IMG/VR virus record: IMGVR_UViG_3300032216_001965
Coordinates: 11,159 to 75,158 of that record
Source of the DNA: a virus
Taxonomy: Duplodnaviria > Caudoviricetes
DNA length: 64,000 nt
Strand: one strand, 5' to 3'
The notes beneath the pieces were generated by a model. It had not been told where the DNA came from. It saw only the letters and a program-made list of their open reading frames with translations, and searched no databases. This document shows positions 1 through 64,000 of this stretch, one piece after another. The position numbers were made by a program, and so were the translations under genes. The first letter of the stretch is position 1. Each line of letters begins with the position of its first letter.

Positions 1-2
1 AC

Positions 3-2582
3 TGGATTGGATTCTATGCCTATGAAGATGTATCTCCTATTGAAGTAGACTGTATTGCAATTTATCCTTATCAGGTTCCAGCAATTGTTGCAAAAAGAAG
101 ATTTGTTTATGGTCAGGGTGTTGAAGTTCCAGAAAATATTAATGCATCATATAGCGGAACATCTCTTTTTATTGATTACCCATTTTCAAATTATTCAAAT
201 AACTACTCTTATCCAGACATTGGTAGTTGGTCTCAAGCATCCATAGATAATCTAGTTGCATCAAACAATAAATTATCTTTACCAGAATATAAGTTACCAA
301 CAATATTTTTTAATAATAAAACAACTGAAGATTGGTATACAGCATGTAAAAATATACAAAATGAATCAAGTATGTTATTTAGATTAAGACCAAATTCTGA
401 TTGGAATTCTACAAGTGGATATATATTGTTTGATAGTTTAGATGTTACAAATACTCCAATTAGATCTTTTTATGGAGTATTTAAAGTTTTATCTACACCA
501 ACAACACCGCAAATATTATTTAAGGTTAATGATCAGATCACTGGAAATTCTTTTGTTATTGAACTTCAGGATACTTTAGAATTAGAATATAAGATTATAA
601 AAGCATCTGGAGAAAAATTTATATATGAAACAGTTGCAGTAAATATAGGCGAAGAATTTATTTCTGGTATGGATATTAATACATTTTGTTCACACTATGG
701 ACAAGATGTTGCTAGTTTTTTTGGAAATAGATCAGGTCTTAAATTGTACGTAGGTGGAGATATAACACTTTCTAAGATGTTTTTAGGAAACATATATAAG
801 ATTGGTTTTGCAACCGAAAGAAACTATTCTTTTATTTCGGAATGCTTTAATGATTTTGGAACACCAACTAATTTTGAAAATGTATTTAATACTTACAATC
901 AGTATATTGATTATGATGCTGGTCAGTATGCTGGTGCAAGTTCATATTTCTGGGACTATATTTTAGATGGTGGAAATATTAGTTCTTATTCAACACAAAA
1001 ACTAGTTGAGCATATAGCAAGTTACACACTAAGTCCAAAAAATTATTTTGATACATTTGCCTTAGACATAGATATAGACGGATATTGGGAAGATCATATT
1101 CCTTTATCGTATTTTGCAAAATATGTTAAAAATGCAAAAAATGAATCTTATTATGATTTAGATTTTATACAATTTAATATAAATTATCCAGCACCGTCAA
1201 AGTTTGTAGAGAAGTCTCAAATTGGTTCTTGGACATATGACGAACTTAATTCTGAATACCAAAACCCAATTCAGAGAACTTACGAATCCCTTGACAATCA
1301 TCTTTTTACTGGTTATATAGATTATTCAGATTTAAAAAATAGATCTTTAAAAACATATAAGTATGACACTTCAAATTCATTGGTTAAATCTTATGTAAGT
1401 TTTCAATATGTTTCAACTGGAGCAAATGCCAAAGACTCTTATTTTACAAATATAGAGTCACCATTGCAAAATGGAATCGTTGAGCCAGGAACATATCTTT
1501 TGGGATATGATGATAATAACAAACCAATATATGATAATTTTATAAATACTAAGTATGAAGTTGTTGATGGAATGTTGTTGTATCCACCAAGAGGAACTGA
1601 TTTTAGTCATCTTGCAGTAGTTGTTCACTTAAATTTTAAAGTTAGTGGAATTTTAAATAACCCTATTAAAATTAAAAGTTTGCAGTTAGCAGCACAGGCA
1701 TACAATGATGTTGCTCCAAATCCAATTGGAAGCAGATTTGGTGTTCAGGTTTACCCATATACAAAAACTGGTATTTACTATGATTACAAGAAACCAAACC
1801 CATATACAATTTATAAAGGCAGTTCTCCATATCTCTACCTTACTAAAAACTCTGGAATACAAGTAAAGGGTTCATATGATCCATTAGTAAATCGTGGACT
1901 TTCAATTCCAGTTAATCCAAATAAATCTTCTAACTATAAAGTTATGGCTATGCAAGCAGCAATTAGATATGATCAAGATTTTTTCCCATATGCTCCAACA
2001 CAAATTTTTGAGATTGAAAGTAAAAATGATCTCATAAAGTTTTACATGGTGGCAAATCATCCAGATGGTAAAAGAGCAAAAATTTATGCAATTAATGCAA
2101 GAACTGGTCAAGTTGAAAACGGTATTGGATTTTATTGGAATGGCAACCTTGTAAAAGAACCAAACATAACAATCAGAGAGTGGGGAATGCTTGGTGTATC
2201 ATTCTCAAGTATCATAAACTTTGATAACTATGTTGGATCAATTAAAATTAATGGTCCCTTACTTGTAAATCTTGTTTCTCATTATAAATCTACAAATTTA
2301 CAAGAAGTTCAAAATATTACAGAAAGGCCTTGGTTTAAGGTCAAATATTTAGGACCTTTAGATTTAGAGTGGAACTACTGGAACTCAGCATATGTTTGGA
2401 ATGGTGTATTGGTCTTATCTACTAAGTCTTACTATGGAGTAGATCCCTCTGATGTGTATAAAAGTTATGTTGGCACAAACAAAATAATCGTAGACGATAC
2501 AAGAAAATTTAGGTTAAATTCATATCAATATGAACTTTATACGGATATTGTTTGGCAGTCTCAAATATCAAATCCAGTATAA
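3..2582 (+). CDS. Large virion structural protein (tail/baseplate-like), 5'-truncated by window
   Basis: Frame 3 is open from position 3 (WIGFYAYEDVSPIEVDC...) into the ORF-track ATG at 372, so the gene starts left of the window. Tyr/Asn/Ser-rich composition typical of tail proteins. Confidence 0.55.
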   Translation, partial: WIGFYAYEDVSPIEVDCIAIYPYQVPAIVAKRRFVYGQGVEVPENINASYSGTSLFIDYPFSNYSNNYSYPDIGSWSQASIDNLVASNNKLSLPEYKLPTIFFNNKTTEDWYTACKNIQNESSMLFRLRPNSDWNSTSGYILFDSLDVTNTPIRSFYGVFKVLSTPTTPQILFKVNDQITGNSFVIELQDTLELEYKIIKASGEKFIYETVAVNIGEEFISGMDINTFCSHYGQDVASFFGNRSGLKLYVGGDITLSKMFLGNIYKIGFATERNYSFISECFNDFGTPTNFENVFNTYNQYIDYDAGQYAGASSYFWDYILDGGNISSYSTQKLVEHIASYTLSPKNYFDTFALDIDIDGYWEDHIPLSYFAKYVKNAKNESYYDLDFIQFNINYPAPSKFVEKSQIGSWTYDELNSEYQNPIQRTYESLDNHLFTGYIDYSDLKNRSLKTYKYDTSNSLVKSYVSFQYVSTGANAKDSYFTNIESPLQNGIVEPGTYLLGYDDNNKPIYDNFINTKYEVVDGMLLYPPRGTDFSHLAVVVHLNFKVSGILNNPIKIKSLQLAAQAYNDVAPNPIGSRFGVQVYPYTKTGIYYDYKKPNPYTIYKGSSPYLYLTKNSGIQVKGSYDPLVNRGLSIPVNPNKSSNYKVMAMQAAIRYDQDFFPYAPTQIFEIESKNDLIKFYMVANHPDGKRAKIYAINARTGQVENGIGFYWNGNLVKEPNITIREWGMLGVSFSSIINFDNYVGSIKINGPLLVNLVSHYKSTNLQEVQNITERPWFKVKYLGPLDLEWNYWNSAYVWNGVLVLSTKSYYGVDPSDVYKSYVGTNKIIVDDTRKFRLNSYQYELYTDIVWQSQISNPV

Positions 2583-2584
2583 TA

Positions 2585-2593
2585 TGGTATACT
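2585..2593 (+). promoter_or_regulatory. Extended -10 promoter (TGGTATACT), probable leaderless start at ATG 2601
   Basis: TGnTATACT 7 nt upstream of ATG 2601; no SD. Confidence 0.6.
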
Positions 2594-2600
2594 TGTGGTT

Positions 2601-3005
2601 ATGAATATTGAAAATCCAAATAAAAAACGTAAAACCTTGCCAAAAATGAAGGGCCAAGTGGGTGAGTCTCGTGCAAAAATTATTGAAAAACATTATGATT
2701 GGGGCCTATATGTTTATAAAAAGGCTAATGGCAAATGGTTTACAGATGGAACTGGATCTGTTTTAAACATTCCGTCAATGAAGGGCGATATAACAAAAAT
2801 CTCTGAATTAAAAAAAGCAGCAAAACATTATGGGGATGAGGGAGATGGAGAATGCATCTTCGTGCCAGGGTTAACTAGAATTTCAGAAGAAGAATATTCA
2901 GAACAAAAACAAAGAATGGCAGAAGGATTAATTCCTTCTATGAATGATCTTGGCGCAGTTCAAGCAGCAAAAGATACTATTGCAAAATACGGGAGTGATG
3001 ACTAA
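2601..3005 (+). CDS. Hypothetical protein preceding portal
   Basis: ORF; stop overlaps portal start (TAATG). Confidence 0.6.
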   Translation: MNIENPNKKRKTLPKMKGQVGESRAKIIEKHYDWGLYVYKKANGKWFTDGTGSVLNIPSMKGDITKISELKKAAKHYGDEGDGECIFVPGLTRISEEEYSEQKQRMAEGLIPSMNDLGAVQAAKDTIAKYGSDD

Positions 3006-4624
3006 TGTCAGAAGAAAATGAATATATTGTTCGTGCATCTATGGATAACTTTGCACAAGAGTTAGATGTTTTTAAAGAGCAAGATCCATTTAACAAAACC
3101 TGGGATGAATTAAAAACTTTATCTGGATTAGACAATAATTTTAAGCGTCGTGCTGCAAGACTATCTAAGGTAGATGCTTCACAGCAATACATTGATAGTT
3201 CTAGAGCAGAAAGTACAGGTCTGGATGGAGCAAGATCAAAAGAAATTAATCCAGGACTTGTTTATAGAAATGGCTATGGTTTGTTTGATGTAATTACACC
3301 ACCATGGAATCTTTACGAACTTGCAAGTTACTATGATACTTCATTTGCAAACCATGCTGCTATTGATGCAAAGGTAGAGAATATTGTTGGGCTTGGTTAT
3401 GACTTTGAGGTATCTTCAAGAACAATGCTTAAATTAGAATCTTCTTCAGATTCAGAAGCAGTTGGTCGTGCTAGAAAAAGAATTGAAAGAGCAAAAATAG
3501 AATTAACAGATTGGTTAGAAAGTTTAAATAGTGAAGATTCTTTTACCACTACAATGGAAAAAGTTTACACAGATGTTCAAGCAACTGGAAATGGTTATAT
3601 TGAGGTTGGACGTACAGTAAAAGGTGAAATTGGATACATTGGTCATATTCCATCAGTAACGATGAGAGCAAGAAGATTGCGTGATGGATTTGTACAAGTT
3701 ATTGCAAACAAAGTTGTTTATTTCCGTAATTTTGGAGCAACAAACCCAAATCCACTTGGAACAGATCCAAGACCAAATGAGATTATTCATTTTAAAGCAT
3801 ATTCTCCAATAAACACTTTCTACGGTGTTCCAGATATTATCTCTGCGGTTACATCTCTTCAAGGAGACATGCTTGCATCACAGTACAACATTGACTACTT
3901 TAGCAATAAAGCAGTTCCACGATATGTTGTAACACTTAAGGGTGCAAAACTTTCTGGAGAAGCAGAAGATAAGATGTTTAGATTCTTACAGACTGGAATG
4001 AAGGGGCAAAATCATAGAACTCTTTATATACCACTCCCAGGAGATTCAGATACAAACAAAGTTGAGTTTAAGATGGAGCCAATTGAAAATGGTGTTCAAG
4101 AAGGTTCATTTGAAAAATATCGTAAACAAAATCGTGATGATATTTTGGTTGCTCATCAAGTGCCACTTTCAAAACTTGGTGGATCGGATTCTTCTGCCAC
4201 AGCAGCAGCCCTTGCTCAAGATAGAACATTTAAGGAGCAGGTTGCAAGACCAGCACAAAGAGAACTTGAAAAACCAATCAATAAGATCATTCGTGAAAAA
4301 ACAGATATTCTTCAATTTAAGTTTAACGAATTAACTCTAACAGATGAGATTGCACAGTCACAAATTCTTGAAAGATATGTCAAGAATCAAATTATGCTTC
4401 CAAACGAAGCAAGAACTATTTTGCGTATGCCACAGCGTGATGGCGGAGATCAGCCATTAGACCTCACATCACAACAAGTAGCAGATGCAACTACAACAAG
4501 GTCAAGAGATAGTCAAAGAACTAATAACCAATCTGATGGATCAGCAACGATTGCTGGAAGAAATCCAAAGGGTGAGGGTAGAAAATTTGATGAAATTGAT
4601 AGCATTGCCGAAATGTCCGAATAG
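3005..4624 (+). CDS. Portal protein
   Basis: 539 aa; YTDVQATGNGYIEV, EIIHFKAYSP..FYGVPDI, DILVAHQVP, LPNEAR motifs typical of HK97/PBSX-type portals; upstream of protease and capsid. Confidence 0.9.
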   Translation: MSEENEYIVRASMDNFAQELDVFKEQDPFNKTWDELKTLSGLDNNFKRRAARLSKVDASQQYIDSSRAESTGLDGARSKEINPGLVYRNGYGLFDVITPPWNLYELASYYDTSFANHAAIDAKVENIVGLGYDFEVSSRTMLKLESSSDSEAVGRARKRIERAKIELTDWLESLNSEDSFTTTMEKVYTDVQATGNGYIEVGRTVKGEIGYIGHIPSVTMRARRLRDGFVQVIANKVVYFRNFGATNPNPLGTDPRPNEIIHFKAYSPINTFYGVPDIISAVTSLQGDMLASQYNIDYFSNKAVPRYVVTLKGAKLSGEAEDKMFRFLQTGMKGQNHRTLYIPLPGDSDTNKVEFKMEPIENGVQEGSFEKYRKQNRDDILVAHQVPLSKLGGSDSSATAAALAQDRTFKEQVARPAQRELEKPINKIIREKTDILQFKFNELTLTDEIAQSQILERYVKNQIMLPNEARTILRMPQRDGGDQPLDLTSQQVADATTTRSRDSQRTNNQSDGSATIAGRNPKGEGRKFDEIDSIAEMSE

Positions 4625-4656
4625 TGATACTTCTGTAAAAAGGGGTATATAATATA

Positions 4657-6066
4657 ATGACCATGACCATATCAAAAGCCCATTGGAATACTGAGGGTGA
4701 AAGTCTTCGCCTTTCTCTTCCATTTGCAAAAGTCGACAAAGAAAGACGTATAGTCTCAGGCTTTGCCTCACTTGATAATATTGACAAGCAAGATGATATT
4801 GTAACTGCAGAAGCATCAATGGATGCATTTGCAAAATTCCGTGGAAATATTCGTGAAATGCATCAACCATTAGCAGTCGGTAAAATGGTATCTTTTAAAG
4901 CAGATAAGTATTTTGATCCAGAATCAAAAAAGTTTTATAATGGTGTTTTTGTATCAGCATATGTTTCAAAAGGTGCACAAGATACTTGGGAAAAGGTTCT
5001 TGATGGAACTCTTCAAGGTTTTTCAATCGGCGGAAGAATGAATAAGTGGGATGACGGTTATGATGAAAAATCAGATAAGGCAATTAGAATTATTAAGCAA
5101 TATGATTTGGTTGAGTTGAGTCTTGTAGATTCCCCAGCAAATCAATTTGCAAATATTGTATCTGTTGAAAAAGTTGATGGAGTAAGCATTGTAAAAGTTG
5201 ATGAAACAGTTTTAGAAAATGTTTTCTACGATAAAGAGTCAGGCATTGTTATGGTTTCAGAAAATGAACAAGAGTTAAGTCCAACAACAGGTGAGCCAAT
5301 GGCTAATATAGGTTTCGTTGAAAAAGCGGATAATGAAAAAACAAACATGATAAAATTCTTAGTTGATAGTGCTAAAGGCATTAATACTTCTAAGATGAAC
5401 AAGGAGGAAAACCTTATGGCAAAAGTAACAAAACCAGTATCAGAAATTATTGAAAAGTCTGATGCAGAAATTGAAGCAGTTAAGGTCGCTCCAGTAGCAG
5501 AAGATGGGGCAGAAGAAGTTACAAAGGCTTCAACATGTCCAGACTGTGGAAAGGCTATGGATGCATGTAAGTGCAACATGAAGTCTGATGCAGAAACAGA
5601 TGATTCAACAGAAAAGGCTGCAAAGCCAACAGATACTGAAGAATCTGCTGCTCATGAAGGAACTGAATCAACAGATGTTGAAGCAGAAGAAGACAAGAAG
5701 AAGCCAATGGCTCCTAAGTCAGATGATGTAGTTGCAGAAGCAGTTACAGAAACAAATGACAGTCTTGAAAAAGCCTTTAGCGATCTATTAGATGTTGTCA
5801 AATCACTTCAATCAGAAGTAGAACTTTTAAAGTCTACCAAGGTTGATGTTGAAACAGCAAAGCAATCATTTGAAGCAGTTGCAAAAGATATTGCAGCAGT
5901 ATCAAATGGTTTTAATGAATTTGGTAAGCGAGTCGACGCTGTAGAAGCAGATACCGCTTTCCGAAAGTCTGGCGATCTCGGCGAGATAGTACAGAATCAG
6001 CCTGAAATGGTTGAAAAATCCCTATGGGGCGGTAGTTTCCTCAAAACAGCCGATCTATTAAATTAG
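4657..6066 (+). CDS. Prohead maturation protease fused to acidic scaffold-like C-terminus
   Basis: N-terminal IREMH, GFSIGG, LVELSLVDSPANQ (HK97-type Ser protease); Glu/Asp/Lys-rich coiled C-terminal half. Confidence 0.8.
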   Translation: MTMTISKAHWNTEGESLRLSLPFAKVDKERRIVSGFASLDNIDKQDDIVTAEASMDAFAKFRGNIREMHQPLAVGKMVSFKADKYFDPESKKFYNGVFVSAYVSKGAQDTWEKVLDGTLQGFSIGGRMNKWDDGYDEKSDKAIRIIKQYDLVELSLVDSPANQFANIVSVEKVDGVSIVKVDETVLENVFYDKESGIVMVSENEQELSPTTGEPMANIGFVEKADNEKTNMIKFLVDSAKGINTSKMNKEENLMAKVTKPVSEIIEKSDAEIEAVKVAPVAEDGAEEVTKASTCPDCGKAMDACKCNMKSDAETDDSTEKAAKPTDTEESAAHEGTESTDVEAEEDKKKPMAPKSDDVVAEAVTETNDSLEKAFSDLLDVVKSLQSEVELLKSTKVDVETAKQSFEAVAKDIAAVSNGFNEFGKRVDAVEADTAFRKSGDLGEIVQNQPEMVEKSLWGGSFLKTADLLN

Positions 6067-6089
6067 AAAAAATCACAGGAGGTGACAAT

Positions 6090-7247
6090 ATGTCGGAACA
6101 AAATATAGAAAAAAACCAGCCAGGTGCTGCAGGTGGAGAACACATCGGTGGAAATATTCCAGGACTTTATCAGGGTCAAGGAGCATTTGCATCAGGTAAT
6201 GAAACACATCCATACACACCAGGCAACTACGCAACAGGTGGAGTTCTAGGAAATATCCCAGAAGCAACACTTGGTTCAGTAAGTGGTCCAAACGCAGTAA
6301 ATCCTTCAGGTGAGGCTGGATCAGGTATCCTACGTCCAGAACAGGCACGTCGTTTTATTGACTACGTGTGGGATGCTACCATTCTCGCCCAAGATGGCCG
6401 TCGTGTTACTATGAGAGCCAACACAATGGAACTCGAAAAGGTAAACGTCGGAGAGCGTGTAATCCGTTCTGCTACACAAGCACTCGGAGAATACACAAAC
6501 GCAGGAGCAACTTTCTCAAAGGTTGAATTGACTACAAAGAAGATTCGTCTTGACTGGGAAGTAACTGCAGAAGCACTAGAAGATAACATCGAAGGTGCAG
6601 CACTTGAAGATCACATCGTTCGTCTTATGACAAACGCATTTGGTAATGACATCGAAGACCTTGCTATTAATGGTACAGGTTCAGGAGATGCATTTACATC
6701 TATCATGAACGGTTTCGTAAACCGTGTAAAGACAGACGGAAGCGCCCACGAGTCAGTTGTAACAGTTACAAATGGCGGATGGACTCCAGAAGTCATGCAG
6801 AACATCATCTTGGCAATGCCACGTAAGTACCGTGCACTTAAGAACAATCTTAAGTTCTACGCAGGTACAGATGTTTTCCAGGGTATCGTAAAGAATAACG
6901 GTACACTTGCTGATGCAATCGCAGAAGCATTTGGATCACATGCAGGTGGTGCTGGTACTGCACAAATGCGTCAAGCATATCTTGATGGAAACGCACAGAC
7001 ATTCGGACAGGCACGTACAACTCGTGTACTCGGAATCGATGTACAGGAAGTTCCTTACTACCCTGCAGGATTTGTCGACTTGACATTCCCACAGAACCGT
7101 GTATGGGGATTCCAGCGTGACATCACTGTTAACCGTGAATACAAGCCAAAGAAGGACACTGTAGAATACACAGTCTTCGTTCGCTTCGGAATTCAATGGG
7201 AAGAACAAGATGCAATCGCATGGGCTGACGCTGCAGCAGATGCATAA
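6090..7247 (+). CDS. Major capsid protein (HK97 fold)
   Basis: SD GGAGG; GILRPEQARRFID, ALEDNIEG, DIEDLAING motifs; position after protease; biased high-expression codon use; followed by terminator. Confidence 0.9.
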   Translation: MSEQNIEKNQPGAAGGEHIGGNIPGLYQGQGAFASGNETHPYTPGNYATGGVLGNIPEATLGSVSGPNAVNPSGEAGSGILRPEQARRFIDYVWDATILAQDGRRVTMRANTMELEKVNVGERVIRSATQALGEYTNAGATFSKVELTTKKIRLDWEVTAEALEDNIEGAALEDHIVRLMTNAFGNDIEDLAINGTGSGDAFTSIMNGFVNRVKTDGSAHESVVTVTNGGWTPEVMQNIILAMPRKYRALKNNLKFYAGTDVFQGIVKNNGTLADAIAEAFGSHAGGAGTAQMRQAYLDGNAQTFGQARTTRVLGIDVQEVPYYPAGFVDLTFPQNRVWGFQRDITVNREYKPKKDTVEYTVFVRFGIQWEEQDAIAWADAAADA

Positions 7248-7266
7248 TCTGTAAACAGTACAATTT

Positions 7267-7300
7267 AGGGGGAGTAGGAGTTAACGCTCCTGCTCCCCTT
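7267..7300 (+). terminator. Stem-loop terminator after capsid gene
   Basis: GGGGAGTAGGAG-ttaacg-CTCCTGCTCCCC; weak U tract. Confidence 0.75.
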
Positions 7301-7311
7301 ATCACTTATAA

Positions 7312-7320
7312 TGATATAAT
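7312..7320 (+). promoter_or_regulatory. Extended -10 promoter (TGATATAAT)
   Basis: Directly after terminator, upstream of SD AGGAGG of ORF 7339. Confidence 0.55.
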
Positions 7321-7338
7321 ACTATTTAGGAGGAAATA

Positions 7339-7791
7339 ATGGAAAATTTAGATAATAACCCTGTAGAAGATGTAGTTGTAGAGGCACCAGCAGTTGTAGA
7401 AACACCAGTTGTAGATACACCAGTTGTTGAAGAAGCACCTATTGCACCTGCTCAGGAAGAAGTAAAAGCAGAAGAACCAGTAGTAATCTCAAGACCATCA
7501 TATCCTGGATCAGATACAGTCCAGGCTGTTGGAAGCGTAGCAAATGGAGCAATCGGTGCAACAACTGCAAAGCGTGAACCACGCACAGAGCCAGCACCAA
7601 AGGCTGCAAAAGTTGCAAAAGATGATAAGACAATTGCTATTAGATCAACCAAAAATGTTTCTTGGGTTGGCGTTGGAAAGGTTTCAACAGGAATCAATAT
7701 TGTTTCTCAAAAAGAAGCAGACCAATGGCTTACTCGTGACCACATTACACTAGTTACACCAGAACAAGTTAAATCGGAATTTGGTGCATAA
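7339..7791 (+). CDS. Hypothetical head-associated protein, acidic Pro/Val-rich N-terminus
   Basis: Strong SD; between capsid and neck genes. Confidence 0.55.
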   Translation: MENLDNNPVEDVVVEAPAVVETPVVDTPVVEEAPIAPAQEEVKAEEPVVISRPSYPGSDTVQAVGSVANGAIGATTAKREPRTEPAPKAAKVAKDDKTIAIRSTKNVSWVGVGKVSTGINIVSQKEADQWLTRDHITLVTPEQVKSEFGA

Positions 7792-7794
7792 TTA

Positions 7795-8706
7795 ATGGAA
7801 GTTCTGAGAGTTCCGCCATATCCTTTATCAACAACATGGACATTACCCATACCTAACTATGAGTATATTGTTTATGTTGAGGATTTGGTGGATCACTCAG
7901 TAACTGAAACTAATCTTTTTTCAGATGCCAATGGAAAGTTAGTTTATGAAATACCTTTGGCTCAGGTCCAGTATGACCGCAAATTTTTAATTAAATTTTA
8001 TGATACAGAACACATTCAAACCCTTTACGAAGAAAATCTAGATATTGTCAGACCATATGTAGATCCAAATAAACTTGGAACTACTGCTTCAGAAATAGAA
8101 GAGTATAAAACTTTAGAGATGGTAGCAAGATCTTTAATCGATACAGTTGTTGTTAATGGTTTTTATAACTCAAAGCATATTGTCCAACGCAATGGTGATG
8201 GATCAGATTATTTTGCAATTTGGGAAGATATTAACAGAGTACTAAAAGTATATGAAAATAATGTTTTAATATATGACATAGATGCACCAGAAACAAATGT
8301 ATTTGAGTTCAAAACTACTTTTGATAGTTCTGCAGTAGAAAGAGTTATTGATGGACAATACAATAGATTAGAACAAGGTACACAGCAATATCCAAAAGAT
8401 TTTGGTGACCTAGCAAATATATTTGGAACATCAGCAGTTGGATTTCCAAAGGGATGGGATTATACTTTTGTATTAGATATTGGATATAGAGCATTACCGC
8501 CTGATGTTGAGTATGCCACTAAGTTGCTTATTGAAGATTTAAAATGTGGAAAATTAGACTATTACACAAGATATGTTACATCTTATAACTCAGATCAGTA
8601 TAGAATTCAATTTGATAAGTCAATATTTAGTGGAACTGGAAATATGATTGTTGATAAGATTCTTGATAAGTATGTTGTCACGATTGCTAAACCAGGGTTG
8701 ATCTAA
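7795..8706 (+). CDS. Head-tail connector/adaptor
   Basis: Synteny; C-terminal LDIGY..LPPDVEYATKLLI and IVDKILDKY resemble gp6/gp15-like adaptors. Confidence 0.55.
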   Translation: MEVLRVPPYPLSTTWTLPIPNYEYIVYVEDLVDHSVTETNLFSDANGKLVYEIPLAQVQYDRKFLIKFYDTEHIQTLYEENLDIVRPYVDPNKLGTTASEIEEYKTLEMVARSLIDTVVVNGFYNSKHIVQRNGDGSDYFAIWEDINRVLKVYENNVLIYDIDAPETNVFEFKTTFDSSAVERVIDGQYNRLEQGTQQYPKDFGDLANIFGTSAVGFPKGWDYTFVLDIGYRALPPDVEYATKLLIEDLKCGKLDYYTRYVTSYNSDQYRIQFDKSIFSGTGNMIVDKILDKYVVTIAKPGLI

Positions 8707-9152
8707 TGAAGTGCGAGGGAAAAGATTTTATGTTCCCTATGCAAGTGGATGTTTTTTATCCAATTGTAGATCAAGGTGCATATGGAAATATTAAAAAACA
8801 ATGGATTTTAAACAAAGTTATTGCTTGTCATTTTACAACTGCTGGATTAAAAGCAAAAGAAGAAATTGTTCCTAATGTAAATATTACACAGGATACATTG
8901 ATTAGAGGAAGGGTTAAAACTGATATAAGAATTTCAAATCTTGATAATCAAAACTCGCTAACAAATGTAATTTTAACAAACATACAAGATAAAAATTGCA
9001 ACAATATTTATATTGAAACATCTGGAATAAGAGCAGGGAAATCAACAATATTTGAAGTTGCATCTCAAGAACCTTTTGTTGGTCCATTTGGAAATATTGA
9101 ACACTATAAATTAATTCTGCGTAGATCTGAAAATCAGGGAGTAGACATATGA
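8706..9152 (+). CDS. Head closure/stopper-like protein
   Basis: Synteny and size (148 aa). Confidence 0.45.
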   Translation: MKCEGKDFMFPMQVDVFYPIVDQGAYGNIKKQWILNKVIACHFTTAGLKAKEEIVPNVNITQDTLIRGRVKTDIRISNLDNQNSLTNVILTNIQDKNCNNIYIETSGIRAGKSTIFEVASQEPFVGPFGNIEHYKLILRRSENQGVDI

Positions 9153-9823
9153 TACAACTTAAATTTAATGCTGTACAGTTTAATAAAGAAATGAATAATA
9201 TAGTTAACTACTCTTATGGTTTTGTTGATGGCGCAGTTGCTGCAAAAACAGAGTTTTTACAAAATCTTGGATCTGCAGTTTCAGAGCAAGCATCACTCTA
9301 TATTGATTCAAATGCAAGGGTAGATCAACAATCATTGCATCATGTATATGAATGGTATAACGCAGGAAACCCAACAGCAAGGCTATTTGATATTAAGTAC
9401 TCTATAAATAATCGTGGCATTTCATTTACTTCTGAATTTAAACAATCAACAAGCATACAACAAGGGTCAGCCTCCCCTTTTTATGATAAAGCAAGAATAA
9501 TGGAAAATGGAATAACAGTAAATATTGCACCAAGAAAATCAGATGTTCTTAGGTTTGAAGTTGGTGGAGAAGTAGTTTATACAAAAAAACCAGTAACTAT
9601 AGAAAATCCTGGAGGAAATGTACAAGGTCAATTTGAAAACACATTTGATACATTTTTTAAAGTATATTTTACTCAAGCATTTTTAAGATCAAGTGGTCTT
9701 TCAGAATATTTTAGTAACCCAATAGTATATAAAACAAACCTACGCAATGGAGCACAAAATGGAAAATCTGTTGGCGTAAATGTTGGATATCGCTGGGTAG
9801 CAAATGCTAAGGTGGTTGCATAA
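9149..9823 (+). CDS. Neck/tail completion protein (HK97 gp10-like position)
   Basis: Synteny only. Confidence 0.4.
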   Translation: MIQLKFNAVQFNKEMNNIVNYSYGFVDGAVAAKTEFLQNLGSAVSEQASLYIDSNARVDQQSLHHVYEWYNAGNPTARLFDIKYSINNRGISFTSEFKQSTSIQQGSASPFYDKARIMENGITVNIAPRKSDVLRFEVGGEVVYTKKPVTIENPGGNVQGQFENTFDTFFKVYFTQAFLRSSGLSEYFSNPIVYKTNLRNGAQNGKSVGVNVGYRWVANAKVVA

Positions 9824-10371
9824 TGGCTCTTTCAGAATCAGTATTAAATACACCAGGTTTGTGGATAAATAAATACTTGCAAGAAAAAATTTTTAACCAT
9901 ACAGATATAGCCATTCCATTTTTTCCAACTACACCAACTACAATAGATGATCTAACAGAGCAGTGGGTGGTTATTAATGATCAAAGGGCATCTTATCAAG
10001 GAATTCTTTCTGTTTACGACAGAATGATAAGAATGAGAAGGTCTGTTTTCCCTCATGTTAAATCTGAACAATTATTATATTATTTTTATGCAACACAAAA
10101 CGATGTAACAGAAAGCATGATTAAGGTCCTAGAGTCAGTCCTTAGATTGATGGATCGAGAAGACGAAACAGCAGAAGAAATTAATTTTTGGGTTAAAGAC
10201 AAAATTATAGATGGAATGACCTGTGAGTTTTATTTTCATAAATTTAAGGTTTATCAATTACAAGAAACTAGAGATATAGTTAATTTTGGCACAGCAAGGA
10301 CTTTTGGTGGTAATAAGATAATTATTGATTTTGAATACCACCAATCAGACCTAATTAAAGATCAGTTTTAA
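9823..10371 (+). CDS. Tail terminator-like protein
   Basis: Immediately upstream of major tail gene. Confidence 0.45.
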   Translation: MALSESVLNTPGLWINKYLQEKIFNHTDIAIPFFPTTPTTIDDLTEQWVVINDQRASYQGILSVYDRMIRMRRSVFPHVKSEQLLYYFYATQNDVTESMIKVLESVLRLMDREDETAEEINFWVKDKIIDGMTCEFYFHKFKVYQLQETRDIVNFGTARTFGGNKIIIDFEYHQSDLIKDQF

Positions 10372-10447
10372 AATAATTTAAAAAGGCTGTTATACTTGTC
10401 AATGAGGAAACAAGCCCTTTTTTAATAACATGAAAGAGGTGAAAACT

Positions 10448-11095
10448 ATGGCAAATTATACAAGAGGTTCGAACACTAACATTATCGTGGGTGCAGCAGC
10501 ACTTTTTACATATGAAGGTGGACAACTTACAGATGCAGACCTTCCAACATACGAAGTCAATAAGTCATTTAAGGCAAGCCTTACAAATGATTCAGACTAC
10601 CGCAATGTTGGTTACACAACAAATGGTTTGGAACTTGACTTCCAGCCAAATTTTGGTGAGGTTGCAGTCGATCAGGTACTTGACGTTGCTAAACTATACA
10701 AGCAAGGCATGAAAGTTAACCTTAAGACAACATTCGCAGAGGCAACTCTCGAAAATCTTCTTGTTGCATTAGCAGCAAAAGACGCAGACAAGTCTGACCT
10801 AACAGGTACAGGACTTGCAACAGGTTCTATGGAACTTAATCTTTCCGCAGGAGATCTTGGCGAATGCCCAGTTGAGCGTGGTTTGGTAGCAGTTGGTCCA
10901 GGTACAGGTGACTGTGCAGCAGGATCTTCAATTGAACGTATTTATGTTGCATACCGTGCATTATCAATCGATAACGTAACAGTAGCAGCAAAGCGTGATG
11001 CAGTAACAGAGTTTGCTGTCTCATTCCGCCTTCTTCCAAATGATGATGCATCATATGGTAAGATCGTAGATCGTACAATTCCAGCAACAGCATAA
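10448..11095 (+). CDS. Major tail (tube) protein
   Basis: SD GAGGTG before ATG 10448; NIIVGAAALF, VGYTTNGLEL, TTFAEATLENLL motifs; high-expression codon use; terminator follows. Confidence 0.8.
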   Translation: MANYTRGSNTNIIVGAAALFTYEGGQLTDADLPTYEVNKSFKASLTNDSDYRNVGYTTNGLELDFQPNFGEVAVDQVLDVAKLYKQGMKVNLKTTFAEATLENLLVALAAKDADKSDLTGTGLATGSMELNLSAGDLGECPVERGLVAVGPGTGDCAAGSSIERIYVAYRALSIDNVTVAAKRDAVTEFAVSFRLLPNDDASYGKIVDRTIPATA

Positions 11096-11112
11096 TACAA
11101 CTTAATAACATT

Positions 11113-11153
11113 ATTGCCCTTCTCATTAATTTGAGTAGGGCAATTTTGTTTTT
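11113..11153 (+). terminator. Rho-independent terminator after major tail gene
   Basis: ATTGCCCTTCTCA-ttaatt-TGAGTAGGGCAAT then TTTGTTTTT. Confidence 0.8.
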
Positions 11154-11161
11154 GGTATACT
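11153..11161 (+). promoter_or_regulatory. Extended -10 promoter (TGGTATACT), leaderless start at 11168
   Basis: 6 nt upstream of ATG; no SD. Confidence 0.6.
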
Positions 11162-11167
11162 ATATAT

Positions 11168-11848
11168 ATGGCTACTGAAATTTATAAGATTAATTTTATT
11201 TATTTAACTAATGGTGAAGAGTTAGAAATATCTCCATTAAAAATAAAATATTTAAGACGCCTTATGGAAAAATTTGAAAATGTTAAAAATGCTAAAAATG
11301 ATTATGAAACTATTACCGAGTTGTCTATTTGTGCCATGGAGTGTATGAAACAGTTTAAGCCAGAAATAACAACAAGTATTGAAAAGTTTGAAGAGTTTGT
11401 AGATTTAAAAACAATCTATAAACTGCTTGATTTTTGTGCGGGAATTAAAATTGATAAAGACTCACAAGAATCAGTAAAAAAACAAGCAGTAGATAGTGGA
11501 TCATCATGGGATGATTTAGATTTGGCTCAATTAGAATCTGAAGTTTTTCTTCTTGGAATATGGAAAGATTACGATGAACTAGAAAGATCTATTTCTATGC
11601 CAGAACTAACATCTATTTTAAATATTAAAAGAGAAGAGGATTATGCTCATAAAAAATTTCTTGCAGCCATGCAGGGCGTAGACTTAGATGAAGGTAAAAA
11701 ATCTAATGCTTGGGAAGAAATGAAAGCCAGAGTTTTTAGTGGTGGCCAATCATCTGACCCAAACGATATTATTGCACTTCAAGGTCAAAATGCAATAAAT
11801 GCTGGTTTTGGAATTGGTATGGGTTTAAATTATGAAAAAATTGATTAA
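11168..11848 (+). CDS. Tail assembly chaperone, long (G+T-like) form
   Basis: Between major tail and tape measure; N-terminal ~95 aa align by eye with ORF 11899; extra C-terminal ~125 aa. Confidence 0.6.
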   Translation: MATEIYKINFIYLTNGEELEISPLKIKYLRRLMEKFENVKNAKNDYETITELSICAMECMKQFKPEITTSIEKFEEFVDLKTIYKLLDFCAGIKIDKDSQESVKKQAVDSGSSWDDLDLAQLESEVFLLGIWKDYDELERSISMPELTSILNIKREEDYAHKKFLAAMQGVDLDEGKKSNAWEEMKARVFSGGQSSDPNDIIALQGQNAINAGFGIGMGLNYEKID

Positions 11849-11863
11849 AAATAATACCTGCTA

Positions 11864-11872
11864 TGGTATAAT
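11864..11872 (+). promoter_or_regulatory. Extended -10 promoter (TGGTATAAT)
   Basis: Upstream of SD GGAGG of ORF 11899. Confidence 0.55.
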
Positions 11873-11898
11873 TAACTATCAAACTAAATGGAGGAAAA

Positions 11899-12228
11899 AT
11901 GACTGACAATGTAGAAAATACTGTTCAAAAGTTAAGACTTATTGATGGTACAGAGTTTGAAGTAAAACCGCTAAAGATTTCACTATTACGACCATTCATG
12001 AAAAAGTTTACTGGTCTAACAGAGGTAGCGGATGATAATGATAAATCAATGGATCTATTGCTTGATTGTGTTCAAATTGCATTTAAGCAATTTTATCCAG
12101 ACCTTGCAGAAGATAGAGAAAAACTTGAAGAAAGCCTAGACCTTCCAACGGTCTATAAGATCATCGATGCAGCGTCTGGATTCTCACTTTCAGATACAAC
12201 AGCACTCGTTGGTCAAATGTCAAAATAA
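11899..12228 (+). CDS. Tail assembly chaperone, short (G-like) form
   Basis: Directly precedes tape measure; paralog of 11168 N-terminus. Confidence 0.6.
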   Translation: MTDNVENTVQKLRLIDGTEFEVKPLKISLLRPFMKKFTGLTEVADDNDKSMDLLLDCVQIAFKQFYPDLAEDREKLEESLDLPTVYKIIDAASGFSLSDTTALVGQMSK

Positions 12229-12245
12229 AAAAGAGGGTGTAATGA

Positions 12246-15200
12246 TTGTCTGATGTAAACGCTAATATTGGCATTGTCTTCGATACCACAGAGGCTCTTG
12301 TTAGTTTACGTCAATTACAGGCTGGTTTAAGTAGATTTAATCAGTCATTAACTCAGGGCAATATTGCAGCATCAAATGCTCAAAAAGGTCTTAATGATCA
12401 ACTAGTTCAATCAATTAACTCTACTGGTAAATTTGTAGCATCACAAAAAACAGTAGCAACAAGCACAACTGCATTTACATCAGCACTTGAAAAAAATAAA
12501 CTCAGTATGCGTGAGTATTTTAGATATACTGCTGCTGCAGCGACAGCAAATACAAAAGTTTTGAATAATGCTTTTACTGCTGAAAGAGATATTATAAACC
12601 GTGCTCGTAAAGATAGGGTTAAATCACTTCAATCTCAATATGTTCAATTAACCAGTGCCAATGGAGAATTTATAAAAGTTTTACAGGTAGTTCCAAAACA
12701 TCTTGAAATGGTTAATGGCAAGTATACAGATTATGCTACTAGAGTTCAAATGGCTGCACAAAGACAGCAACTTCTTAATCAGTTAATAAAACAAGGCTCA
12801 AACCAACTTTTAAATTTTGGTAAAAATACCCAATGGGCGGGTCGTCAGTTGATGGTTGGTTTAACAATTCCATTAACAATGCTTGGATCTGTTGCAATGA
12901 AAACATTTAAAGATATGGAAACAGCAATAGTCAAATTTCAAAGAGTTTATGGAGATATGACTACAACCAATGATGCAACTAATAAAGCAGTTGAAGATAT
13001 TAAAAAACTTGGTATGGAATTTACTAAATATGGTGTTGCAGTAAAAGATACTATTGAAATGGCTGGTTCGGCTGCAGCGATGGGTCTTACTGGAAATGCA
13101 TTAAACCAACAAATAATTGCAGCAACAAGGCTTGCAGTTCTTGGTCAAGTATCTCAACAAGATGCTTTGCAAACAACTATTTCTTTGCAAAATGCATTTG
13201 GCATATCTTCAGAAGACCTTGGCAAAAAAATTAATTATCTTAACGCAGTAGAAAACCAAACTGTTCTATCTATTGAAGATATGACTACTGCTATTCCAAA
13301 GGCTGCTCCTGTTGTCAAACAACTTGGAGGCAGTGTAGAAGATCTTGCATTCTTTTTAACAGCAATGAAGGAAGGTGGCATTAATGCATCAGAAGGTGCT
13401 AACGCACTTAAGTCTGGACTTTCTGCATTAATCAATCCATCTAAAAAAGCATCAGACTTTCTTGCAAATCTTGGTGTTAATATAAATGGTATTGTTAAAG
13501 CAAATGCAGGGGATTTAAAAGGAACAGTAGTAGGATTTGCAAGAGCATTAGATACACTTGCACCACTAGAAAGATCTCGTGCCATCGAACAATTATTTGG
13601 AAAATTTCAATTTGCTCGTTTATCAACATTATTTCAGAATGTTACAAAAACAGGATCCCAGGCAAGTCGTGCTCTTGATCTTGCTGGAAAATCTACAGAA
13701 GAACTTGCAATTTTATCTGAAAGAGAATTAGGTAAAGTAGAAAATGCAGTTAGCGTAAAGTTTCAAAAATCAATTGAGCAATTAAAACAAGAACTAGTTC
13801 CAGTAGGAAAAGCATTTTTACAAGCACTTACACCAATAGTAAACTTTTTTGGAAAATTATTGGATAAGTTTAATAACTTTAGTGATGGAACAAAAAAAAC
13901 AATTGCTATTGTAGTTGGTGTAGTTGGTGGACTTGCACCAATTGCTCTTATGACTTTTGGTTTGCTTGCTAATGGTATTGCAAACCTTATTAAATTTTTT
14001 GCAATGCTTCGTGGAGGAATGGCTAAACTTAATGGACAAAATTCAGTACTTGGTGGAGGATTTGATTATTTAACACAACAAGAAATTGATAACCTAACAG
14101 AAACAAATGCCCTTCACATGTCTCATAAAAACCTTATTGAAACTTTTAATGTTGAGGTTGGATCTGTAAATGCTTTAGCAACAGCATATGCAAATGCTGG
14201 ATCACAAGCAAGAGCCCTTGCTGCATCAAGTCCAGGACTATTTAATGCATCCCCTGGTGCAAAAGGCGCTGTTTCTAAAATTAAATTTTCTTCGGGTGGA
14301 GTAGTTCCAGGAACTGGAAACTCAGATACTGTTCCTGCAGTTTTGACTCCTGGAGAAGTTGTATTAACAAAGCAAACAGTTAAAGATAACCCAGAGACTG
14401 TTGCAGCATTGCAAAATGGAAATGTTAGAAAATACATGGCTGGCACTGCAGATAATTCAAGAAGCGGTGCAAGTTATCGTGGAGTTCATAATCTTATTAT
14501 GGGAAGATCTGGACTTGACAATGGTCAAACATCTCAATCTCAAGTAGTTTCATCTTCTAAAGATCTACCAGGATTTTTACAAAAAGAATATGACAGAATT
14601 GCTAAATTAAATGAAGCAAACCTTAAGCGTTATGCAGAACTTACTGGTATGGGCACAGAAAAAACAATGGAAGAAATCCGTAATGCAGTCCTTAAAAACT
14701 TTGAAGAACTACTTGCAGAAGTTAAGGCAAAAACTGGAAAACTTACACAAGAAGGATTAAATGAAATAGGAAAGGCCCCAGGAGCCAATGGTGGTCCAAG
14801 TATTATGGGCAAATGGTTTAAAAAGTTTGATGAAGGTCAAGGTGCATCCTTCGCACACGTAGGAGATACTCAAAAAGTTGACATTGGAACAGCAATTGAT
14901 TTAAAAGTTTCTTCAAAGATTCAAAAACAAATGGATATTGTTAAAGCATATTATGCAGAAACTGGCAGACAGGCTCCAGATGTAAGAGTTGCAGATGCTT
15001 TTGGTTTTGATATGAAACAGTCTGTTAATAGAGGTATGGCAAGCACAAATCAAAAGAATTTTGAAAAGAAAAATGGTAAAACTGTTGGTGCTGCATTTGA
15101 AGAAGAGTTTGCAAAAACTGGTGCTCAAAAATGGAAAACCATGACAGATCTTGTTGGCGCAGATTTTGATAAAATACATGGACAGGCAGAAATTTATGAT

Positions 15201-18200
15201 AAAGCATTACTTCAAAAAATTCAAGCATGGAATAAAAAAAACTCAACAAAAAAAATTCCAGATCCATTTACAGATGACGTATTTTTAAGATTAGAAGAAG
15301 AAGTAAGAAAAGATGTAGATTCATTAATACCAGACTTTAAGTCTGTAATACAAACAGCAAAACAAACAATTACTGCACTTAGAACATCTATTAAGCAAGA
15401 AGATCTTATACCAATTAATAAACGTCTTGCAACAGCCGATGCTGGAACCCTAGGTCCAAAAGCAAGTAGTGCAAAATATGGAAATGTTGAAGCAAGAAAT
15501 ACATCAGAAGTTCTTGGAACTATTGAAACTCTTCCAGCAACTGTTGAAAAAAGTTTAACCAAAGCAGAAAAAATAGCACAAACTGCTTCACCTTCAAAAA
15601 GAACTAGAAAACTTGGACAAGATATTGGTGATGGACTTATTGAGGGAATGAAATCTAGAGAAGCAGGAGTCGCATCCCAATCAGATAAACTTGCAAATGC
15701 TGCATCCAATATAGATAAACAAAATTTTGCAAAATATAGAGCATTAAATTCAAATCCAGATATGCGTCAAACACAAAAATCTATAGATAGAAATTATAGA
15801 AAAGTAAATGATAAATTAATTACAACTACAAAAATAAATGATGCAATTGCATTACAAATGAAAAATACAAATAAAAATGTTGCTAAATCTGCTACACAAG
15901 AACAAAAATTAAATGATTTAAGACAAAAAGAAATTATTGCAAAAGAAGAGGCAGTAAGAAATGCACAGGCAGCAGCAGCAGCAGGAAACTATCCAGGAAC
16001 ATCTCAGTCAGACCTTGTTGCTGGAGATATAGGATTTATTGGTCCACTTACACCAGAACAACAAAAAATCAATGATTCAAATCTTAAAGCACAAAGGAAA
16101 CTAGAAATCAAAAAAGCAAGAGGTTTACGCAGAGAAGCAGTTAGTGAGTACTCTGGAAAAGTTGCAGGAGGACTAGGAACTGCTGCAATGGTTGCTGGCA
16201 TGGTAGGAGCACCAGGTGGCGTTACAGCAGCACTAGGGGCAGGATCACTCGTTGCTTCTTTTGCACCAATGCTTGCTGGATTAAGCGGTCCACAAGGTCT
16301 TGCTTTAGGTGTCGCAGCAGCAGCGGGATCAATATGGTTGATGAAGAAAAATTTTGATGCAACTGTTCAAAAACAAGTTGACTATATTAAATCTATATCT
16401 GCTACAACAGATAAAATGAAACAAATTGGTGAGATAACTGGAAAAGTTGGAGCATCAGAACTTTACTCAAGAAAAAGACAAGATGGAAGCGCAGATAGAT
16501 ATACTAAAATATTTGAAAGAGGAAAGAGTCAATTTGGAACAGATTTTTTTCAGTCAAATATTGGAAAATCTATAAAAGATTCTTTTGTTAAAGATCTTGC
16601 ATCTGGCGGTGAAGAAGCATCAAAGAAGTTAGCATTGCAGTTATCAGCATACATATCTGATGGAATTTTAACATCAGAACAAGCATATAGTGTTGCAAGG
16701 CAAATTGGCTTAGATCTTGGCAATATGACAATTGGAACAAAAGTTCAAGGTGAAATAACAAACCTTGTTGGTCCTGATGGACAAAATCTTTTAAAAGATC
16801 CGCTATCTATTAGAATTAAATTAATTGATACACAAAATTCTATTACAAATTCTATTACAACTGCTGCAGAAAATTCAACAAGAACTGGTATATCTGGAAA
16901 TAAAAGTATTGAATCTTTTGCAGCAGCGTCTGCACTTCAATCACAAAACTTAACTATTATTCAAGCACAAAGAGATGCACAAAAGAAACTTTATGATGAT
17001 CAAATTAATCAACTTGAGGCACAAAAATTAACAACAACAGATAAAGCAAAGCAGTTAGTTATTGATGGAAAAATAAAAGATTTAAAGGCAAAACAGTTAT
17101 CTGATGATGCAAAATTAAATGCGCTTGCTTCAAAAAGTTTAAAACAAACATCAGATTTATTTGATAAATCTTTAAAGGGCAAACTACCTGGTCAAATAGG
17201 GATGAATAAAAATGCAGTTATTTCTGCATCAAGAGATGCTGTTTCTGCTAAATATACAGGAGATGCAGCACCTCTTGCAAAAGCATTTCTTTCACAAACT
17301 AAAAGTCTTAAATCAGAAAAAATAGAAGTATTGTTGAACACAATTGTTGCTGGTGGTCAACTAGATCCAGTATCTGCAACAAACTTATTAAATATTTTTG
17401 GTAAAGATGAACAAGGAATGTATAGAGAAATAACAACAGCATTTAAAACAAAAGACCCAGGAGATATTCAACAACTGCTAACAATTCTTTCTAATTTTGA
17501 CTCTAAAACTGCAAAAGATCTTTTTATAAATATTACATCCAAAGATAATGCTGCTAATTTTGTTAATGATATGAACACCCTTAACTCTTTAATGCAACTT
17601 GATGGCAAAGAGTTAAACATTGGTGTATTTCTTAAAACAAAAGGAAACTTAGAAAAACTAAGTGCTCTTCTTGATTCTGTAGATAAAAAAATTGGAACTG
17701 CTCCAGTTACATTAACTGTTATACAGGATATAATTAAAGCAAATCCAGATATGCCAGATATAACAGCATTAATTAATGATTGGGATAAGTGGAAAGATAA
17801 AGATCCAAAAATTCAAAAGAGTGTTGTTCTTACATATATAGAACTTTATAAAACAATCGGAAAATCAGAAATTGCACAGTACAGAAAAAATAAATCTATA
17901 CCATCAGTAGTAACCGACTCTGCCGTTACTGGAATGATTGCAAATGATCTATTGCCAAACAAAGTTCCAACATCAATTCCAACAGCAACACCAGGACCTG
18001 TACAAGGTAATAATCAAACTGGACCTACCCCACTAGATTTCCTTGACTCACTTGCAATGAGAATTAAAAATGTTCGTGATGGAGCATTTGATGCAACTAC
18101 TCCACTCAAATCTATGATTGCAGCATTTAGTGGAAAAGAAGCACAAAAAGATGTTTCAAAGATGTTTACATTGTTTGATGGTTTGCAACAAAGAATGATT

Positions 18201-20621
18201 AAACTTGGTGTTCCAAAAGAGTTTAGAGATATGATTTCTGGAATGAATGCAGATGATTTTAAAAAGTTTGCCTCATTACCAAAGGGTAAAAATATGTTTA
18301 CCTATGAAAAAGGTAAAGAAAAAACAAAAGCAAATATAACTGGATTAACTAAAGAAGGCCAAGCGGTAATGCAAACATACCGTGAAGCCGTAATTGGTGA
18401 ATTTAATGTTGCACAAAAAGAAATTATTGAAACAACTAATAATCAAGATAAGGCATTTAAACTTTTAATTGCTTCTGGAATGAGTGCATCAGATGCATTA
18501 AAGACTGTTGAAGATTCTGCAGTAGCAGCAGGTATTGCATCAGGAGCAGTAGGAAAACAAGGATCTGCAGAAATGAAAAAGTTTATTGCAGATACTCAGG
18601 CAGCAGCCGATGCCACATCTAGACTGAATGCACTGACAAAAGCAAGAAAATCAAACTCAGATTTTGCTATTTCAAAAAATGCTCCAGAATTAGCAAAGTC
18701 TATGAAAGAAGCAGGATATAGTGCAGATCAAATTAATGAAGCACTGTCAGATCCAGATATTGCTAAATATTTAATTGAAGATCTTAAAGATGGAAAAATT
18801 CAAGCAGGAGATATAAAAGATTATATTGATTCAATTGCAGAAAAAAAATCAATTGATATTCGTGTAAAACTTGCAATGGGAGATTTTGCAGGGGCTGCAG
18901 AACAAGGCAGACAACTAGTAAATGAAATGTTCTCTGTACAAGAGGCATTGATTAAGAATGGACCACTTGGACAACAACTAAATGCAAACAATTCAAAAAT
19001 TGCAGATTATCAAGCACAACTTCTTCCATTCCAAAAACAAATTGCTGATATTAATCAATCAATAGCAGATGCACAAAGAAGCATTGAGATTGCATATACA
19101 AGACCAATAGAGGCCCTTAACACTCAAGTAGAATCATTAAATAGACAACTTGAAACAAGTCCAATATTTGGCAACCGTGCAATGCAGGCAATTCAAGATC
19201 AAAATACAGTTTATGGAAATGATCTTGCTGTTATTTCTCATCAAGCAGATGCTATTAATAAATCTTATGACGAACAAGTTAAAAACCTTAATGAGGTAAA
19301 GGCTGTTAATGATCAGATAATTGCTCAACAGGGAAGACAACTTGGACTTGCTGATGCGTTAACTCAGGGTGATATTGCAGCAGCAGCAAAGGCTGCACAA
19401 GAAATGAGACAGGCTAATGCTGATCAATATGCTACATCACAAATGGGTGCCCTTGAGCAATCACGACAAAATGCTTTAGGAGTACTGAAGGGTCCACAGT
19501 CTGGCTTGACAGAAATACAAATTCAAGAACAACAATATCAAAATTCTCAAAAACTTTATGCAATGGAAAATGATCCAACAAGACTTAAAATTGTTGCAGA
19601 TATTAAGGCAAAGCAAGATGAAATTTACAACTTGCAACAACTTCAAAATGCTGAACTTGCAAAAATTAAAACTCAAGAAGATGAAATTTATAATATTGAA
19701 AATACAAAAATTCGTCCAATTCAAACAAATATAGATGCATTGACATATCAAAATACTATTCTTCAAAATCAAATAGATAAGCAAGTTGCTTCATTAACAG
19801 TTTTAGGAAAAACTCGTGAAGAATGGGATTTAACATTTGCAAAGATTGATGCATCTGCTCTTGCATCAAAAAACTTAGATTCTGCTTTTGGTGCACTTCT
19901 AGCATCTGCATCAGCGATTGACAGTATGTGGTCAAGCATCTTATCTAAGATACAATCTTATGCAGCAGGAATTCCATCAAGTGTTATAACAGAACAAAAA
20001 AGTTTTACAGAATCAGTTCCTAAAACAGATGCAGATGCAAAGGCTGCTGCAGATGCAAAGGCTGCTGCAGATGCAAAGGCTGCTGCAGATGCAAAGGCTG
20101 CTGCAGATGCAAAGGCTGCTGCAGATGCAAAGGCAAAAGAAGATGCTTATCTTTCATCTCTTGCATCTCAGGGAGCAGGAGCATCTGGAGGATTCTCTTC
20201 AGTAGTTGCAGCAGCAATGTCCAAGGCAGCCCAAGCAGACAAGATAGCAACTTCTGGTTCTTGGAATGCAAGTTTAGCACTTGCAGATGCTGCAATGTTT
20301 GTTGGTGGAAGAAAAGGTGGTTTTGCTACTGGAGGACTAGTTCCTAAATATTTTGCTGTTGGCGGGTATGCAAGAGGAACTGATACAGTACCAGCAATGC
20401 TAACACCAGGAGAATTTGTTATGAGCAAGTATGCTGTTGATAATTATGGCACGGGAACTATGAAGGCCATGAATAATGGCTTACAACAACTTGGATCAGT
20501 GTATAATTATGAATTGACGGTAAATGTTAAATCTGATGCCAATGCAAATGATATTGCAAATACAGTAATGACTAAGATTAAACAGGTTGATTCTATGAGG
20601 ATAAGAGGTAATAAATTATAA
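12246..20621 (+). CDS. Tape measure protein (2791 aa)
   Basis: TTG start after SD GAGGGTG; TP901-type N-terminal region (AAAMGLTG, SLQNAFGISSEDL, NAVENQT, GANALKS); Ala/Gly-rich helical; C-terminal GG..GTDTVPAMLTPGEFV motif. Confidence 0.92.
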   Translation: MSDVNANIGIVFDTTEALVSLRQLQAGLSRFNQSLTQGNIAASNAQKGLNDQLVQSINSTGKFVASQKTVATSTTAFTSALEKNKLSMREYFRYTAAAATANTKVLNNAFTAERDIINRARKDRVKSLQSQYVQLTSANGEFIKVLQVVPKHLEMVNGKYTDYATRVQMAAQRQQLLNQLIKQGSNQLLNFGKNTQWAGRQLMVGLTIPLTMLGSVAMKTFKDMETAIVKFQRVYGDMTTTNDATNKAVEDIKKLGMEFTKYGVAVKDTIEMAGSAAAMGLTGNALNQQIIAATRLAVLGQVSQQDALQTTISLQNAFGISSEDLGKKINYLNAVENQTVLSIEDMTTAIPKAAPVVKQLGGSVEDLAFFLTAMKEGGINASEGANALKSGLSALINPSKKASDFLANLGVNINGIVKANAGDLKGTVVGFARALDTLAPLERSRAIEQLFGKFQFARLSTLFQNVTKTGSQASRALDLAGKSTEELAILSERELGKVENAVSVKFQKSIEQLKQELVPVGKAFLQALTPIVNFFGKLLDKFNNFSDGTKKTIAIVVGVVGGLAPIALMTFGLLANGIANLIKFFAMLRGGMAKLNGQNSVLGGGFDYLTQQEIDNLTETNALHMSHKNLIETFNVEVGSVNALATAYANAGSQARALAASSPGLFNASPGAKGAVSKIKFSSGGVVPGTGNSDTVPAVLTPGEVVLTKQTVKDNPETVAALQNGNVRKYMAGTADNSRSGASYRGVHNLIMGRSGLDNGQTSQSQVVSSSKDLPGFLQKEYDRIAKLNEANLKRYAELTGMGTEKTMEEIRNAVLKNFEELLAEVKAKTGKLTQEGLNEIGKAPGANGGPSIMGKWFKKFDEGQGASFAHVGDTQKVDIGTAIDLKVSSKIQKQMDIVKAYYAETGRQAPDVRVADAFGFDMKQSVNRGMASTNQKNFEKKNGKTVGAAFEEEFAKTGAQKWKTMTDLVGADFDKIHGQAEIYDKALLQKIQAWNKKNSTKKIPDPFTDDVFLRLEEEVRKDVDSLIPDFKSVIQTAKQTITALRTSIKQEDLIPINKRLATADAGTLGPKASSAKYGNVEARNTSEVLGTIETLPATVEKSLTKAEKIAQTASPSKRTRKLGQDIGDGLIEGMKSREAGVASQSDKLANAASNIDKQNFAKYRALNSNPDMRQTQKSIDRNYRKVNDKLITTTKINDAIALQMKNTNKNVAKSATQEQKLNDLRQKEIIAKEEAVRNAQAAAAAGNYPGTSQSDLVAGDIGFIGPLTPEQQKINDSNLKAQRKLEIKKARGLRREAVSEYSGKVAGGLGTAAMVAGMVGAPGGVTAALGAGSLVASFAPMLAGLSGPQGLALGVAAAAGSIWLMKKNFDATVQKQVDYIKSISATTDKMKQIGEITGKVGASELYSRKRQDGSADRYTKIFERGKSQFGTDFFQSNIGKSIKDSFVKDLASGGEEASKKLALQLSAYISDGILTSEQAYSVARQIGLDLGNMTIGTKVQGEITNLVGPDGQNLLKDPLSIRIKLIDTQNSITNSITTAAENSTRTGISGNKSIESFAAASALQSQNLTIIQAQRDAQKKLYDDQINQLEAQKLTTTDKAKQLVIDGKIKDLKAKQLSDDAKLNALASKSLKQTSDLFDKSLKGKLPGQIGMNKNAVISASRDAVSAKYTGDAAPLAKAFLSQTKSLKSEKIEVLLNTIVAGGQLDPVSATNLLNIFGKDEQGMYREITTAFKTKDPGDIQQLLTILSNFDSKTAKDLFINITSKDNAANFVNDMNTLNSLMQLDGKELNIGVFLKTKGNLEKLSALLDSVDKKIGTAPVTLTVIQDIIKANPDMPDITALINDWDKWKDKDPKIQKSVVLTYIELYKTIGKSEIAQYRKNKSIPSVVTDSAVTGMIANDLLPNKVPTSIPTATPGPVQGNNQTGPTPLDFLDSLAMRIKNVRDGAFDATTPLKSMIAAFSGKEAQKDVSKMFTLFDGLQQRMIKLGVPKEFRDMISGMNADDFKKFASLPKGKNMFTYEKGKEKTKANITGLTKEGQAVMQTYREAVIGEFNVAQKEIIETTNNQDKAFKLLIASGMSASDALKTVEDSAVAAGIASGAVGKQGSAEMKKFIADTQAAADATSRLNALTKARKSNSDFAISKNAPELAKSMKEAGYSADQINEALSDPDIAKYLIEDLKDGKIQAGDIKDYIDSIAEKKSIDIRVKLAMGDFAGAAEQGRQLVNEMFSVQEALIKNGPLGQQLNANNSKIADYQAQLLPFQKQIADINQSIADAQRSIEIAYTRPIEALNTQVESLNRQLETSPIFGNRAMQAIQDQNTVYGNDLAVISHQADAINKSYDEQVKNLNEVKAVNDQIIAQQGRQLGLADALTQGDIAAAAKAAQEMRQANADQYATSQMGALEQSRQNALGVLKGPQSGLTEIQIQEQQYQNSQKLYAMENDPTRLKIVADIKAKQDEIYNLQQLQNAELAKIKTQEDEIYNIENTKIRPIQTNIDALTYQNTILQNQIDKQVASLTVLGKTREEWDLTFAKIDASALASKNLDSAFGALLASASAIDSMWSSILSKIQSYAAGIPSSVITEQKSFTESVPKTDADAKAAADAKAAADAKAAADAKAAADAKAAADAKAKEDAYLSSLASQGAGASGGFSSVVAAAMSKAAQADKIATSGSWNASLALADAAMFVGGRKGGFATGGLVPKYFAVGGYARGTDTVPAMLTPGEFVMSKYAVDNYGTGTMKAMNNGLQQLGSVYNYELTVNVKSDANANDIANTVMTKIKQVDSMRIRGNKL
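20031..20134 (+). repeat. 18-bp perfect tandem repeat (GCAGATGCAAAGGCTGCT) x5 plus partial, encoding ADAKAA
   Basis: Read directly from sequence. Confidence 0.95.
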
Positions 20622-21274
20622 TGGCTACTAACCCAAATGCTGCTGCCTATATGTCTGGTAGAAGAAAATATCAAAGACCACAGGCAATGCTATGGTCAGA
20701 AAACTCTGGAACACTAGTCAATGGTGTTTATGTGCCAAATGGCTATGAAATTGGATCAACAACTGGATCAGAAACAGATGAATCTACATTTAATCAATTT
20801 TTAATTCTTTCAGATGACAATAGAGCAGCAATTGACTTTAAACAAAATAGAATTGAAAAACGTGAGCGAATGATTAATGGAAGAATGCGTTCTTATCATA
20901 TTGCAGATAAGTTGACAATTTCTACTAGTTGGAACATGCTTCCTTCTAGATCTTTTGCACTTGCCCCAGAGTTTAATCCATCAAACGGAAAACCCTTAGT
21001 AAAAGAAAAGAACTCTTTGGAGTATACTTCTGACGGAGGTGCTGGAGGAGTCGAACTTCTTGATTGGTATGAAAATCATCAAGGATCTTTTTGGGTATAT
21101 CTAGCGTACGATAAATACTTAAATTTTGGAAAAGATGATGCAGACTATGAACATCTTGGACAATATAACCAACTGATTGAAATGTTTTTTAGTGATTTTT
21201 CTTATAGCGTACAAAAGCGTGGCGGAAGTAATCATGATTTTTGGAATGTCTCAGTAACTCTGGAAGAGGCATAA
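20621..21274 (+). CDS. Distal tail (Dit-like) protein
   Basis: First gene after tape measure; 217 aa. Confidence 0.5.
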   Translation: MATNPNAAAYMSGRRKYQRPQAMLWSENSGTLVNGVYVPNGYEIGSTTGSETDESTFNQFLILSDDNRAAIDFKQNRIEKRERMINGRMRSYHIADKLTISTSWNMLPSRSFALAPEFNPSNGKPLVKEKNSLEYTSDGGAGGVELLDWYENHQGSFWVYLAYDKYLNFGKDDADYEHLGQYNQLIEMFFSDFSYSVQKRGGSNHDFWNVSVTLEEA

Positions 21275-21275
21275 A

Positions 21276-24200
21276 ATGTTTCAAAATGATGAATTAAAAA
21301 ATCATCTTCAAACATCTTCAGTTATTAGAACTAACTCTGCTGTAATTGCTGAGTGGAATATGAATATACCAGAAAATATTCAAAAGATTGGCAACTATAG
21401 ATATAGACCAACACAAGATAGTTCTGTATATAAAAATATTATATCTAGTTTTAATGATGGAGAAGATAAAGATACCCAGGTGCCATTTTATTATGGAGCA
21501 ACAGATGCCGATGTAACAATTGATGGTGGAATGGACGATATCAATCAGCCAACATTACTAACTTCTAGAAAAGAATATATTAAACTTCTCTATTCACTAG
21601 AAAACTGTTTTTATAAGTTTAGACCAAGATCAGGCGTTAACAAGGCTTCATATTTTTCAAACTCATATATTCATAATGCTAATTCAGATATGGCAAAAAG
21701 ACCAAGATACTATATGCCAGATAAAGGCGATTATTTTAAATACTGGACATCTTATAGAACTGAAAATGGTTCTGAGTATGGTGTTGCAAATAAAACTTTA
21801 AATGGTCAATACTTTATTGAGGATGCAGCACCATTTATTGTTTACAAAAATAAAATTCCAGTAAATAGAGTTATAGTAAAAATGCAAACACATATTGGGT
21901 CTGTTGATCTTGGTCCATTTTCTACATCTTCTAAATCATTTTCAGATCCATTTTATGGTGATGCAAATAAAAAAACACCCGTTAAATGGAAGATTCAAGC
22001 GCTTAAAAATAACAACTGGGTTGATATAAAAAAATTTGATGCAAGCATAAAAAGAAAAAACGGTACACCAATAATTGGTCCAGACGGATATGTAGAACTA
22101 GCATATGGATTAATAGTTCCAGATAAATATCAAGATGCATTTATTAGAGCAGAAGAACATGCAACAACATCAACTTTACCAGAAGCATCAATAAATGGTT
22201 ATGCATATTTAGTTAAAGAAAATGAAAATTCTTTAGGCACATATTATATTTGGGTATCAGATAAATATGAGACTTTTGTCCCAACATATGGTTGGTATGT
22301 AAATGAGGAAACGGTAGATAGACTAACCAACTTTGTTACAGACACAACATCTCCAATTCAATACTCCAATGAATCTGATGGTTTGTCAATGTATAGAGAG
22401 TTTGATTATATTAATGGTTTAAGGATTGTTGTTGATACTATGACAAAAGTTGATTCAACCTTTGACCTAATAGAGTTATCACCAAGATTAGTAGTAGATC
22501 TATCAGGAAAAACAATAGATTTTTCTATAACAAAAACAGCATCTGATTTAGGATCTTCTGGTCTTCCAGTTGGTCAATTGCTTGCATCAAATGGAACAAT
22601 AAAACTATTTGACTATGATCAAGCATTTAATCCAAATAATGATAACAGTATTATTAAAAACTATATAACTAAAAATATACAAATTAAACTTTATGAAATA
22701 GTTATGAATGTTAATGGATATGATTACTTTATTCCAATTAAAACAATGTATACAGAAGGTTTTCCAGAATCAAATAATGAAACAAGACAAGTCTCTTTAA
22801 AGTTAAGAGATCTGTTCTTTTATCTAGAATCAATAAATGCTCCACAACTACTAGTTACAAATGTGTCTCTTAGTTATGCGGTGTCAACACTTTTAGATTC
22901 AGTTGGATTTACCAACTATTCATTTAAAAGGGTAGAAGGTGAAGTTGATCAAATTATTCCATATTTTTTTATTCCGCCAGACACTAGTGTTGCTCAACTA
23001 TTAAATCAATTAGCGATATCAACACAAACAGCCATGTTCTTTGACGAATATAATAATTTTGTAATGTTGAGTAAAAATTATATTCTTCCAAAAGAATCAG
23101 AAAGAGAAACTAACTTTGAGTTTTATGGCACCAAAGATTTTGTTGAAGATGGTGCAATCAATAATAAAAACACAAATGAAAAACTTGCAAATATAATTTC
23201 TCTTAATTCTCAAAACAATGAAATTTTTAATGATGGAAGTATTAACTATAAAACAAGATACATTCAAAAAACATATGGATCAATTAAACAAGCAAGTATG
23301 ATTGATCAAGAAAAAACATGGATTTATAAACCAGTACTACTGTGGGAAGTTGCTGGAGACGACAATACAAAATCTATTAATGATCAAGCAAATAAACAAT
23401 CTAGTTATGTTTTAGGAGCAATACCACTAAACTCTGATTTGTCTGATGCAGTACCTAGTGTTTCTAATAATATAATTATTAATAATACAATGGATTTAGG
23501 TGAAGGAATTTATTGGCTTTCAAGATACAGTGGATACTTTTATGCAAATGGAGAAATCATAAAATATGATGCAGTTCAATACACTGTAAGCGGTATTGGT
23601 AATGTATGGATTACAAGTGTAACTGATTATCAAAATTATTTTTCTAAACTAAGTCACAATGGAAAGATATACCCAACAGGATTGGTAAGAATTTACTCCT
23701 ACCCAAACTATCAAACTATAAATGAAATAACTAAACTAAAAAATGGGGAAGTGGCAAAACACGGCAGAGGTCAGTTTGGAACAAGTATTTTAAAACATGA
23801 TGCAGGTCTAAACTCATATTGGTCTGATAATACAAATGTTCGTGGTTGCTCAATGAAATCTGACTACCTATTTAGTCTTGCTAATAAAACAGAAATAGAT
23901 GCAAAGATCAAACTTCTTACATTAGATAATCTTGCAGCAGGGGTAAATAATGATTTAGCAACACAATCCATTAGATCAGGAATTATAAAAAATTTCTTAT
24001 CTCAATACTATGGCACAGAAACAGATTTTAATAAACTTAAAACAACACAAACTGGCACAATTCAATCATCTGCATTTATTTTAAATGGTCCATCTTTTAC
24101 TACTACTCAAAAGGGAATTGACTTTATTTCTTATGTTCAAAAACCACTTACAGACTCATTTAAACATTTTGGTACAAGAATGAGAATTGTTGGAAAAATT

Positions 24201-25595
24201 GAGAATAATCAAAATCGTGGACAAACTCCAATTGGTAGTGATACATACTTTGTTGTAACTGGAAACTCTCCAGATCAAAATATTAATATCAGTGCTGGAT
24301 CAGGCGGGTTAGCAGTTATGCTAAATCCAACAACAAATGTTGGATACTACTTTGAAATTTTAGCATTAACAGAAAATAATATCAGTAGTTATAATAAGTC
24401 TGCTGAAAACCTTCATAATGTAATATTTTACAAAATCATGCGTGACTCTGCTACATCAGATGCAATACCAATTAAACTTTGGGGTGGTCTTGCAAGCATA
24501 ACGGTAGATGACGGAAAGTTTACTGGACAATATCGTATGGTTGGTGAGCAAAATCCAACGGTATATGATCTAGCAGTTGAATATCAAAATGTAGGAAACA
24601 GTAGAAGATTCTACTTATACATAAATAATAAACTTGTTGCAACCGTTGATGATACTTCTCCTTTGCCAGTATACAATAACATGGCAATGTTTGTAAGAGG
24701 ATCTGCAAGATGTATGTTTGAAAATATTTATGCATTAACAAATAACTATAGTCAGAATACAACCTTTGCCCTTGATACACCAGTTATGTCAGCAATTAAT
24801 GATTCTGAGATAGATGCTAATGAATCATTTAGAAAATATGCTATGAGCGGTATTGTTCAGTCAACTTATTTGTCTGGTATCAATCCCTCTCAACCACCAC
24901 AATACAATATGTATTTTGAAGAATTTGGTACAATCATGAGAGAAGCAGCATATTTTAATATTCGTTATGACAAAGCATATCCAGCACTATATGCCAAACT
25001 TTCTCCAACATTTAATAAAATAAAGGGATACACCGTGTCTGGATTTAGGGCGGGATCTTACGGAGCAGAATTTTTAATATTTAATGCAACAGACACAGCC
25101 CTAAGCCTTGATGAAACTACAGGTAACTATTTAAGAATTCAGGGTATAACATTTACACAAGAATCACAACATCAATTAACAATGGATCAGTATTTTAATA
25201 AAAATAGCGATTTTTCAAATCCTCAATTAAGCGGATCAACACTATTGAAATCCCCTGTAAAGTATGATAATGATTATGAAGATATTAAAGTAAGCAGAAT
25301 TACTTATGGAAAAAAAGATTTTTCATTAGAAACACCATACATACAAACACAAGATGATGCAAATAGTTTGATGGAGTGGATTGTAAATAAAGTGGTCAAG
25401 CCTAGAAAGTCTGTTAGTCTTAAAGTTTTTGCAACACCGACAGTTCAGTTAGGAGATATTGTTACTATTGACTATAAAGATAAAGACTCAGTAAATCAAA
25501 TATCATCATCTAACTCTAGGTTTGTAGTATATAATATAGGGTATGCAAAAAGTTTTGGAGGGCCAGATATGACTATTTATTTGAGCGAAATTTAA
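21276..25595 (+). CDS. Large tail-tip/hub protein (1439 aa)
   Basis: Position; C-terminal PYIQTQDDANSLMEWI...VQLGDIVTI...YNI resembles Tal/hub ends. Confidence 0.6.
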   Translation: MFQNDELKNHLQTSSVIRTNSAVIAEWNMNIPENIQKIGNYRYRPTQDSSVYKNIISSFNDGEDKDTQVPFYYGATDADVTIDGGMDDINQPTLLTSRKEYIKLLYSLENCFYKFRPRSGVNKASYFSNSYIHNANSDMAKRPRYYMPDKGDYFKYWTSYRTENGSEYGVANKTLNGQYFIEDAAPFIVYKNKIPVNRVIVKMQTHIGSVDLGPFSTSSKSFSDPFYGDANKKTPVKWKIQALKNNNWVDIKKFDASIKRKNGTPIIGPDGYVELAYGLIVPDKYQDAFIRAEEHATTSTLPEASINGYAYLVKENENSLGTYYIWVSDKYETFVPTYGWYVNEETVDRLTNFVTDTTSPIQYSNESDGLSMYREFDYINGLRIVVDTMTKVDSTFDLIELSPRLVVDLSGKTIDFSITKTASDLGSSGLPVGQLLASNGTIKLFDYDQAFNPNNDNSIIKNYITKNIQIKLYEIVMNVNGYDYFIPIKTMYTEGFPESNNETRQVSLKLRDLFFYLESINAPQLLVTNVSLSYAVSTLLDSVGFTNYSFKRVEGEVDQIIPYFFIPPDTSVAQLLNQLAISTQTAMFFDEYNNFVMLSKNYILPKESERETNFEFYGTKDFVEDGAINNKNTNEKLANIISLNSQNNEIFNDGSINYKTRYIQKTYGSIKQASMIDQEKTWIYKPVLLWEVAGDDNTKSINDQANKQSSYVLGAIPLNSDLSDAVPSVSNNIIINNTMDLGEGIYWLSRYSGYFYANGEIIKYDAVQYTVSGIGNVWITSVTDYQNYFSKLSHNGKIYPTGLVRIYSYPNYQTINEITKLKNGEVAKHGRGQFGTSILKHDAGLNSYWSDNTNVRGCSMKSDYLFSLANKTEIDAKIKLLTLDNLAAGVNNDLATQSIRSGIIKNFLSQYYGTETDFNKLKTTQTGTIQSSAFILNGPSFTTTQKGIDFISYVQKPLTDSFKHFGTRMRIVGKIENNQNRGQTPIGSDTYFVVTGNSPDQNINISAGSGGLAVMLNPTTNVGYYFEILALTENNISSYNKSAENLHNVIFYKIMRDSATSDAIPIKLWGGLASITVDDGKFTGQYRMVGEQNPTVYDLAVEYQNVGNSRRFYLYINNKLVATVDDTSPLPVYNNMAMFVRGSARCMFENIYALTNNYSQNTTFALDTPVMSAINDSEIDANESFRKYAMSGIVQSTYLSGINPSQPPQYNMYFEEFGTIMREAAYFNIRYDKAYPALYAKLSPTFNKIKGYTVSGFRAGSYGAEFLIFNATDTALSLDETTGNYLRIQGITFTQESQHQLTMDQYFNKNSDFSNPQLSGSTLLKSPVKYDNDYEDIKVSRITYGKKDFSLETPYIQTQDDANSLMEWIVNKVVKPRKSVSLKVFATPTVQLGDIVTIDYKDKDSVNQISSSNSRFVVYNIGYAKSFGGPDMTIYLSEI

Positions 25596-25596
25596 T

Positions 25597-26085
25597 ATGT
25601 CAAGTGCAATACCACTTACACCAGATACAACAATCTCTAATGCAGACACAGGTGTGCTTGCTGCAACTACCAACCTCATAATTACAAGTTATGATGAAAC
25701 ACCCTTAGAGGTAATGACTGATCTTATTTTTGAAGATATAGGTGGTCAAGAAATTATCAATATATCTAGAACCGATATTGTTAATGGTCAAGATATTATT
25801 TATCAACCAATTAAAAATTTAGCAAGTATTAATTATCAATATAATCCACAAAATATTTTATCGCTTCAAGATACTTCAGAAAATTATTTTAAAAAGTTTC
25901 CTATTAATGCAGCAAATAAAGTTCCAAATTTTGGAACAGGCTTAAATGGATCAACAGTTTATATTGATGAGGATACTGGAAATCTTATTATTGAACTGGT
26001 AAATATAGAGGATGACGAACAGGTAGAGGTTCAAATACTAAGAAATGGAAAATTTTTTAATGATACAATATATGAGGTGCAATAA
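25597..26085 (+). CDS. Tail-associated hypothetical protein
   Basis: Tightly coupled in tail operon. Confidence 0.45.
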   Translation: MSSAIPLTPDTTISNADTGVLAATTNLIITSYDETPLEVMTDLIFEDIGGQEIINISRTDIVNGQDIIYQPIKNLASINYQYNPQNILSLQDTSENYFKKFPINAANKVPNFGTGLNGSTVYIDEDTGNLIIELVNIEDDEQVEVQILRNGKFFNDTIYEVQ

Positions 26086-27242
26086 TGATTACTAATACTG
26101 GAAAAAACATTTTAGCAAAATATTTACTAGGTCAGGCTTCTGCTTATGCCTCATATATTGCTATTGGTTGCGGTTCAAAGCCTTTAAACTCTGACGCAGT
26201 TCTTGGGGATTACTCGACTAAAGAAAGACTTGATTTTGAAATGTTTCGTGTTCCCATCACTTCAAGAGGATATGTAAGCGAAGATGGAATTACTAAGATT
26301 GTTTTAACTGCAGAATTGCCAAGTGAAGAAAGATATGAGATTAGTGAAGTTGGTATTTTTTCTGCGGGATCTAATACTGCAGCAGGTGCATATGATAGTA
26401 AGTCTATTTATGCTTTTACACAAGATGAAAACTGGGAACATCATAATAGCCAGGGTTCATACTCAATTCCAGTAAAATACACACCACTAGATGATGACTC
26501 AAATAATATAATTAGTGATGTTTTGGTTACAAGAGAAGGTTCTCAAGTTGTTGCAAAAGTTTTTCAAACAAATGCAGACAACAGAATTTTTACAGATCAA
26601 GGAAGAGTTTTGAGATATGAAAGATGTAGATTTTTAAACAATACAGTTATGCTTAAAGGAAATTCTTCTATTTTGACTGTTGATGGATCTGGAAATCTTT
26701 TAATAGACAATGACTCAGAGCATATACATTTGACTGGTGCAATACTAGACTTTAATAAAAACTCACCCACTGATGAAATTAAACTATCTTTTGCAATAGT
26801 TAATAAAGATGGGGAATCAACAAATGTTCCAGATAGTGTTAGAATAATGGTAGAGTTTTCTTCTTCTGATTCACTTGTTGGTCAATTTGCAAGATTTCAG
26901 GTAAACATTAATAATGGAACTGGAGTAGGTCAATATGATTTTTCTACAAATAGATATGTTGTAGCAACAAAACAACTACAAGAATTATACAAGAGTGCTG
27001 GATTTACATGGAGCCAGGTTGATGTTGTTAAGATCTATGCATGTGTTACAGATAATGGAAGTCCAACAGATAACTTCTATATTGCTCTAGATGCCCTAAA
27101 ACTTGAAAACACAAGTTCATCAAATCCACTTTATGGAATGACTGGCTACTCTGTAATTAAAAATACTGATGCAGCAACTATTGTAAAATCTGCAAATACA
27201 ACAAACTATATTGAATTTAGGTTTGCTTTGGATGTTCAATAA
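26085..27242 (+). CDS. Tail/baseplate protein
   Basis: N-terminal MITNTGKNILAKYLLG..YIAIGCG...LTAEL.....ISEVGIF resembles tail-fibre/baseplate N-termini. Confidence 0.5.
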   Translation: MITNTGKNILAKYLLGQASAYASYIAIGCGSKPLNSDAVLGDYSTKERLDFEMFRVPITSRGYVSEDGITKIVLTAELPSEERYEISEVGIFSAGSNTAAGAYDSKSIYAFTQDENWEHHNSQGSYSIPVKYTPLDDDSNNIISDVLVTREGSQVVAKVFQTNADNRIFTDQGRVLRYERCRFLNNTVMLKGNSSILTVDGSGNLLIDNDSEHIHLTGAILDFNKNSPTDEIKLSFAIVNKDGESTNVPDSVRIMVEFSSSDSLVGQFARFQVNINNGTGVGQYDFSTNRYVVATKQLQELYKSAGFTWSQVDVVKIYACVTDNGSPTDNFYIALDALKLENTSSSNPLYGMTGYSVIKNTDAATIVKSANTTNYIEFRFALDVQ

Positions 27243-27682
27243 TGGCACAAGAAAATTCTAGAATAAAAAAGGTCATTATACCAAAATCTTCATTACCAGA
27301 AATATCTGGCGTTGGACAAGACTATGTAGTTAGATATAGAATTGTTAGTGAAGATAAAAATAGATATTCTTATTGGTCACAAAAATATAGAGTTGGCATA
27401 CCAAATACAACCGCTGTGCCTTTTTCTGTAACTAAATCTGGTTCAACTATAACAGCAGTTTGGACACCAGATAATAGTGTAAAATCTGAGTTCGATATTT
27501 ATATTAAATGGGATTCAGAAGATTGGAAATATGTTACAACTGTATATTCAACAATCTATGCTAGTATAATCAAGAGTGATGCTACAAAGGTAAAAATTGC
27601 AGCACAAGTGCCTACTTTTCCAAAAGAAAGATTTAATTCTGCTACCCTTTTTGAATCTAACGAGATTGCCTTAGTGGTATAA
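27242..27682 (+). CDS. Tail-associated beta-rich protein
   Basis: YVVRYRIVSEDKNRYSYWS, fibronectin-like pattern; coupled. Confidence 0.4.
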   Translation: MAQENSRIKKVIIPKSSLPEISGVGQDYVVRYRIVSEDKNRYSYWSQKYRVGIPNTTAVPFSVTKSGSTITAVWTPDNSVKSEFDIYIKWDSEDWKYVTTVYSTIYASIIKSDATKVKIAAQVPTFPKERFNSATLFESNEIALVV

Positions 27683-27692
27683 TTATATAACC

Positions 27693-28136
27693 ATGGCAAA
27701 ATTACCTTTACCCGAAAGAGGGCAACCACTAGATGTTGCTTATATTTATCAGTTAGCAAATACTATAAATGATCTATCATCACAAATATCTCCAGCAACA
27801 TACAAATATGTAACAGTAGATACTCCTGGAGTTGGCAAACAAAGTGTAAAGGCTTCAGAGGCTAGAATTATTGGCGGGTATGTAAATGTGGTAAATAGTT
27901 CAACAAGACAGGCAGGAACAGAAGTATCATTTTCATATGACTTCCCAACAGATTTTAAATATGCACCTATTGCAACAGCAACTCCAGTAAATACTGGTGG
28001 AACAGATGCTGGTAAAAATGTATCAGTAGTTTTAAAAAATATAACAACTTCTAAGGTTGATGGCATTGTAAGATTTGGTACAACTGGTGATATGTCAGTT
28101 GATGTCAATATTATAATTATTGGAATACCTAACTAA
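27693..28136 (+). CDS. Small tail-fibre/minor tail-like protein
   Basis: VSFSYDFPTDFKYAPIATATP...VNIIIIG beta pattern; TGGTATAAT at 27675. Confidence 0.4.
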   Translation: MAKLPLPERGQPLDVAYIYQLANTINDLSSQISPATYKYVTVDTPGVGKQSVKASEARIIGGYVNVVNSSTRQAGTEVSFSYDFPTDFKYAPIATATPVNTGGTDAGKNVSVVLKNITTSKVDGIVRFGTTGDMSVDVNIIIIGIPN

Positions 28137-28139
28137 ATA

Positions 28140-28331
28140 ATGATTAAATGTGATAGATGTAATAAAAGAATGTTTGTTGATAGACAGTATACTTCAGTTT
28201 CTCATTTAGAAACATACTGTATGTGTTGTGGATCTAGAAAATTTTTTAATCCACCTGAGCAATCAAAAGAGGGGCGATGGCTACTAGAAAAGGAAAAATT
28301 GAGAGCGAAAACTACAATCTCTCCCCTATAA
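28140..28331 (+). CDS. Small zinc-finger protein
   Basis: CDRC...CMCC motifs. Confidence 0.55.
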   Translation: MIKCDRCNKRMFVDRQYTSVSHLETYCMCCGSRKFFNPPEQSKEGRWLLEKEKLRAKTTISPL

Positions 28332-28819
28332 TTCCTGGTAACAAAAAAGTTTGGTTTTTAAATGGTGATCTAGTTAGAGTTCATCACCTTAATAGATCTA
28401 ATGGCATTATGTCTGTTTATAATATTACAAAAGATCAAATTGAAAGTTGTTTAATTAATGATTTTAAAAAAAATAGAGAACGAGCATATACAGTTGGCCA
28501 AACTGCTGATTTAGTTAATCGTCATAAAAAATATATGCCATCACTAATGAAACGAGGAGTTATTCCTTTTCCTACTGGATCACAAAAAGGCGGAGCAAGA
28601 GGTTTTCAAGTAAGATCATACTACTCAGAATCCCAAGTAAGGGCGATACGTGATATACTTGCTACGTACCATATTGGAAGACCAAGAAAAGATAATTTAA
28701 TAACCAATGATATTACGCCATCACCACAAGAGTTGACAAGACGCATGGGCGACGGTATAATTACATATACAAGAACTGAAGATGGAAGATTTATCCCTAT
28801 TTGGGGAGAATCTATTTAA
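28277..28819 (+). CDS. MerR/excisionase-type HTH DNA-binding protein
   Basis: AYTVGQTADLVNRH...RGVIPFP...RSYYSESQV. Confidence 0.6.
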   Translation: MATRKGKIESENYNLSPIIPGNKKVWFLNGDLVRVHHLNRSNGIMSVYNITKDQIESCLINDFKKNRERAYTVGQTADLVNRHKKYMPSLMKRGVIPFPTGSQKGGARGFQVRSYYSESQVRAIRDILATYHIGRPRKDNLITNDITPSPQELTRRMGDGIITYTRTEDGRFIPIWGESI

Positions 28820-28837
28820 TAATAAAAGGGGTATGAA

Positions 28838-29044
28838 ATGCAAAACGAAGACACTAAAGTTGGAGTTACTTTGGGATATACACTTAATCTTGGTAACTTT
28901 CAATCACTAAGGATTGATCTTAATGTAATTGATTCTAAGCGTGAAGGTGAAAATACAAACGATGCTTTTGAGCGTGTTTACAAGTTTGTAGAAGATAAGT
29001 TAACTGAAAAAATTAATGAAGCAAAGTCTGAAATAGCAGAATAA
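28838..29044 (+). CDS. Hypothetical protein
   Basis: ORF coupled to downstream gene. Confidence 0.5.
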   Translation: MQNEDTKVGVTLGYTLNLGNFQSLRIDLNVIDSKREGENTNDAFERVYKFVEDKLTEKINEAKSEIAE

Positions 29045-29352
29045 TGGCAGAACGCAAAGACCGAATGGCTTTGCTTTCACGCTATAGCAAGTTTCATACT
29101 GCAAGATATGAGCAAAAGCCATCTTTAAATTTAAATGTAGAACAATGGGCTTCAGATGCCCTTATTGAGTCATATGGTATATCACAGTGCTATGATATTC
29201 TTGATTACTACTTTAGTGTTGCTCAGTCTCCCTCTTGGAATTACTTTGCATATAATGCAGAAAAAATATTACAAGCAAGATTAGATAAACAGCAGGACGA
29301 TAAAGAGAGAGCAGAAAGAAGAAGAATGGCTAAGGAGTGGTTGAGTGAATAA
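29044..29352 (+). CDS. Hypothetical protein, possible helicase loader
   Basis: Overlaps DnaB start; function by position only. Confidence 0.4.
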   Translation: MAERKDRMALLSRYSKFHTARYEQKPSLNLNVEQWASDALIESYGISQCYDILDYYFSVAQSPSWNYFAYNAEKILQARLDKQQDDKERAERRRMAKEWLSE

Positions 29353-30565
29353 TACAGAAGCAAAATTAATCACAGCAGTTCTTGAAGACAAACAAGTTCA
29401 TGTTCTTCTTCAAGCAAATATAGATAATCTTCTTAGAACTCATAATGATGTATGGAATTTTATAAGAAATTATTTTGAGCATAACTCTGCAGTTCCTTTA
29501 GTATCTTTAGTTGTTGAAAAATTTAGAGATTTTGAACCTATTCAAGGTGTGGGTGCAACTAAGTACCATTTAGAAGAACTTCAAACAGAATATTTAAATG
29601 ATAGCCTAAAAGATATTCTTCGTTCTGCTGCTACAGATGTTCAACATGGTGAAGGAGTAAAGGCTTTAGACTCATTAATTACACAAACATCAGAATTAAA
29701 AAAGAACACATCTGCAATTCGTGATATTGATGTAACAGATCTTGAATCTGCAATTGCATACTTTGAAAATATGAAAGAGCAGCAGGCACTTGGCAAGGTT
29801 GGAATTAAAACTAATCTGCCAGGATTTGACAACTATCTTCCAGCAGGAATTATGCCAGGTCAACTAGGAGTCTTTTTAGCATACCCAGGTATAGGAAAGT
29901 CGTGGATGGCTCTATACTTTGCTGTACAGGCCTGGAAGCAGGGTAAAACACCCCTTGTAATATCCCTTGAGATGTCAGAAACAGAAGTGCGTAATCGTGT
30001 ATTCACAATTATGGGTGAGGGTATTTGGTCTCATAGAAAAATTTCAAATGGTGAGATTGAAATAGATATGTTGAAGCAGTGGCATGCAAAGCATTTACAA
30101 GGTAAGCCTGAGTTTCATATCATTTCAAATGACCAAGGTGGAGAAATTAATCCTTCAGTTCTTCGTGGAAAGATTGACCAGTACAAGCCAGACTTTGTAA
30201 TCGTTGACTATCTTCAATTGATGGCTCCCAATCAGAAGTCAGATAACGAAACGGTACGAATGAAAAACCTTTCAAGAGAACTTAAACTTATGGCTATTGG
30301 TGAAGAGGTTCCAATTATTGCTATCTCGTCTGCTACACCAGACGATGTTAATGATCTTTCTACGGTACCTACATTGGGTCAAACAGCATGGTCTAGACAG
30401 ATTGCATATGATGCAGACTGGGTTATTGCCCTTGGTCGTGCTACAAATAGTGATGTTATTGAATGTGCTTTTAGAAAAAATCGTCATGGATTTATGGGAG
30501 ATTTTCTTGTACAGGTAGATTTTGATAAAGGATACTATAGATATAAAGATTTTGAAGATAAGTAG
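29345..30565 (+). CDS. dnaB: Replicative DnaB-like helicase
   Basis: Walker A AYPGIGKS, ISLEMS, VIVDYLQLM, SRQIAYDAD. Confidence 0.92.
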   Translation: MNNTEAKLITAVLEDKQVHVLLQANIDNLLRTHNDVWNFIRNYFEHNSAVPLVSLVVEKFRDFEPIQGVGATKYHLEELQTEYLNDSLKDILRSAATDVQHGEGVKALDSLITQTSELKKNTSAIRDIDVTDLESAIAYFENMKEQQALGKVGIKTNLPGFDNYLPAGIMPGQLGVFLAYPGIGKSWMALYFAVQAWKQGKTPLVISLEMSETEVRNRVFTIMGEGIWSHRKISNGEIEIDMLKQWHAKHLQGKPEFHIISNDQGGEINPSVLRGKIDQYKPDFVIVDYLQLMAPNQKSDNETVRMKNLSRELKLMAIGEEVPIIAISSATPDDVNDLSTVPTLGQTAWSRQIAYDADWVIALGRATNSDVIECAFRKNRHGFMGDFLVQVDFDKGYYRYKDFEDK

Positions 30566-30577
30566 TTATAATATGAT

Positions 30578-30904
30578 ATGTCAAATTTTCACCATAAGAC
30601 AATTAAAAGATTTAGTTTGGATGGAATCATCCATGATGAATCTGCACTTGGTAGACTAAAAGGTGAATACACTAGGTTACTTGTTTCAGAGATGCGTCTC
30701 TGTGGATATGTACCAAGAATTGACATTGATCCAGATTTTACTATAGACTATAATGAAAAAAAAGAATATTTTGAATTTGAAATATCAATACATGGCGTAT
30801 ACGCAGGGAAAAGGAAAAGCGAATGGATAGCAGGGATAGACGGAACAAAACCAATATATATACAAAAGAACAAATTAAAAGAATTCTTGAAGGAACAGGT
30901 ATAA
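30578..30904 (+). CDS. Hypothetical protein overlapping primase start
   Basis: 108-aa ORF with TATAAT at 30567. Confidence 0.5.
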   Translation: MSNFHHKTIKRFSLDGIIHDESALGRLKGEYTRLLVSEMRLCGYVPRIDIDPDFTIDYNEKKEYFEFEISIHGVYAGKRKSEWIAGIDGTKPIYIQKNKLKEFLKEQV

Positions 30905-31767
30905 CTATAGAGTCTGAAGTTGATTCAGACTATATTATTTTTTGTCCATTTCATAACAATAATAGAACTCCTGCTGGAGAAATTGATAAGAATAATGGAA
31001 CCTTTTTTTGTTTTTCTTGTCACCATGTTGCAGACCTTGTAGAATTTGTAATGCATACCTCTGGAAGATCTTATTTTGAGTCTATTAGATTTATTAAAAC
31101 AAAAGAAACTCAACAAGATCTGGAGCGTGATATCAATCAAAAACTTGTTACAAAACCAGAGTTTGTTACCTTTGATGAATTAATCATTAAGCGTTTGTAT
31201 AATGGATTGCTTGCATCAGATAGGGCAAAAGACTATTTTAAATATCGTAAAATTTTTACATCTTCTTGGTCTAAGTTTTCTCTTGGTTATTCAGAGAAAC
31301 AGGACATGGTAACAGTTCCAGTGCATAGTCCAGATGGAATTTCAGTTGGTTTTGTTGGTAGATCTATTGAAGGAAAAGAATTTAAAAATACTCCAGGATT
31401 GCCAAAAGCAAAAACATTATTTAATTTAAATCGTGTAAAGACTGCAGATAAAGTTTATGTTGTTGAGTCTTCGTTTGATGCTATTCGTTTAGACCAACTA
31501 GGATTTCCAGCAGTTGCTACACTTGGATCCAATGTATCAAACCTGCAAATAGAATTGCTTCAAAAATATTTCAATAATATTATTGTTATTGCAGATAATG
31601 ATGAAGCGGGAGGAAATATGAAAACTAAGATAATTGAAAAACTTGGATCTCGTGTTTCCGTTATACAATTAAATAAAGAATATAAAGATATTGGGGATAT
31701 GTCAGATGAAGATATAAAAAAATTGGAAGTCTCATTTGACAAAGACATTATCTCTATGCTAAACTAA
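30823..31767 (+). CDS. dnaG: DNA primase (CHC2 zinc finger + TOPRIM)
   Basis: CPFH...CFSC; VVESSFDA; IADNDEAG. Confidence 0.9.
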   Translation: MDSRDRRNKTNIYTKEQIKRILEGTGITIESEVDSDYIIFCPFHNNNRTPAGEIDKNNGTFFCFSCHHVADLVEFVMHTSGRSYFESIRFIKTKETQQDLERDINQKLVTKPEFVTFDELIIKRLYNGLLASDRAKDYFKYRKIFTSSWSKFSLGYSEKQDMVTVPVHSPDGISVGFVGRSIEGKEFKNTPGLPKAKTLFNLNRVKTADKVYVVESSFDAIRLDQLGFPAVATLGSNVSNLQIELLQKYFNNIIVIADNDEAGGNMKTKIIEKLGSRVSVIQLNKEYKDIGDMSDEDIKKLEVSFDKDIISMLN

Positions 31768-31790
31768 TATAACAAACAAAGGAGAAATAT

Positions 31791-32444
31791 ATGAGCGTAA
31801 TTAAGGGATTAAAAGATATAAACGCCCTGCTCGAAAAACCAAAGTATGAAGGAACAGGACAAAAAGTTCGTTGGGTTAAGTTGGCTGACGGACAATCAGG
31901 AAAAGTTCGTTTTGTTGAAGAACTGGACCAGGACTCAGCAAACTATTCAGAAGCCCGTGGCCTTTCTGTAGTAGTTTCAGAACACACAAATCCAAAAGAT
32001 TATAAGCGTAAGGCTGCTTGTACACAAGAATCAGAAGGTCGTTGTTTTGGTTGCGAAATGGCACGTAAAGAACCAAAGTCAGGTTGGAGAGCAAGACTTC
32101 GTTTTTACTGCAATGTACTAATCAACGATGGACTTGAAGATCCATATATTGCTGTTTGGTCACAAGGAATTTCAAAGCAATCAGCATTTAATAATATTCG
32201 TGAGTATGCGCTTGATACAGGTAGTATCTCAAACCTTGAGTGGAAGTTAAAGCGTAACGGTCAGGGAACTGAAACTAATTACACGCTTCTACCATCAAAA
32301 CCAGATGCAGAGCCATTCAATTGGGACGGCTTTGAATTCTTCAACCTAGAAAAGGTTGTTCGTGAAGTTCCATATCCAGAGCAAGAAGCGTTCTACTTTG
32401 GATTTGACACACCTTCTGTTACCAGCACCAACATCGACTGGTAA
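31791..32444 (+). CDS. Single-stranded DNA-binding protein (gp32-like)
   Basis: In replication cluster; metal-binding H/C residues; WKLKRNGQGTETNY; acidic aromatic tail ending IDW. Confidence 0.65.
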   Translation: MSVIKGLKDINALLEKPKYEGTGQKVRWVKLADGQSGKVRFVEELDQDSANYSEARGLSVVVSEHTNPKDYKRKAACTQESEGRCFGCEMARKEPKSGWRARLRFYCNVLINDGLEDPYIAVWSQGISKQSAFNNIREYALDTGSISNLEWKLKRNGQGTETNYTLLPSKPDAEPFNWDGFEFFNLEKVVREVPYPEQEAFYFGFDTPSVTSTNIDW

Positions 32445-32447
32445 TAG

Positions 32448-35400
32448 ATGTCTTACGTAGGCTTACACGTACATACTCATTACTCGTTATTTGACGGGAT
32501 TGCTACTCCAGAAGAATACATTGACCGTGCAGTTGAGTTAGGGATGCCAGCAATTGCCATCACTGACCACGGTACTTTATCTGGGCATAGGGAACTGCAC
32601 CGTATTGCAAAAGCAAAGGGTATTAAGCCTATACTTGGCGTAGAAGGCTATATGTGTAAAGATAGATTTGATACTAGAGATAAGTCTGAAAGAGACGGAG
32701 ATCTAGATCTAGTTTATAACCATATAGTACTTCTCGCCAAGAACCAAATTGGTTTAGAGAATTTAAATAAGATTAGTGAGATATCTTGGACAGAAGGATA
32801 CTTTAAAAAGCCAAGGTTTGATTTTGAAATTCTTGAAAAGTATTCTGAAGGAATTATAGTAACATCTGCATGTCCAAGTAGTGTATTGGTAAAAGCACTT
32901 GAAAATAATGAATTTGCTATAGCAAAAGATTATATTCAATGGTTTAAGCGTGTTTTTAATGATGACTATTATATTGAGGTCATGCCCCATAATGAAGCAG
33001 AGATAAATAAACAACTAATTCAATTGGCAGATGAGTTTGGTGTAAAGGTTGTTGTAACTCCAGACTGTCATCATAGTTCTACTGATCAAAAAGAGATTCA
33101 AGAGTTTAAGTTGCTACTTAATACACATGTTAAGATTGACAAAGAGCACACTTTTGAAAAATCTAAAAAGCAGCCAGACATGATGAAAAGGCTTGATTAT
33201 CTTTATGGTGAAGACCGTCAAATAACATTTAACAAGTTTGACATTCATTTACTTTCTTATGAAGAAATGAAGACTGCTATGGAAGTACAAGGTATTGATC
33301 GTCCAGATATTTATGCAAATACTTTAGAGATTGCTGAAAAAGTTGTTGACTATGGAATTCAAGAAGGACTAGACCTACTTCCAGTACAATATAAAAATCC
33401 AGATAAAGAATTAAAAGAACTTGCACTTGCTGGATTAACTGAGCGTGGTGTAGATGGTCAAGATTATTTGGATAGACTTGATGAAGAGTTGCAAGTAATT
33501 AAAGATAAAAAGTTTGCTCCTTATTTTTTGGTTGTACGCAATATGATTGCATGGGCAAAAAAAGAAGAGATTATGGTAGGTCCTGGTCGTGGATCTGCAG
33601 CAGGTTCATTGTTATGTTACGCACTAAGAATTACTGATATTGATCCAATTAAACATAAACTTTTGTTCTTCCGTTTTATTAATCCAGATCGAAATGACTT
33701 TCCAGATATTGATACAGATATTCAAGACTCTCGTCGTGAAGAGGTAAAGGATTATCTTGTTAGACAATATCGACATGTTGCATCTATTGCTACATTTCTT
33801 TCTTTTAAAGATAAGGGTGTGGTACGAGATGTTGCACGAGTTTTAAATATCCCACTTACTGATGTCAATAAGGTTCTTAAACTTGTTGATACATGGGATG
33901 AATATTGTACATCAAAAACAACACGAGAATTCCGTGATAAATATCCAGAAGTAGAAATTTATGGAGAACAACTTCGAGGTCGCATTAGAGGTACTGGTAT
34001 TCACGCTGCTGGTGTTGTAACAAGTAAAGACCCTATTTTTAGGTACGCCCCAATGGAGACACGCTCTTCTACTGGCAGTGATGAGCGCATTCCTGTTGTT
34101 GCAGTTGACATGGAAGAGGCTGAAAAGATTGGCCTTATTAAGATTGATGCACTTGGACTAAAAACTCTTTCAGTTCTTAAAGACACACTTGATATTATTG
34201 AAGAAAGAAATAAAAAGAAGATTGACCTTCTTAATATTGATATGGATGACAAGAATGTTTATCAAATGCTTTCAGATGGATATACAAAGGGTGTATTCCA
34301 GTGTGAAGCAGCACCATACACAAATTTGCTAATTAAAATGGGTGTAAAAAATCTTTCAGAACTTGCTGCTTCAAATGCTCTAGTTCGTCCAGGTGCAATG
34401 AATACAATTGGTAAAGATTATATTGAGCGTAAACATGGTCGTCAAAACATTGGGTATACTCACCAAGTACTAAAAGAGTTTACGGAGGAAACATATGGTT
34501 GTATTCTTTACCAGGAACAAGTTATGCAAGCATGCGTATCGCTTGGCGGTATGTCCATGTCGGAAGCAGATAAAGTTAGAAAGATCATTGGAAAGAAAAA
34601 AGATGCTAAAGAATTTGATCAGTTTAAGGAAAAGTTTGTAGAGGGTGCATCAAAGTTTGTCTCACCAAATATGGCTAAAGATCTTTGGCATGACTTTGAG
34701 GCTCATGCAGGGTACTCATTTAATAAGTCTCATGCAGTAGCATACTCAACGCTATCATACTGGACAGCATGGCTTAAGTATCACTACCCACTAGAGTTTA
34801 TGTACTCACTACTAAAGAATGAAAAGGATAAAGATGCAAGAACTGAATACCTTATTGAGGCAAAAAGAATGGGGATTAGCATTAAACTACCTCACATTAA
34901 TGACTCAGATATTGATTTTAAGATTGAAGGCAAAGGCATTAGATTTGGCCTTACTGCTATTAAATATATTTCCGATAAAATTGCAGAGCGTTACATTTCT
35001 GCAAGACCTTTCTCATCGTATGCTCAACTTGAAGAGTTTACTTTTACTAAAGGAAATGGAGTTAACTCTCGTGCTCTTCAAGCATTACGAGTTATCGGTG
35101 CAGCGACATTTAATGATAATGCAAGAAATGAAGAAGAGATTAAGCAAAATCTCTACGAATATCTAAATCTACCAGAATTTAATATTACCGTTCCATCTCA
35201 TTATTATGGTTTTATCACAGAGGCTCAAGACTATGAAGAAAAAGGTTCGTTGATTGTAATGGGTATGGTAAAATCTATTAAAAGAGCAAAAGGTTGGTCA
35301 AGAGTAGAAGTACTTGATAAAACAGGAAGTGTAGGAATTTTTGATGATGAGCAAACAACCATTGAGGCAGGTTTATCATATATCATTCTTGTTAATGATA

Positions 35401-35720
35401 ATAGGATTCTTTCTGCTATCCCTATCGATCAAATAAAAACATCAACATCTGGTCTTATTAAGTTTTTAAATTACAAACAATTACCATATAAAGATAATGA
35501 GATGTTTGTTTTGTCATTTAAACCAAGAATTACAAAGACTGGAAAAAAGATGGCATCTTTAACAGTTGCAGATACAGCAAGAGATTTACACTCTATTACA
35601 GTTTTTCCAACTTCATTTGCAAAAGCATATATGAAAATTGAAGAAGGAAATGCATATAATTTTAGTTTAGGAAAAACAAAAGATGGAACCGTTATATTGG
35701 AGGATATAAATGTCAGTTAG
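32448..35720 (+). CDS. dnaE: DNA polymerase III alpha subunit
   Basis: PHP LHVHTHYS..DG, TDHG; GPGRGSAAGSL; PDIDTD; YSFNKSHA; no intein evident. Confidence 0.96.
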   Translation: MSYVGLHVHTHYSLFDGIATPEEYIDRAVELGMPAIAITDHGTLSGHRELHRIAKAKGIKPILGVEGYMCKDRFDTRDKSERDGDLDLVYNHIVLLAKNQIGLENLNKISEISWTEGYFKKPRFDFEILEKYSEGIIVTSACPSSVLVKALENNEFAIAKDYIQWFKRVFNDDYYIEVMPHNEAEINKQLIQLADEFGVKVVVTPDCHHSSTDQKEIQEFKLLLNTHVKIDKEHTFEKSKKQPDMMKRLDYLYGEDRQITFNKFDIHLLSYEEMKTAMEVQGIDRPDIYANTLEIAEKVVDYGIQEGLDLLPVQYKNPDKELKELALAGLTERGVDGQDYLDRLDEELQVIKDKKFAPYFLVVRNMIAWAKKEEIMVGPGRGSAAGSLLCYALRITDIDPIKHKLLFFRFINPDRNDFPDIDTDIQDSRREEVKDYLVRQYRHVASIATFLSFKDKGVVRDVARVLNIPLTDVNKVLKLVDTWDEYCTSKTTREFRDKYPEVEIYGEQLRGRIRGTGIHAAGVVTSKDPIFRYAPMETRSSTGSDERIPVVAVDMEEAEKIGLIKIDALGLKTLSVLKDTLDIIEERNKKKIDLLNIDMDDKNVYQMLSDGYTKGVFQCEAAPYTNLLIKMGVKNLSELAASNALVRPGAMNTIGKDYIERKHGRQNIGYTHQVLKEFTEETYGCILYQEQVMQACVSLGGMSMSEADKVRKIIGKKKDAKEFDQFKEKFVEGASKFVSPNMAKDLWHDFEAHAGYSFNKSHAVAYSTLSYWTAWLKYHYPLEFMYSLLKNEKDKDARTEYLIEAKRMGISIKLPHINDSDIDFKIEGKGIRFGLTAIKYISDKIAERYISARPFSSYAQLEEFTFTKGNGVNSRALQALRVIGAATFNDNARNEEEIKQNLYEYLNLPEFNITVPSHYYGFITEAQDYEEKGSLIVMGMVKSIKRAKGWSRVEVLDKTGSVGIFDDEQTTIEAGLSYIILVNDNRILSAIPIDQIKTSTSGLIKFLNYKQLPYKDNEMFVLSFKPRITKTGKKMASLTVADTARDLHSITVFPTSFAKAYMKIEEGNAYNFSLGKTKDGTVILEDINVS

Positions 35721-36720
35721 TGTTGAAGAGGCAATGGCTCAACTTGATCCAAAGTTAAGAAAAAAACTAGGAACAGGAGTAGGAGTAAACTATGAATACC
35801 AGCCTACCCCAAGTTATGGTTTAAACCGTGCTCTAGGAGGTGGACTTCCTTATGGTAGACAAGTTCTTATCTGGGGTTCAAAGTCATCTGCAAAGTCCTC
35901 TATGTGCCTTCAAATGATTGCCCTAGCACAAGCAGAGGGAAAGTTGTGTGCCTGGATTGATTCAGAGATGTCATACTCCGAGGATTGGGCTAGGTCTTTA
36001 GGGGTAGATCCAGAAAAACTTATTTACTCACAAGCAAGAACTATCAGTGATATGGTAGATGTTGGTGTGGGCTTGATGAATGCAGGAGTTGATTTAATAG
36101 TGGTAGACTCTATTACATCAATGCTTCCTGCAATTTATTTTGAAAAGGATACTAATGAAATGAAGGCTTTAGAAAATACAAAACAGATTGGAGCAGAATC
36201 TCGTGACTTTAGTAACGCATGGAAAATGCTTAACTATGCAAACAATAAAGTTAAGCCAACTTTGCTTGTTCTTATTTCTCAGTCTCGTAACAATATTAAT
36301 GCTATGTATACTAGTCAGCAGCCTTCTGGTGGTCAGGCTACTAAGTTTTATTCCTCATGTATTGTTAAACTCTTTTCTTCAGAGTCGGACAATCAAGCGA
36401 TTAAAGGAAAGATTAAAGTGGGAGATAAACTAATTGAAGAAAAAATTGGAAGAACTATTAGATGGGAATTACAGTTCTCAAAAACCTCTCCAGGGTTTCA
36501 ATCTGGTGAGTATGATTTTTATTTTAGAGGTGATGATATTGGTCTTGATACCATCGGGGACTTGGTTACTACAGCAGAATTAAACGGTATTGTAGAACGC
36601 ACAGGTGCTTGGTACATACTTCCTGATGGCACAAAAGTTCAGGGCAAAGAAGCATTTGTTAATAGAGTAAGAGAGGATCTTGATTTGCAAGAGTCTATCA
36701 AGAAAAAACTAAGTGCCTAA
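35710..36720 (+). CDS. recA: RecA/UvsX-like recombinase
   Basis: LGGGLPYGR, AWIDSE, LIVVDSIT, ISQSR, GGQATKFY. Confidence 0.92.
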   Translation: MSVSVEEAMAQLDPKLRKKLGTGVGVNYEYQPTPSYGLNRALGGGLPYGRQVLIWGSKSSAKSSMCLQMIALAQAEGKLCAWIDSEMSYSEDWARSLGVDPEKLIYSQARTISDMVDVGVGLMNAGVDLIVVDSITSMLPAIYFEKDTNEMKALENTKQIGAESRDFSNAWKMLNYANNKVKPTLLVLISQSRNNINAMYTSQQPSGGQATKFYSSCIVKLFSSESDNQAIKGKIKVGDKLIEEKIGRTIRWELQFSKTSPGFQSGEYDFYFRGDDIGLDTIGDLVTTAELNGIVERTGAWYILPDGTKVQGKEAFVNRVREDLDLQESIKKKLSA

Positions 36721-36889
36721 CTACACAGTTTATTCTGGATTATTTTTATGTCAAACATGTAAAATAGAGGTAAAGTCATTAAGATTGTATGCAGATACAA
36801 AAACTATGACATGGATGTGCAAAGATAAACACATCAGTACTATTAATTTAGGTAAAAGAAAGAAGAGTGATTTTGACAGAGAAAAGTGA
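36713..36889 (+). CDS. Small zinc-ribbon protein (58 aa; not in ORF track)
   Basis: GTG start overlapping recA stop; CQTC...CKDKH. Confidence 0.6.
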   Translation: MPNYTVYSGLFLCQTCKIEVKSLRLYADTKTMTWMCKDKHISTINLGKRKKSDFDREK

Positions 36890-37160
36890 GTCTAAGAGAA
36901 TAGGTGCTAAACAGCATAAAAACTCTGGAAGAAATACTCAAAAGGGGGATGCTTCTTGGAAAAATTTTGTTGTAGACTTTAAAGAAGTTGGAAAATCTTT
37001 TACATTAAATAAAGAGGTTTGGGCAAAGGCTACAACTGATGCCATAAAAAATAGTAAAGATCCAGCCATCGTTGTGGTGCTCGGCGAAGGGAACTCTAAG
37101 GTAAGACTTGCTATAATTGAGATGAGTCTGTTGGAGCAATTTTTAGAGGATAGTGTATAA
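36867..37160 (+). CDS. Hjc-like PD-(D/E)XK Holliday junction resolvase
   Basis: NSGR...KGDA...VDFKE motif. Confidence 0.55.
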   Translation: MILTEKSESKRIGAKQHKNSGRNTQKGDASWKNFVVDFKEVGKSFTLNKEVWAKATTDAIKNSKDPAIVVVLGEGNSKVRLAIIEMSLLEQFLEDSV

Positions 37161-37167
37161 TAATAAT

Positions 37168-37851
37168 ATGAGTACAGGATATGAGCCAAAAATTAAAGTA
37201 GTTCCACATGTTATAAAAAATTTTTTTACCGCTGAAGAAGTCGAAGTGCTTCTTGCAATAGTAAAATATCAAAAAAATGCCAAAGATTTAGATGAATTTT
37301 TTGCCCCATTAATTTTGCCACAAATGGCAAGGATGCAAATAGAAGTAATGTACCCAGAACATATACGAAGAAAACTTGAAAAATTTGCTTCAAAAATGGT
37401 CGGGGAAGAAGTATTTATGTTTCACAACAGTTACTTGGATTATAGTTTAGAGCATAATCCAGATGTAAATCCAAAATTACCAGTTCATTATGATTCAGAT
37501 AATTATTTTACTAAACTTACAATGGACTATCAGTTAGATGCTAACATAGATTGGCCAATAGTAATTGAGGGTGAAAGTTTTAATCTTCAGTATGGAGACC
37601 TGCTTGTATTTTGGGGTGCAGGTCAAGTTCATTGGAGAGAGCCAGTAAAATTTAAAAAAAGAGATAGAACTGAAGTTCTAACTATGCATTTTTCAAAAAA
37701 AGAAGATTTTGAACAACTAAATCTTGCTGCTAGAGCACCAGAAAAAAGAAAAGAAAGACTTGATTTGTGGAGATCAGATCCAAAATTTTTAAAGTATAAT
37801 GACGATTTTTTTGCAAAAGAAGAATTAATAAATAAAAACAAAAACTTGTAA
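37168..37851 (+). CDS. 2OG-Fe(II) oxygenase-like protein
   Basis: HYD...HWR facial triad; GDLLVFWG; TATAAT 6 nt upstream of ATG 37168. Confidence 0.65.
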   Translation: MSTGYEPKIKVVPHVIKNFFTAEEVEVLLAIVKYQKNAKDLDEFFAPLILPQMARMQIEVMYPEHIRRKLEKFASKMVGEEVFMFHNSYLDYSLEHNPDVNPKLPVHYDSDNYFTKLTMDYQLDANIDWPIVIEGESFNLQYGDLLVFWGAGQVHWREPVKFKKRDRTEVLTMHFSKKEDFEQLNLAARAPEKRKERLDLWRSDPKFLKYNDDFFAKEELINKNKNL

Positions 37852-37863
37852 AAGGAAGAATAA

Positions 37864-38169
37864 ATGCAAAACGAAAACACTACAATTGATATGGTAAATG
37901 GTCTTGCAGAGATTGCAGATTATATGGAAGATGAAGAATTAACGGTTGCACTAACGATGATTGCTAAACTAATTATAAAACCAGATATTCCAATTAATGT
38001 TGCTCATGTAGAAATTGTTAGACTACAGGCAATAGCAGCAAAAATGGCTTTTAAAGCAACCTGGATGGCTAATGTTGATAAGTCTGATCGTGGAAAAAAG
38101 AATCTTTATTATACTGCAGCCGAATCAATTAACAATTTGGTTTCTGCACTTAAATACATAACACGCTAG
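37864..38169 (+). CDS. Hypothetical helical protein
   Basis: 101-aa ORF. Confidence 0.55.
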   Translation: MQNENTTIDMVNGLAEIADYMEDEELTVALTMIAKLIIKPDIPINVAHVEIVRLQAIAAKMAFKATWMANVDKSDRGKKNLYYTAAESINNLVSALKYITR

Positions 38170-38210
38170 ATTCTGCTATACTTATAAGAATAGAAAAGAG
38201 TTTTAATATA

Positions 38211-39062
38211 ATGACAAAAAATTTACTAAAGCAAGTTATGATTAGACCAGAAACGGGCAATAAATCTGAAGAGCCAACTTTTACTGATGGACTTATTGAG
38301 GCAATTAGGAATGGCTATACAGTTAACATAAAACCAAGATTTCAAAAAAAGACAACCTTTGCTCCTTCATCTTTGACATATGGAGCAGGTGAGTGTGCTA
38401 GATATTGGTATCTTGCATTTGAGGGTGGAATTTTTCATGATGATGCAGATGCTTTTGGTGTAGCAAATAGAACTAGTGGCACACTTAGTCATGACAGAAT
38501 TCAAGATGCTGTTATGAATGCTGGTCTTTTAGCAGAAGATATGGAGTTTGATCCAGAACCAAGCAAGTACAAGAAACAAATTCATCCAGCACTAGAGTTT
38601 AGAATTAAACATGATGACCCACCAATTTCAGGGTATGGCGATGTAATGCTTAATTATAATGGTCAAACCATTCTTGGTGAAATTAAAACCATGATGAATG
38701 AAGGTTTTGAATATAGGAAAGCAAGTAGGAAGCCAAAGACTGGCCACCTAATGCAATTAATTATGTATATGAAAATTCTCAAGAAAGATAAGGGGGCATT
38801 AATTTATGAAAATAAAAATAATCATGACCTACTTATTATTCCTGTAGAAGTAAACGATCATTACCGTCGGTGGGTAGACCAGGCATTTGATTGGATGCGT
38901 ACAGTTCGCAAGGCATGGGAAGATAAAACTTTGCCTCAAAAAACATATAGATCAAATTCAAAGATCTGTAAAGTTTGTCCATTACAAAAAACTTGTGCCG
39001 AAGCAGAGACAGGGGTAATTAAAATTAAACCTCTGGAGTTGCTGGAAGATGAAACATTGTAG
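38211..39062 (+). CDS. Cas4-like/RecB-family exonuclease
   Basis: ECARY, GYGDVML, GEIKT, QLIMY, C-terminal CKVCPLQKTC (1+3 Cys Fe-S pattern). Confidence 0.8.
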   Translation: MTKNLLKQVMIRPETGNKSEEPTFTDGLIEAIRNGYTVNIKPRFQKKTTFAPSSLTYGAGECARYWYLAFEGGIFHDDADAFGVANRTSGTLSHDRIQDAVMNAGLLAEDMEFDPEPSKYKKQIHPALEFRIKHDDPPISGYGDVMLNYNGQTILGEIKTMMNEGFEYRKASRKPKTGHLMQLIMYMKILKKDKGALIYENKNNHDLLIIPVEVNDHYRRWVDQAFDWMRTVRKAWEDKTLPQKTYRSNSKICKVCPLQKTCAEAETGVIKIKPLELLEDETL

Positions 39063-39330
39063 TTGGTGTGACACAGAATTTAAAACTGATATAAGTTATC
39101 AAATTTATTGCTCTGTTATTTGTAGAGAAAAAGCAACTAAGGAAAAAATTGCACAAAGATATGTAGTTTCAAAAAGACAAAAACGAAAAGGTAAAGACCG
39201 TTTATGCAAATCTTGTTTAAAACAATTATCAATATACAATGATGATAATCTATGCAATTTATGTTTAGTTAATCCATTAGATGTGGTAAAGGCTTTAAAA
39301 GAAATAAAAGGTATAGCAAATGAAAAATAA
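39049..39330 (+). CDS. Cys-rich zinc-finger protein
   Basis: CSWC, CSVIC, CKSC, CNLC. Confidence 0.6.
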   Translation: MKHCSWCDTEFKTDISYQIYCSVICREKATKEKIAQRYVVSKRQKRKGKDRLCKSCLKQLSIYNDDNLCNLCLVNPLDVVKALKEIKGIANEK

Positions 39331-39907
39331 ATGGGGACTAGAGGTTAAGCCAAATACAATTTGCGCTATTGATGCTAGTACAAATAGTCTTGCTTTTGCA
39401 TTATTTTCTGAAAATGATCTTAAGTCTGTAGGAAAAATTAACTTTGATGGCGATGATATATATCAAAAGGTTATGGATGCTGGTAAAAAAGTAAAAGCAT
39501 TTTTTGATATATATGGTGGATTTGAAGCAATAGTAATTGAGCATACCGTGTTTATGAATAGTCCTAAAACTGCTGCAGACCTTGCTTTAGTTCAAGGTGC
39601 CATACTTGGATCAGCAGGACAGTCTGGAACAAGAATAATTGGAAAAGTTTCACCTATTACTTGGCAGAACTATATAGGAAATAAAAAAATATCTAAAGAC
39701 GAACAACTTTTTATTCGTGCACAGCATCCTGGAAAATCTGTTTCTTGGTATAAAACATATGAAAGAAACCTTCGCAAAGAAAGAACTATAAAATTTATCA
39801 ACACTATTTATGATAGAACTATTACTGATAACGATGTAGCAGATGCCTGTGGTATTGGTTATTGGTCTATAAAAAACTGGGGTAAAGCAATAGGGATTGA
39901 CAAATAA
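39320..39907 (+). CDS. ruvC: RuvC-like Holliday junction resolvase
   Basis: AIDASTNS, IVIEH, DVADACGIG. Confidence 0.75.
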   Translation: MKNKWGLEVKPNTICAIDASTNSLAFALFSENDLKSVGKINFDGDDIYQKVMDAGKKVKAFFDIYGGFEAIVIEHTVFMNSPKTAADLALVQGAILGSAGQSGTRIIGKVSPITWQNYIGNKKISKDEQLFIRAQHPGKSVSWYKTYERNLRKERTIKFINTIYDRTITDNDVADACGIGYWSIKNWGKAIGIDK

Positions 39908-39911
39908 CACT

Positions 39912-40067
39912 ATGGCTGCTAAACTATATACTAGTGAAACTTGGCTTAGAAAAAGATTTCTTATGGATAAAAAATCTCCACAAGAAATTGCTTTAGAGTG
40001 TGGAACAAGTGTAGAAACAATATATGTTTATTTGGCAAAATATGGATTAAGGAAATCTAAAAGATGA
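39912..40067 (+). CDS. Small HTH protein (51 aa; not in ORF track)
   Basis: KSPQEIALECGTSVETIYVYL helix-turn-helix. Confidence 0.6.
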   Translation: MAAKLYTSETWLRKRFLMDKKSPQEIALECGTSVETIYVYLAKYGLRKSKR

Positions 40068-40186
40068 ATAAATTACAAAAGGCTGTTGCAGTTTTAACTA
40101 TTGCAAGTGCTGTTGGAATTAGTTATGCACTCTATACCCTTAAAGGTTTGCCAGAAAGTTTTGACTGGGAGTTAGAAGATGAGTGA
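40064..40186 (+). CDS. Small single-pass membrane protein (40 aa; not in ORF track)
   Basis: ATGA overlaps on both sides; hydrophobic stretch. Confidence 0.5.
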   Translation: MNKLQKAVAVLTIASAVGISYALYTLKGLPESFDWELEDE

Positions 40187-40421
40187 CAACCTAAATATAA
40201 CAGTTGATCAAGTTAATAATCCTTTACACTATACATCTGATCCATCTGGTATTGAGTGCATTGAGATTACTCGCCATCGCAATTTTAACATTGGAAATGC
40301 ATTTAAGTATTTATGGAGAGCAGGACTAAAAGATGAAGCCAAGACCATACAAGATCTAGAAAAAGCAATTTTCTATATTAAAGATGAAATAAATAGACTA
40401 GAGGGAAAGTATGTCAACTGA
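40179..40421 (+). CDS. DUF3310 (T7 gp1.7-like nucleotide kinase family) protein
   Basis: VNNPLHY...IECI...GNAFKYLWRAGLK...DLEKAIFY. Confidence 0.85.
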   Translation: MSDNLNITVDQVNNPLHYTSDPSGIECIEITRHRNFNIGNAFKYLWRAGLKDEAKTIQDLEKAIFYIKDEINRLEGKYVN

Positions 40422-40944
40422 AGAAGATTTAGTAAAGCATCTTGATCAAGTCAATAATGTAGTTGAAGAATATTTAAAGGGTAATGATCCAACGGTAATT
40501 TCAAAACAGTTAGACATACCAAGACAAAGAGTTGTTGCTTATATTGATGAATGGAAGACTATGGCTTCCGATAATGCTGCTATCCGTGCCCGTGCAAAAG
40601 AAGCACTTGTAGCAGCAGACACACATTACAGCAAATTAATTTCAAAATCATATGAAGTTATTGATGAAGCATCAATGACAAATAATCTTACTGCAAAAAC
40701 AACAGCGATTAAACTTGTTATGGATATTGAATCTAAAAGAATTGATATGCTACAAAAGGCTGGACTGCTTGAGAATAAAGAACTTGCAGAAGAAATGGTT
40801 GAGATTGAAAAACGACAAGAAGTTCTCATGTCAATTCTTAAAGATATAGCATCAGAGTATCCAGAAATTCGTGATGAAATTATGAGAAGACTTTCTTCTA
40901 TTGCAAAAAATAATGAAGTAATTACTGTGGTGCATGATGGCTGA
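40411..40944 (+). CDS. Probable terminase small subunit
   Basis: N-terminal HTH, helical, overlaps large terminase start. Confidence 0.55.
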   Translation: MSTEEDLVKHLDQVNNVVEEYLKGNDPTVISKQLDIPRQRVVAYIDEWKTMASDNAAIRARAKEALVAADTHYSKLISKSYEVIDEASMTNNLTAKTTAIKLVMDIESKRIDMLQKAGLLENKELAEEMVEIEKRQEVLMSILKDIASEYPEIRDEIMRRLSSIAKNNEVITVVHDG

Positions 40945-42718
40945 CTTTGGTGATTTTCTTGAGGCTTTAAAAAATAATAATTTTAAAGAAACCCCAGTAA
41001 ATGCAAAAACATTTGTTGAGGGTGAAGACTACCTTGCTCAACCACCACTATCACAAATACAATATGACATTGTTGAAGCAATGAGTCAAATATATAAAAA
41101 AGAAGACTTAATTGAACTGCTTGGTGAAGAAGAAGGCAGAAGATATTATAAAAAATATACTAAGAATGAAATTATTCTGCAACTTGGCAAGGGATCTGGA
41201 AAAGACTTTGTATCAACTGTAGCATGTGCATATATAGTATATAAACTATTATGTCTAAAAGACCCTGCTCGTTATTTTGGAAAGCCTTCTGGAGATGCCA
41301 TTGACCTTATTAATGTGGCTATCAACGCACAGCAAGCAAAAAATGTTTTCTTTAAAGGATTTAAAACAAAGATTGAAAAGTCACCATGGTTTGCTGGAAA
41401 GTATAACCCTAAAGCAGAAAGCATTGAGTTTGATAATGCAATTACGGTTTACTCTGGTCACTCTGAAAGAGAATCTCATGAAGGATTGAACCTACTTCTT
41501 GCAGTACTAGATGAGATTTCTGGTTTTGCCAATGAAGTTGGTACTGGAAATGATCAAGGGAAAACTGCTGACAATATTTATAAAGCCTTCCGTGCCTCTG
41601 TTGATTCTCGCTTTCCAGACTTAGGAAAGGTAGCACTTCTTTCATTCCCAAGATATCCAGGAGACTTTATTTCACAAAAATATGATGATGTAATTGTAGA
41701 AAAAGATGTCATCAAAAAAGATCATACTTTTATAATGAATGAGGATTTGCCAGAAGATGCTGAAGGAAATAAACTATCTATTACTTGGGATGAAGATAGT
41801 ATTGTTTCTTATAAGTATCCTGGTGTTTTTGCATTAAAACGCCCTACATGGATTGTTAACCCAACAAGAAAGATAGATGACTTTAAGTTAGCCTTTTACA
41901 CAGACCTTGGTGATGCAATGCAAAGATTTGCATGTGTACCAACCTATTCAACTGATGCATTTTTTAAACAACAAGAAAAAGTTAGAGCGTGTATGACAAT
42001 TAGAAACCCAATTGATACATACAAAAGATTTGATGAAACATTTAAACCAGATCCAAATAAAAAATATTATGTACATGCTGACCTTGCACAAAAGCACGAT
42101 AAGTGTGCTGTAGCAATTGCACATGTAGAAAAATGGGTAAATATTCAGGTAATTAAAGACTATCAACAAGTTGCGCCAGTAGTTGTAGTAGATGCTGTAG
42201 TATATTGGGAACCAAAAGTTGAAGGACCAGTAAACCTTTCTGAGGTAAAACTATGGATTCAAAATCTTAGAAGACAAGGATTTGATATTGGAATGGTTTC
42301 CTTTGACCGCTGGCAGTCATTTGATATTCAAAATGAATTAAAGCAAGTAGGAATGAGAACTGAAACTGTTTCTGTTGCTAAAAAACACTATGAGGATATG
42401 GCAATGCTTGTTTATGAGGAAAGACTTGTTATGCCAGCAATTGAACTTTTGTTTGAAGAACTAACAGAATTAAAAATCATGAAAAATAATAGAGTTGACC
42501 ACCCAAGAAAATCTTCTAAGGACTTAGCAGATGCTGTGTGTGGAGCAATATTTGGGGCTATATCACATACCCCAAAAAATATAGATGAAGAGGTTGAGAT
42601 TCATACCTTTAGAGATAAATCTAAAGATCAATTTGACTCAAATGCTTCAAATGTGATACACTATAAACCTATGCCAAAAGATGTAAAAGATTATTTGGAT
42701 AGATTCGATCTACTATAA
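40934..42718 (+). CDS. Terminase large subunit
   Basis: Walker A LGKGSGKD, Walker B AVLDEISGF, nuclease HADLA and DLADAV. Confidence 0.9.
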   Translation: MMADFGDFLEALKNNNFKETPVNAKTFVEGEDYLAQPPLSQIQYDIVEAMSQIYKKEDLIELLGEEEGRRYYKKYTKNEIILQLGKGSGKDFVSTVACAYIVYKLLCLKDPARYFGKPSGDAIDLINVAINAQQAKNVFFKGFKTKIEKSPWFAGKYNPKAESIEFDNAITVYSGHSERESHEGLNLLLAVLDEISGFANEVGTGNDQGKTADNIYKAFRASVDSRFPDLGKVALLSFPRYPGDFISQKYDDVIVEKDVIKKDHTFIMNEDLPEDAEGNKLSITWDEDSIVSYKYPGVFALKRPTWIVNPTRKIDDFKLAFYTDLGDAMQRFACVPTYSTDAFFKQQEKVRACMTIRNPIDTYKRFDETFKPDPNKKYYVHADLAQKHDKCAVAIAHVEKWVNIQVIKDYQQVAPVVVVDAVVYWEPKVEGPVNLSEVKLWIQNLRRQGFDIGMVSFDRWQSFDIQNELKQVGMRTETVSVAKKHYEDMAMLVYEERLVMPAIELLFEELTELKIMKNNRVDHPRKSSKDLADAVCGAIFGAISHTPKNIDEEVEIHTFRDKSKDQFDSNASNVIHYKPMPKDVKDYLDRFDLL

Positions 42719-42736
42719 AGAAAAGGAATAAATTAA

Positions 42737-43864
42737 ATGAACTCATTTAAGAAAATCGCTATAGCCATGGTTGCAGCCATGACTACCGCAACAATCGTAG
42801 CATCACCTGCAAGTGCTGCTGTAATGACAGTCGCTGTATCTCTAGATGGAACTGCTAACACAACAGCATCCGCTATTGCTACACCTGCATCATTGCCAGT
42901 CCCTGCAGACAATTCAGTCGACGCTGCTGACGCACTAAAGTTTATTGCAACAGTTGATGTTGGAACAAACGTAACAGTTTCAGCAACAAATGCAACAATC
43001 GTGTCTGCACTACACACATCTGCTGCACCAGTAGGAGCAACATCAGGATCATCATCTTTGACAGTTGCAACTGGTACAGGAACAACAGCAACATTTTATG
43101 TCTACACAAAGACAACAGCAATTGGTACAGTTGTAATCACCAATGGTGGAACACAACTTACATACTACGTACAGGGAACTGCTGGCAAGATTAACTCTCT
43201 TACAGTCTCTGCACCAACATCAGGTGCTGCTGGTACAAAGCAAGATATCACAGTAACTGCAACAGATACATTTGGTAACAAGGTATCAGGTAAGTCAATT
43301 ACTGCAACAGTATTTGCTGCTACAGCAACACTAGATTCAGCAACAGCAACAACTGGTGCTACACTTTCAGACTTTGGAGTTGCTACATTTAAGGCAACAC
43401 TTCCAACAACTGGAACACGCTCACTAATAACATTTGCACCAACAACATCATCTGATGCAACAACTGCAGATGTAGTTGGTCTTCCTGCTCGTGCACTTGC
43501 ACCATTTGCAGAAATTGCAGTTCGTGATCTAGTATCAGAACTTGCTGCACAGGTTGCTGCTAAGGATGCAGCACTTGCTGCTAAGGCTATTGCAGATGCT
43601 GCAGTTGTAAAGGCTAACGCTGATGCTGCTGCTGCTAAGGTTGCTTCAGATGCTGCTCTTGCAGCAGAGAAGGCTGCTTCTGCAAAGGCACTTGCTGATG
43701 CAAAGACTGCACACGATGCAGTTGTAGTTGCTAAGGATGCACAGATTGCTAAGTTGACTGCAGATAATGCTGCTACAATTGCAAATCTTAAGGCATCATT
43801 CAATGCACTTGCTAAGCAGTGGAATGCAAAGAATCCAAAGGCTAAGGTTACTTTAGTTAAGTAA
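42737..43864 (+). CDS. Secreted Ala/Thr-rich surface protein, Ig-like domains + coiled coil
   Basis: Signal peptide MNSFKKIAIAMVAAM...PASA; VTATDTFGNKVSG Ig/invasin-like motif; Ala-rich C-terminal heptads. Confidence 0.7.
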   Translation: MNSFKKIAIAMVAAMTTATIVASPASAAVMTVAVSLDGTANTTASAIATPASLPVPADNSVDAADALKFIATVDVGTNVTVSATNATIVSALHTSAAPVGATSGSSSLTVATGTGTTATFYVYTKTTAIGTVVITNGGTQLTYYVQGTAGKINSLTVSAPTSGAAGTKQDITVTATDTFGNKVSGKSITATVFAATATLDSATATTGATLSDFGVATFKATLPTTGTRSLITFAPTTSSDATTADVVGLPARALAPFAEIAVRDLVSELAAQVAAKDAALAAKAIADAAVVKANADAAAAKVASDAALAAEKAASAKALADAKTAHDAVVVAKDAQIAKLTADNAATIANLKASFNALAKQWNAKNPKAKVTLVK

Positions 43865-43877
43865 TTAGTCCAACACT

Positions 43878-43910
43878 AAAGGGGTTACCAATTACGGTAG
43901 CCCCTTTTTT
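43878..43910 (+). terminator. Rho-independent terminator
   Basis: AAAGGGGTTACC-aattac-GGTAGCCCCTTTTTT. Confidence 0.85.
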
Positions 43911-43921
43911 GTGCAATAAAA

Positions 43922-43930
43922 TGGTATAAT
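43922..43930 (+). promoter_or_regulatory. Extended -10 promoter (TGGTATAAT)
   Basis: Right after terminator, upstream of PA14 gene. Confidence 0.6.
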
Positions 43931-43969
43931 CATCCTAACAGACATCTTGTTTCTAAGGGGGAAAGGTAA

Positions 43970-46090
43970 ATTAAAAGATTAATACGCATAATAATAGCGT
44001 CAATATTGGCTTTTGGATGGCTATTAATATCCCCACAACATGCTCACTCTGACGATCCCTTAACAGTAGCAGCCCAAGAAATTCAAAGCCTAAACTCTGC
44101 GGTAGATAAATTAGAGTACAAACAAGGTTTAATAGATCTAATTGACATAGCAGAAAATAAATTTATGTCTGCTAAAAGTATGAAAGAGACAACAGATATT
44201 GCTGCTAAAGCCTATGATAATGCAGTAAGCCAGGAGGCTGATGCACTTTCTGCAAAAATATCTGCACAAGAAATAGTTGATTTACAACAATTAGTCGTTG
44301 ATCAAACACTACAAAATAAAAATGATGCAAAAGACAATCTTGATTTAGCAAATATTAATCTTAATACAGCACAATCAAATTTACAAAGTGCAAGTGGTGC
44401 TGGGTTAAAATACGATGTTTATAGTTTAATTAGACAAAATGGACAGGCTGTTCCATATCAATACCTATGTTCTGGTATTTTAAATGGAAACTCTATGTCT
44501 CCTGGCACTGCAACATGTGGATATTATCAAAATTTTATTGTTAAGTTTACTGGAAAAATAACAGTTCCATCATGGTTTACATCAACAAAATTTGCAGGAT
44601 ATACAGATGATGGTTTTAAAATGTATGTCAATGGAAACCTTGCTATAAATAATTGGCGGGAGCAAGGAACTACTTGGAGTGCATACTCTCCCATATATGA
44701 TGTAAGTGAAGAAAAAGCATTAAATGTAGAAATTTGGTGGTATAACGGTGGTGGTCCAGGATACTATAGTTTGGGTTGGGCAATACTTGGAGGCTGGACT
44801 AGTGCTGGTTGTGATTATTCTGGAAATCCAAGAGTCTGGGGACAAAACTTTAGTTGTAACTTAAATACATTTTCATCTGGATCTGGGGCAACACAAGAAC
44901 AACTTTCCGCTTATGATAAAGCACTTGCTGATAAGAATACAGCACAACAAAATTATAATGATAAAGTAACTATTTATAATGCAGAAGTAGCAACATTAAA
45001 TGCAGATAATCAAACTTTAACAAATAAAATATCTGAATACGATAATGCTGTCATTAATACAGCAAATAATTTAGATGCTAAAATTAATACAGCACAAGGT
45101 TATAAAAATCAACTTAATGATTTAAATAATGCAATTGATGACGCATGGCGTTACTATGATGAGCAATCACAAAAAGAAATTCAAAGAGCAATTGCTCAAG
45201 CAGCAGCAAATGCTGCAGCAAATCAGCCTAAGCCAGAGCCTTCTCCAGAACCAAAGCCAACAGTTGAGCCACCAAAGCCTAAGCCATCTGCTCCACCTAC
45301 ACTACCAGCAGATGAACAGCCAAATCCAAAACCAACTGGTAGTAGCAATACTGATAATGCAAATAATAATAACCCAACACCAAAACCTATTGAGCAACCA
45401 AAACCAGAGCCAAAGCCTACACAAGAACCCAAGCCTGATCCAAAACCTACTATTGCTCCAGAACCAAAGCCAGAACCCACTCCAGAGCCTCCTGCACCTG
45501 AGCCAAAGCCATTGCCAAGACCAGACTTTAAGCCAGCAGAAAACATTGATCCAGTAATTAAAGATGCAGTTTTAGCAGCACTTATTCCTGAAAAAGGCAG
45601 CGGTACGTCAGAAGACTTATCTGGAGTTATAGCAAATCTTACTAGCAAAGATAATAAACTAGTTAAATTATCACCAGAACAAACAGCAGCAGTTAGCCAA
45701 ACACTTAAGGCTTTAACACAAGAAGCAAAAACACAAGTTGCTGAAAATCTTGGTATTTCTGCATCAGAAGTTGCAAAAGTTGCAGATCAGATGAAATCCA
45801 ATCCAGCACTTGCTGCAGCATTTATTGCATTTAATGATAAAGCAGCAAAAGCGGGAGATACTCCAATGCCATTTACATTGGCAGATGCAGTAACAGAGGT
45901 TCAAACAGATGCATTCCTTCAAGATCCACTAGGAGCAGTATTTAATGTGGATGTAAAAGCATTACTATCTAATTTCTCTGAGTTAGGTAGCGATATGACA
46001 GATGATCAGAGAGAAAAAGCACAAGAAGTAGTTGTCCCAGTGGTCATTGTGTCACAAATTGCAGGGGCAATGATAAGGAGGAACAAATGA
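43970..46090 (+). CDS. Exported PA14-domain protein with coiled coil, Pro-rich stalk and C-terminal hydrophobic segment
   Basis: PA14-like FTGKITVP...GYTDDGFKMYVNG...VEIWWYNGGG; PEPKP repeats ~45227-45535; start likely ATT 43970 (track uses TTG 44006). Confidence 0.7.
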   Translation: MKRLIRIIIASILAFGWLLISPQHAHSDDPLTVAAQEIQSLNSAVDKLEYKQGLIDLIDIAENKFMSAKSMKETTDIAAKAYDNAVSQEADALSAKISAQEIVDLQQLVVDQTLQNKNDAKDNLDLANINLNTAQSNLQSASGAGLKYDVYSLIRQNGQAVPYQYLCSGILNGNSMSPGTATCGYYQNFIVKFTGKITVPSWFTSTKFAGYTDDGFKMYVNGNLAINNWREQGTTWSAYSPIYDVSEEKALNVEIWWYNGGGPGYYSLGWAILGGWTSAGCDYSGNPRVWGQNFSCNLNTFSSGSGATQEQLSAYDKALADKNTAQQNYNDKVTIYNAEVATLNADNQTLTNKISEYDNAVINTANNLDAKINTAQGYKNQLNDLNNAIDDAWRYYDEQSQKEIQRAIAQAAANAAANQPKPEPSPEPKPTVEPPKPKPSAPPTLPADEQPNPKPTGSSNTDNANNNNPTPKPIEQPKPEPKPTQEPKPDPKPTIAPEPKPEPTPEPPAPEPKPLPRPDFKPAENIDPVIKDAVLAALIPEKGSGTSEDLSGVIANLTSKDNKLVKLSPEQTAAVSQTLKALTQEAKTQVAENLGISASEVAKVADQMKSNPALAAAFIAFNDKAAKAGDTPMPFTLADAVTEVQTDAFLQDPLGAVFNVDVKALLSNFSELGSDMTDDQREKAQEVVVPVVIVSQIAGAMIRRNK

Positions 46091-46314
46091 AAATAATCAA
46101 TAAAGCCATCAACCTGGTAGGCAAAATGCTCAAGGGATTAATCAAATGGTTTAAAGATGCAGGAATGGAATTAATTGCACAGGCATTCACCCTCCTTGGC
46201 TTCTTTATAGCATGGCTAACTTTGACGGGATCAGCAAGAGACATTGTTGGAATTGCAGTACTTGCAACAACAGTTATTTGGTTAATTACAATCCCACTAA
46301 GAAAGGAGGACTAA
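46087..46314 (+). CDS. Two-TM membrane protein
   Basis: Hydrophobic helices; ATGA overlap with upstream gene. Confidence 0.6.
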   Translation: MKIINKAINLVGKMLKGLIKWFKDAGMELIAQAFTLLGFFIAWLTLTGSARDIVGIAVLATTVIWLITIPLRKED

Positions 46315-46315
46315 A

Positions 46316-46603
46316 ATGGCAACTAAAAAAGTAGTAGTAGAGGCTCCAAAGAAGGAGCATCCACAAAAGGCTTTGACGAATGTTTTGATGCGTATTGTAG
46401 CGGTATTTGCAGCATCAGGACTATCAGTCTTAGGAGCAGGAGCCGTAGTAGGAATTGATACAGTTCAAGCAGTTATGCTTGCAGGACTATTAGGAGTAGC
46501 AACAGTTATTGAAAGACTGGCAAGGGCTTTTTTGGACGATGGAAGGCTATCATTAGCAGAAATAAATGATGCATTTAAGACTGTAGACAAAAAGGCTAAT
46601 TAA
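46316..46603 (+). CDS. Membrane protein, holin-like
   Basis: Two hydrophobic helices, charged C-terminus. Confidence 0.45.
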   Translation: MATKKVVVEAPKKEHPQKALTNVLMRIVAVFAASGLSVLGAGAVVGIDTVQAVMLAGLLGVATVIERLARAFLDDGRLSLAEINDAFKTVDKKAN

Positions 46604-46619
46604 TCATTATTAAATTGGT

Positions 46620-46649
46620 TTGACATCCCCTTTTAGGTAATGGTATACT
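46620..46649 (+). promoter_or_regulatory. Near-consensus sigma70 promoter TTGACA-18-TATACT with extended -10
   Basis: TTGACA 46620-25; TGGTATACT 46641-49. Confidence 0.75.
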
Positions 46650-46675
46650 TTATATATCCTAGAAGGGGATTCTAC

Positions 46676-47368
46676 ATGTCAAAAGAATTTGATAAAAATA
46701 TTATGCCACAAAAATTTTTTTATAGAGATTTAGATGTTGATTTAAATGAAGCATCTGATATTTTAAAAAAAGAATATGAAAGAATTGCAAAAGGAGAAAT
46801 GCGTGGAATAGCACCACATGATAAAGAACTGGACATTTTTACATATTCAAATTCATACTCAACTCAAAAATCAAGAGAGTACAATGCTTTTCAAATGTAT
46901 TATCCATTTCTTCATGATCTTTACTCAAGCGTTGTTGATATGACTCGTGAAGCATGCGAATATTATGACATTGATTATAATTCAGAACAGTGGGTTGCAC
47001 AGGCTTGGTTTAATATTAATAGTAATCAAAAGGGTGGCAAACTAAATTGGCATGACCATTTAGATCCAAACATTAAAGTTCCATCATTTCATGGATATTA
47101 TTGTGTAAATGCTGAACCATCAAAAACTCACTACCAAGTAAATGGTGAAATTAAGATTAATGAAAATAAAAACAATAGAGCAATTTTATCTTTAATTGGT
47201 TTCCCTCATGCAATGGGAAACTGGGAATGGGAAGGTGACAGAATAACTGTTGCATATGATGTTTTTCCAATGAGAATTTTAACTCAAGAAGCATTCTTAA
47301 ATGCTGATCTTAAAGATCACGAAGACTTCTGGGAGCAACACTATTTCCCATTGCCAAAAATATACTAG
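46676..47368 (+). CDS. Putative 2OG-Fe(II) oxygenase (PF13759/TIGR02466-like)
   Basis: AWFNIN...WHDH...FHGYYCV...PH motif; SD AAGGGG before ATG 46676. Confidence 0.65.
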   Translation: MSKEFDKNIMPQKFFYRDLDVDLNEASDILKKEYERIAKGEMRGIAPHDKELDIFTYSNSYSTQKSREYNAFQMYYPFLHDLYSSVVDMTREACEYYDIDYNSEQWVAQAWFNINSNQKGGKLNWHDHLDPNIKVPSFHGYYCVNAEPSKTHYQVNGEIKINENKNNRAILSLIGFPHAMGNWEWEGDRITVAYDVFPMRILTQEAFLNADLKDHEDFWEQHYFPLPKIY

Positions 47369-47376
47369 GAGAAAAA

Positions 47377-47901
47377 GTGACTTGTATTGCTGTAGTAAAA
47401 CATGAAGATAAAATCTATATGGCTGGAGATCGTGGTGCCTCAGATGATGGAACTATCCTATCACTTGATGCCCCTAAAGTTTGGAAAATAGGTCCATATC
47501 TTATTGGGTATGCTGGAGCAATGGATGGAGAAAGAATCCGTTATAATTTTAAGCCAACACCTCCAAATATTAAAGACACAGATAAGTTTATGCAGACAAA
47601 GTTTGTAAAAGAGTTGCGTGAATTCTATAATGAGTTTTGGGTCGATACATCTAAAGATGGAGACCTTGGTTTAATAATTGCAGTTCGTGGAAACATATAT
47701 GAACACAGTTCTGCTGATATGTCTTTATCTAAGTACACACTTCCTTATCTTGCAATGGGGTCTGGTGCGGAGTATGCATATGGTGTTTTATATGCAACTG
47801 ACAAACAAAAGAATGCAAGAAATAGAGTCATGCAAGCAGTCAGTGCTGCCATTAAGTTCAACCCATCATGCATGGGTCCCGTGGATGTCATAAGTATTTA
47901 A
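47377..47901 (+). CDS. Ntn-hydrolase threonine protease (HslV/proteasome beta-like)
   Basis: Thr directly after initiator, MAGD, PKVWKI, IGYAG, AMGSG. Confidence 0.8.
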   Translation: MTCIAVVKHEDKIYMAGDRGASDDGTILSLDAPKVWKIGPYLIGYAGAMDGERIRYNFKPTPPNIKDTDKFMQTKFVKELREFYNEFWVDTSKDGDLGLIIAVRGNIYEHSSADMSLSKYTLPYLAMGSGAEYAYGVLYATDKQKNARNRVMQAVSAAIKFNPSCMGPVDVISI

Positions 47902-48549
47902 ATGTTTGAAAAAAATAATATTATTGGATCTGAGTATTGGATTAATTCAGCAAACAAACCATTTCCAGAAATTATAAATGATAATTTTCAATTGCCTAAA
48001 AAATGGGGATCTTCTGAAATATCATTTAATGAAAACTATATTAATAAAATATTAAAACCAATTAATGGTTATGCAAATATTTTTTCAACTAAACCAGAAC
48101 TTATAGATAATAATGGTGAAATTAATTTGAGATATTATACTCATGCAGAGATATGGGTTGAACCAAAAGATAATGGCGTATATGCATTAGATAAGTGTTG
48201 GCAAACTCAGTTTTACCCATCAGAAATAGAGTTTCTTGTACCTGATGATTGTTATGATGCTGCATATAAGTTTTATACTCCTTGGCTTTTAGATGTAAGT
48301 AAAAATTTTTATTTAAAAGAAATAAAAGAATCTCCATTTAAAATTTTAAAAAATGATATTAGTTTTAATTTATTAAAAAAACAATATCTGCTAGATTCTC
48401 CATGGATATACTTTGCAATTAAAAAAACAGGTAAACATATATCTTATTATGAAAATGAGCCATACTCTATTTTAGATATAAAAACTCCTATTTGTGATAT
48501 AATAATTGATGATAAAAACATATTAGAAAGACTGCTAAATGAACGATAA
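47902..48549 (+). CDS. Hypothetical protein (AT-rich)
   Basis: 215-aa ORF; weak resemblance to neighbouring DUF6065-like gene. Confidence 0.45.
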   Translation: MFEKNNIIGSEYWINSANKPFPEIINDNFQLPKKWGSSEISFNENYINKILKPINGYANIFSTKPELIDNNGEINLRYYTHAEIWVEPKDNGVYALDKCWQTQFYPSEIEFLVPDDCYDAAYKFYTPWLLDVSKNFYLKEIKESPFKILKNDISFNLLKKQYLLDSPWIYFAIKKTGKHISYYENEPYSILDIKTPICDIIIDDKNILERLLNER

Positions 48550-49273
48550 AAAAATAATTAAGTTTATAACATCTAGGTTTCCAAATAATGATCCACAAGA
48601 TGTACCAGTTCCATCGGTAAACATGTTGCCAAATTGGTATAAAGATCTTGCACCATATAATAATGCTACAAGCACAAATATTAAACATCTATATCCTATA
48701 AATGATCGTGGATCTGATGGCACAGATGTTTCTACAAAATTATGTATGCCATTTTTAGATGCTATGATTTCTGGGTATATGATTGTTTTGCCAGAAGATG
48801 TAATTGTAGAAATAAAGGATGATGAAAAACCAATACTGTCATGGTCTAGTTCAGATACAACAGTAGATATTAGGCCAAATGTAGATATGGCTATTCCTTC
48901 TGAATGCTATCCTATACATTTTGGCTGGAGAATGAACTGGTATTATGAAACACCACCAGGATATTCTTTAATGTTTACACATCCATTAAATAGGTATGAT
49001 TTGCCATTTTATGGAGCATCTGGAATTGTAGATTCAGATATTTGGGGTCTTCCTGTATTTTTACCATTTTTCTTAAAAAGAGGGTTTAGTGGTATAATTA
49101 AAAAAGGAACACCAATATATCAGGTAATTCCAATAAAAAGAGATGAGTGGGAAATGGATGTAGATTGCTCTGAAGATTCATTTTGGAAACATAAAGAAAT
49201 GGAAGAGCAAAGAAGATCACATATTACTGCACACTATAAAAAAACAACTTGGCAAAAGAAAAAATACAAATAG
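48539..49273 (+). CDS. DUF6065-like protein
   Basis: CMPFLDAM.SGY, ETPPGYS, PLNRYDLPF, GIVDSD, KGTPIYQVIP; paralog of 61099. Confidence 0.6.
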   Translation: MNDKKIIKFITSRFPNNDPQDVPVPSVNMLPNWYKDLAPYNNATSTNIKHLYPINDRGSDGTDVSTKLCMPFLDAMISGYMIVLPEDVIVEIKDDEKPILSWSSSDTTVDIRPNVDMAIPSECYPIHFGWRMNWYYETPPGYSLMFTHPLNRYDLPFYGASGIVDSDIWGLPVFLPFFLKRGFSGIIKKGTPIYQVIPIKRDEWEMDVDCSEDSFWKHKEMEEQRRSHITAHYKKTTWQKKKYK

Positions 49274-49281
49274 GAGAAAAA

Positions 49282-49938
49282 ATGCAAAATGATGTATACT
49301 CAATTTCAAAAACTTATAACAAACCACATAAGTTTTTTGAAAGATATTTAAATAATGACCTTGATAAATTGTCGCAATTTCTTACATTGGTATATGATAA
49401 AATTCAAAAAGAAGAAATTGAAGGAATTACTCCAGTTACTGAAAAAGATTTGTGGAAAGAGTCAAGCAGCGTATCCACTATGAAATGGAGAGAATATAAT
49501 GTGTTTCAATTTCATAGTCCAGCAATTTGGAATCTATACAAAGGAATTTCTGATACAGTAAAAGAAGCATGCGAATACTACGGTATTGATTTTGATAAAG
49601 AACAATACATGGTTCAAGGTTGGTTTAATATAAATAATAGAAAAACTGGAAAATTAGATTGGCATGATCACGGAGGACCGTGGGCACCATTTTTTCATGG
49701 GTATTATTGTGTAAAAGCAGAGCCATCTTCAACATTCTATAAAATAGATAATAAAGAAGAACTAATTGTAGAAAATAAAAATATAAATAATAGGTTGATT
49801 ATTTCTGAAATGGGTCATCCACATGCACAAGGAGATTGGGACTGGGACGGTGAAAGAATAACTATTGCCTATGATATTATGCCTATGAGGTTTATGCACC
49901 CAATGGATATGTCACAGCACTATATTCCACTACTGTAA
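49282..49938 (+). CDS. Putative 2OG-Fe(II) oxygenase, paralog of 46676
   Basis: GWFNIN...DWHDH...FHGYYCVKAEPS...PHAQGDWDWDGERITIAYD; SD AGGAG. Confidence 0.65.
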   Translation: MQNDVYSISKTYNKPHKFFERYLNNDLDKLSQFLTLVYDKIQKEEIEGITPVTEKDLWKESSSVSTMKWREYNVFQFHSPAIWNLYKGISDTVKEACEYYGIDFDKEQYMVQGWFNINNRKTGKLDWHDHGGPWAPFFHGYYCVKAEPSSTFYKIDNKEELIVENKNINNRLIISEMGHPHAQGDWDWDGERITIAYDIMPMRFMHPMDMSQHYIPLL

Positions 49939-49939
49939 T

Positions 49940-50758
49940 ATGAAAACAATTAAAGTCTTTATTTATTCATATAAAAATAAAAATTTGCTCAATAATCTTT
50001 TAGATATAATCGAAAAAGAGTCTAAAGAAAACATAATAAAATATTATGTTTATGATCAAAATAATATTAATAATGAAAAAAAATATAAAACTTTAAATAA
50101 TGTTTTTTATAATCACATTAAATGGGATAACTGGTCATCTATTACAAATTATAGAAGAAACTTTTTGTTGAGTCCGCTTGATTATTATTTAGAGTTATCG
50201 GATAAAATTGTTTTATCTAAAAATTGGGATTCTTTTTTAATAAATAATCTAAAAGATAAATCGGTTATTTCTGGTAAAAATAAAATAAATTTAAAATTTG
50301 GAAATATTTTTATAGAAAAAAAATACAATAATTCAGATTCTATTTCATTAACAAATTTTATAAATTTTGAATTATTTTTTAGCAAATTTAAAGATTCTAT
50401 AACACTTTTAGAGTTATCTAAATTAAAAGAGGTTGGTCAGGATATATACGGATCGGTTCTTTATGTTAATAAAAATATTAATATATTTTCTTTGCCAAAT
50501 AATTTTTACTATTTAAAAGATGATTATGAGGAACCATATAAGCCATACTCTATTTATCATGGATATAATGATATGATTGATGAAATCAAAAAAATGAATA
50601 CAGAAAATTTTAATAAATTTCACAACTTAGATTTATCAAAAATAAAAAAAATTCCATATCAACATAACGATGTACCTTTTTTAAGATTTTCAAACAACTT
50701 GGATGCTAGATCCGATGGAAGATATTTAAATACGTATAACTCAATAGAAATATTATAG
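49940..50758 (+). CDS. GT-A glycosyltransferase-like (GlcNAc-transferase PF11397-like, divergent)
   Basis: IKVFIYSYK...YYLELSDKIVLSKNWDSFLI resembles the YYLQIDSH..F...WD..LI block; canonical DSH not conserved. Confidence 0.4.
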   Translation: MKTIKVFIYSYKNKNLLNNLLDIIEKESKENIIKYYVYDQNNINNEKKYKTLNNVFYNHIKWDNWSSITNYRRNFLLSPLDYYLELSDKIVLSKNWDSFLINNLKDKSVISGKNKINLKFGNIFIEKKYNNSDSISLTNFINFELFFSKFKDSITLLELSKLKEVGQDIYGSVLYVNKNINIFSLPNNFYYLKDDYEEPYKPYSIYHGYNDMIDEIKKMNTENFNKFHNLDLSKIKKIPYQHNDVPFLRFSNNLDARSDGRYLNTYNSIEIL

Positions 50759-50780
50759 TATAATTATAAAAAGGAGAAAA

Positions 50781-51380
50781 ATGCATAGAATACACATTGT
50801 TGATAATTTTATTACTGATATCGATGCTCAAACACTTATAAATGAGCAGTTGCAACCAAGTGAAATTAATGACTATCCAGAATACTATAGTAAAAGGTTC
50901 GGCGGAACTTCATTGCCATATAATAAAACTGTTATGGATATAATGATTAAGTATGGAACTAAAGCAAATGAAATGCATCGTAACCTTAATGGTTTTAAGA
51001 ATCCAATATATGTTTTTAAAGGATTTGGCTCACATTGGACAGAAGGAACTAAAGGAGCACTACATGTTGATGCTCAGGGGCCAGAGCCTTTTATTGAGTT
51101 TAGTACAATAATATATTTAAATGAGGAGCCAGAATATAGTGGGGGAAAAATTTATTTTCCAAATCAAGATTTTTCATATCAACCAAAAAAATATTCAGCA
51201 GTATTTTTTCCAGGGGCTGGGTCAGAGTATATTCATGGAATAACAACAGTAACATCTGGACATAGATATACAGCATTATATATGCATACATCTTTGCCAG
51301 AACATGCAGATCCTGATTTTTTAGGAGAAAATAAAAAACCACAATGGGAAGCATTGAGGTACCCACTTGCAAAACATTGA
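50781..51380 (+). CDS. Prolyl-4-hydroxylase-like 2OG-Fe(II) oxygenase
   Basis: HVD...STIIYLN...GGKIYFP...AVFFP...HGITTVTSGHRY. Confidence 0.85.
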   Translation: MHRIHIVDNFITDIDAQTLINEQLQPSEINDYPEYYSKRFGGTSLPYNKTVMDIMIKYGTKANEMHRNLNGFKNPIYVFKGFGSHWTEGTKGALHVDAQGPEPFIEFSTIIYLNEEPEYSGGKIYFPNQDFSYQPKKYSAVFFPGAGSEYIHGITTVTSGHRYTALYMHTSLPEHADPDFLGENKKPQWEALRYPLAKH

Positions 51381-52038
51381 GCATGAAATTTTAGATCTTG
51401 GATTAGTTTACTATAAGAACATAATTAAAAATCCAGCAGAATTAATTAAGGATATTGAAGATTTGGATAATGACTACACATTAAATCCAGACATTGCTTT
51501 GCTTACAGGGGTAAAGCCTTGGACTGCATGGAGAAACGAAAGCAATGGAACTAATGAAATTTTTTGCTGGCAAAAATTTATTCCACAAGTAAAAGATATA
51601 TCAGAAAATGATTACTTTAGAGATAAACAAATAAATATTTCTTCTCAATTGTTTGGTGCGCTTGATGAAACACTTGAACACTATTCTAATCATATTTATC
51701 CATTTGCAGCAAAAAATATTAAATCAAGAGAAAGAACTATGCATCTACTTCGTTATGATCAAAGTGGCTATCTTCCAGCACATCAAGATCAGGGGGTAAG
51801 TACAAGAGTCCTTTCTGTTTTACTATACCTAAATGATGACTATGAAGGTGGAGAAATAACATTTAGACACTCTGGACTAACACTTAAGCCAAAACCAGGA
51901 AGTGTTTTATTTTTTCCATCTAATTTCTTGTATGTTCATGAGGTTGCTCCAATAACAAAAGGTCCAAGGTATGCTTTGCCAAACTGGTATCATAATATCG
52001 AACAAAATGGAATGATGCACTCTAATGGAAGTGAATAA
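51367..52038 (+). CDS. Prolyl-4-hydroxylase-like 2OG-Fe(II) oxygenase
   Basis: HQD...SVLLYLNDDYEGGEITF...LFFPS...HEVAPITKGPRY. Confidence 0.88.
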   Translation: MQNIEHEILDLGLVYYKNIIKNPAELIKDIEDLDNDYTLNPDIALLTGVKPWTAWRNESNGTNEIFCWQKFIPQVKDISENDYFRDKQINISSQLFGALDETLEHYSNHIYPFAAKNIKSRERTMHLLRYDQSGYLPAHQDQGVSTRVLSVLLYLNDDYEGGEITFRHSGLTLKPKPGSVLFFPSNFLYVHEVAPITKGPRYALPNWYHNIEQNGMMHSNGSE

Positions 52039-52123
52039 TGAAATACTTTATATTTAAAATAAAATTTTATTTATTTTTAAAAAATAAAAAAAGAAATGCA
52101 AAAAAGGGAAGGTTTATTTACTG

Positions 52124-53548
52124 ATGATAATCCTTGGAGTTAATGAGACATCCCATGATGCTTCGGTGTCATTAATTGAAGATGGTGAGATACTTTTTGC
52201 AGGGCATGCAGAAAGATATAGCAAACAAAAAAATGACTGGTATGTAAATGATAATTTAATAAAAGATGCTTTGCAGTACGGTAGACCAGATCATATCGCT
52301 TACTACGAAAAACCCCTTCTAAAGGCTTCTAGACTTGTTTTAAGGGGTGGTTTGGGAGATTGGAAACCTAGGTTTGAATTAAAAAATATTCCAAGAAAAT
52401 CTTTTAACCATCATTATTCTCATGCTGCAGCAGGATACTATACAAGTGATTTTAATGATGCATGTATTGTAGTTTTAGATGCAATTGGTGAATATAATAC
52501 TTCCACAATTTGGGTGGGCGAAGGCGATAAGATTAAACTAAAATATAAACAAAATTACCCTGTCAGTTTTGGATTATTTTATTCAGCCTTTACTCAACTG
52601 ATAGGACTTATTCCAAATCAAGAAGAATACATTATGATGGGTATGGCTGCATATGGTGATTGGAAAAAATACTATAGAAAAGTTGATGACTATTTTCCTT
52701 CCTATACAAAACAAAAATATAACTTTCATAAAGGAATTACTGATTGGGGATGGATTGAATCTGAGCAAGATAAATTTGATATAGCAGCAGCAGTTCAAGT
52801 TGTGTACCAACAAAGACTTAATGATTTTATGCACATGGCATATTCAATAACTGGTAAAAAGAATTTGGTATTTATGGGTGGTTGTGCACTTAACTCTTCA
52901 GCCAATACATTGCTATGGAATATATTTGATATGATTTGGATCATGCCTAACCCAGGAGATGCTGGAAGTTCTTTGGGTGCTGCTGCAGCACTATATGGAA
53001 AGCATCTTGATTGGAAGAGTCCATACCTTGGATATGATCTTGGTGGTGAATATCCTGTTCAACAAATTGTGGACGGAATATTAAAAGATGGCATTGTTGC
53101 TGTAGCAACAGGAAGAGCAGAATATGGACCAAGGGCACTGGGAAATAGATCAATACTTGCCGATCCAAGAGATCCAAACATTAAAGATAAAGTAAATAAA
53201 ATTAAACAGCGTGAGTTATTTAGACCGTTTGCACCAGTGGTTATGGAAGAGTGTGCATCTAAATGGTTTGATATGGATTTTACTTCTCCATATATGCAGT
53301 ATACGGTCAAGTGTTTACAGCCAAACAAGATACCTTCTGTTGTACATGCTGACGGAACATCAAGAGTACAGACTGTAAATAGAAATCAGCATCGGGGTTT
53401 ATGGAGAGCCATTAACAAGTTTTACCTACAAACTGGTGTTCCCGTACTACTTAATACAAGTTTAAATATTAAGGGCCAACCACTTATTAATGATGAAAAG
53501 GATATTGATAATTGGAAATCTTTATATAAGTTTGAAATTTTAAGATAA
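52124..53548 (+). CDS. Carbamoyltransferase (NodU/CmcH family)
   Basis: SHDASV, HHYSHAAAGY, VLDAIGE, GGCALN, PGDAGSSLGA, EYGPRALGNRSIL, RPFAP, LLNTSLN. Confidence 0.93.
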   Translation: MIILGVNETSHDASVSLIEDGEILFAGHAERYSKQKNDWYVNDNLIKDALQYGRPDHIAYYEKPLLKASRLVLRGGLGDWKPRFELKNIPRKSFNHHYSHAAAGYYTSDFNDACIVVLDAIGEYNTSTIWVGEGDKIKLKYKQNYPVSFGLFYSAFTQLIGLIPNQEEYIMMGMAAYGDWKKYYRKVDDYFPSYTKQKYNFHKGITDWGWIESEQDKFDIAAAVQVVYQQRLNDFMHMAYSITGKKNLVFMGGCALNSSANTLLWNIFDMIWIMPNPGDAGSSLGAAAALYGKHLDWKSPYLGYDLGGEYPVQQIVDGILKDGIVAVATGRAEYGPRALGNRSILADPRDPNIKDKVNKIKQRELFRPFAPVVMEECASKWFDMDFTSPYMQYTVKCLQPNKIPSVVHADGTSRVQTVNRNQHRGLWRAINKFYLQTGVPVLLNTSLNIKGQPLINDEKDIDNWKSLYKFEILR

Positions 53549-54537
53549 TGGGCAAAGATCGATATAATGAAAAATTAAAAAATTTATTAAAAATTACTAC
53601 AAATAATTCTGAAAGTATGTACAGAAAAAATATAAATATTGATGATGTAGACACAGAGTCTATATTAACTTTTGATAACTTTGGTTTTAATGACAGATCT
53701 TCATCAAATGCAGAGTTTGATGATAATGATTTTTTAATTAATTATTCATTTGGTGATCAAGAAAAGATAGATGAAATTGTGTATAGAATTAATAAAGATG
53801 GTTTTAGAACACATCACTTTAAATTAAATACAGAAAATAAAAAAATTATTTTAACGAGTGGATGTTCTTTTGCATTTGGGCAATATCTTCCAGAAGAATA
53901 TTCTTGGCCAAAAATATTAGAAAGTGAATTAAATAAAAATAAAAATGAGTATTTAGTTTATAACTTATCCTATCCAGGATCAAACTATTTTTTAACAATT
54001 AAAAATATATTTAGTTTTATTAAAAAATATGGAAATCCTGAAGCAATTTTTATTTCTTTTCCAAATTTAAATAGAGATATATACTACTCTACAATTAAGA
54101 AAGAATTTATTGCACAGGTTGTTAATGTTAGTCATGTGTTCAAAGGAAATGATGACATGCAAGATTTTGTAATTAATTACGATGAAGGAGCAAATTTTAT
54201 AAAAACAGTTGCATATGTTAATGCTTTAGAACTTTTTTGTAATACAAATAAAATAAAGTTGTTTTGGACTACTTGGTGCAGCGAAGAAGTAGAACTTCTA
54301 AACAAAATAAAGTTTGATAATTATTTTATATCAGAACAAGCATTGTGGCAGGGTGTAAAATATATTTCAAAAAACACAAAAAGTAATGAATACAAAAAAA
54401 CAATTCCAGATAAATTTTTAAGGTTTTGGGAACTGGCAGCAGATAAATCTCATCCAGGAATTAATTGGAATTACCAACAATCAGATTTTTTCTTGAATTT
54501 ATATAGAAACTATAAGTCTGATATAATAAGAATATAA
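53548..54537 (+). CDS. SGNH/GDSL-like hypothetical protein
   Basis: INKDGFR, TSGCSFAFG, VYNLSYPGS, DKSHPG. Confidence 0.45.
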   Translation: MGKDRYNEKLKNLLKITTNNSESMYRKNINIDDVDTESILTFDNFGFNDRSSSNAEFDDNDFLINYSFGDQEKIDEIVYRINKDGFRTHHFKLNTENKKIILTSGCSFAFGQYLPEEYSWPKILESELNKNKNEYLVYNLSYPGSNYFLTIKNIFSFIKKYGNPEAIFISFPNLNRDIYYSTIKKEFIAQVVNVSHVFKGNDDMQDFVINYDEGANFIKTVAYVNALELFCNTNKIKLFWTTWCSEEVELLNKIKFDNYFISEQALWQGVKYISKNTKSNEYKKTIPDKFLRFWELAADKSHPGINWNYQQSDFFLNLYRNYKSDIIRI

Positions 54538-54557
54538 TACACCTATAGGAGGGTAAA

Positions 54558-55064
54558 ATGGCAGATACAAGAAATCCAAGTGCAATAAAAGTATTGGCAG
54601 CAGCAAAGAAAATTGTTGATTCAGGATACAAAGAAGGCGAAAATAACGATACTATTATGGGTAAGTGGTTTGGATTAAACCATCAACCATGGTGTGCAAT
54701 GTTTGTTTCTTATTGTTTTGATCAAGCAGGATTAGTAAAGTTGGTTGCAGCGCAAGGTCCAAAAGGATTTGCGTCTTGTAATGCTGGAGCAAAATGGTTT
54801 GCAAAAAATGGACAAATTGTTCCAATTGGACAGGCAGAGCCAGGTGATATTGTATTTTTTAATTTTGATTCAGATCCAACAACAACTGAACATGTTGGAA
54901 TTATTTACGTAAATGATCCTGCAAAAGGACAGATGGTAACTTTTGAAGGCAATACAAGCGGTGATGTTAAAGGATCACAAGCAAATGGAGATGGCGCATT
55001 TAAAAAGACACGCAAATATGCAAATGTTATGGCAGTTGCTCGTCCAAATTGGCCAACAAAGTAA
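54558..55064 (+). CDS. CHAP-domain peptidoglycan hydrolase (endolysin candidate)
   Basis: QPWCAMFVS, PGDIVFF, HVGII, EGNT. Confidence 0.85.
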   Translation: MADTRNPSAIKVLAAAKKIVDSGYKEGENNDTIMGKWFGLNHQPWCAMFVSYCFDQAGLVKLVAAQGPKGFASCNAGAKWFAKNGQIVPIGQAEPGDIVFFNFDSDPTTTEHVGIIYVNDPAKGQMVTFEGNTSGDVKGSQANGDGAFKKTRKYANVMAVARPNWPTK

Positions 55065-55597
55065 TGAAAAAAAGTATTATATTTGCATTCTTTATATCTT
55101 TAATTGCAACATGTGCTTCAGCAGCAACAAAACCAACAACCACACCTGATTGGGTTGTTCAAAATAAAAAAGTAACGCCAGGGGCACTTAATCCAAGTGT
55201 TACTCAAGCAAATATTTCTACAACAGTTTGTAAAGTTGGTTGGACTAAAACAATTCGTCCAACAGTAACATTTACTAATAAACTTAAAGATGAACAATTA
55301 AAAACTACATACAAGTCATACGTTTCTATTTGGGGTTCAAGTGCTTCAGCATATGAAGAAGATCATTTGATTTCACTACAACTTGGTGGTGCACCATCAG
55401 ATCCAAAAAATTTATGGCCAGAACCATATGCTGGCATTGGAGCAAGAAAAAAAGATGTGACAGAAACAGCCCTTAAGCGTTTAGTTTGTGCAGGTAAATT
55501 AAATTTAGCAGATGCTCAAAGGGCTATTCTTGATTGGCCAAGTGCATATAAAAAATATGTTATTGCATCAGATAAACCAGATATGAGTGATCAATAA
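55064..55597 (+). CDS. Secreted HNH-like protein
   Basis: Signal peptide MKKSIIFAFFISLIATCASA; YEEDHLISLQLGG...NLWPEP; paired Cys. Confidence 0.6.
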   Translation: MKKSIIFAFFISLIATCASAATKPTTTPDWVVQNKKVTPGALNPSVTQANISTTVCKVGWTKTIRPTVTFTNKLKDEQLKTTYKSYVSIWGSSASAYEEDHLISLQLGGAPSDPKNLWPEPYAGIGARKKDVTETALKRLVCAGKLNLADAQRAILDWPSAYKKYVIASDKPDMSDQ

Positions 55598-55797
55598 TGG
55601 AATCAATTAAAAAATCAACAGTTAAAACATTAAGTTGGGAAGTATTTCATTTTTCAGTTCTTGCTACAATTATTTATGTAATTAGTGGTAAATGGGAATA
55701 TGCAAGTCTTGGTGCAATTATTTATACTGGTATTGAAGCATTTGGATATTATGTTCATGAAAGATTGTGGGCAAAGTTTGGGAAAGGAGTAAAATAA
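55597..55797 (+). CDS. DUF2061-like membrane protein
   Basis: KSTVKTLSW...YYVHERLW. Confidence 0.7.
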   Translation: MESIKKSTVKTLSWEVFHFSVLATIIYVISGKWEYASLGAIIYTGIEAFGYYVHERLWAKFGKGVK

Positions 55798-55901
55798 TGC
55801 GTATTAAAATTATTAAGTTTGTAGTTAAAGTACTTGGGTATGAATGGGGCGGAGACAACCTAAAGTTACCTTATTGGACAGTAAAAGCAAAGAAGAAGTA
55901 A
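55797..55901 (+). CDS. Small hypothetical protein (34 aa; not in ORF track)
   Basis: TAATG coupling upstream; stop just before next ATG. Confidence 0.4.
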   Translation: MRIKIIKFVVKVLGYEWGGDNLKLPYWTVKAKKK

Positions 55902-55903
55902 AA

Positions 55904-56089
55904 ATGGCACGGTATGAATATGATTGTATGCCATGTGCACAAAGATATATAAAGGAACGATCTATTAATGATAGTGATCCTGGATACCAATGTGAAATTT
56001 GCAATACAGCATTAGTTCGTGTATACTCTAATGTAGGAGCAGTTTTCAACGGTAGTGGATTTTATTCCACTGATAATAGAAAGAAGTAG
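55904..56089 (+). CDS. FmdB-family zinc-ribbon protein
   Basis: YEYDCMPC...CEIC...FNGSGFYSTD. Confidence 0.85.
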   Translation: MARYEYDCMPCAQRYIKERSINDSDPGYQCEICNTALVRVYSNVGAVFNGSGFYSTDNRKK

Positions 56090-56095
56090 TATACT

Positions 56096-56323
56096 ATGAG
56101 TACGATGTTAAAAGCAAAAGAGGAAGTCAAAGAATGGACTCTAAAGGCAACAGATAGGTGCGATTCTTGTGCTGCTGAAGCATTGGTGCAGGTTACTGGT
56201 TTAAATGGAGACCTTTTATTTTGTGGACATCATTATAATAAAATTATGGATAATCCAGTTGGGTATGATAAAATGATGAAGTTTGTAATTAAAATAATTG
56301 ATGAACGATCTAAAATAAAATGA
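56096..56323 (+). CDS. Small zinc-binding protein of actinobacterial type
   Basis: DRCDSC...LLFCGHH. Confidence 0.6.
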   Translation: MSTMLKAKEEVKEWTLKATDRCDSCAAEALVQVTGLNGDLLFCGHHYNKIMDNPVGYDKMMKFVIKIIDERSKIK

Positions 56324-56889
56324 GTAAAAATTTAGAAGATTTTAGGTTTAATTTAATTAAAAATTTTAATGTTGAAGAAATTCAAACACATATAGAAAAA
56401 TTTGATAAAGAATGGCTTTTAAATACACATCGTCAAAATCAGTCTGATCAAACACATAGATATACTGAGGCATATTACATAAATTTGATGGTTGGAAATT
56501 GGAAAATTAACAATACATTTTTAACACAAAATGTTTCATCAGATGATAAACTATCTAAACTTACTTTTAAGATAATAGATTATTTAGAAAAATATCATGA
56601 TGGTAAGGTTGGTGCTGCATTTTATGTAAAACTTTTAAAGAATAGTAATGTTTTAGAGCATATTGACGATGGTGATTATTTAGAAAATGTAAGAAGGCAT
56701 CATATAGCAATCAAAACAAATGAAAATGTTTTATTTTTTGTTGATGGGAAATCTAAAAATATGAAAGTCGGTGAATGCTGGGAAATTAATAATAATAAAT
56801 CACACAAAGTTTCTAATGATGGTGAAGACAGAATTCATTTAATAATTGATATAATGCCTAATAATAAAATAAAAAAGAAAATACTATAA
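56320..56889 (+). CDS. Aspartyl/asparaginyl beta-hydroxylase-like 2OG-Fe(II) oxygenase
   Basis: HIDDG, RRHHIAI, GECWEINNNKSH.VSN..EDRIHLIID. Confidence 0.85.
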   Translation: MSKNLEDFRFNLIKNFNVEEIQTHIEKFDKEWLLNTHRQNQSDQTHRYTEAYYINLMVGNWKINNTFLTQNVSSDDKLSKLTFKIIDYLEKYHDGKVGAAFYVKLLKNSNVLEHIDDGDYLENVRRHHIAIKTNENVLFFVDGKSKNMKVGECWEINNNKSHKVSNDGEDRIHLIIDIMPNNKIKKKIL

Positions 56890-57110
56890 TGAATAATGCA
56901 AAAACAGAGGCTATGGTACAACATCTTTTAATGCAAGGAGCAATAAGTATGCATAGCATTGATGAAGTTGGAGAAATAGTTTATTCAATTACTGATAAAT
57001 TAAAATATGTAAGTCCAGAACTTTATGAAGATTTAAAGGATCAATATGAACACCACATGTTTAAATTGATTGACCTTGGTCCAAAAACAATGAAATGGAA
57101 AATAAGATAA
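56889..57110 (+). CDS. Hypothetical protein
   Basis: Coupled ORF. Confidence 0.45.
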   Translation: MNNAKTEAMVQHLLMQGAISMHSIDEVGEIVYSITDKLKYVSPELYEDLKDQYEHHMFKLIDLGPKTMKWKIR

Positions 57111-57355
57111 TGAAACACATGCTTTATTTTACAGCAGACTGGTGTAATCCATGTGCAAGGACTAAGCCATTTGCAGAAGAATTAATTCAAGAAGGATATA
57201 ACATTAAATTTATTGATGCAGATCAAGAATTTCAACTTGTTAAAGATCTAGCAATTATGAGCGTACCAACTTTTATTTTATTTGAAAATAATAAAGAGAT
57301 TAAAAGGATGAATGGTGCAAAAACCAAAGAACAACTTTTAGATTTTTGGAATTAA
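57110..57355 (+). CDS. Thioredoxin-like protein
   Basis: FTADWCNPC, SVPTFI. Confidence 0.88.
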   Translation: MKHMLYFTADWCNPCARTKPFAEELIQEGYNIKFIDADQEFQLVKDLAIMSVPTFILFENNKEIKRMNGAKTKEQLLDFWN

Positions 57356-57384
57356 AATTGTTTGAAAGGTAGTATAATAATATT

Positions 57385-57810
57385 GTGTCAAATACAGAAT
57401 ACTTAGTAGGATCTTTTTCTACTTTCATAATACTTTTAATGATCTCTTATTTTTTTAAACCTCATCAATTTAAAAAAAATGATTATATAAAATATAGTCA
57501 AAGTCATATATACGAAAATATAAAACCCCTCCTTCCTGATTTTAAACAATTAAAAATTAATAAAAATACACAATCTTATAATCATGAAAAAAATACCAAT
57601 GTTAAAGTCATTATTTTAGATGATGTTGCATATTGGATCAAAGATAATCTTTTTTATATGACTGACACCTTTGAAGGAAAAATTAATAAAGATGATGCCA
57701 AACTAGTTGACACAATGGGTATGGACAGTGTAGAATTAGATAAGATGTTGTTTATAATGGATAAACTTAGAGAGGGGTTAGAAAATGATAGTGGGGGTAC
57801 AAGGGACTAA
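57385..57810 (+). CDS. Membrane-anchored hypothetical protein
   Basis: N-terminal TM; TATAAT 6 nt upstream of GTG. Confidence 0.5.
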   Translation: MSNTEYLVGSFSTFIILLMISYFFKPHQFKKNDYIKYSQSHIYENIKPLLPDFKQLKINKNTQSYNHEKNTNVKVIILDDVAYWIKDNLFYMTDTFEGKINKDDAKLVDTMGMDSVELDKMLFIMDKLREGLENDSGGTRD

Positions 57811-58135
57811 TAGTTTTGAAGACTATAAAGTTTTTCTTAGAGGAATTGCTGTTGCTCTTTCTAATCTTACAGATCAAGATAAAGAATTTTATATTTATTC
57901 TGCTGGACCAGCAAATATTAATGCAATGGTGAGTGAATTTGTTAATCTTTCTGAAAAGGGAATGAAGTCTCGTGGCAAAAAAATTAAAATGTATAGGGTT
58001 GCTCCAGATTGGATAAAAGAAAATATAAATAGTTTTAACTATTTTATTTCTTTATCAAAACCAAATGAACAAAAACCAAAACTTTTGGCAGAAGCACAAT
58101 TAAATAATATTGAGGTTGGAATTTTTAACTACTAA
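57785..58135 (+). CDS. Hypothetical protein, possibly SLOG/YspA-like
   Basis: IVGVQGTNSFEDY resembles the SLOG GxR.F.DY motif. Confidence 0.4.
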   Translation: MIVGVQGTNSFEDYKVFLRGIAVALSNLTDQDKEFYIYSAGPANINAMVSEFVNLSEKGMKSRGKKIKMYRVAPDWIKENINSFNYFISLSKPNEQKPKLLAEAQLNNIEVGIFNY

Positions 58136-58144
58136 GGAGAAATA

Positions 58145-58354
58145 ATGAAAATTACAAATTTACAAAAAATGGAAAGCATTGTTGATAAAAATAAAAATTT
58201 ATTTTGGGATGGATGGACAGTTGTAAGTTTTTTTCCATCTGAAAGTGCAAGAACATCAAATAAAGGATCGTTAATTAATGGCAAATGGTCAATTCTTAGC
58301 AAGTACACGCCAAATCGTGATGGATGGAACATACCCGATAAGTTTTTGAGGTAG
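58145..58354 (+). CDS. Hypothetical protein
   Basis: SD AAGGAG; LFWDGWTVV. Confidence 0.55.
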   Translation: MKITNLQKMESIVDKNKNLFWDGWTVVSFFPSESARTSNKGSLINGKWSILSKYTPNRDGWNIPDKFLR

Positions 58355-58356
58355 TC

Positions 58357-58641
58357 ATGTCAAAACACAAATGGAAAGATGAAGGTTCTTGTTTTGAATA
58401 TGATACAAATATATTTTTTGAAAAATATGAAGATGAGGTTGACTTAAGGTTAGCAATAGACAAGTTATGTTCTAGTTGCCCTGTTGCAAAAACCTGCTTT
58501 GCACATGGAATATCTGGAAAAGAGTGGGGTGTTTGGGGCGGTATATATTTAGAAAATGGAATTATTTCAAAAGAGTTTAACTCTCATAAAGAAAAACAAG
58601 ACTGGGCAAGAACTTGGCAATACTTAACGATGGATCAATAA
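58357..58641 (+). CDS. whiB: WhiB-family Fe-S transcription factor
   Basis: C...IFF...CSSCPV..C...GVWGG. Confidence 0.9.
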   Translation: MSKHKWKDEGSCFEYDTNIFFEKYEDEVDLRLAIDKLCSSCPVAKTCFAHGISGKEWGVWGGIYLENGIISKEFNSHKEKQDWARTWQYLTMDQ

Positions 58642-58642
58642 G

Positions 58643-58852
58643 ATGTGGTCATGGTTATTGGCAGTAATTGGAGTTTGTGGAATATTTTTGGTTGGTCAAA
58701 AAACTATTTGGGGATGGCTAATTCTTTGTGCAAATGAGTGCTTATGGATTATTTATGCAATAACAACAAAACAGTATGGATTTATAGCAATGGCACTGGC
58801 TTATGCTACAATATACATAAGATCATACATAAATTGGAGTAAAGAAAAATGA
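58643..58852 (+). CDS. Half-size PnuC-like membrane protein
   Basis: 69 aa, three hydrophobic helices, GQK.IWGW, W..YA...QYG, YI..Y..W. Confidence 0.6.
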   Translation: MWSWLLAVIGVCGIFLVGQKTIWGWLILCANECLWIIYAITTKQYGFIAMALAYATIYIRSYINWSKEK

Positions 58853-59610
58853 TTATTCAGATTATTGGGCTACCAGGCTCAGGCAAGACAGAACTTGCAA
58901 AAGCCCTTAAAGAAAGAATTAATGCAATTCATTTAAACGCAGATGAAGTTCGTGCAACAGTAAACTCAGACCTTGGATTTGCTCCAGAGGATCGCCTAGA
59001 ACAAGCACGACGCATGGGAGAAATGGCAAGACTAATTGCCAAGCAAGGCATCGCTCCAGTTATAGTTGATTTTGTATGTCCAACTGAACTAACTCGTGTA
59101 GCATTTGGTAAGCCAGATATTCTTATTTTTATGGATACTATTGAAGAAGGTAGATTTGAAGATACTAATAAAATGTTTGAGCGTCCTGAAATTTTTGATG
59201 CAACATTTGAAGACCACCGACTAGACGCCGAACAAAAGGCAACAGTAATCATTAAGTATTTTAATCTACATGATTGGTCTGCCCCAACAACATTAATGCT
59301 TGGAAGGTACCAGCCTTGGCATGAAGGACATCACGCACTTTATAAAGAGGCGGGAAAGAGAACAGATCAAGTTCTTCTTGGAGTACGTAATACATACAAT
59401 ACAAGCGAGAAAGATCCACTTAAGTTTGATCAGGTAAAAGAATATATTGCCAAGGATGAATTTATGGATGGAGCATTAGTATTAAGACTACCCAACATTA
59501 CTAACATTGTGTATGGTCGTGATGTAGGATATAAGATTGAACAAGTAGATTTGGGGGCAGACATTCATGCTATTAGCGCTACGCAAAAACGTAAAGAGAT
59601 GGGTATATAA
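58849..59610 (+). CDS. cysC: APS kinase (CysC)-like P-loop kinase fused to HIGH-type nucleotidyltransferase
   Basis: GLPGSGKT, LNADEVR, DLGF..EDR.EQARR; C-terminal LGRYQPWHEGH. Confidence 0.75.
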   Translation: MIIQIIGLPGSGKTELAKALKERINAIHLNADEVRATVNSDLGFAPEDRLEQARRMGEMARLIAKQGIAPVIVDFVCPTELTRVAFGKPDILIFMDTIEEGRFEDTNKMFERPEIFDATFEDHRLDAEQKATVIIKYFNLHDWSAPTTLMLGRYQPWHEGHHALYKEAGKRTDQVLLGVRNTYNTSEKDPLKFDQVKEYIAKDEFMDGALVLRLPNITNIVYGRDVGYKIEQVDLGADIHAISATQKRKEMGI

Positions 59611-59652
59611 AGTAAAAGAAGTTTTGTCATGGCTGGCTTTAGGAGCAGGGCA

Positions 59653-59856
59653 ATGAATGTAACTAAACAAAGATCAGCACTAAAGGCAATCACTTGGCGA
59701 ATAATTGGAACGGCAGATACTTTTGTGTTGTCATACTTTATAACACATAAGGCAATTACTGCTGCATCAATTGCAGGGTTTGAAGTACTAACAAAAACAA
59801 TTCTTTATTACTTCCATGAGCGTGGTTGGAATAGAGTTAAATGGGGAAGAGAATAA
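59653..59856 (+). CDS. DUF2061-like membrane protein
   Basis: RSALKAITWRIIGT...YYFHERGW. Confidence 0.8.
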   Translation: MNVTKQRSALKAITWRIIGTADTFVLSYFITHKAITAASIAGFEVLTKTILYYFHERGWNRVKWGRE

Positions 59857-60098
59857 TGTATACAGATCAAATGAGAAGAGCGTTTCGTTCTATTCGTGCA
59901 CCTAAAAACTTTAATGTTACTTTAGTAGATAATGATAATTTTATTACTGTAAAAGCAAGTGAACCAGATTTTATGAGGTTAACAGTTGAAGACCGAGTTG
60001 CTGCAGTTGAGTATATGATTCGTGTTAAAAACGCTCTTGAGGATAATGGTGCAATAGTTTTACTTGTTAGAGAAGGTGGAAAAGATATACATGCTTAA
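59856..60098 (+). CDS. Hypothetical protein
   Basis: TAATG-coupled ORF. Confidence 0.5.
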   Translation: MYTDQMRRAFRSIRAPKNFNVTLVDNDNFITVKASEPDFMRLTVEDRVAAVEYMIRVKNALEDNGAIVLLVREGGKDIHA

Positions 60099-60489
60099 CT
60101 ATATTGTTTTTGCTATTTTTATTTCTGTTTTTATTTTTACACTATTAAAATCTTTTCAACTTTATATTAAATTAGATAATTTACAAACAAAACTTCTTCA
60201 AGCACATATAGACAAAAATATAATTTTAGAAAAAACAAAAATTGAAAATACAGATTCTTTTTTAAGGTTTGTTGAACAATCAAGACAAGATGCTTTTAAG
60301 TATATAGAGGAAGTGCAAACTGGTTTAAATAAGTTTGTTTCTGATATAGAACCAGAAATTAATTATTTTAAAGAATATAGTGATTTAACTTCAATGTCTC
60401 CAAACTACTATTCCATGAAAAAAATTACTAGTGCCTATGAAGAATTAAAAAAATTACTACCAGAAGAATATGGTAAAATAGATACATGA
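60091..60489 (+). CDS. Membrane-anchored coiled-coil protein
   Basis: N-terminal TM. Confidence 0.5.
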   Translation: MLNYIVFAIFISVFIFTLLKSFQLYIKLDNLQTKLLQAHIDKNIILEKTKIENTDSFLRFVEQSRQDAFKYIEEVQTGLNKFVSDIEPEINYFKEYSDLTSMSPNYYSMKKITSAYEELKKLLPEEYGKIDT

Positions 60490-61079
60490 TTGAAGAACCT
60501 TCAAAAAAAGATACAGTATATCTTAAAAATGTTAAAAAAATAGGAAACTCTATAGAAAATATAAGGGTTACAGAAAATATACTATCTATACAAGAACACA
60601 CAAATCTTCTTGAATATGCAAAAAGTGTTGAATCTTGGAACATTCAGCCATGGGGTGTTAAATTTTTTCTATCACAAAATATGCCAAATGAAATTGTTGA
60701 TAGTTTAGAAAAAGTTTTTAGAATTGCTTCTAATGAATGCATAAGTTTTTATAATGTAAAACTTCACACCTTTGAAAGAAAAGAAGTACATTTAATTAAA
60801 TTTGAAAAAAACTACAAAATGAATGAACATGCAGATACAACGGGTGATATTGCAGCAATATACTATATCAATGACGACTATGGTGGAGGAGAAATAAACT
60901 TTATGGATCATAAAGTAACAATTAAACCAAAAGCCAATAGTTTAATTACATTTCCAAGCAATGAAGATTATTGGCATGAAGTTCTTGAAAATACTGAAAA
61001 TGAACGATACTCCTCTACGCTATGGTTTAAGTTTGAAGGCACTAGCCTACTAAGGCTTCCAAGAGGCTTGATCAGATAA
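60486..61079 (+). CDS. Prolyl-4-hydroxylase-like 2OG-Fe(II) oxygenase
   Basis: HAD...IYYINDDYGGGEINF...TFPS...HEV...RY; TGGTAAAAT 6 nt upstream. Confidence 0.85.
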   Translation: MIEEPSKKDTVYLKNVKKIGNSIENIRVTENILSIQEHTNLLEYAKSVESWNIQPWGVKFFLSQNMPNEIVDSLEKVFRIASNECISFYNVKLHTFERKEVHLIKFEKNYKMNEHADTTGDIAAIYYINDDYGGGEINFMDHKVTIKPKANSLITFPSNEDYWHEVLENTENERYSSTLWFKFEGTSLLRLPRGLIR

Positions 61080-61098
61080 AAGATATAATAGGAAACTA

Positions 61099-61809
61099 AT
61101 GAATATAGAGTTTATTCCAAGAAACAATGATGTATCTCAGATACTTTCTCCACCAAAGCCATCAAAATTTTACATGCCTGATTGGTTTAAAGATATGCCA
61201 CCCACACTTCCAAGTTTTGATACTGGTAAAATGGATGGAACTGCAAAAAAATGTATGCCATTTTTAGATTCGCTGACTTCTGGATATACACAAGAGTTGA
61301 TATGCGATGTAAGCATTAAAAATCACGGAACTGATAAACAAACTGGATACGATATTATTTCTTACAAGTATTCAGGAGATATTAGACCATTATCTACAAG
61401 ACTAGAAAACACAAAATCAAGACATGTATTTCCAAATTTTGAAGGGTATTACGATACAGAGTTTCATTGGGATACACTCTGGGAGCCAAAAACCCCACCA
61501 GGATACAGCACATTTTACTATCACCCAGCAAATAGGTTTGATCTACCATTTCAGACAATGAATGGAATAATAGATACAGATAAATGGTTTATGTCTGGTC
61601 CACTACCATTTTTAATAAAAAAAGGTTTTGAAGGAATCATTCCTGCTGGAACGCCAATATATCAAATGATTTTTATTAAAAGAGATTCTTGGAACTCATC
61701 ATCCATGGAATATGATGAATCATTTAATAAGAAAAAAGAATATTCAGTTCGTAAATTTTTTAAAGATGGATACAAAAAACAACATTGGTCAAGGAAGGAA
61801 TACTCATGA
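61099..61809 (+). CDS. DUF6065-like protein, paralog of 48539
   Basis: KCMPFLDSLTSGY, KTPPGYS, PANRFDLPF, GIIDTD, AGTPIYQMI. Confidence 0.6.
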   Translation: MNIEFIPRNNDVSQILSPPKPSKFYMPDWFKDMPPTLPSFDTGKMDGTAKKCMPFLDSLTSGYTQELICDVSIKNHGTDKQTGYDIISYKYSGDIRPLSTRLENTKSRHVFPNFEGYYDTEFHWDTLWEPKTPPGYSTFYYHPANRFDLPFQTMNGIIDTDKWFMSGPLPFLIKKGFEGIIPAGTPIYQMIFIKRDSWNSSSMEYDESFNKKKEYSVRKFFKDGYKKQHWSRKEYS

Positions 61810-61964
61810 AAGACATAGTACTATCAACACTAACAGGTTTTGGATGCGGAGCAATATTTGCAGCATTCAAATTGCCAGTACCAGCACCACCAGTTTTTGC
61901 AGGACTTGCAGGAATTATTGGTATTTGGCTTGGCGCAACAATACTAACAAACATTATATCCTAG
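61806..61964 (+). CDS. XapX/DUF1427-like membrane protein (52 aa; not in ORF track)
   Basis: LPVPAPPVFAGLAGIIGIWLG. Confidence 0.75.
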   Translation: MKDIVLSTLTGFGCGAIFAAFKLPVPAPPVFAGLAGIIGIWLGATILTNIIS

Positions 61965-61974
61965 GAGGAATAAT

Positions 61975-62250
61975 ATGAATGAACAAACAAAAGCACTACT
62001 AGCATCATACGGACGCTCAGTTCTTGGTGCAGCACTTGCACTATATATGTCTGGGGTAACAGATCCCAAGACACTTGCATACTCACTATTGGCTGCGATT
62101 GCTCCAGTAGCATTGAGAGCACTTAATCCAAACGATACAGCATTTGGTCTTTTGCCAGAAGCATCAGTAGTTGAAACAGCAGTCAAGAAGGCTACAGTCA
62201 AGAAGGCACCTGCAAAGCGTGTTGTTAAAAAAGCATCACCAAAAAAGTAA
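61975..62250 (+). CDS. Holin-like membrane protein
   Basis: SD AGGAGG; two TMs, LRALNPND motif, Lys-rich tail. Confidence 0.6.
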   Translation: MNEQTKALLASYGRSVLGAALALYMSGVTDPKTLAYSLLAAIAPVALRALNPNDTAFGLLPEASVVETAVKKATVKKAPAKRVVKKASPKK

Positions 62251-62260
62251 AAATAAATTA

Positions 62261-62299
62261 AAATAGGCTAGGAGAATAAAACCTCTTAGCCTATTTTTA
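62261..62299. terminator. Probable bidirectional terminator between convergent genes
   Basis: AAATAGGCTAGGAG-loop-CTCTTAGCCTATTTTT, flanked by A and T tracts. Confidence 0.75.
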
Positions 62300-62875
62300 T
62301 GTATTAATTATGCTAGTTGCTTGATTAAAAAGTTCATAACAATGAGATAAGTTTTGTTTTTTTATAATTAAATTTATTTCATTATATATTTGTTGATTTT
62401 TAGATGTTTTTAAAAAATTTACACTTGGATCATCTTTAACAAAATTTTGAAAATTATTTGTTTTTATTTCTAAGTTTAATTTATTAGCAACTGAATATAT
62501 AATATCTTTTGTGTTAAATATTAATTTTTTAAAATCAATAACTATGTCAGAATTTTTTAAAATTATACTATAAAAATTTTCATATTCTTTTATTCTAGTA
62601 TTAATTTTATTTTTAATAAGTAAATCTATATCTTCTTTATATGTTTTTTGTAAATCTTCATAATACGTATACTCCATTGTTATCAATGATGATATAGACT
62701 CTAAGGGATCCCTAATAATTGTTACTATGTTTTCATAATCAAACAATATGTCTTCTTTATCTCCTTCATGTAAATGAGTGTATGGCAACTTTACAAATGT
62801 ATTATGTGCAAATGTAGAAACAAAAAATGTTTTTCCAGATCTTGGGTATGTTGCAACAATGCAGTTTACAGACAT
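62297..62875 (-). CDS. Sulfotransferase-family (P-loop) protein
   Basis: VATYPRSGKTF (5'-PSB loop), IIRDPLESISS (3'-PB). Confidence 0.75.
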   Translation of the reverse strand: MSVNCIVATYPRSGKTFFVSTFAHNTFVKLPYTHLHEGDKEDILFDYENIVTIIRDPLESISSLITMEYTYYEDLQKTYKEDIDLLIKNKINTRIKEYENFYSIILKNSDIVIDFKKLIFNTKDIIYSVANKLNLEIKTNNFQNFVKDDPSVNFLKTSKNQQIYNEINLIIKKQNLSHCYELFNQATSIINT

Positions 62876-63408
62876 ATTTTTTCCAAATCATTATATATAT
62901 CAATACACTCTTTTATTTGTTTGCAATCTTTTAAAATTATCTTTACATCATTGTAAAATTTTAAATTTTTGCTGGAAACTATATATCCATCTGTGTGTCC
63001 ATCTTTCCATATTGGAACATCAATATCATTATTTATTGGTTTTAAATTTAGTTTTTCATACAAAGAACTTAAAGTTTTTTGAGGATCTTCCATAAGTTTT
63101 TTATAAGAAATAAAAACATCTGCTATATTTTTAATATCTTTATAAAACATAATATATTTTAGTAAAGAATAGTTACAAGATTGAAGTATTACCTTTTCAT
63201 TGATTATTTTATTATTTTTATCATTTTTTAAAGTCATAGATACATGAGAAGAAATTGTGTCTATTGGATTTCTTACAGTTGTTATTAAAATATCTGATTT
63301 TTCATTTTTTGCAAAGTGCGTTGTATTTATTTTAACACTTATTTGTTGTAGCAAGTACCCATGCAATAAGTGTTGACCAGTTCTTGGATATGTTGATAAA
63401 AGTATCAT
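62866..63408 (-). CDS. Sulfotransferase-family (P-loop) protein
   Basis: LSTYPRTGQH, VRNPIDTISS, ISYKKL. Confidence 0.72.
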   Translation of the reverse strand: MILLSTYPRTGQHLLHGYLLQQISVKINTTHFAKNEKSDILITTVRNPIDTISSHVSMTLKNDKNNKIINEKVILQSCNYSLLKYIMFYKDIKNIADVFISYKKLMEDPQKTLSSLYEKLNLKPINNDIDVPIWKDGHTDGYIVSSKNLKFYNDVKIILKDCKQIKECIDIYNDLEKICL

Positions 63409-63415
63409 ATAATTA

Positions 63416-63424
63416 ATTATATCA
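63416..63424 (-). promoter_or_regulatory. Extended -10 (TGATATAAT) for sulfotransferase pair, leaderless
   Basis: 7 nt upstream of ATG 63408 on minus strand. Confidence 0.55.
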
Positions 63425-63446
63425 CCTGCTACAATTTATTAATTTA

Positions 63447-63455
63447 TGATACAAT
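63447..63455 (+). promoter_or_regulatory. Extended -10 (TGATACAAT) for hsp20
   Basis: Predicts TSS near 63462, the base of the first leader hairpin. Confidence 0.55.
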
Positions 63456-63461
63456 ATACAT

Positions 63462-63515
63462 ACCTGCCCATATGGGGGGTAAACTAACTTATTCGCTTGA
63501 AAGGGGAATAATATG
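63462..63515 (+). promoter_or_regulatory. ROSE-like RNA thermometer in hsp20 leader
   Basis: SD-sequestering hairpin UUAUUC-(G)-CUU-GAAA-GGGGAAUAA with UCGCU motif and bulged G. Confidence 0.6.
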
Positions 63516-63917
63516 ATGAAAACAGCACTGGATCTTTTTAATGATCCATTTTTTAACACCTTCTCAAATCTTCAGAAGGTAACAACAACAACAAACTATC
63601 CACCTTATAATCAAATCAAACTGAATGATACAGAATATATTCTTTCATTTGCTTTGGCTGGGTTTTCTAAAGATGATGTTTCAGTATCGCTAGACAATCG
63701 CAAACTTACAATCAAGGGCGAGAAGCATGATACTGAATTGCCACAGGGTGCAGAGTATCTACATAAGGGAATTGCTGCTCGCAAATTCACAGATATCTTT
63801 ACTCTTCCTGAGTTTGTAGAAGTTGTTGGGGCTGAATTCAAGGATGGTATCCTAGATATCAGACTTGAGAAGCAGATCCCAGAAGATAAATTACCAAAGA
63901 CTATTGAAATTCAGTAG
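63513..63917 (+). CDS. Small heat shock protein (Hsp20/IbpA-like)
   Basis: YPPYN, ALAGFSK, YLHKGIAARKF, GAEFKDGIL.I.L. Confidence 0.93.
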   Translation: MMKTALDLFNDPFFNTFSNLQKVTTTTNYPPYNQIKLNDTEYILSFALAGFSKDDVSVSLDNRKLTIKGEKHDTELPQGAEYLHKGIAARKFTDIFTLPEFVEVVGAEFKDGILDIRLEKQIPEDKLPKTIEIQ

Positions 63918-63927
63918 TACAATATAT

Positions 63928-64000
63928 ATCTGCACCTCGTCACTGAGGTGTCGCAGATTTTGTCGGGGGTGACAGCGACATTAAATAACTGGTATAGTCC
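63928..64000 (+). ncRNA. Candidate structured RNA (two hairpins, kissing loops), truncated by window edge
   Basis: TACAAT at 63918-23; paired stems and complementary loops; family not recognised. Confidence 0.3.

Follow-up and report, generated by a model that had tools for sequence, protein, structure and literature searches.

A conserved two-hairpin, ROSE-like leader of phage hsp20 genes and its possible action as an RNA thermometer in a probable actinophage

Background

ROSE-type RNA thermometers are textbook regulators of bacterial small heat-shock genes. An RNA thermometer is also present in phage lambda, where the cIII mRNA adopts two alternative structures and is translated in a temperature-dependent manner, 37°C being favoured over 45°C. 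ROSE elements are defined by the motif U(U/C)GCU, imperfect pairing with the Shine-Dalgarno sequence (SD) in the 3'-proximal hairpin, a predicted bulged G, and location in the 5' UTR of a small heat-shock protein (sHSP) gene, and ROSE-like elements contain one to three further hairpins upstream (PMC3669281, PMC11342760). The ibpA leader of Pseudomonas is short and consists of two hairpins, the second of which (hairpin II) suffices by itself (PMC3669281, Krajewski et al. 2013), and hairpins of this design have been proven to act as thermometers in both Pseudomonas and E. coli (PMC3669281). Gamma-proteobacterial IbpA also controls its own synthesis: it binds to the ROSE-type 5' UTR of ibpA and keeps translation repressed until it is titrated away by aggregates; Arg93 is essential for this activity, an aromatic residue is needed at position 34, and the positive charges of R97 and K98 are required (PMC10474464).

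A literature search outside subscription journals yielded no paper linking phage hsp20 genes to a thermometer or to ROSE, and the papers on cyanophage sHSPs make no mention of any leader. A preliminary description of the DNA analysed here had proposed a ROSE-like thermometer controlling a phage hsp20 gene, outside the range in which such elements were known. As far as the searchable literature goes, this remains correct; however, the leader turned out to be widespread on phage hsp20 genes and to occur on those of SAR11 bacteria themselves. No publication on SAR11 hsp20 leaders was found, and the comparison with them given below is that of the present analysis.

The hsp20 gene and the architecture of its leader

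The window, i.e. the whole 64-kb stretch of DNA that was analysed (positions 11,159 to 75,158 of the IMG/VR record IMGVR_UViG_3300032216_001965, a virus record of 75 kb that is about 68% complete), contains hsp20 at 63513–63917 on the plus strand, encoding a small heat-shock protein of 134 aa. Its membership of the Hsp20/alpha-crystallin family (PF00011, E 5.8e-17) bears out the assignment made in the preliminary description. The protein shares 37% identity with E. coli IbpA and 42% identity with Hsp20 of Pelagibacter phage HTVC008M, and the closest cellular hsp20 genes are found in Pelagibacteraceae and Alteromonas.

The region upstream of hsp20 contains, on the same strand, an extended -10 promoter element, TGATACAAT (63447–63455), of the pattern TGnTATAAT, followed after a spacer of six bases by hairpin 1 (63461–63481). 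In the MFE fold, the latter has the form UACCU-[G63466]-CCC / loop AUAU / GGG-GGGUA. Inspection of the sequence gives the pairs A63462-U63480, C63463-G63479, C63464-G63478 and U63465-G63477, and C63467–63469 with G63476–63474, leaving G63466 unpaired, with U63461-A63481 as a possible extra pair. A single-stranded linker, AACUAAC (63482–63488), which is unpaired in both the MFE and the centroid folds and differs in length and sequence across relatives, separates hairpin 1 from the SD-masking hairpin 2 (63489–63511), UUAUUC-[G63495]-CUU / loop GAAA / GGG-GAAUAA. Here U63489–C63494 pair with G63506–A63511 and C63496–U63498 with G63505–G63503, closing on the loop GAAA (63499–63502). The ROSE motif UCGCU (63493–63497) faces the SD GGGGA (63503–63507), which is entirely paired within the hairpin and lies 5 nt 5' of the AUG; a single base separates the end of the helix (63511) from the AUG at 63513. 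From the position of TGATACAAT, transcription probably starts at about 63461–63463, which would give a leader of approximately 51 nt.

Compared with the ROSE definition, the 3'-proximal hairpin of the window carries U(U/C)GCU on its 5' strand, in imperfect pairing with the SD, and a G (G63495) opposite the SD that is unpaired in all predicted folds. A further hairpin is present upstream and a small heat-shock gene downstream, and, judging from the promoter position, the element would belong to the 5' UTR. The preliminary description had set out the two hairpins pair by pair; every pair that it gave was found in the sequence, and UCGCU, the unpaired G63495, the GAAA tetraloop and the SD 5 nt before the AUG are all present base for base.

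RNAfold returned both hairpins as the MFE and centroid structures of the leader (-15.3 kcal/mol, z -1.55), while hairpin 2 by itself gave a z of -2.99, with 1 of 200 shuffles being equally good. The register of hairpin 2 preferred by RNAfold (C63496-G63504, U63497-G63503 and U63498-A63502, with the loop GAA and G63495 opposite G63505) and the register given above, which is that of the preliminary description, are nearly equivalent by the model. In predicted occlusion of the ribosome-binding site (RBS), hsp20 ranks 8 among the 66 genes of the window and is not an outlier in its own genome. By these predictions, folding energy alone does not set the leader apart from chance. Within the window, RBS occlusion was predicted to be strongest, at 13.9 kcal/mol (20°C), in the start region of a 1090-aa ORF (32448–35720, plus strand), whose start call is crude.

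Relation to known ROSE elements

Searching the window against Rfam at E ≤ 10 gave chance snoRNA-like matches only and no thermometer family. The preliminary description had suggested a comparison with the ROSE models, i.e. ROSE (RF00435), ROSE_2 (RF01832, gathering threshold 65 bits) and ROSE_3 (RF02523, 43 bits), and this went against it, the window leader matching none of the three even at that E value; a ROSE_3 search over the whole 75-kb virus record gave no match. In relatives, the ROSE_3 alignment covered all 69 positions of the model and coincided exactly with the leader, with all scores below 43 bits: Methylophilales phage Melnitz (L431; 34.1 bits, E 2e-4), locus L344 (28.8), phage C48C1 (L433; 26.8), locus L363 (25.0), Synechococcus phages S-SM2 (L428; 24.9) and Syn1 (L432; 21.6), locus L263 (21.6), and Prochlorococcus phage P-SSM2 (L429; 16.7). 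Another relative, L326, scored 22.8 bits on ROSE_2, below the threshold of 65. The cores shared with the ROSE_3 consensus are 'AU-[G]-CC...GGG' in hairpin 1 and 'CUcGCU...AGGAG' in hairpin 2.

A covariance model built from phage leaders (R1) had a single match in the 64-kb window, at 63462–63515 (60 bits, E 7e-12). Across 100 sources, it gave one match each in 90, always ending at the hsp20 AUG, and SAR11 chromosomal hsp20 leaders, including that of Ca. Pelagibacter ubique HIMB4, scored 39–52 bits. As judged from motif and homology, and not by Rfam threshold, the element is a divergent member of the short ROSE-like group.

The ibpA leader of Pseudomonas (ROSE_3) resembles that of the window in having two hairpins in a UTR of about 50–60 nt, a hairpin 1 core U-[G]-CC...GGG, a hairpin 2 in which CU(C/U)GCU pairs with the SD and leaves a G unpaired, and an AUG just outside the helix, and in controlling an IbpA-type sHSP gene. 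The window leader differs in that i) its stem is longer by four A-U pairs (UUAU/AUAA), ii) its SD is GGGGA, with two G-U pairs, and it does not have the G-C pairs flanking the core in Pseudomonas, and iii) it follows an extended -10 promoter of the constitutive type instead of a sigma-32 promoter, in a probable actinophage. The E. coli ibpA 5' UTR (ROSE_2, RF01832) likewise has a CUCGCU core facing AGGAG and an unpaired G, its sensing hairpin is close to hairpin 2 of the window in predicted stability, and both sHSPs are of the IbpA type; however, it is about 105 nt long, contains more hairpins and is sigma-32 dependent, and the window has no ROSE_2 match. The lambda cIII element is, like the window leader, a phage-encoded mRNA structure, the temperature dependence of the latter being predicted, but it is unrelated in sequence, acts by another mechanism and belongs to a lysis-lysogeny regulator, not a chaperone gene.

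The closest cellular counterparts found were the SAR11 hsp20 leaders (e.g. HIMB4, L511), which agree with the phage leaders in their two hairpins, spacing and motifs and precede genes for Hsp20 proteins 37–46% identical to that of the window. They differ in their sigma-32-like promoter (CTTGAAA...CCCATAT), short hairpin 2 (CUUGCUU/AAGGAG) and canonical SD. The order of sigma-32-like promoter and two-hairpin ROSE-like leader was seen in HIMB4 (L511, 450–546), L509, L488 and others.

Conservation and covariation

The close clade consisted of 80 IMG/VR loci with hsp20 genes 93–97% identical, all 80 of which have the leader; 81 sequences were compared. None of the 23 sites of hairpin 2 varied in these sequences, whereas the base right after it (position -1) had a pi of 0.54 and 88 of the 134 third codon positions were variable. 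If these sites varied at the rate of third codon positions, invariance at all 23 would have a probability of about 2e-11. In hairpin 1 the loop varies and the stems are kept, the outer pair being A-U, G-U or G-C. Since the sequence 5' of the promoter differs among the loci, the conserved unit consists of promoter, leader and gene.

More distant hsp20 proteins were used as queries for distant loci, in which the motif was located by the pattern [CU]U[CU]GC[UC]...SD...AUG. Of 373 phage hsp20 loci, 362, with 163 distinct leaders among them, showed the motif-SD-AUG architecture, which extended to proteins only about 37% identical. Cultured phages carrying it include Synechococcus phages S-SM2 and Syn1, Prochlorococcus phage P-SSM2, Pelagibacter phages HTVC008M and HTVC115P, Methylophilales phage Melnitz, and phage C48C1; among the hsp20 loci of cultured phages, it was not evident in Vibrio phage PWH3a-P1. 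Hairpin 2 of most relatives consists of CUC-[G]-CUU opposite AAG-GAG, which is the exact ROSE design, and the window clade differs from them by a change of the core-adjoining pair from C-G to U-A and by four added A-U pairs.

For pair counts, the leaders were parsed with the unpaired G as anchor, requiring outer pairs 1–3 and inner pairs 1–2 of hairpin 1 and outer pairs 1–2 of hairpin 2, and only pairs beyond those required were taken as free tests. MAFFT- and model-based alignments (A1, A2 and A3) were not used for this purpose, as they placed the 3' strands in shifting registers. Hairpin 1 with its unpaired G was found in all 164 distinct leaders, with 80 versions of the outer stem, and its parse had a mean score of 21.5, compared with 4.4 in shuffled sequence. 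In an ungapped, fixed-length set of 35 distinct sequences, 95% of the hairpin 1 cells were paired (65% in shuffles), the covariation score was 0.825 (0.234 when shuffled; 0 of 500 shuffles as high; slid partners ≤0.22), and 6 of the 8 pairs showed changes on both sides. The two outermost informative pairs, which the parse does not require, each occurred as four Watson-Crick types.

The corresponding set for hairpin 2 contained 17 distinct sequences, in all of which the seven core pairs were paired, with a covariation score of 0.225 (0.145 when shuffled; 0 of 500 as high; slid partners ≤0.10). Among all distinct leaders, in which the core pairs are retained throughout, the third outer pair was C-G in 88, U-A in 72 and U-G in 4, and the fourth, where the helix reaches that far, was A-U, U-A or C-G. 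Support from covariation for hairpin 2 is modest, because the ROSE motif limits change on one strand and the SD on the other, and it may stem from few evolutionary events. Across the 164 distinct leaders, the unpaired G is invariant in both hairpins even though it has no pairing partner. The covariation in hsp20 leaders of related phages that had been put forward as a check was thus found in both helices, strongly in hairpin 1.

Variants were also observed. In the distant leaders L332 and L335, CUUACUU replaces CUUGCUU, i.e. the unpaired G is changed to A. In five marine phage loci (L333, L365, L371, L328 and L331, at about 700–773), hairpin 1 and the SD hairpin are separated by an additional one, GCCGGUUUAAAACGGC, resulting in a three-hairpin ROSE-like form. 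Eight loci (L398, L390, L312, L374, L387, L378, L377 and L278; leader at about 749–803) share the 23-nt hairpin 2 of the window without change, in a near-identical leader that precedes hsp20 alleles 47–56% identical to the window protein. Some of these loci share the upstream context as well, and similarity breaks at the start codon, which suggests that alleles may have been replaced by recombination with the leader as anchor.

Promoter, genomic setting and identity of the phage

The TGnTATAAT element lies at a constant distance from hairpin 1 in all 47 distinct leaders of the close clade. A second element of the pattern TGnTAYAAT, TGCTACAAT (63427–63435, plus strand), is a possible further promoter, the two forming a tandem 20 nt apart 5' of hsp20; in the close-clade comparison, only TGATACAAT is conserved. 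Two promoter classes feed the same leader, namely TGnTATAAT in the freshwater group and TATAAATA, of the T4 late-promoter type, in the marine T4-like group; the presence of both before one leader speaks for action of the conserved element at the RNA level. In four freshwater metatranscriptome runs, contigs of relatives, which reach upstream to about 63476, span hairpin 2 and the coding sequence, with no cover beyond that point; being contigs, they are uninformative on transcription start, strand and expression level.

Right after the hsp20 stop codon (63918–63962), TACAAT is followed by a 31-nt hairpin (63928–63958) and UUUG, the window ending at 64000. This hairpin could be a weak terminator of a single-gene cassette or the start of a structured RNA noted earlier. 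On the 5' side, one relative (L295, 1–706) has an array of five tRNAs directly before the hsp20 promoter and leader, and several others have a tRNA-like 3' end just 5' of the promoter.

The host of this lake phage is probably an actinobacterium, as the preliminary description had supposed, which is reasonable but unproven. The main evidence is a WhiB-family gene (58357–58641, plus strand; PF02467 at 58372–58545, 44 bits, above cut-off), which retains the WGVWGG motif; among the control genomes, PF02467 was found in Corynebacterium only. WhiB is a hallmark of actinobacteria and their phages. Further evidence comes from the portal and major capsid proteins, which are 47% (over 98% of the length) and 38% identical, respectively, to those of Streptomyces BE-cluster siphophages. 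SD-like motifs precede 30 of 66 ORFs of the window, compared with 4 of 66 in a control region, suggesting that the host uses SD sequences, and TGnTAYAAT occurs 16 times on the plus strand and 2 times on the minus strand. With SD use and this strand bias, both the masking of an SD and a host promoter of the sigma-70/sigma-A type would be sensible.

A blastn search with window positions 62000–64000 against cultured phages gave no match. The exact 17-mer of hairpin 2 matched 55 times in 596 Gb of genomes, about 69 matches being estimated by chance, and the real leader was present in only one of them, L129 (also L436; CANGYR010000020.1). This 22.9-kb contig is phage-like, contains an hsp20 cassette 95% identical to that of the window and was binned in a Chitinophagaceae MAG. 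It was probably misplaced by binning, and its placement, which conflicts with the actinobacterial signals, was not taken as evidence on the host.

Predicted stability of hairpin 2

By prediction, opening the SD costs 7.9 kcal/mol at 20°C and 5.8 kcal/mol at 37°C. Hairpin 2 of the window has predicted energies of -8.5 kcal/mol at 20°C and -5.2 kcal/mol at 37°C and a two-state Tm of 78.5°C, the validated E. coli ibpA hairpin -7.1 and -4.6 kcal/mol and 78.0°C, and the short variants of other phages and SAR11 -3.7 to -5.2 kcal/mol at 20°C and 60–64°C. With G63495 deleted in silico, the predicted Tm was 16°C higher, in keeping with the 'lock-off' mutant proposed in the preliminary description.

The validated E. 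coli ibpA thermometer switches at 30–42°C, above the usual temperatures of lakes. The nearest-neighbour model plainly overestimates absolute stability, equally for this hairpin and for that of the window. The E. coli-like stability of hairpin 2 suggests a switch point above normal lake temperatures, so that the hairpin might stay closed in nature; it might open if its real stability is lower or if another factor acts.

Thermometer model and alternative explanations

We consider it likely, with some reserve, that the leader is a two-hairpin ROSE-like translational thermometer for the phage hsp20 gene. What the analysis shows is its structure, conservation, covariation, restriction to hsp20 and kinship; that it senses temperature is inferred. 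The leader is related by descent to the SAR11 hsp20 leaders and, more distantly, to Pseudomonas ibpA (ROSE_3), the sigma-32-type promoter of SAR11 hsp20 having presumably been replaced in the phage copies by constitutive or phage-late promoters. In the window, transcription would start from the host-type extended -10 promoter, placing hairpin 1 at the extreme 5' end of the mRNA, where it probably stabilises the message and aids the independent folding of hairpin 2. In hairpin 2, UUAUUC-G-CUU pairs with GGGGAAUAA, so that the SD lies in a helix which two G-U pairs and an unpaired G, or a G-G mismatch, make weak. When it is cold, 30S subunits would be mostly excluded from the SD; as temperature rises, the weak helix would open gradually and hsp20 would be translated in proportion to heat, resulting in a heat-responsive supply of chaperone independent of host heat-shock transcription.

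The invariance of the loop and of the unpaired G exceeds the needs of a simple melting helix, and a bound factor could be involved. An invariant GAAA loop and unpaired G suit protein recognition better than pure melting, and the leader might mainly be an operator through which Hsp20 represses its own synthesis, translation resuming when aggregates titrate the protein away; temperature would then act only indirectly, in a way compatible with thermometer action. We judge this unlikely as the main function, though it merits consideration. It has a precedent in the E. coli-type IbpA acting on its ROSE-type UTR (PMC10474464), and the window Hsp20 conserves both R90, which aligns with R93 of IbpA, and Y29, which aligns with Y34. 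However, the required positive charges are missing, D94 and I95 occupying the positions of R97 and K98, and demonstrations of self-repression come from gamma-proteobacteria only, so that for phage sHSPs it would be assumed by analogy. A different proposal, to which we assign a low probability, is that the leader senses nothing and is a constitutive attenuator and mRNA stabiliser, with hairpin 1 guarding the 5' end and hairpin 2 holding down the translation of an abundant transcript at every temperature that the phage encounters. Lake water rarely exceeds 30°C, and opening of the SD is predicted to be costly over 5–30°C (9.7 to 6.7 kcal/mol); the promoter is of a strong, constitutive type, and other genes of the window equal or exceed hsp20 in predicted RBS occlusion. 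Yet an attenuator would require neither the precise ROSE motif, with its invariant and helix-weakening unpaired G, nor restriction to chaperone genes, the R1 matches being always at hsp20. The predicted stability is overestimated to the same extent for the validated E. coli hairpin, and in Pseudomonas and E. coli this design has been proven to work as a thermometer (PMC3669281).

It is highly improbable that the hairpins are chance folds whose conservation merely reflects hitch-hiking on a recently spread gene cassette. The z of the whole leader is modest, and an identical leader before hsp20 alleles only about 50% identical could reflect recent recombination; however, compensating changes maintain the architecture down to 37% protein identity, the leader is found behind two promoter classes and in cellular SAR11 genomes, and position -1 and synonymous sites vary freely beside the invariant hairpin 2. 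As far as sequence comparison can tell, the leader is clearly more than a chance fold, because of its conservation and covariation and not because of its energy.

Implications

Particular to the window phage are a host that is probably actinobacterial, a longer stem whose SD is GGGGA, and the constitutive promoter, together with a hairpin 2 that is completely invariant in the clade, even before hsp20 alleles about 50% identical. Since a promoter of the constitutive type precedes the leader, the RNA would be the sole heat-responsive step, and such RNA-only control would let the phage match chaperone output to temperature after takeover or loss of host transcription.

More tentatively, and with somewhat more doubt than confidence, leader and hsp20 may be seen as a self-contained, portable sensor of heat or aggregation, which originated in alpha-proteobacteria of the SAR11 type and spread among phages of different host phyla (cyanobacteria, SAR11, Methylophilales and here probably actinobacteria), with the promoter alone being exchanged. 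If this is true, lytic phages would widely sense temperature independently of host sigma factors, and a ROSE-type switch would work in a Gram-positive, high-GC host lineage; we know of no ROSE-type switch on sHSP genes of such a lineage. The family, found at hundreds of phage loci behind two promoter classes and also on SAR11 chromosomes, is a testable case of a regulatory RNA travelling with its gene across host phyla, and its natural variants, with predicted Tm values from 60 to 78°C, offer material for studying how thermometers are tuned to habitats.
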